Source: Candidatus Omnitrophota bacterium
Lineage (GTDB): Bacteria > Omnitrophota > Gorgyraeia > 2-01-FULL-45-10
Length of the DNA stretch: 9,624 nt
Reading direction: 5' to 3'
Assembly (NCBI GenBank): GCA_023818895.1
Contig: JAMWCX010000005.1
Span: 1-9,624, forward strand
Shown here: piece after piece, positions 1 to 9,624 of the stretch
How positions within the stretch are numbered: the first letter of the stretch is position 1
Layout: every line of letters begins with the position of its first letter
Made by a program: the position numbers and the translations under genes
Notes under the pieces: model-generated
Database searches by the model: none
Told to the model about the DNA's origin: nothing
The model's input: only the letters and a program-made list of their open reading frames with translations

Positions 1-72
1 AACCGCAGTGAAACAGGAGAAGCCGGCAGAAATGACCGGCTCGCCCGATTATACGGGTGGTAACAGAATCGA

Positions 73-127
73 GAGCATCTGGCTGTTAACCAGAGTGTCC
101 GAGGTTCGAGTCCTCGCGGGGGAGCCA
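73..127 (+). tRNA. tRNA-Asn(GUU)-derived 3' segment (D-stem 3' strand, anticodon arm, variable loop, T arm, acceptor 3' strand, G discriminator, CCA). No canonical 5' acceptor strand or D arm found, so probably a truncated tRNA or att-site remnant
   Basis: Anticodon arm tctgg/ctgttaa/ccaga (78-94): 5-bp stem, 7-nt loop with U33 and anticodon GTT. Variable loop is 5 nt, gtgtc (95-99). T arm is cgagg/ttcgagt/cctcg (100-116). Acceptor 3' strand is cggggga (117-123), followed by G124 and CCA (125-127). The required 5' strand tcccccg is absent. The best candidate, tcgcccg at 41-47, has one mismatch and leaves 30 nt where about 19 are expected. Confidence 0.6.
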
Positions 128-140
128 TATTACTCAAGAC

Positions 141-184
141 GGCCTATCTTGTGTTTATCACAGGATAGGCCTCTTGTGTTTTAT
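141..184 (+). terminator. Rho-independent terminator downstream of the tRNA segment
   Basis: A 13-bp stem, ggcctatcttgtg (141-153) / cacaggataggcc (159-171), with one G-U pair. The loop is tttat and a T-rich tract tcttgtgttttat follows (172-184). Confidence 0.85.
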
Positions 185-370
185 AAGGCACCTGCGGATA
201 GTGGGGACGTTCCCCGCGGGGTCACACTATTGAGCTATAACTAATTGTAACGCAAGATGTTGTAACTGCGCCAAAAGTAATTTATTTCCGGGGAGAATGT
301 CTAAATTAACGTTCCTTGAACTTATTATCGATAAAAGAGTTAGAATCGAAAAAAATGGACAAGCGATTTA

Positions 371-399
371 TTGACATTATCCGGCAGTGGGATTAAAAT
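371..399 (+). promoter_or_regulatory. sigma70-type promoter for mscL
   Basis: -35 TTGACA (371-376), 17-nt spacer, -10 TAAAAT (394-399). The SD ggagat lies just upstream of ATG 425. Confidence 0.7.
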
Positions 400-424
400 G
401 TTTCCTTAAAGGAAGGAGATAATT

Positions 425-748
425 ATGCAGATACTGAAAGAATTCAAAGAATTCGCCGTGAAGGGTAACGCCATAGACATGGCGGTTGGTATCGTGATAG
501 GGGCCGGCTTCGGTAAAATTGTCAGCTCCCTGGTAAGCGATATCATAATGCCGCCGGTAGGGCTTCTGCTCGGCGGAGTTGATTTCAAAAGCCTGAAGCT
601 CACCCTCAAGGCGGCGACGGCTGACGCGCCGGCGGTGACATTGAATTACGGGCAATTTATTAACACGGTTATAGATTTTCTTATTATTGCTTTCGCTATT
701 TTTCTGGTAGTTAAAGGCATAAATACATTAAAAAGAAAAGCGGCGTGA
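425..748 (+). CDS. mscL: Large-conductance mechanosensitive channel MscL
   Basis: The 107-aa translation [55 protein letters not shown]... is nearly collinear with E. coli MscL ([55 protein letters not shown]...). An SD is present upstream. Confidence 0.96.
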
Positions 749-823
749 TTAGATTGGATAAAAAGCCGGAGAACAGGTTGCTTAATTAAGGGCGTTCAAC
801 GGATATTTCAATATAGTTTTGTG

Positions 824-858
824 AAAAAGCCCCTGGAAATAAATCCAAGGGCTTTTTT
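824..858. terminator. Bidirectional intrinsic terminator between mscL (+) and the FecR-domain gene (-)
   Basis: Stem gcccctgg (829-836) / ccaagggc (845-852) with one mismatch and loop aaataaat. It is flanked by aaaaa (824-828) and tttttt (853-858), so it reads as hairpin plus U-tract on both strands. Confidence 0.75.
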
Positions 859-939
859 AATAGATTAAAATCGGTACTTACACTTCAACTTTTAAGATGA
901 TGCCGGCTCAGAATAAATATCCTACTAAGCGAGGAAGGT

Positions 940-1407
940 TTATTCTTCAACAGCTTCTACCTTCACGTTGAAAGTGGTGCCTCTGACTCCGACTATGGAA
1001 GTCGGTGTCTTCACCTCGAATTTTGATTTCTCACCATGTACCTTTTGGGCCTTAATGAGAACTTCTCCCATTGCCAGGTCCAGTAATGTCTTGCTGCTCT
1101 CCGATTTGGGATCTATCAAAAGTTCGGCCAGTAGCATCTGAGAATTTTCCTTTATCTCGACTGTCGCCGTTTGTCCCTTACCGTCGACATTCAGAAGTAC
1201 CCATGAGGCCGAAGCCGTCTTGATAGTGTCTCCCTCGTTGAGGACCATGCCCACACTTGCCGGTTTCCAGCTTGATTGTCCTGCTGGTTTTATTTCAGCG
1301 GACCCGTCAATGCTTACGATCTGGGCTGTGCGTTTCTCCATCGCGAAAGCGCATACCGCCATGGTAAGAATCAAAACCATTATACACGCTATCCTCAAAA
1401 TCTTCAT
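940..1407 (-). CDS. Secreted FecR-domain protein (155 aa from the SD-supported start)
   Basis: Signal peptide MKILRIACIMVLILTMAVCAFA. FecR-domain pattern GDTIKT...WVLLNVDG...TATVEIKENSQMLL...LDLAMGEVLIKA...FEVKTPTSIVGVRGTTFNVKV. GGAGG lies 6 nt upstream of ATG 1407. The predicted TSS from the 1428-1456 promoter falls downstream of the longer ORF start at 1428. Confidence 0.85.
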   Translation of the reverse strand: MKILRIACIMVLILTMAVCAFAMEKRTAQIVSIDGSAEIKPAGQSSWKPASVGMVLNEGDTIKTASASWVLLNVDGKGQTATVEIKENSQMLLAELLIDPKSESSKTLLDLAMGEVLIKAQKVHGEKSKFEVKTPTSIVGVRGTTFNVKVEAVEE

Positions 1408-1427
1408 CTTTTTCACCTCCCTAAACA

Positions 1428-1456
1428 AATATACCCTAAAATATGTGAAAAGTCAA
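1428..1456 (-). promoter_or_regulatory. sigma70-type promoter for the FecR-domain gene
   Basis: On the minus strand: TTGACT (1456-1451), 17-nt spacer, TATATT (1433-1428). Confidence 0.6.
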
Positions 1457-1489
1457 ATTGTTAGCGGAACAAAAAAATGGCTATAGCTA

Positions 1490-1518
1490 TTGACAAAACG
1501 GCCTGTTGCAGGTAAACT
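1490..1518 (+). promoter_or_regulatory. sigma70-type promoter for the tpsB operon
   Basis: -35 TTGACA (1490-1495), 17-nt spacer, -10 TAAACT (1513-1518). It is divergent from the FecR-gene promoter. Confidence 0.6.
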
Positions 1519-1604
1519 TAATGACGTTATATTATTAAAATAAACTAGAAGTATATAAATAGTGAATTAGGAGATCTATTCTGAATAATAAGTCACGAGT
1601 AATA

Positions 1605-3710
1605 TTGCCGTTACTGATAGCCATCATATCCTTCCTTTCCCTACAGCTTTTGACCGCTTGCATTTGGGCACAGCCACCTGCTCCACCCGCGGGAGCGGTG
1701 CAGTCTGCCTTACGGGAGACCACTAGAGATGTTCGCGGCAAAGTTGAAGAAAAGCTCGAAGAACGGCCTACCAAGCCGCCGCAACTAAAGGAAGAAATAG
1801 CTGAAGAGGTTGTGGAAGGGCCTAAATTTCTGGCCAAAAAGATAGAGCTTGTGGGGGTCAAGAGCTTTCCCGTAGAGGAGTTTTCGAAACTTGTCCAGAA
1901 GTATGAGAATAGGGAAGTTTCGATAGCTGAACTTAAGATACTGGCTAAAGAAATAGAAAGAGATTATCTAAGGAAGGGTGTGATAGCCGCCTGTTTTATA
2001 CCGCCGCAGGATGTCAAAGAGGGAGTTGTTTCGATGCGGGTGGTGGAAGCCAAGATGGGAGAACTGCAGATAAAACAGGGTAAATACTTTTCAAAGAAAA
2101 GGACAGAATATTACTGGAGAATTCCTGAGAATGAGGTGTTAAGATACGATCGTATATCCCGAAGCCTGCAATTCATGAATAAAAATCCTGACAGGAATGT
2201 CAAGGCTGCTCTTCACGCCGGCAAGAAACCGGAGACTACCGATGTTCTGCTTGATGTAGCTACGAATTTCCCGTTGCATGTAACGGCTACACTTGACAAC
2301 GAAGGTGCCCCCTCCACGGGCAAGATAAGAAGTGGAGTCGGATTCGTCGAGAATAATTTTGTCGGCCTTGATGATACCCTTCTGGGTGGTTATACCGGCG
2401 GCAAGAATTTCGGCGGCATATATGTATACCACCGCGTTCCAATAACCAATTTCGGAACGACCATCCTATACGGCTACAGCCAAACCCGCTCATTCCCCAA
2501 GAAAGATTATGCCCCCTTTGAGATAAGCTCAAGACAGGAAAACTATAGCGTGTTCCTTTATCAAGACCTATTCTATAAGGACGAATACAAAGGCGAAGTC
2601 TCCGCTGGTGTGGATATGAGCAACAAACGGGTGGTATCTGGTGCTGGAGGCGACCTTAATGTCGATAGGCTCAGGGTGCTGAGCGGCTCATTTACCCTGA
2701 TAGGCAAAGGAATGGGGAATTCGACGAGCATAAAGCCCTCAATATATCAGGGCTTGAACTGGTTGGGCGCTCGAAGGCAGAGTCGATTTTCTTCTCGCCA
2801 GGCGCAGAATACCTTTACCAAGGCGACTTTAAATATGAACTTCAGACAAGCGTTGGTGAAGAACTTCCAGGCCAGCGTAAAATTCAACGGACAATGGGCC
2901 TCGGAAAAACTTATGCCGCAACAGGAGATGTATCTTGGAGGCATAGATTCGATCAGGGGTTATCCTTCCGGCGACTACCTTGCGGATAGCGGTTTTTATT
3001 CAAACTGGGAACTTTTAGTCCCGGCCTTCTTCCTACCAGAATGGGTAAGGATACCATACGGTGAGAGGCCGCTTAAGGATGAGATAACAGGCGTCGTATT
3101 CTTCGATTGGGGCTACGGAATGAAAAGAGGGAATATCCAAGGTGAGCAGACATCTCGCAGGATGGCATCGGTTGGCATTGGCGGCAGGGTCAGGCTTCTG
3201 AATCAGGCCATGCTGAGAGTTGAATGGGGTGCGCCGCTCGATCCTCTCGTGAATGGTCCCCTTACGGAATGGAGCCGTTCGCGCGTTCATGTCTCGCTTG
3301 ATTTTCAGGATGATCTGCCGGAGGAGGTTGAGCGTTTCCAAAAAGTCCAAAAGGAAGAGTACATGAAGGATGCCGCCTGGAAAATAGTGAATGATGAGAT
3401 GAAAAATCCTAATAGCCCTTTGCGCGCCGCTATATATAAGTATTTTGCGAAAGCAAAGCATGCCCAGGCCAAGGGGGATTTAGAGTCTGCGCGTGAAAAT
3501 TACGGTAAAGTTATTTCTATAGGGGAGAATGTTTATCGTCAGGCCGAGGCGTATGTTAGAGAAAGCTACAAACAGATAGATGCCCTGCATAAACTTGAAG
3601 AAGAAGCGCAAGAATATCTAAAGAAAGGTGATGTGGCGAAAGCCAAAGAAGCTTGGCATAAGATCATTGAAGAAGGGAAACCAAAGCCGCTCGTTCTGGA
3701 ATTTATATAA
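1605..3710 (+). CDS. ShlB/FhaC/HecB-family TpsB outer-membrane transporter (POTRA domains plus Omp85-type barrel) with a 134-aa C-terminal helical extension
   Basis: Signal peptide ...LLIAIISFLSLQLLTACIWAQ. POTRA-like region IELVGVKSFPVEEFSKLV...DYLRKGVIAACFIPPQDVKEGVVSMRVVEAKMG. Barrel region LDNEGAPSTGKIRSGVGFVENNFVGLDDTL.... Conserved Omp85 loop-6 motif GGIDSIRGYPSG. The barrel ends with an aromatic residue, RVHVSLDF, followed by an extra tail (nt 3306-3707). The true start may be the non-canonical CTG 1581 or ATT 1578 (see findings). Confidence 0.9.
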   Translation: MPLLIAIISFLSLQLLTACIWAQPPAPPAGAVQSALRETTRDVRGKVEEKLEERPTKPPQLKEEIAEEVVEGPKFLAKKIELVGVKSFPVEEFSKLVQKYENREVSIAELKILAKEIERDYLRKGVIAACFIPPQDVKEGVVSMRVVEAKMGELQIKQGKYFSKKRTEYYWRIPENEVLRYDRISRSLQFMNKNPDRNVKAALHAGKKPETTDVLLDVATNFPLHVTATLDNEGAPSTGKIRSGVGFVENNFVGLDDTLLGGYTGGKNFGGIYVYHRVPITNFGTTILYGYSQTRSFPKKDYAPFEISSRQENYSVFLYQDLFYKDEYKGEVSAGVDMSNKRVVSGAGGDLNVDRLRVLSGSFTLIGKGMGNSTSIKPSIYQGLNWLGARRQSRFSSRQAQNTFTKATLNMNFRQALVKNFQASVKFNGQWASEKLMPQQEMYLGGIDSIRGYPSGDYLADSGFYSNWELLVPAFFLPEWVRIPYGERPLKDEITGVVFFDWGYGMKRGNIQGEQTSRRMASVGIGGRVRLLNQAMLRVEWGAPLDPLVNGPLTEWSRSRVHVSLDFQDDLPEEVERFQKVQKEEYMKDAAWKIVNDEMKNPNSPLRAAIYKYFAKAKHAQAKGDLESARENYGKVISIGENVYRQAEAYVRESYKQIDALHKLEEEAQEYLKKGDVAKAKEAWHKIIEEGKPKPLVLEFI

Positions 3711-3743
3711 TTGTATATGAATTTTTAGGGAAGGAATGGTGAA

Positions 3744-4952
3744 ATGACCAAAATAAAGATATTAGTCATAACCACGGTGATGTGCGCTTTTGCGCTTGGC
3801 AGTGTTTGGGCTCAAGGAACATCGGAGGGTTCGCGACAGGAATCTGCGAATCAGGTAAGACTGGAAGTGAGCGATAAGATTCTTGATAAAGATTTGCCGT
3901 CATATAAGACGAATCTCAAAGAGATAGTTCGCGAAGCCGAATATAATCTAAAACGGATAGACGGCACCCTTAGAGAGAGGGATAACGAAAAAATCGCTAA
4001 AGAAAAGTTTGAAAGGGCCAACGAACTTGTTAAAGAAGGTAAGTTTGAAGAAGCCAAAAATGAATATGAGGCAGCTAAAAAACTTACAACTAACATGGAC
4101 TTCAAGAGAACGATTAAAGAAAGCGAGCAAAAAATAGCCTCTAAAGCGAATGAACAGGAGCGCGACCGGCTGGCTAAAGAAAGGATGCAGGCAGGCGCCG
4201 GGGCCAAAGAAATAATTACAAAAAAAACCTCCGAAGAGGGGAAGGTTGTTGCGCAACCAATTGTAGAGAAAGAAGTTAGGACTAAGCCTGCTGCAAAGAA
4301 GCAACCCGCCGCGCCAGTAGTCACTGAAAAGCGGTACGGTACCGAGGTAGGTATGAAGAGTCGGGTTGACAAGGGCGTTATTAGTGCCACTCCGAGCGCG
4401 AAGAAGGCGACGTCTGTTAAACAGGTAACGTCGGTGAAGGTGGTCGATCAGGCTGAAGCTAAAGCGAAGGCGGAAGTAGAGGCTAAAGCGCGCGAAGAGG
4501 CCGCCGTTAAGGCCAGGTTGGAGGCCGAAGCAAAAGCCAGGGAAGAAGCTGCCGCAAAGGCGAGGATGGAGGCCGAAACAAGAGCGCGCGAAGAAGCCGC
4601 TGCAAGGGCGAAGGCCGAGGCTGAAGCGAAGGCAAGGGCAGAAGCAGAGGCTAAAGCTAAGGCTGAAGCGGAAGCGAAGGCAAGAGAGGCCGCCGCGGCC
4701 GCCAAGGCAGCGGCAGAAGCGCCGAAACCGGCGCCAGCCGTTGTCTCTACACCGGCACCCGCAGCGGCTCCGAGTAAGACTGTGGCGGAAACCGAAGATA
4801 TATCCGGCCTTTACAGGGAGGCGGTTTCCTTATACTGGGATAATAAATATGAAGAAGCGAAGGCCAAGTTTGAGCAGGTTCAGAAGATAGCTTCTGATTA
4901 CGCGCGAACTTCTTATTATCTCGGCCGGATTAAGGAGAAGTTGGGGAAGTAG
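3744..4952 (+). CDS. Secreted coiled-coil protein with an Ala/Glu/Lys-rich repeat core and TPR-like helical ends (hypothetical; TPS-locus accessory)
   Basis: SD AAGGA lies 8 nt upstream of ATG 3744, and the gap after tpsB is only 33 nt with no terminator. Signal peptide MTKIKILVITTVMCAFALGSVWA/QG. Long charged helical sequence with an EAKAREEAAxKAR repeat core. The C-terminal YREAVSLYWDNKYEEAKAKFEQVQKI...YYLGRI is TPR-like. Confidence 0.8.
   Translation: MTKIKILVITTVMCAFALGSVWAQGTSEGSRQESANQVRLEVSDKILDKDLPSYKTNLKEIVREAEYNLKRIDGTLRERDNEKIAKEKFERANELVKEGKFEEAKNEYEAAKKLTTNMDFKRTIKESEQKIASKANEQERDRLAKERMQAGAGAKEIITKKTSEEGKVVAQPIVEKEVRTKPAAKKQPAAPVVTEKRYGTEVGMKSRVDKGVISATPSAKKATSVKQVTSVKVVDQAEAKAKAEVEAKAREEAAVKARLEAEAKAREEAAAKARMEAETRAREEAAARAKAEAEAKARAEAEAKAKAEAEAKAREAAAAAKAAAEAPKPAPAVVSTPAPAAAPSKTVAETEDISGLYREAVSLYWDNKYEEAKAKFEQVQKIASDYARTSYYLGRIKEKLGK
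4452..4721 (+). repeat. Intragenic low-complexity tandem repeat encoding (E-A-K/R-A)n helices, with an imperfect period of about 48 nt
   Basis: Translation AEAKAKAEVEAKAREEAAVKARLEAEAKAREEAAAKARMEAETRAREEAAARAKAEAEAKARAEAEAKAKAEAEAKAREAAAAAKAAAEA. This region produces the antisense shadow ORF 4448..4705. Confidence 0.85.
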
Positions 4953-5397
4953 GTTTTTCTTCCTTTGGCAGGTTTTCCGATATTCTTTTTAAAATGTTGA
5001 TGTTCTCAGGATTTTCAGCGATGAGCCGTATATAACGGTCCATCGCTTTATTTTGTAAATAAAGACCCTTTTCCCACCTGAGATAACTCTTTTTACCAAC
5101 GCCCAAAAGGTCTGCCATCTCTTCTTGTGTGTAACCCAACTTTTGACGTATTTCCTTTAGTTGTTCCATAGTTAGAAGGCCGCGTTTTTTGTGTTTTTCA
5201 GCTTGAACGCGGTTTAAGGCTTCTTTTGGCAGGAACTCCTCTTTACATTTATTGCATCTTTTGATATTTAGATTTTTAACAACGAGTTTAATATTACGAG
5301 TTCCTTCCCGGAAATATGTCTCATGATCTGATATCTCGTCTTCCAGATATCCATCATTGCACAGCGGGCATTTTACTTTTTCTTTATTTTCAGGCAT
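4930..5397 (-). CDS. MqsA-family zinc-ribbon plus XRE-type HTH protein (antitoxin-like transcriptional regulator), with no adjacent toxin gene
   Basis: From ATG 5397: MPENKEKVKCPLCNDGYLEDEISDHETYFREGTRNIKLVVKNLNIKRCNKCKEEF, which has CxxC...CxxC. The HTH is LTMEQLKEIRQKLGYTQEEMADLLGVGKKSYLRWEKGLYLQNKAMDRYIRLIAENPENINIL. The layout is collinear with E. coli MqsA. The upstream TTG 5448 would add an implausible 17 aa. The 3' end overlaps the convergent gene by 23 nt. Confidence 0.85.
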   Translation of the reverse strand: MPENKEKVKCPLCNDGYLEDEISDHETYFREGTRNIKLVVKNLNIKRCNKCKEEFLPKEALNRVQAEKHKKRGLLTMEQLKEIRQKLGYTQEEMADLLGVGKKSYLRWEKGLYLQNKAMDRYIRLIAENPENINILKRISENLPKEEKPTSPTSP

Positions 5398-5409
5398 ATT
5401 ATCTTTTTT

Positions 5410-5425
5410 GGTATCAATTGATACC
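5410..5425. promoter_or_regulatory. Perfect 16-bp palindrome, a candidate operator in the MqsA-like gene's leader
   Basis: GGTATCAATTGATACC equals its own reverse complement. It lies between the predicted -10 (5435-5430) and ATG 5397 on the minus strand. Confidence 0.6.
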
Positions 5426-5429
5426 GACA

Positions 5430-5458
5430 AATATATCACTAAAATCAAGTTTTGGCAA
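5430..5458 (-). promoter_or_regulatory. sigma70-type promoter for the MqsA-like gene
   Basis: On the minus strand: TTGCCA (5458-5453), 17-nt spacer, TATATT (5435-5430). Confidence 0.55.
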
Positions 5459-5513
5459 GACCAACGATCTGAAATGTTAGGAATAGTTGGGAACTAGAGA
5501 CGGGTAGGAACTG

Positions 5514-5574
5514 TGGAGACGGCTTCCAATTTATGCTAGTAGCGACTTCTAGATAGAATTGGAAACCGTCTCTG
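5514..5574. repeat. Inverted-repeat pair of the GGAGRCGGTTTCCAA motif family (long hairpin or palindromic element)
   Basis: Arms tggagacggcttccaatt (5514-5531) and aattggaaaccgtctctg (5557-5574). Of 18 positions there is 1 mismatch and 2 G-U pairs. The spacer is 25 nt. A half-copy, agagacggg, lies at 5496-5504. Confidence 0.85.
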
Positions 5575-5678
5575 GCTATGGCTTATAAGAAGATCATCAT
5601 ATTCGGGATTTTCACCAGTGCAAATTCGAGAATTTTAATGATATATCGGTTAAATATAAAAAAGGAAGATATAATATA

Positions 5679-5706
5679 TTGACAATTAAAATAGTTAAGA
5701 TATACT
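5679..5706 (+). promoter_or_regulatory. Strong sigma70-type promoter driving the long tpsA1 leader
   Basis: -35 TTGACA (5679-5684), 16-nt spacer, -10 TATACT (5701-5706). An A/T-rich UP-like stretch lies upstream. The predicted TSS is near 5713, about 320 nt before the tpsA1 start. Confidence 0.7.
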
Positions 5707-5759
5707 TAAATTGTAAAAAGGAGTTCTTTACAATAAGGAGTTCGCTTATTCTCTTAAGC

Positions 5760-5910
5760 GATAATGGCAAACTTAGCGAAAGCTAAGGACGCCCTGCACC
5801 CATACGTGGTACAGGGCCGGGAATCAGACGAAATTCTGATTCACGGCAAAGCTCTAGAGCCTAACCTCCGATGAGAGTCGGAGCATGGCAGTCAGTTGCC
5901 GAAATAAGAG
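5760..5910 (+). promoter_or_regulatory. Candidate riboswitch aptamer, c-di-GMP-I (GEMM-I)-like with a two-hairpin insertion
   Basis: GGCAAAC (5766-5772), then hairpin cttagc-GAAA-gctaag (5772-5787), then GACGC (5788-5792). Two extra hairpins follow (5792-5816 and 5821-5842). Then ACG-GCAAAGC (5843-5852), receptor-like CCTAAC (5860-5865) and CATGG (5884-5888) flanking hairpin ctccga/tcggag (5866-5883), and finally CAG-TCAG-TTGCCGAAA (5889-5904). Compared from memory with the V. cholerae Vc2 aptamer (GGCAAACC-auuc-GAAA-gagu-GGGACGCAAAGCC...CCUAAACC...GGUAGGUAGCGGGGUUACCGA). Confidence 0.5.
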
Positions 5911-5925
5911 ATTTTTTGTTTCTGG

Positions 5926-5976
5926 CGGGACAGTTTCCTTCTTGATAAAAAATACAACTCATAGGAAACTATCCCG
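5926..5976 (+). repeat. Long leader hairpin whose arms are diverged copies of the GGAGRCGGTTTCCAA family
   Basis: cgggacagtttcct (5926-5939) pairs with aggaaactatcccg (5963-5976). 13 of 14 positions pair. The loop is 23 nt and A-rich. Confidence 0.7.
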
Positions 5977-5984
5977 GTCGCGAT

Positions 5985-6027
5985 ACCCGCGGTTTCGGCA
6001 ATTGTGTCGAGCTGCGGGTTTTTGTTT
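5985..6027 (+). terminator. Intrinsic terminator (attenuator) immediately upstream of the tpsA1 RBS
   Basis: Lower stem acccgcgg (5985-5992) / ctgcgggt (6012-6019). Upper stem ttcggc (5994-5999) / gtcgag (6006-6011). Loop aattgt. U-tract tttt-g-ttt (6020-6027). The SD aagg (6028-6031) and ATG 6035/6041 follow directly. Confidence 0.8.
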
Positions 6028-6034
6028 AAGGCGG

Positions 6035-7705
6035 ATGAAAATGAAAAAAAATAAACAATTTAAAAAATGGACGCAACGCGAGAAGAAAAATGCGACGGTG
6101 TTTTTCTGCCTGGTCGCTGTTTTCTTTATGAATCTTTTATACGCTAATAGCATCGCTGCGCTCCCTAAGGATTATGAAGTCGCCGCCGGCAGTGCCGAAT
6201 TTCATGTGCAGGAAAATACCCTTACCGTAACTGCCTCTGACAAAGCTATCATAAATTATAAGTCCTTCGATATTGCACAGAATGAGAAGGTTATATTCAA
6301 TCTGCCTACGACTACGAGCGCAGTACTTAACAGGGTTCATTCTCCGGATCCGACGAATATACAGGGCCTTCTGCAGTGTAACGGAATCTTTATACTAGTT
6401 AATCAGTCCGGCATATACGTGGCCCCTGGCGCCAACGTGAACGCGGCGAGCATGATCCTTTCAACAAGAGACATCAATAATTCAGACTTCCTGGCCGGTC
6501 GGTATTCCTTCCACAAGGTATCCCAGAATGGGTTCGACATGTTGCTCCTTAATGAGGGCAATCTCGCCGTTTCGAAAGGCGGTTTCCTTGCCCTGGTGGC
6601 GGGCGCGATAGAGAATAAGGGTGTCATAACCGCCAGATCGGGGACGATTGCTCTGGCAGCAGGAAATGCCGTTAAGTTCGAGATAGCCGGAAACAATATG
6701 ATCTCGGTGGCGGTCACGGAGCCTGTCGCCGAGCAGATCCTGGATTTTGAAGGCAAGCCTGTTAAGGATCAGATCAAGAACACCGGCTCTCTTAACGCGG
6801 AAGGCGGCACTATTATACTTAAAGCCGAAAGCGTTGCCGATATCTTCATAAACGCGGTCAATCTTGAGGGAGTGGTCAATGCTGAGAGGGTCGAATGCAA
6901 GGATGGAGGTGTAAGTATAATCGCAGGCGGCAAGGTTGAGATACCCGCTGAACAGATAATCACAACGCGCCTTGAGGTATTCGCTAAAGAACTCGTAATG
7001 CTGCCGCCACGGATACCTGAGAGAGTCATAGACGGCGACGTCGATGTGAATACGGCTGAGGCGCTTCATATCATGCCGTCAGAACCCGCGCAAGTCATTA
7101 AGGCCGAGGAATCGATAACGATATTTGCCGAGAAGGCGATTGAAGTCGCGTCAACGATAGAAACGCCGACAGTTACGCTGGTATCAGGCGATATGGTAGA
7201 TACGCGCGGCGCCGCCATCGTCCAGGGAACGAATTTTAATTTAAGGGCTAATAGATTCGGAAAGTATGAAACGCCTGTTAAGATACAGGCCGAGAATAGT
7301 TATGTTAATGGATTTAATAAAAATATAGATATTCGTGAGGCATTAGGAATCGGCACGTCCTTTTTGATACGCGGGCCTCCGGATGAGGGCTTTGGAGCCA
7401 TTGAATACAACCGAAACCTTTCGCGTCTTACGCTGGAGGCGGAAGATGTAATTCTTTCCGTAACAAATCCTGTTTATGTAGATGGTCATTTGATACTTTC
7501 CAATTTCCTGGGCTTGATTCCTTTTATATATCTTTTATCCAAAGGTAATAATATCGTTTTCCCTATTGTGAATGGAGTAAGTCTCCTGCCATTTTTCGTG
7601 GCGCACTTAATCGTGATTAAAACTATGAGTAGGGCTGGTAGGATATGCGCCGGATTATGCGCGGTTGGGATACGACAGGAGCTTAAATTAGTAGAAAGGG
7701 GGTGA
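6035..7705 (+). CDS. TpsA-family exoprotein, short paralog (filamentous-haemagglutinin N-terminal / haemagglutination-activity TPS domain); 556 aa
   Basis: Signal peptide MKMKKNKQFKKWTQREKKNATVFFCLVAVFFMNLLYANSIAA. TPS domain NYKSFDIAQNEKVIFNLPTTTSAVLNRVHSPDPTNIQGLLQCNGIFILVNQSGIYVAPGANVNAASMILSTRDI. The ORF-track start at 5885 would translate through the structured leader and terminator and has no SD. ATG 6035 or 6041 follows aaggcgg. The last 70 aa or so are atypical (see findings). Confidence 0.85.
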   Translation: MKMKKNKQFKKWTQREKKNATVFFCLVAVFFMNLLYANSIAALPKDYEVAAGSAEFHVQENTLTVTASDKAIINYKSFDIAQNEKVIFNLPTTTSAVLNRVHSPDPTNIQGLLQCNGIFILVNQSGIYVAPGANVNAASMILSTRDINNSDFLAGRYSFHKVSQNGFDMLLLNEGNLAVSKGGFLALVAGAIENKGVITARSGTIALAAGNAVKFEIAGNNMISVAVTEPVAEQILDFEGKPVKDQIKNTGSLNAEGGTIILKAESVADIFINAVNLEGVVNAERVECKDGGVSIIAGGKVEIPAEQIITTRLEVFAKELVMLPPRIPERVIDGDVDVNTAEALHIMPSEPAQVIKAEESITIFAEKAIEVASTIETPTVTLVSGDMVDTRGAAIVQGTNFNLRANRFGKYETPVKIQAENSYVNGFNKNIDIREALGIGTSFLIRGPPDEGFGAIEYNRNLSRLTLEAEDVILSVTNPVYVDGHLILSNFLGLIPFIYLLSKGNNIVFPIVNGVSLLPFFVAHLIVIKTMSRAGRICAGLCAVGIRQELKLVERG

Positions 7706-7760
7706 TGAAAATGTTGCGTAGCAAATGGCAAAAAATAGGTTCCAGGCATGATGATGACGG

Positions 7761-7829
7761 GAGGCGGTTTCCAAGGTGTAGTGGAGGCGGTTTCCAAGTT
7801 GTGGTGGAGACGGTTTCCAATAGGAGTAG
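7761..7829 (+). repeat. Three tandem 23-bp direct repeats of the GGAGRCGGTTTCCAA family upstream of tpsA2
   Basis: gaggcggtttccaaggtgtagtg (7761-7783), gaggcggtttccaagttgtggtg (7784-7806), gagacggtttccaataggagtag (7807-7829). Units 1 and 2 differ at 2 of 23 positions. The 14-15 nt core is conserved in unit 3. Confidence 0.9.
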
Positions 7830-7866
7830 GAGATTTGAAGATATGCTTCGAAAGGAGGCGATCGCC

Positions 7867-9624
7867 ATGAAAACTAATAATCTTTTGATGGTAAATGGTA
7901 TAAATAGGAAATTGATAAGCTATCTTAACAGGATAGTGGCGATTCTCCTTGTGATAACATTTGCCTCATCCCAGGTGGTATATCCGCTTCCTCAGGACCC
8001 GCAGATAGAGGAAGGAACGGCTACCATACATGTCGATGGAAGCACCATGACTATAAACGCTCAGGACAAGACCGTCATAAATTATTCTTCCTTCAATATA
8101 GGAGCAAACGAAGCGGTCATAGTGACGCTGCCTAACGTAAATAGCTCTATATTGAACAGGGATATCGGAGGGAGTGTCTCCAATCTTGCAGGTCTTTTAC
8201 AGTCGAATGGTCTATTTATCTTGATTAATCCGGCAGGTATCTATGTGGCACCTACAGCGAATATAAACGTGGGAAGCATTGTCCTTTCCACAAGAGATAT
8301 AAACTCTAAAGACTTCATCAACTCAAACTACGTATTCCAGAAGATATCGAGAGAGCAGCTCGACGCTTTGCTACTGAACGCCGGGACCATAAATATAACT
8401 CGGGGTGGTTTCGGCGTTCTGATAGCGGGTGCCGTCGAAAACAAGGGCATAATCACTGCCCCTGTGGGGAAAATTACTCTTGCATCAGGAGACGCGGTTA
8501 AGCTCGACATAGGGGGAGACGGACTTATATCTGTCGCCATAGAGGAGAAGGCGGCCTCAAAAGTCTATGACTTCCAGGGCAGGCCCATCACCGACGCCAT
8601 CAAGAACTCAGGCACCCTGAAAGCTGACGGCGGAGTGGTGACCCTGAAGGCGGAGGCGCTTACCGACGTATTCACGAAGGCCATCAACCTTGAAGGGCTG
8701 ACACAGGCAACGACACTTGACAGCACAAAAGGTGAGGTGAGACTCGTCTCGGACGGGGCGATACAGAATACAGGCACTATCAACACCAACACCCTGACAG
8801 AGAAAGGAGCCTCGTTCAAGGCGAGCGGGACTATAACGGGAGGGGATGCCTATTATGACAATGAGGACGGGGCGATGGTTATAAACGGCCCCATAAATAT
8901 CGGTTCCAACCAGTATGACAACGGAAACATCATAATAAATGGTGCCGTTACTCTTATCGCTAATAACCTGACCTTTGCCGCTGATAATGACAATGACCGA
9001 TCCGGCGTCTTCTACATGAATACGGGCGCTAGAATCGACGGAGGTTCTTCCACTAAATATAACCTTACGATAAAGAGTGGCAATACCGCGGCAGCCGGAG
9101 AGGGCATAGATGGTCAGGCGCCCAAGCTTGAGAATATCTCCAATATCGGAACCATTACATTTGACAAGTCCACAGGCTCAACTCCTACCTACACCTCAAA
9201 TAGCTCCGCAGAATTCAGCGTAAATACGGTCAAGACCGTTTACGGGACCAAACTCTCCCGCGATGTTACAGACGGCGGCTATCATATGATCTACTCGGTC
9301 TCCGATGCGCCGGGCGGACTGCAATTGATGCAGAATAACCTCGGCTGGAATTACAAGCTCGCCAATGACATAGACGCGAGCGAGACTGAGCTTTGGAATG
9401 GCGGAGCGGGGTTTGTGCCAGTGGGAACATTCACTGGAACTTTTGACGGAAGCGGATGTGAGATTACGGGGCTTTATATTAACCGGTATGGCACAATGGA
9501 GCCGAAGAACGGCCTATTTGGAGAAACATCGGGCGCGACAGTGCGCAATGTCGGGCTTAAGTCAGCATTTGTCAAAGGTGGTAGCCAGACGGGAGGGCTA
9601 ATAGGATGGATGTGGGGTGGTGGT
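7867..9624 (+). CDS. TpsA-family large exoprotein/adhesin, 5' partial relative to window end (TPS domain, then beta-helix-like repeats, then GLUG-motif region). The reading frame stays open to the window end
   Basis: Not in the supplied ORF track because it has no stop in the window. My translation gives 586 codons with no stop. AAAGGAGG lies 8 nt upstream of ATG 7867. Sequence: MKTNNLLMVNGINRKLISYLNRIVAILLVITFASSQVVYPLPQDPQIEEGTATIHVDGSTMTINAQDKTVINYSSFNIGANEAVIVTLPNVNSSILNRDIGGSVSNLAGLLQSNGLFILINPAGIYVAPTANINVGSIVLSTRDIN.... Later comes NYKLANDIDASETELWNGGAGFVPVGTFTGTFDGSGCEITGLYINR...GLFGETSGATVRNVGLKSAFVKGGSQTGGLIGW, which is GLUG-type. About half the residues are identical to tpsA1 across the TPS domain, judged by eye. 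Confidence 0.9.
   Translation, partial: MKTNNLLMVNGINRKLISYLNRIVAILLVITFASSQVVYPLPQDPQIEEGTATIHVDGSTMTINAQDKTVINYSSFNIGANEAVIVTLPNVNSSILNRDIGGSVSNLAGLLQSNGLFILINPAGIYVAPTANINVGSIVLSTRDINSKDFINSNYVFQKISREQLDALLLNAGTINITRGGFGVLIAGAVENKGIITAPVGKITLASGDAVKLDIGGDGLISVAIEEKAASKVYDFQGRPITDAIKNSGTLKADGGVVTLKAEALTDVFTKAINLEGLTQATTLDSTKGEVRLVSDGAIQNTGTINTNTLTEKGASFKASGTITGGDAYYDNEDGAMVINGPINIGSNQYDNGNIIINGAVTLIANNLTFAADNDNDRSGVFYMNTGARIDGGSSTKYNLTIKSGNTAAAGEGIDGQAPKLENISNIGTITFDKSTGSTPTYTSNSSAEFSVNTVKTVYGTKLSRDVTDGGYHMIYSVSDAPGGLQLMQNNLGWNYKLANDIDASETELWNGGAGFVPVGTFTGTFDGSGCEITGLYINRYGTMEPKNGLFGETSGATVRNVGLKSAFVKGGSQTGGLIGWMWGGG

Follow-up and report, generated by a model that had tools for sequence, protein, structure and literature searches.

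The window analyzed here is a 9,624-nt stretch of a Candidatus Omnitrophota genome (G000, 93.6% complete as assembled). It holds tpsA1 and tpsA2, tandem paralogues separated by a 161-nt spacer, next to a gene for an MqsA-like HTH protein whose promoter is on the minus strand (5458-5430). A perfect palindrome, GGTATCAATTGATACC (5411-5426), lies at this promoter. On the plus strand, tpsA1 has a sigma-70-like promoter (TTGACA, 16 nt, TATACT; 5679-5706), kept in the leaders of a third gene, tpsA3, and of a same-genus relative (G001). A c-di-GMP-I riboswitch follows in the tpsA1 leader (5756-5903, plus strand), with 40.8 bits at 5805-5903 and a half-aptamer of 33 bits at 5756-5803. The start codon of tpsA2 (ATG 7867) has AGGAGG 8 nt upstream and, as read from the sequence, opens a leader of 42 residues up to the LP motif, in line with the 44 in tpsA1 and 42 in tpsA3.

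Repeat boxes around the tpsA genes

Seven matches to the 15-mer GGAGRCGGTTTCCAA were found in the window at up to three mismatches, against 0.50 expected, and none of 200 shuffles reached seven. Five of them, at 5515(+), 5559(-), 7760, 7783 and 7806(+), have at most one mismatch (chance expectation 0.5), confirming the original prediction of at least five good copies of a 15-nt core; weaker matches at 4817 (two mismatches) and 8652 (three mismatches) are inside coding DNA. Individual boxes are loosely half-palindromic (GGAR-N5-YTCC). A search of Rfam returned no match for the repeats themselves.

The boxes are arranged in two ways. The first two, GGAGACGGCTTCCAA (5515-5529, plus strand) and AGAGACGGTTTCCAA (5559-5573, minus strand), each one mismatch away from GGAGRCGGTTTCCAA, form an inverted, REPIN-like hairpin doublet (5513-5575) with a 29-nt spacer and 44 nt from start to start, approximately 104 nt upstream of the tpsA1 promoter. 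This pair is an inverted repeat with 27-nt arms (5516-5542 and 5546-5572), and folds as single-stranded DNA at -15.9 kcal/mol (z = -4.6). The other three (7760-7774, 7783-7797 and 7806-7820) match GGAGRCGGTTTCCAA perfectly at exact 23-nt steps, as had been claimed for the tandem copies upstream of tpsA2. They make up a head-to-tail array on the plus strand (7760-7828) of three identical or nearly identical 23-nt units (15-nt box plus 8-nt spacer), which occupies the tpsA1-tpsA2 spacer 39-107 nt before ATG 7867 and folds as RNA at -28.6 kcal/mol (z = -3.8), better than shuffles. Read with the tpsA2 start at ATG 7867, the array is non-coding; an open frame through it is annotated as a 639-aa gene in GCA_023818765.1, and caution is warranted for this annotation, as the frame is probably non-coding.

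A further hairpin, GGGACAGTTTCC...GGAAACTATCCC (5926-5976), sits after the riboswitch aptamer and before its terminator and had been proposed to consist of diverged arms of the same repeat. The hairpin itself is real (-20.8 kcal/mol, z = -2.9), but its membership of the 15-nt family is no more than plausible, given the resemblance between GGGACAGTTTCC and the second box, GGGACAGTGTCT, of repeat arms in two relatives described below (G037 and G039); the hairpin is possibly a diverged second-box doublet. When leaders were compared, it was absent from both the paralogous tpsA3 leader and the orthologous G001 leader.

Copies in the rest of the genome and in a same-genus relative

Five repeat clusters were found in G000, three of them upstream of tpsA1, tpsA2 and tpsA3, probably within one large locus, and two diverged ones at unrelated intergenic sites; the reversed control gave no cluster. 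The cluster before tpsA3, the third riboswitch-controlled tpsA, is a good doublet (C5:715419-715460) approximately 80 nt past the stop of the giant ORF upstream (-26.7 kcal/mol, z = -5.3), and its orientation differs from that of the tpsA1 doublet. The diverged clusters (C1:43524-43582 and C2:43919-43954) lie between unrelated genes, and the one on C1 has the look of a terminator, a hairpin with a T-run after it. The doublet on C5 shows that the repeats extend beyond the window, and the two intergenic clusters and further copies in relatives contradict the claim that they are confined to the non-coding DNA around the tpsA genes. One more copy, at C1:33469, was treated as chance: it falls at the start of a PilZ-like ORF, where it encodes the RRFPR (RxxxR) motif. 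The three other tpsA genes of G000 have no boxes.

G001 has a syntenic tpsA1 locus with the same genes and riboswitch, and no copy of the GGAGRCGGTTTCCAA-type motif was found there. At the same spot are two copies of a different, GTAG-type REP, GTAGGGCA[CG]GTTTAAAC[CG]TGCCCTAC, which has 13 sites genome-wide and flanks G001's own RAYT. The tpsA1-tpsA2 spacers of G000 and G001 are too diverged to be aligned for a clean insertion site of the array.

These observations bear on the idea that the MqsA-like protein, or another regulator of the locus, binds the boxes as an operator array and co-regulates the tpsA genes. The boxes are indeed close to the HTH gene, and each tpsA has them upstream; their half-palindromic shape would suit a binding site, and a spacing of 23 nt amounts to roughly two helical turns. 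However, G001 keeps the MqsA-like protein (74% identity, synteny kept) without the box, and two box-rich relatives (G014 and G039) have neither TPS genes nor any match to an MqsA-like homologue. The HTH gene also has at its own promoter the palindrome GGTATCAATTGATACC, which is unrelated to the box and, unlike it, is kept in G001 (as GGTATCgtTTGATAC), making it the likelier operator candidate on sequence grounds. The proposal that the boxes are binding sites of the adjacent HTH protein is thus unsupported, and we give it next to no weight. Phased direct repeats such as iterons (17-22 bp, about two helical turns) are comparable in that there are three direct repeats with a spacing near 22 bp, but the locus offers no replication initiator or plasmid context, and the boxes of relatives are also inverted, dispersed and flank a transposase gene.

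RAYT-flanking repeats in related Omnitrophota genomes

Variants of the 15-mer with one to a few changed positions were found in six related Candidatus Omnitrophota genomes (G014, G039, G010, G013, G005 and G037). In all six, the variants, which include AGAGACGGTGTCCAA and AGAGACGTTTTCCAA, enclose as inverted arms RAYT (Y1/HUH tyrosine transposase) genes of a single related group, an arrangement missing from the G000 assembly, in which no RAYT was found. The encoded RAYTs share 70% (G010), 67% (G039 and G013), 65% (G005) and 52% (G037) identity with the G014 copy. The box-flanked ORF of G014 encodes 162 aa and matched Y1_Tnp (E = 1.4e-15) and NCBIfam REP_Tyr_transpos (NF047646; 77.2 bits, E = 1.1e-21, cut-off 80), with only 18 bits for IS200. 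Its HUH motif (HIH) and Tyr region are present, and its sole PDB match was TnpA-REP (4ER8). A related copy, on contig C48 of G013, scored 86.3 bits against NF047646, above the cut-off. The box-associated protein of the relatives is therefore a RAYT-type Y1/HUH transposase rather than an IS200 one.

The geometry of the window's repeats recurs in these genomes. RAYT arms are 36-61 nt long with two or three boxes, and boxes occur singly, as 23-nt-phased head-to-tail sets or with a degenerate inverted second box after them. In G014, the 23-nt phasing is seen in the RAYT flanks and in other arrays (L036 3521/3544, 4175/4198 and 7680/7703; C41:18503/18526), while the 44-nt geometry is found in G039 doublets (C40:8302/8346, C48:4694/4738, C64:17569/17613 and C80:10545/10589). 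The array spacer GTTGTG of the window matches the loop of the G005 RAYT arm, AGAGACGTTTTCCAAgttgtgCTGG. GTGG or GTAG precedes three of the window's boxes and none of the G014 and G039 boxes.

Copy number varies among the relatives: the arm repeats are amplified in G014, G039 and G037, and G005, G010 and G013 have the gene-flanking pair only. At up to one mismatch, 18 copies were counted in G014 and 32 in G039, spread over many contigs, against 1-3 in the reversed control; they are dispersed, mostly extragenic, and include 59-76-nt hairpin doublets. Dozens of scattered copies had been named as the mark of a generic REP-like element, and this holds for G014 and G039 but not for G000, with only five clusters. 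As no TPS-domain gene was found in G014 or G039, the repeat family is independent of tpsA. The suggestion of a small REP/MITE-like element is accordingly borne out, both the box and its two geometries recurring as RAYT arms in six relatives and being dispersed in two without TPS genes.

The exact tandem-pair pattern had no match in 185,579 species genomes or in JGI metagenomes (records of the window's own genome were possibly left out). A looser doublet pattern run against genome contigs was too permissive, giving mostly chance matches, and a match in G051 upstream of c-di-GMP riboswitches was treated as chance because it falls inside the 3' end of a coding region.

The original prediction had also raised the possibility of recombination sites bracketing tpsA1, which found no support here, in what was a weak test. 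Under this scenario, same-orientation boxes bracketing tpsA1 and tpsA2, with inverted partners, would allow deletion, duplication or inversion, and hence phase or antigenic variation. The direct copies at 5515 and 7760-7820 do bracket tpsA1, a further same-orientation copy is found on C5 after what is probably the rest of tpsA2, and the tpsA genes are tandem paralogues. Yet the window's contig has no recombinase gene, tpsA1 sits in the same place in G001 without boxes, two independent assemblies are 100% identical over 9303 nt, and in G014 and G039 the neighbors of these boxes are not cassettes but ordinary housekeeping genes and a RAYT. We consider such sites highly improbable. It also seems very unlikely that a domesticated REP array acts as a cassette boundary, with well-preserved same-orientation boxes kept before three consecutive tpsA genes, after loss of the cognate RAYT, as short homology or recombination points for reshuffling these giant adhesin genes, or as a shared cis signal for their joint control.

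Probable orphan members of a RAYT-associated family

The flanking repeats of RAYT genes are REPs or else TIRs, the latter forming dimers and clusters as well (PMC3733652), and REPIN populations decay after RAYT loss (bioRxiv 10.1101/2021.07.10.451892). The Omnitrophota repeats share with REPIN-RAYT systems or REPtrons (E. coli TnpA-REP with REP/BIME; Pseudomonas REPINs) short, hairpin-forming extragenic repeats with inverted doublets, the same repeat inverted around a single small Y1/HUH transposase gene, a population size that varies among related genomes down to flanks only, and orphan copies where the RAYT is missing. They differ in their box of only 13-15 nt with a 5-bp mini-stem, in their regular 23-nt head-to-tail phasing, in the five clusters of a genome without RAYT, and in having no conserved GT[AG]G head at the 5' end, which places the family nearer the TIR-type class. 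CGTC-type REPs were considered since the reverse strand reads CCGTCTCC, but the published stems and tails differ; of the two REP superfamilies surveyed, head-to-tail dimers are negligible for the CGTC one (PMC3733652).

TIRtrons (TIRYT; Di Nocera et al., 2013, PMC3733652) are likewise defined by a Y1 transposase between long terminal inverted repeats unrelated to GTAG REPs, sometimes amplified, as is found here. Their TIRs form moderately abundant families of singles, dimers or clusters, with some genomes having the gene-flanking pair only, as do G005, G010 and G013. However, the GGGGWSAS motif of some TIRs is not evident (the second box of G014 ends in GCCCCC), and the multi-box, 23-nt-phased arm is not described in PMC3733652. 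The comparison of the Omnitrophota RAYT group with TIRtrons covered its repeat arms.

Taken together, we favor, with a probability of roughly 0.7, that the motif around the tpsA genes represents orphan members of a REP/REPIN-type (or TIR-type) family associated with RAYTs in Omnitrophota. Since it belongs to small hairpin repeats that flank RAYTs in relatives, the motif is most likely a remnant of mobile DNA rather than a dedicated tpsA switch. By analogy with characterized RAYTs, the enzyme of the relatives would copy the boxes by binding and cutting their small hairpins in single-stranded DNA; binding or transposition at GGAGRCGGTTTCCAA-type boxes is putative in every genome. In G000, no RAYT was found in the assembled 93.6% by Pfam, NCBIfam or tblastn searches, and with the cognate enzyme absent from the assembly, the most likely reading of the boxes is that of immobile relics: the 63-nt hairpin doublet before the tpsA1 promoter, the three-unit array, the doublet upstream of the tpsA3 promoter, and two decayed clusters away from the TPS locus. 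Slippage between phased units probably enlarged the array where it stands, and the concentration at the TPS locus is best explained if boxes spread or were duplicated locally, in one of the compact genome's few long stretches of non-coding DNA.

Several points speak against this reading of the boxes as relics. The three best-preserved clusters all precede three consecutive tpsA genes, which is very non-random for relics, and the array units, identical or nearly so, do not look decayed. G000 has no RAYT to have made the boxes, although one could be unassembled given the 93.6% completeness. Moreover, the GTAG head of classical REPs is missing and head-to-tail arrays are unusual for REPs.

The same preservation raises the question of co-option, that is, boxes of REP origin retained because they are now useful to the TPS locus. 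The doublets downstream of tpsA2 or upstream of promoters could then be RNA 3'-end stabilizers or insulators, and the array a structured, GGAGG-rich intercistronic leader tuning tpsA2 translation. All three well-preserved clusters in spacers before tpsA1, tpsA2 and tpsA3, the stable folds of the array and of the C5 doublet shortly after the giant ORF stop, and the terminator-like C1 cluster are in line with this, as is the statement in PMC3733652 that REPs are thought to influence transcription termination and mRNA stability. Nevertheless, the G001 locus lacks boxes despite the same genes and riboswitch, cluster positions are inconsistent (upstream of a divergent promoter region, intercistronic, 3' UTR), the two doublets differ in orientation, and the three other tpsA genes of the genome, noted above, have no boxes. 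We therefore regard co-option as rather unlikely. If the boxes are relics, expression of tpsA would be affected only incidentally, if at all, possibly through hairpins in the mRNA or through additional GGAGG sites in the intercistronic leader.

The tempting reading of these repeats as a dedicated operator or recombination system of tpsA is thus removed as unsupported, and the repeats are assigned to an order-wide RAYT-associated family in Omnitrophota. To our knowledge, no such repeats have been described in this phylum. The family has unusual traits, namely 13-15-nt boxes, 23-nt phasing and several boxes per arm, and its population size differs between genomes: flanks only in some, dozens of copies in others, and orphan copies where the RAYT is missing. 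These traits could help the study of how REPIN populations grow and decay.

Boxes in the window

The genome under study, of a Candidatus Omnitrophota bacterium (G000; 1.56 Mb in five contigs, 93.6% complete), includes the window as its entire contig C3 (9624 nt), which encodes MscL (425-748, +), a FecR-like protein (940-1428, -), TpsB (POTRA_2, ShlB; 1605-3710, +), a TPR/Ala-rich protein (3744-4952, +), an MqsA-like zinc-ribbon HTH protein (4930-5448, -; likely start ATG 5397) and the adhesins TpsA1 (6035-7705, +) and TpsA2 (7867 to beyond 9624, +). The tpsA1 leader contains a sigma-70-like promoter (5679-5706) and a c-di-GMP-I riboswitch, with a half-aptamer match (5756-5803) followed by a full aptamer (5805-5903, 40.8 bits). 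This composite layout is similar in the orthologous leader of the sister genome G001, and the leader of tpsA3, a third riboswitch-controlled tpsA, located on contig C5, has a single compact aptamer. Positions 1-127 of the window match the first 127 nt of contig C2 at 100% identity, in inverted orientation, and a partial tRNA-like sequence falls within them (60-117; tRNA model, 27 bits); C3 and C2 probably abut there.

The predicted repeat around the tpsA genes was borne out. With up to three mismatches, GGAGRCGGTTTCCAA has seven matches in the window compared to 0.5 expected, five of them good copies of the 15-nt box, at 5515(+), 5559(-), 7760(+), 7783(+) and 7806(+). The first two pair up as a hairpin of 63 nt (the doublet), and the last three form an array spaced at exactly 23 nt. 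The frame through the array stays open (three units of 23 nt, 69 nt), and a second assembly, GCA_023818765.1, annotates a 639-aa gene across it. A coding extension of tpsA2 through the array is nevertheless unlikely: ATG 7867 has AGGAGG 8 nt upstream. The resulting leader has 42 residues before the LP motif, in line with 44 in tpsA1 and 42 in tpsA3, and on these two sequence features the array is best read as non-coding.

Across the 1.56-Mb genome, the 11-mer AGGCGGTTTCC is found at only four sites, always in the window contig: twice within the array, once in the TPR gene (4819; window 4817-4838) and once in the TPS domain of tpsA1 (6577; window 6575-6596). The two coding copies are in different reading frames, and at 4817 all three differences from the G001 orthologue shift G000 towards the motif. 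This may reflect chance, local gene conversion or the G-type box having originated locally.

Box clusters across the genome

At one mismatch or less, G000 carries seven box copies, five of them in the window (reversed control, one). The proposed restriction of the box to the window's tpsA DNA did not hold, with further copies elsewhere in G000 and in its relatives. The C1:33469 copy was set aside as probable chance, since it falls in a PilZ-like ORF and codes for its RRFPR motif. At C5:715419, the copy makes up one half of a doublet (TCAGGAACCCGTCTCC, 10 nt, AGAGACGGTTTCCAA). On one side of this doublet is the stop of a GLUG-repeat ORF of 5711 codons that runs off the end of C5, and on the other the leader of a 2336-aa TpsA. 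This leader, paralogous to that of tpsA1, combines a promoter with a c-di-GMP-I riboswitch (57.5 bits) and a terminator.

GCA_023818765.1 shows 100% identity to the window across 9303 nt and goes on for another 999 nt, where tpsA2 continues as GLUG repeats. Because the giant C5 ORF consists of the same repeats, C3 probably joins the end of C5, which would unite all three good clusters in a single TPS super-locus, with one cluster ahead of each of tpsA1, tpsA2 and tpsA3. Taken together, tpsA2 (7867-9624), G000:C5:715539-732676 and L214 suggest one TpsA of >6300 aa in a super-locus split by assembly. The upstream regions of three other G000 tpsA genes have no box copy. A more sensitive search for clustered matches revealed two further diverged clusters between unrelated G000 genes (reversed control, zero): C1:43524-43582, where two of the three boxes are 23 nt apart and a terminator-like hairpin precedes a T-run, and C2:43919-43954 (ATAGACGTTTTCCAAattgtgCTGGAACCTGTCTAC).

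RAYT partners in related genomes

Of 60 relatives, G014, a member of the same family but of another genus, was an outlier with 14 copies of GGAGACGCTTTCCAA. When position 8 was relaxed, we found 18 copies in G014 and 32 in G039, a genome of the same order and another family (reversed controls, 1-3). The G014 copies form palindromes of approximately 76 nt (GGAGACGCTTTCCAA, nnnAATC, GGGAAGCTGCCCCC, a loop, then the inverse) and also occur in head-to-tail sets phased at 23 nt. At L036:4175-4879 of G014, two inverted box arms enclose a 162-aa ORF that matches Y1_Tnp (E = 1.4e-15) and scores 77.2 bits (E = 1.1e-21) on the NCBIfam REP_Tyr_transpos model versus 18 bits on the IS200 model; its sole PDB match is TnpA-REP (4ER8). 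It is thereby typed as a REP-associated tyrosine transposase (RAYT). G039 has a RAYT 67% identical to it, likewise flanked by inverted arms, and many doublets at 44 nt start-to-start, the same as the window doublet. Inverted variants of the box also flank related RAYTs of G010 (70% identity to the G014 copy; ACAGACGCTTTCTG / AGAGACGCTTTCCGA), G013 (67%; AGAAACGCTTTCCAA), G005 (65%; AGAGACGTTTTCCAAgttgtgCTGGAACCTGTACCC) and G037 (52%; AGAGACGGTGTCCAA, then GGGACACTGCCCC and GGGACAGTGTCT). The G005 arm nearly matches the C2 element of G000 and shares the 13-mer TTTCCAAGTTGTG with the window array. In G005, G010 and G013, the box is confined to the RAYT flanks.

The REP/MITE-like element of the original prediction is thus supported by an association with RAYTs in six relatives and dispersal in two of them, and sequence and geometry place the window copies in this family. 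Neither TPS-domain genes nor a homologue of the MqsA-like protein were found in G014 or G039. The position of the box at RAYT flanks, together with the lack of TPS genes in these two genomes, indicates that it is the repeat partner of one related RAYT group across the order, independent of tpsA.

G014 has another RAYT-like ORF (C38:3680-4111; 333-aa open frame) that differs from the box-flanked one. A c-di-GMP-I riboswitch (C38:3500-3578, 54.7 bits) precedes it on the same strand by approximately 100 nt, and this ORF may be a second-messenger-controlled RAYT.

The sister genome and the fate of the family

At least one RAYT is present in 51 of the 61 genomes searched, and none of any kind was found in the 93.6% complete G000 assembly. 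The syntenic locus of G001 (same genus) comprises the FecR-like gene, tpsB, the 3' end of the TPR-protein gene, the MqsA-like gene, the riboswitch, tpsA1 and the start of tpsA2, and G001 has no box copies. Binding of the boxes as operators by the MqsA-like protein, also proposed originally, is not supported: the boxes are not conserved alongside this protein (74% identity between G000 and G001), and its gene carries a perfect palindrome of its own, GGTATCAATTGATACC (5411-5426), which lies shortly after the -10 element and is kept in G001 as GGTATCgtTTGATAC. This 16-bp palindrome is a probable autoregulatory operator of the toxin-less MqsA-like protein. The idea that the boxes are recombination sites around tpsA1 was only weakly tested; the contig has no recombinase gene, the two assemblies show no variant between them, and tpsA1 is in place in G001 without boxes.

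At the equivalent of the window doublet, G001 has two copies (C62, or L047, 2326-2351 and 2404-2429) of another palindrome, GTAGGGCA[CG]GTTTAAAC[CG]TGCCCTAC, a classical GTAG-headed REP family with 13 sites in G001 that flanks its own RAYT (C5:31459-31869, within G001:C5:31357-32262). Two different REP families at one intergenic site in congeneric genomes would be expected of a permissive landing site rather than of a conserved operator. The boxes may nevertheless have been co-opted as a cis element, as the three good clusters all lie within tpsA spacers, the array units are nearly identical and the RNA folds better than shuffles. However, their absence from the G001 locus and the inconsistent positions of the clusters relative to transcripts argue against a conserved function. 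The syntenic G001 contig has, at its far end (L047, 7190-7265), a group II intron domain match (RF00029, 51.7 bits) with no window counterpart.

Apart from the GTAG head, the box family has the features that define RAYT-associated repeats, and the lack of this head puts it nearer the TIR/TIRYT type, a placement made by its repeats rather than by its protein. As repeat partners of a RAYT, the boxes would be acted on as single-stranded hairpins and spread, and the three-unit array would stem from slippage or unequal exchange between units phased at 23 nt (PMC3733652; bioRxiv 10.1101/2021.07.10.451892). Since the best match in G001 to the box-associated RAYT group has only 38% identity, this RAYT type may have been lost before the G000/G001 split. 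After such a loss, the copies would persist, decaying slowly (PMC3733652; bioRxiv 10.1101/2021.07.10.451892).

Follow-up and report, generated by a model that had tools for sequence, protein, structure and literature searches.

Few riboswitch folds have been studied as thoroughly as GEMM-I, whose P2-AAA-P3 junction is considered all but invariant; the original GEMM description reportedly found the P1a/P1b linker to be almost invariant as well. Its described variants, c-di-GMP-I-GGC (RF03167), c-di-GMP-I-UAU and GEMM-Ib, are defined by pocket substitutions and keep the normal three-helix architecture. Lineage-specific helices at solvent-exposed positions of the core are found in other RNAs, as the variable stems of twister ribozymes and the peripheral extensions of cobalamin riboswitches. 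Tandem GEMM-I systems such as Bc3-5 of Bacillus thuringiensis consist of complete aptamers in series (PMC4759541), and Cd1 of Clostridioides difficile is a transcriptional OFF switch with a separate downstream terminator hairpin and an antiterminator that invades the aptamer (PMC9262584). In Vc2 of Vibrio cholerae (type 1, RF01051), C44 and G83 form an inter-arm pair (PMC11705072).

Here we describe a window, that is, a whole analyzed stretch of 9,624 nucleotides from a Candidatus Omnitrophota bacterium, in which positions 5750-5917 of the forward strand, judged from sequence comparison, probably represent a type-1 GEMM-I (c-di-GMP-I, RF01051) riboswitch aptamer in the form of an architectural variant, located in the 5' leader of tpsA. 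The aptamer has the same G20, A47, C92 and C44/G83 as Vc2, an AAA/GAC internal loop, a GAAA tetraloop on P2, a receptor-like CCUAA/(C)AUGG in P3 and a P1 that encloses the whole aptamer, and the genes under its putative control are again surface and adhesion genes. In contrast to Vc2, the GAC-GC-AAAGC string is split at C44/G45 by a 55-nt module, through which the internal loop of P2 is predicted to become a four-helix junction. The riboswitch class is already known, whereas the structural variant is new: the literature searched, which left most subscription journals aside, yielded no account of insertions in the GEMM-I junction or of GEMM-I in the Omnitrophota.

The candidate aptamer and its gene context

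The leader precedes tpsA-1 (6041-7705), which encodes a protein of 554 aa with a TPS secretion domain (Pfam PF05860, 94.8 bits) that has an identical counterpart in the Ca. Omnitrophica MAG GCA_023818765.1; a Shine-Dalgarno-like GGCGGA lies before the gene at 6030-6035. All features described here are on the forward strand (+), and the leader, with a promoter-like site at 5679-5706 and the TPS gene beginning at 6041, is on the same strand as this surface/adhesion gene. A second TPS-domain gene, which extends to the window end (7711-9624; gene call with PF05860 in L001), is probably in the same operon as tpsA-1, and the TpsA partner, a TpsB-type outer-membrane transporter with POTRA_2 and ShlB domains, is encoded at 1605-3710. 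The synteny is kept in the related locus L002, and other family members stand before genes for TpsA proteins, for type IV pilin-like proteins and for LamG surface proteins.

Scanning the whole window by cmscan with the Rfam default filters gave no match. With permissive filters, a sensitive cmscan returned two matches to RF01051, the window's sole significant ones, with no other Rfam family below E = 0.09. The first (5805-5903) extends over the full model length with 40.8 bits (E 1.2e-6, cut-off 35), in line with the covariance-model check suggested alongside the original prediction, but takes the second inserted hairpin (5818-5845) as P2 and thus differs in register from the reading preferred here. 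The second (5756-5803; 33 bits, E 9.4e-5) covers the 5' half alone, with 44 model positions skipped. Once 5791-5845 is removed, the spliced core scores 63.6 bits (E 1.2e-20) over positions 3-89 of 89 of a profile HMM built from 51 canonical GEMM-I sequences. The folding energy of 5740-5920 is also low compared with shuffles (z = -5.3). A LOOT RNA match was rejected at 21 bits against a cut-off of 46.4, the similarity being merely that of the shared tetraloop-receptor hairpin, and a search for a second riboswitch before the second tpsA gene (7600-8000) and across the window found none.

Following Vc2 numbering, as obtained by alignment to RF01051 and from PMC11705072, the 5' half of the aptamer carries the string GGCAAAC-CUUAGC-GAAA-GCUAAG-GACGC (5766-5792); its part 5766-5790, covered by the 33-bit cmscan match, has G20 at g5766, G21/C22 at 5767-5768, AAA at 5769-5771 and G42-A43-C44 at 5788-5790; the P2 hairpin CUUAGC-GAAA-GCUAAG with its GNRA tetraloop (5772-5787) is defined by cmscan and covariation. 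The 3' half, with the string ACGGCAAAGC...CCUAAC...CAUGGCAGUCAGUUGCCGA (5843-5902), is aligned by cmscan at 5846-5897, with G45/C46 at 5846-5847, A47-A49 at 5848-5850 and A82/G83 at 5890-5891. P3 (5850-5897) contains the receptor-like CCUAAC/CAUGG (5860-5865, 5884-5888) and a distal hairpin (5866-5883); it is followed within 5898-5911 (cmscan and fold) by GCCGA, including C92 at c5899 and the P1 3' strand C5900 and G5901, then by AAA and the 3' strand of a P1 extension. The GACGCAAAGC string of the P2-AAA-P3 junction is therefore not contiguous, as 55 nt (5791-5845) stand between GAC and GC. The alignment places the pocket G20/A47/C92 at g5766/a5848/c5899 and C44/G83 at c5790/g5891. The original prediction had C92 at the same nucleotide but set G20 and A47 one position too far downstream, at g5767 and a5849; its strings and coordinates are all present in the sequence.

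To the alignment evidence can be added the pairing pattern of 24 spliced cores, which contain the compensatory changes in core helices proposed as a check of the original prediction. The G21-C46/C22-G45 helix, whose 3' strand is the dinucleotide following the insertion, pairs at 100% and shows four CG to UA double changes, P2 is 95.8% paired with covariation in 6/6 pairs, the P3 pairs are kept at 99-100%, and C44 and G83 are invariant in 24/24 cores. Overall, 85.6% of the cells are paired compared with 72.3% in shuffles, a level reached by 0/500 of them. In L044, G21/C22 can pair solely with the dinucleotide 3' of the insertion, and in L006 a change from GGC to GGU is offset by GC to AC 3' of the insertion. 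At the level of sequence, the insertion seems to leave the ligand pocket, C44/G83, the GAAA tetraloop, the receptor and P1 intact, and we infer that the variant RNA continues to bind c-di-GMP; with the insertion at a distance of 2 bp from the pocket, this binding could also be lost. The TPS domain encoded downstream, the spliced-core match and eight further leaders with an insertion at the same bond support what the original prediction had proposed, a GEMM-I aptamer with a two-hairpin insertion in a TpsA leader.

The two-hairpin module, its recurrence and competing readings

The insertion (5791-5845) lies between c5790 (C44) and g5846 (G45), in the 3' strand of the P2 arm. The two hairpins had been recognized from the start (5792-5816 and 5821-5842), in an insertion estimated at about 50 nt; its size is corrected here to 55 nt. 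Hairpin 1, GCCCUG.CACC...GGU.ACAGGGC (5791-5817), and hairpin 2, CG.GAAUCAGA-CGAAAU-UCUGAUUC.CG (5818-5845), abut each other in the fold of the isolated module (-25.1 kcal/mol, z = -5.3), and the module keeps this two-hairpin fold when the GEMM-I core is enforced. In a nearest-neighbour model the enforced core fold has -55.8 kcal/mol and the minimum free energy (MFE) fold -65.8 kcal/mol. Aptamers whose fold depends on tertiary contacts usually show an energy gap of this kind. Most probably the module is a structural addition at the periphery, with one hairpin able to stack on the other while the coaxiality of the interrupted P2 arm would be preserved.

Related leaders were collected through a search for homologous proteins and the contigs encoding them, as well as by RNA-pattern scans, giving 148 loci; TpsA-guided scans of genome and metagenome contigs yielded no relatives, and the leaders of the TpsA homologs L130, L131, L005, L007 and L008 had no GEMM-I match. 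A two-hairpin insertion at the C44/G45 bond is found in eight other leaders (L129, L002, L006, L044, L135, L138, L140 and L141); those whose origin can be identified all come from Omnitrophota-type MAGs. Similar modules are inserted 3' of C22 in L145, L148 and L139, and 3' of nt 53, opposite A82/G83, in L134 and L148; in Vc2 numbering all three sites map to the flanks of the C44-G83 inter-arm pair, a putative 3D clustering derived from published contacts (PMC11705072). Nine leaders with a module at the same bond and three sites around one tertiary contact suggest selection on structure. In 12 of 13 modules the whole length folds into two hairpins that abut, compared with about 10% of shuffles (binomial P ~1e-11), a statistic favored by the placement of module boundaries by eye; their energy z-scores are -2.5 to -7.6 and their lengths 40 to 73 nt. 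In contrast to the helices added to twister and cobalamin RNAs, the addition here is always an abutting pair of hairpins, has three alternative sites and is gained or lost as a unit. The last point rests on the paralogs L145 and L148 of one MAG, which have 98% identical cores and differ by one whole 54-nt module; by this comparison the modules behave as discrete units that are gained or lost whole.

The register of the top Rfam alignment corresponds to the degenerate tandem duplication that the original prediction had considered: the aptamer would span 5805-5903, with its 5' junction strand formed by ACAGGGC (5811-5817) and its P2 by the hairpin 5821-5842, leaving the 5' half at 5766-5792 as an orphan remnant of an upstream aptamer without its 3' half. 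Two adjoining GEMM-I-like matches in one leader do recall tandem GEMM-I, the hairpin, framed by GGC...GC, carries GAAA in its loop, and enforcing this register costs little (-63.6 versus -65.8 kcal/mol). Yet it requires 3-nt insertions on both sides of the supposed P2, loses the AAA/GAC internal loop, closes the tetraloop with a C-U mismatch and buries G20/G21 (5815-5816) in the stable hairpin 1; against the sequence profile it reaches 35.7 bits over model positions 15-89, compared with the full-length match of the spliced reading. The homologous leaders argue against it too, as L002 and L129 have only 4 nt in place of P2, L044, L135, L138, L140 and L141 lack a tetraloop hairpin there, and the covarying P1 and its extension immediately precede the upstream half, at 5750-5760, away from 5811. 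Tandem systems moreover repeat whole aptamers, whereas in this leader the 3' half, P1 and the set of pocket nucleotides each occur once, and we consider this reading very unlikely. That the region codes for a 36-codon peptide instead of a structured RNA has practically nothing to recommend it apart from the ATG..TGA frame at 5764-5874: the ATG is part of the aptamer consensus AAUGGC, no Shine-Dalgarno sequence precedes 5764, and the module lengths differ by non-multiples of three. Conservation of this frame, which would have spoken against the original prediction, was not seen, the start codon being absent in L129 (ACUAGC) and in L002 and L138 (AAAGGC).

With the interrupted aptamer as the preferred reading, the origin and role of the module can be considered. 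It might be a MITE/REP-like mobile or recombining cassette, tolerated in leaders and functionless, and several patterns fit: both hairpins have near-identical arms in L006, L044, L134 and L140, so that the DNA resembles repeated palindromes with terminal inverted repeats; the modules of L006 and L134 are the most similar pair (z = 7.1) although they occupy different aptamer positions in different genomes; L145 and L148 are separated by a single module; and the variants do not cluster, their nearest cores being canonical ones. Inverted-repeat arms, as expected of any hairpin pair, are present. BLAST and regex searches of the 148 loci (4-10 kb per genome) gave no second copy of modules or arms, and no target-site duplication recurs consistently. 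Between most lineages the module sequences show no relationship, yet the end-to-end two-hairpin fold is kept, and the stems of L129 and L002 still pair by wobble changes. A functionless cassette is a distinctly doubtful explanation; it concerns the origin of the module and is compatible with a functional riboswitch. Also unlikely is the further proposal of a discrete transferable RNA plug-in that repeatedly colonised the inter-arm cleft of GEMM-I in the Omnitrophota, at the three backbone positions around the C44-G83 contact, and conferred an additional function there, for instance binding of a protein or second ligand or gating of P2-P3 co-transcriptional folding. As to the ligand itself, recognition of 3'3'-cGAMP or a different dinucleotide, or else a second input received by way of the inserted hairpins, could be imagined from the position of the insertion 2 bp from the pocket and from the A at the G20 position in the related leaders L129, L132, L135 and L105. 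An A at position 20 is a signature associated with cGAMP-selective GEMM-Ib. The pocket variants belong to the same fold family and clan (CL00126), and L004 scores 48.5 bits against RF03167, under its cut-off of 59; the window, in contrast, has G (5766), keeping a canonical pocket while altering the architecture. Because G20/A47/C92 is the canonical GAC combination, the altered specificity raised in the original prediction finds no support in the window; A20 occurs with and without modules, which indicates that the two features are independent, and no sequence motif could be established as conserved among the module loops. We regard a change of ligand or a second input as highly improbable.

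Leader flanks and putative transcription control

A promoter-like TTGACA, 16 nt, TATACT (5679-5706; 11/12 matches) would place the transcript start near 5713; TTGAC(T/A)-17-TATACT is present at the equivalent position in L002, L004 and L006, and the -10 hexamer TATACT alone in L129. The MFE fold contains a 5' hairpin CGCUUA-UUCUCU-UAAGCG (5742-5761), whose stem covaries, being CGCUU/AAGCG in L129 and UCGGU/ACCGA in L002 and L004. Because P1 and a P1 extension both have their 5' strands tied up in this hairpin, it is a candidate anti-P1 element. The 5' strands concerned (5750-5760) are UCUCUUA of the extension (5750-5756) and C5759 and G5760 of P1, which pair with 5905-5911 and 5900-5901, respectively; the 3' strand of the extension is UAAGAGA (5905-5911), and folding 5740-5917 without constraints likewise produces the extension in the MFE structure. 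Six distinct complementary pairs among the leaders (CUCUUA/UAAGAG, AAUCUAU/AUAGAUU, CUCUAU/AUAGGG, GUUAUAU/AUAUAAC, AAAGUA/UACUUU and UCUUUGU/ACAAAGA) indicate that the P1 extension covaries. A comparison of duplex energies between cognate and non-cognate flanks gave p = 0.065, in a set where many leaders have the same or A/U-rich strands.

A U6 tract (5912-5917) stands directly 3' of the P1 extension; a U-tract likewise follows a differing extension helix directly in L129, L002, L004, L137 and L133, and after a 2-nt UA spacer in L105 and L135. From this position of U6 we infer that the bound state would act as an intrinsic terminator, making the P1 extension and U-tract a candidate ligand-stabilised terminator: c-di-GMP binding would stabilise P1 and the 7-bp extension (5750-5756/5905-5911) against the 5' hairpin (5742-5761). 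Control of tpsA transcription by c-di-GMP through the extension and U6 is likely. Its direction is assigned tentatively, as we give slightly less than an even chance to an OFF switch in which high c-di-GMP lowers tpsA transcription. It should be noted that the extension stem has only two G-C pairs and encloses a 'loop' of about 150 nt, which is atypical for an intrinsic terminator. The proposal resembles Cd1, a GEMM-I riboswitch in which the ligand-bound aptamer favours termination (PMC9262584), but differs in that the candidate terminator stem is the P1 extension with U6 and the competitor is the 5' hairpin. Further downstream, the folds contain a long hairpin GGGACAGUUUCC...GGAAACUAUCCC (5929-5976) in the expression platform and a second terminator-like hairpin ACCCGCGG...CUGCGGGU followed by UUUUU (5985-6023); L129 has a homologous hairpin and U-run, and L002, L004 and L006 have analogues. 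This second hairpin would add a further regulatory layer; as it is present in every thermodynamic fold, the regulatory logic as proposed is incomplete.

Implications for GEMM-I and the Omnitrophota

The variant, with its natural four-helix junction 2 bp from the pocket and its recurrence in a candidate phylum at three alternative sites around one tertiary contact, marks where the GEMM-I fold tolerates or exploits expansion, and for structural biology it is a naturally occurring test case for the contribution of the C44-G83 bridge and of arm docking to binding. The gain or loss of a module between 98%-identical paralogs raises the question of how structured-RNA modules move; were the plug-in proposal true, this would be modular riboswitch evolution by a mobile structural cassette. 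Because default Rfam annotation missed the example in the window, the c-di-GMP regulons of the Omnitrophota may be under-called, and the leaders described here connect adhesins of two-partner secretion, as well as pilins, with c-di-GMP signalling in a poorly understood lineage that has not been cultured.

A GEMM-I aptamer split by two hairpins

The window, which matches contig JAMWDH010000023.1 of the Candidatus Omnitrophica MAG GCA_023818765.1, encodes MscL (425–748), a FecR-domain protein (940–1428, minus strand), a TpsB-type transporter with POTRA_2 and ShlB domains (1605–3710), a 402-aa protein (3744–4952) that is rich in Ala, Lys and Glu and matches TPR weakly, and a divergently oriented MqsA-like HTH protein (4930–5448, minus strand). 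After a gap of ~590 nt follow tpsA-1, a short TPS-domain gene (6041–7705; 554 aa), and a second TPS-domain gene, which starts 6 nt after tpsA-1 and runs from 7711 to the window end (9624); no riboswitch was found between these two genes. The order TpsB, Ala/Lys/Glu-rich protein (~390–400 aa), divergent MqsA-antitoxin-like HTH gene, riboswitch leader and TpsA is common to the window (1605–7705) and the related loci L002 and L004, with no MqsR-like toxin gene seen adjoining the MqsA-like gene. The gap holds a strong sigma-70-like site (5679–5706; TTGACA, 16 nt, TATACT), with matching TTGAC(T/A)-17-TATACT sites in L002, L004 and L006 and only the TATACT hexamer in L129, which puts the probable start of the leader RNA near 5713. 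A weak tRNA-like match at 60–117 (27 bits, cut-off 29), where ARAGORN finds no tRNA, is probably noise.

The leader certainly contains a GEMM-I element. Rfam with default filters gave no match in the whole window; under permissive filters, nothing reached significance apart from two matches to c-di-GMP-I (RF01051), one full-length at 5805–5903 (40.8 bits, cut-off 35, E 1.2e-6) and one at 5756–5803 (33 bits), which covers the 5' half only (GGCAAAC-hairpin(GAAA)-GGACGC) and skips the remaining model. The region folds much more stably than its shuffles (z = -5.3). In the register of the original prediction, whose strings and coordinates all proved correct, the perfect 5' half (5766–5790) is joined to the 3' half (5846–5902) across an insertion, whereas cmscan takes the second inserted hairpin (5821–5842, loop CGAAAU) as P2 and leaves the upstream half as an orphan. 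The homologous leaders decide for the predicted join across the insertion: the cmscan register would leave just 4 nt where P2 should be in L002 and L129. Against a profile HMM of 51 canonical aptamers it reaches 35.7 bits over model positions 15–89 only, as opposed to 63.6 bits over the full length for the window minus its insertion, and we consider it quite improbable. Other variants spliced in the same way all score 36–66 bits with this profile. The full-length match of the spliced core, and the same arrangement in L129, L002 and L006, bear out the proposal of a GEMM-I aptamer with a two-hairpin insertion.

On the Vc2 numbering used for G20, G21, C22, G45 and C92 by PMC11705072, where A25 pairs with G42 and C44 with G83, the insertion separates C44 (c5790) from G45 (g5846). 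In an alignment of 24 cores, spliced or canonical, 85.6% of all cells were paired, versus 72.3% in shuffles (0/500 reaching the observed value) and 23–39% in slid controls. Covariation was seen as double changes in P2 (95.8% paired, changes at 6/6 pairs) and in the 2-bp closing helix G21-C46/C22-G45 (100% paired, four CG->UA double changes); P3 is 99–100% paired, though the search pattern partly fixed P3. G20, A47-A49, C44, G83 and C92 are invariant or near-invariant in these cores. In the window itself, the pocket nucleotides are the canonical G/A/C, and both a GAAA tetraloop and a receptor-like CCUAAC/CAUGG are present; judged by its sequence, the core is an intact GEMM-I.

Distribution, structure and evolution of the inserted modules

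TpsA homologs (35–52% identity), almost all from Omnitrophota MAGs, were traced to their own contigs for their leaders. The leader of the closest homolog (L129, 52% identity), L002 and L006 are arranged like the window, with a canonical 5' half, two hairpins, (G/A)C-AAAGC and a 3' half; L004 has a canonical junction with ~65–77 extra nt at the P3 tip, and L132 is a textbook aptamer (76.3 bits). Further sequences came from RNA-pattern scans of metagenomes and of GTDB genomes, the latter with 16 matches, mainly under the label Omnitrophota. Of the distinct sequences whose 3' half can be recognised, the junction is canonical in 65, and nine have two hairpins inserted at one and the same site (window, L129, L002, L006, L044, L135, L138, L140 and L141). 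For the exact bond L044 is decisive, because only the dinucleotide after its insertion (GC) can pair with G21/C22, which the CU before it cannot; in L006 a compensatory change is seen, GGC to GGU in the 5' half with AC after the insertion. L129 (277–313) keeps the P2 GAAA tetraloop, and its P3 is capped early (GCCC-CAUGU-GGGC) without the CCUAA/UAUGG receptor. In L144 (~5592–5720, minus strand), P2 and a GEMM-I 3' half precede a TpsA gene, and a hairpin-rich stretch of ~80 nt stands in place of, or before, the 5' junction that is normally GGCAAA; this could be a further type of insertion or an aptamer in decay.

The window module comprises 55 nt (5791–5845; HP1 5791–5817, HP2 5818–5845). When modules from 13 leaders were folded in isolation, 12 gave two abutting hairpins (0–3-nt linker) that together cover the whole insert; energy z-scores range from -2.5 to -7.6. 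This architecture arises in only ~10% of shuffles (binomial P ~1e-11, a statistic favoured by module boundaries chosen by eye). The hairpin sequences are mostly unrelated across lineages. The pentamer GAAAU, noticed post hoc, recurs in several modules (window 5825–5836, L002 ~3731–3741, L140, L006, L148), and sits in a hairpin loop in three of them (window, L002, L140).

Two-hairpin modules occur at two further sites. L145 and L148 (L139 is similar) carry one after C22, in the strand of the AAA/GAC internal loop that lies across from the C44 site; here the covarying P1 extension adjoins the upstream GGC copy, so the module lies inside the aptamer. At the other site, used by L134 and L148, the module follows position 53 in the 5' strand of P3, facing A82/G83; L148 thus has two modules. 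Given the C44-G83 pair between the arms, all three insertion bonds would, on the published contacts, flank one inter-arm contact. We infer that two abutting hairpins would make the internal loop a perfect four-way junction, in which the interrupted arm could stay coaxially stacked and HP1 could stack on HP2; with only one hairpin inserted, the junction would be three-way and likelier to bend the arm.

Variants with modules form no clade: the nearest cores of L044, L006 and the window are the canonical L136 (91% identity), L083 (80%) and L137 (75%), respectively. L145 (272–333, minus strand) and L148 (1274–1420, minus strand) are paralogous GEMM-I leaders from the same Omnitrophota MAG (JAGOLR01), each on its own contig, with cores 98% and after-C22 modules 96.6% identical, whereas a second, 54-nt module in P3 is found in L148 only, so an entire module has been gained or lost recently. 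The most similar pair of modules (z = 7.1), those of L006 (2767–2831, after C44) and L134 (6297–6353, minus strand, after nt 53), are related in sequence (UCCCGACGUU..GUCGGGA(U/C)CCCGACCG..CGUCGGG) at different aptamer positions in different genomes, and L006, L044, L134 and L140 have near-identical arms in both hairpins. Together, these observations suggest that the unit comes and goes as a cassette. That it is a neutral mobile cassette, a view of its origin compatible with a working riboswitch, would fit the L145/L148 and L006/L134 comparisons and is considered unlikely. The few kilobases covered for each genome held no further copies, and the modules showed no target duplication of a consistent kind.

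Ligand and expression platform

The original prediction also raised the possibility of altered specificity, which the canonical pocket of the window does not favor. An A at the G20 position, the signature associated with cGAMP-selective GEMM-Ib, occurs in the relatives L129 (~208–212), L132 (~825), L135 and L105 and in many gut-metagenome loci (e.g., L011, L020), in the contexts ..AAUAGCAAAC.. / ..CUAGCAAAA.., with and without modules; the window itself has no A20, and an altered ligand or second input is highly unlikely. A coding role for the overlapping 36-codon ORF, which if translated and conserved would count against the aptamer, can be given almost no credence, neither its start codon nor its frame being conserved.

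Beyond P1 (C5759-G5901, G5760-C5900) and a small internal loop, pairing resumes for another 7 bp (UCUCUUA 5750–5756 with UAAGAGA 5905–5911); this P1 extension also appears in the unconstrained MFE and is represented across leaders by six different complementary pairs. A U-tract follows directly in the window (5912–5917), L129, L002, L004, L137 and L133, and after a 2-nt UA spacer in L105 and L135; L133 and L137 have no other terminator ahead of the gene. A local 5' hairpin (5742–5761), whose stem covaries between window/L129 and L002/L004, is an alternative to the pairing of the 5' strands of P1 and its extension. In the simplest model, c-di-GMP would stabilise P1 and the extension, which with U6 would terminate transcription; that the ligand-bound state is OFF for transcription is a tentative reading, to which we give slightly less than even chances. 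The direction predicted here would be that of Cd1, an OFF switch (PMC9262584). The A/U-rich extension stem counts against a terminator role, and a second terminator-like hairpin (5985–6023), for which no antiterminator was identifiable, forms in all thermodynamic folds. At 5898–5926, GCCGAAAUAAGA can, in the absence of P1, form a local hairpin with UUUUGUUUCUGGC, the latter including the U-tract. Such a hairpin would tie up C92 together with the 3' strand of P1; L129 and L002 show this pairing weakly or not at all.

Relation to known GEMM-I riboswitches

At the level of sequence, the window element is a GEMM-I riboswitch in all features but one, the contiguous three-helix junction, which it lacks; it therefore counts as a variant in architecture and not as an ordinary member. 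The known variants (GGC, UAU and GEMM-Ib) differ in their pocket nucleotides and are not known to differ in architecture, whereas here the architecture is changed; tandem GEMM-I consist of complete aptamers. In the full-text literature, of which coverage was incomplete, neither insertions of this kind nor GEMM-I in Omnitrophota were found described. The analysis supports the feature as real and as originally interpreted, and it bears on RNA structure, on how riboswitches are annotated and on the biology of an uncultured phylum.

Follow-up and report, generated by a model that had tools for sequence, protein, structure and literature searches.

Class-I c-di-GMP riboswitches of C. difficile reportedly behave as OFF switches, a view associated with Sudarsan 2008, Soutourina 2013, and McKee 2018. 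They act by premature termination, and one of them precedes an adhesin gene (PMC11477304). In its original description (Weinberg et al. 2007, PMC1950547), the GEMM element comprises a two-hairpin core, an AAA linker, and a GNRA loop with its receptor; it occurs in Planctomycetes, and fhaC (TpsB) is among its associated genes. That description stresses terminators overlapping the 3' hairpin (ON logic), and its GNRA hairpin consists of a 2-bp plus a 6-bp stem without insertion. In the HMP-PP (thiS) riboswitch, the aptamer is embedded in the terminator stem (Atilho et al. 2019, PMC6478431). SAM-I, guanine (xpt), and FMN (ribD) riboswitches, which are classical transcriptional OFF switches, follow a three-state logic: the P1 3' strand also serves as the antiterminator strand, closing the aptamer in one state and capturing the 5' arm of the terminator in the other.

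We analyzed a 9,624-nt stretch of DNA from a Candidatus Omnitrophota bacterium (GCA_023818895.1, JAMWCX010000005.1:1-9624; hereafter the window). The window is contained in contig JAMWDH010000023.1 of a Candidatus Omnitrophica MAG (GCA_023818765.1) as well. Members of the phylum Omnitrophota, which is uncultured, are very small cells that may live attached to hosts. To our knowledge, almost nothing is known about gene regulation in this phylum, and our literature search found no description of Omnitrophota riboswitches. Segment 5893-6034 of the window probably serves as expression platform for a c-di-GMP-I riboswitch that acts on transcription, is switched OFF by ligand, and controls tpsA1 and a downstream tpsA paralogue. 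The tpsA genes would most likely be shut off at high c-di-GMP, the direction of regulation that we infer for the living cell.

The closest counterparts are Cd1 and the other class-I switches of C. difficile (flgB operon, CD2797 adhesin), in which a GEMM-I aptamer is likewise combined with a distant, separate terminator, ligand promotes termination, and one target is adhesin-type (table in PMC11477304). The window differs in lineage (Omnitrophota instead of Firmicutes) and in its targets, which are two-partner-secretion TpsA genes, and it carries a two-hairpin insertion, a tail-based antiterminator, and a U-tract abutting P1. It shares the two-hairpin core, the AAA linker, and the GNRA loop with receptor of the original GEMM description (PMC1950547), but has an insertion in the GNRA hairpin and a separate terminator with predicted OFF logic. 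With SAM-I, xpt, and FMN switches it shares the three-state logic. However, where those switches rely mainly on P1, its switching segment combines the base of P3 with the ligand-contacting tail, and its antiterminator loop contains an inserted hairpin of 50 nt. The mechanism is thus a standard one in a new lineage and gene context; the features that stand out as unusual, read from sequence, are the two-hairpin insertion and the U-tract next to P1.

To specialists in riboswitches, nothing in this mechanism as such is out of the ordinary. For Omnitrophota, the locus offers a concrete regulatory input to surface exoprotein (TpsA) genes, in which high c-di-GMP would cause premature termination. 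In addition, about 110 related leaders are listed that differ in which aptamer strand the terminator arm complements, a few of them ON-type, and they provide a resource for studying platform evolution around a fixed aptamer. Repression of an adhesin-type gene by c-di-GMP runs contrary to the commonest expectation.

The tpsA locus and its leader family

The window opens with MscL, a FecR-like gene, a TpsB/ShlB-type transporter (1605-3710), and a TPR/alanine-rich protein (3744-4952). These are followed by an MqsA-like HTH gene (4930-5448, minus strand), a 590-nt intergenic region, and tpsA1 (6041-7705), whose product contains a TPS domain (PF05860). A second tpsA gene lies 3' of tpsA1 and extends past the window end. 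The decision module occupies the 3' third of the intergenic region, and an inverted repeat with 27-nt arms lies between the MqsA-like gene and the promoter. The sigma-70-like promoter at 5679-5706 places the terminator inside the 5' UTR, and -10 boxes of the GATATACTT type recur upstream of homologous leaders. The leader (5713-6034) folds far better than shuffled sequences (z = -6.1). In-frame ATGs occur at 6035 and 6041; the public gene call is 6041, with 6035 as an alternative.

Relatives were collected in several ways. A scan of the genome collection with the single TpsA1 protein returned no relatives, whereas an alignment-based TpsA scan yielded 26 MAG loci from Omnitrophota or 'Planctomycetia', 12 of which, window included, had a GEMM-I aptamer and a terminator directly upstream of tpsA. 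No riboswitch was found in the leaders of three further TpsA homologues (L151, L152, and L153), so the association between aptamer and tpsA is not universal. A DNA-pattern scan of metagenomes gave at least 120 stretches. The comparative set comprises ~110 unique natural leaders of one GEMM-I subfamily. The window and 35 diverse leaders were aligned with MAFFT (alignment A3, 36 sequences). The tpsA leaders closest to the window are L148, L002, and L149, whose linkers and terminator stems differ from it. The elements of the window leader are as follows (minimum free energy, MFE).

5679-5706, + strand: sigma-70-like promoter (TTGACA, 16-nt spacer, TATACT; 11/12 matches), predicted start ~5713
5750-5756, + strand: P1 5' strand UCUCUUA, partner of 5905-5911 in the MFE
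5766-5790, + strand: GNRA-tetraloop hairpin (GGC, AAA, CUUAGC, GAAA, GCUAAG, GAC), from the partial Rfam match and A3
5791-5845, + strand: insertion folding as a pair of neighboring hairpins, 5791-5817 and, with a GAAA loop, 5818-5845
5846-5850, + strand: closing G-C of the GNRA hairpin and AAA junction (AAA at 5848-5850), columns invariant in A3
5850-5897, + strand: P3 hairpin with receptor-like CCUAA (5860-5864) and CAUGG (5884-5888), from the Rfam alignment and pair counts
5893-5905, + strand: antiterminator 5' strand CAGUUGCCGAAAU, reaching from the base of P3 across the tail to nucleotide 1 of the P1 3' strand
5898-5904, + strand: conserved 3' tail GCCGAAA (Rfam consensus UgCCgaa), near-invariant in A3
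5905-5911, + strand: P1 3' strand UAAGAGA, identical in L148, L002, and L149
5912-5921, + strand: U-tract UUUUUUGUUU abutting P1, candidate ligand-dependent terminator T1 or pause site
5926-5976, + strand: linker hairpin (inverted repeat I1), in all stepwise folds
5979-5991, + strand: CGCG/CGCG mini-helix, in the MFE at transcript ends 6002-6014, sequestering the base of the T2 5' arm
5985-6027, + strand: intrinsic terminator T2, a 15-bp bulged stem (5985-6019) followed by U5GU3
5992-6004, + strand: anti-tail GUUUCGGCAAUUG, upper 5' arm and loop of T2
6028-6043, + strand: Shine-Dalgarno-like AAGGCGG (6028-6034) and tpsA1 start codon (ATG at 6041)

The aptamer, its closing helix, and its insertion

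Rfam in default gathering mode with fast filters gave no match in the window. In sensitive mode, RF01051 (c-di-GMP-I, GEMM-I) matched 5805-5903 with 40.8 bits (E=1.6e-6, gathering threshold 35); here, the model took the second insertion hairpin for the true GNRA hairpin. A second, partial match (5756-5803, 33 bits) covered only the perfect GNRA hairpin. Homologous tpsA leaders that lack the insertion and have the same core as the window scored 70–80 bits on this model. In A3, the window aligned with the 35 family members column for column on either side of the insertion. The canonical aptamer helices were paired in 85% of cells compared with 71% in shuffles (0/500 as high), with strong covariation. 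The GNRA hairpin (5767-5790) has the GEMM-I form, in which an AAA/GAC internal loop separates a 2-bp base from a 6-bp stem; it was paired in 96% of cells across the 36 sequences, covariation included, and the columns of its closing G-C (22-23/101-102) were 100% paired. The AAA linker and a second hairpin with a receptor for the GAAA tetraloop, both typical of GEMM-I, are also present. G5767, A5849, and C5899 lie in invariant A3 columns, and the three specificity positions are canonical. They correspond to the ligand-contact nucleotides G20, A47, and C92 in the numbering of the Vc2 structure, and C5899 (C92) is presumably the ligand-pairing base. On this evidence from alignment and models, the upstream element is a genuine c-di-GMP-I (GEMM-I) aptamer, c-di-GMP is its predicted ligand, and 5896-5904 is its conserved 3' segment, as an earlier note on this DNA had proposed.

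The aptamer spans 5750-5911 and consists of P1, the GNRA hairpin with its two-hairpin insertion, P3 with the receptor, and the conserved tail. Its closing helix is P1 (5750-5756/5905-5911), which is present in the MFE of transcripts ending at 5911-5921. In the window register, 51.6% of cells were paired compared with 41.9% in shuffles (0/500 as high), the best value among slid registers, and cognate P1 flanks were more stable than non-cognate flank pairs (p=1.2e-4). P1 also carries two-sided changes in relatives (UCUCUA/UAGAGA, AAGUUUAA/UUAAACUU, and UUUUCCUG/CGGGAAAA). The earlier note had instead assigned GGCAA (5766-5770), at the 5' edge of the aptamer, to TTGCC (5896-5900) as a third partner of the switching segment. 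The two strings are indeed complementary, but the helix does not hold: it showed no covariation, 493/500 shuffles scored as high, and it is broken wherever either side varies. A small hairpin at 5742-5761 that displays the P1 5' strand was weighed as a possible conserved anti-P1 element and rejected, being found in several close relatives and not in general. A conserved GYUCUUU motif occurs upstream of many aptamers.

The U-tract directly after P1 (5912-5921) may be a first terminator or a pause site. If ligand-bound P1 and U6GU3 together formed a terminator T1, this would be the primary decision point and T2 a second checkpoint, the switch still being OFF. Such a two-terminator arrangement, which we hold only tentatively, would refine the single-terminator explanation and does not exclude it. 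Several regularities of the leaders favor it. The spacing between P1 and the U-tract is 0–1 nt, and the window shares CCGAAAUAAGAGAUUUUUU without any change with L148, L002, and L149 despite divergence elsewhere in the leaders. Among the matches listed, 27 of 110 unique leaders contain a run of at least five U that starts no more than 16 nt from the tail, and such early U-runs typically lie directly after the P1 3' strand. Their position is bimodal, at +5 to +9 as opposed to +35 to +50 for distal terminators. Five leaders with this arrangement (L058, L064, L071, L120, and L130) have no other detected terminator, and in L058 the TpsA ORF (>3,000 aa) starts 29 nt after the tail. The form of the U-tract (U6, A/G, U) is also that of bona fide terminator tails in these leaders. 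Against this, P1 is just 7 bp with two G-C pairs and closes a 150-nt multibranch domain, and the U-run would serve equally well as a pause site giving time for ligand binding. Moreover, RNAfold predicts P1 even without ligand, so T1, if functional at all, would be constitutive.

We searched the literature for GEMM-I elements using P1 as a terminator stem and found none, the HMP-PP riboswitch being the only related precedent. There, as would be the case for T1, the aptamer is nested in the terminator stem (PMC6478431); however, a tiny aptamer is combined with a strong terminator stem and ligand suppresses termination (ON), whereas T1 would combine a 160-nt aptamer with a weak 7-bp P1, and ligand would promote termination. 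More speculative than T1 itself is the view that the window represents an undescribed subclass. In that case the insertion would turn the three-way junction into a higher-order one, P1 and U6GU3 would act as T1, and T2 would be the second checkpoint of a double-locked OFF switch.

The 55-nt insertion (5791-5845) forms one block in the MAFFT alignment, between the GAC bulge and GCAAAGC with the closing G-C of the GNRA hairpin; its exact boundary could be shifted by 2 nt, since there is a GC dinucleotide at either end. Among the matches listed, 13 distinct leaders, including the window, have a two-hairpin architecture of unrelated sequence at this site. An insertion before the closing G-C of the GNRA hairpin is atypical for GEMM-I and, lying beside the binding pocket, might change how tightly or how selectively ligand is bound. 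Variants of GEMM-I with a changed specificity exist, such as GEMM-Ib and the Rfam models RF03167 'GGC' and 'UAU'. These variants speak for a ligand other than c-di-GMP (e.g. 3'3'-cGAMP or another dinucleotide), as does the placement of the insertion, which is bounded by the GAC bulge and by the G-C pair next to G20 and A47. We nevertheless consider another ligand improbable, given the canonical G5767, A5849, and C5899 and the presence of the same core in insertion-free orthologous tpsA leaders. The logic of the platform would be unchanged in either case.

Terminator T2 and the predicted switching path

RNAfold divides the stem of T2 into a lower part of 10 bp (A5985-U6019 through U5994-A6010) and, above the bulged U5995, an upper part of 5 bp (C5996-G6009 through A6000-U6005) closed by the loop AUUG (6001-6004). 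Three of the 15 pairs are G.U. The U-tract consists of U6019-6023, a G, and UUU (6025-6027). The predicted energy is -21.9 kcal/mol for the 50-nt segment ending at the stem and -24.8 kcal/mol with flanks. In the model, T2 has the attributes of an intrinsic terminator, namely a stable, G+C-rich hairpin with a U-tract right after it, on the coding strand upstream of a gene. A simple pattern scan for terminators missed T2, probably because it does not fit a simple stem-loop template.

TTGCCGAAA (5896-5904) is the exact complement of TTTCGGCAA (5993-6001). Within the window, TTTCGGCAA occurs only at 5993-6001 (+) and, as the complement, at 5896-5904, compared with a chance expectation of 0.14 matches (2/200 shuffles reached 2). 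The surrounding inverted repeat (5893-5904/5993-6004) extends over 12 nt at 92%, and 13 contiguous pairs (5893-5905/5992-6004) form when G.U is counted. The duplex of the T2 5' arm with the upstream leader scored -24.8, as against -16.9 +/- 2.1 for dinucleotide-shuffled arms (0/200 as good). One strand of this pairing overlaps the P3 base, the tail, and P1, and the other overlaps the arm and loop of T2, making it mutually exclusive with both structures.

Length-stepped folding from the predicted start (5713) followed successive transcript ends. Up to 5996, the tail pairs locally with the downstream U-run in an A/U-rich hairpin (5896-5909/5914-5928); the earlier note had overlooked both this hairpin and the U-tract directly after P1. 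In the model, the hairpin forms first and would have to be displaced by the anti-tail. For ends at 6002-6014, the MFE contains all 13 antiterminator pairs together with the CGCG mini-helix, which holds the base of the T2 arm. From 6020 onward, complete T2 replaces the antiterminator. The antiterminator is thus the MFE exactly while the T2 3' arm is untranscribed. The linker hairpin (5926-5976), lineage-specific and absent from L148, L002, and L149, is predicted to bring the antiterminator strands together.

At full length, the T2 state reaches -121.8, as against -119.0 with the antiterminator enforced, a gap of 2.8 kcal/mol that would be consistent with kinetic control. T2 is favored at equilibrium even without ligand, and readthrough would therefore depend on kinetic trapping. 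When the ligand-competent aptamer was enforced, the rest of the leader still folded T2, which indicates OFF logic. Within the limits of folding models, the stepped and constrained folds carry the signature of a kinetically controlled OFF switch.

We propose the following sequence of events. Without ligand, the P3 base, the tail, and the first P1 nucleotide (5893-5905) would be free and, once 5992-6004 has been transcribed, would form the 13-bp antiterminator, helped by the CGCG mini-helix and the linker hairpin. The antiterminator would hold the upper 5' arm and loop of T2, and RNA polymerase would read through into tpsA1. Binding of c-di-GMP would instead lock P1, P3, and the tail, with C5899 in contact with the ligand. 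The anti-tail would then be free, the 15-bp T2 would form, and transcription would stop at ~6020-6027, leaving a leader of ~310 nt.

Much of this had been anticipated in the earlier note. Its strong terminator inside the transcription unit upstream of tpsA1 (5985-6027) was recovered with a stem of 15 instead of 14 bp, and every sequence it quoted lies where it had placed it. The complementarity of the two 9-nt strings is perfect, as it had described, with 13 bp at 5893-5905/5992-6004 when wobbles are included. The minimum-energy part of the folding comparison it had suggested, with the pairing constrained each way, gave T2 when the aptamer was enforced and the difference between -119.0 and -121.8 given above. 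Its reading of a transcriptional OFF switch gains support from the identity of the aptamer, from the stepped and constrained folds, and from the conserved pairing in relatives.

Alternative pairing in related leaders

The three closest tpsA leaders carry terminators at orthologous positions with different stem sequences. In the MFE of transcripts cut before the terminator 3' arm, the 5' arm of each pairs with the region of the tail and the P1 3' strand. Because the MAFFT alignment A2 was misaligned here, the register for the pairing of tail and terminator in the three sequences was set by hand. AGUUGCCGAA and UUCGGCAAUU form a 10-bp core that is kept in the window, L148, and L002. Tail G5898:C5999 becomes A:U in L002, a compensatory change, and three other anti-tail positions show one-sided changes that preserve pairing (U-A to U.G, G.U to G-C). 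The A:U exchange is the one truly compensatory pair among three sequences, the alternative pairing having been compared in 3–4 sequences; the tail is invariant for aptamer reasons, and the support is therefore mostly one-sided. In L149, the terminator arm (AUCUCUU) complements the P1 3' strand (AAGAGAU) instead of the tail, so that this leader uses exactly the P1 3' strand, as do switches of the SAM-I, xpt, and FMN type. Pairs between linker and arm base analogous to the CGCG mini-helix occur in L148 and L002.

Beyond these close relatives, and among the matches listed, the aptamer is followed by a stand-alone terminator in 98 of 115 related leaders. In the 94 listed leaders with a mapped best partner, the 5' arm usually complements an aptamer strand: most commonly the loop and 3' strand of the GNRA hairpin (61/94), and in 18/94 the receptor strand of P3. 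These assignments rest on duplex analysis and individual examples, the MFE classification by landmark heuristics being noisy. By inspection, the arm sequence appears to track the partner strand in top-scoring leaders (e.g. L033, L146, and L089). As far as sequence comparison goes, the window appears to follow the majority OFF design, with a switching strand specific to its lineage.

This conservation bears on two further explanations. T2 could be a constitutive or leaky attenuator with an incidental complementarity to the tail, regulation, if any, being exerted elsewhere, for instance by the divergent MqsA-like HTH protein acting on the promoter. That T2 wins at equilibrium even without ligand would fit such an attenuator, as would the MqsA-like gene located divergently upstream in both the window and L149, and the 27-nt-arm inverted repeat between this gene and the promoter. 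However, the unique 9-nt perfect complement (13 bp with wobbles) falls exactly in the arm and loop of T2, its pairing is conserved in L148 and L002 with a compensatory change, and across the related leaders listed the arm is best paired with an aptamer strand. We thus regard an incidental complementarity as highly improbable.

c-di-GMP is a common inducer of adhesins, and an ON switch, in which ligand binding prevents termination, would agree with this. ON logic has been proposed for GEMM elements whose terminator overlaps the 3' hairpin (Weinberg 2007, PMC1950547), and ON-type members occur in the same aptamer subfamily, but this is the least probable of the explanations and is rejected on geometry by the stepped and aptamer-enforced folds. 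T2 is separate from the aptamer, its first nucleotide lying 74 nt beyond P1. The T2 5' arm has the aptamer segment as its partner, so that aptamer folding frees T2. In addition, the short linkers of L148, L002, and L149 share no conserved anti-antiterminator. The ligand-OFF reading of the window also follows from comparison with those ON-type relatives: among the matches listed, L032, L067, L087, and L114 use the tail itself as the terminator 5' arm, the classical ON geometry, and the geometry of the window is the opposite, OFF type.

Two-hairpin insertion in the aptamer

5791-5845: two adjacent hairpins inserted in the GEMM-I aptamer, after the GAC bulge and before the G-C pair that closes the GNRA hairpin

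The insertion comprises exactly two hairpins, which lie side by side and adjoin the ligand pocket. Among the matches listed, it was found in at least 13 distinct leaders, that of the window counted, with unrelated sequences (besides the window, related leaders L002, L006, L030, L047, L057, L061, L071, L083, L092, L119, L125, L127, L145, and L148). Because of this insertion, such aptamers are overlooked by the fast filters of Rfam. We found no published description of a two-hairpin insertion of the GEMM-I aptamer.

Terminators and their partner strands

In most family members, the terminator resembles a copy of an aptamer hairpin (e.g. loci L033, L146, L089, L004, L013, and L021). Among the matches listed, its 5' arm was complementary to the loop and 3' strand of the GNRA hairpin in 61/94 leaders, and to the P3 receptor strand CUAUGG in 18/94. 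In the top-scoring examples, the sequence of the terminator arm appears to follow that of its partner aptamer strand. The matches listed also included ON-type relatives within the same aptamer subfamily (L032, L067, L087, and L114; the source of L067 is a human gut metagenome). Their GCCAAAG tail pairs with UUUUGGC, which is followed by a U-run, so that the tail itself constitutes the 5' arm of the terminator.

5905-5921: 3' strand of P1, the closing helix of the aptamer, continuing without a gap into a U-tract (U6 G/A U)

A U-tract directly following P1 was present in 27 of the 110 leaders among the matches listed (L058, L064, L071, L120, and L130, among others), and in some leaders it represents the sole terminator-like element ahead of the gene. 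P1 and the U-tract may together form a ligand-dependent terminator built from the aptamer itself, or the U-tract may act as a pause site.

Hairpins at the 5' end of the leader

5715-5726 and 5732-5743: direct repeat AAnAAGGAGTTC
5742-5761: small hairpin, also in leaders L148, L002, L149, L031, and L130

The two copies of AAnAAGGAGTTC (5715-5743) fold into a 5'-terminal hairpin. A GYUCUUU motif (5722-5728 in the window) recurs in many leaders, 15-60 nt upstream of the aptamer. The hairpin at 5742-5761 exposes the 5' strand of P1 in its loop, and its 3' strand takes in the conserved CGA(U) of CGAUAA; it could provide an apo-state alternative to P1. Hairpins of this type are not general across the aptamer family, and their stems vary by leader (UCGCUUA/UAAGCGA versus UCGGU/ACCGA).

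Genes around the riboswitch

6041-9624: tpsA1 onward (5722-10304 in locus L001)
4930-5448, minus strand: MqsA-like zinc-finger/HTH gene (900-1388 in L149)
5516-5572: long inverted repeat with 27-nt arms (78% complementary) and a 3-nt spacer

The tpsA1 product, at 554 aa, is short for a TpsA; downstream of its gene come a second gene with a TPS domain and an ORF that gives a weak Glug-domain match. The gene of the TpsB transporter lies upstream in a separate unit and is not on the riboswitch-controlled transcript. In two distant MAGs (those of the window and L149), the MqsA-like gene is divergent and located upstream of the riboswitch-tpsA unit. No toxin partner of the MqsR kind was evident for it. 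The MqsA-like protein may regulate the tpsA promoter. The inverted repeat is situated between the mqsA-like gene and this promoter, and could represent an operator or an RNA hairpin.
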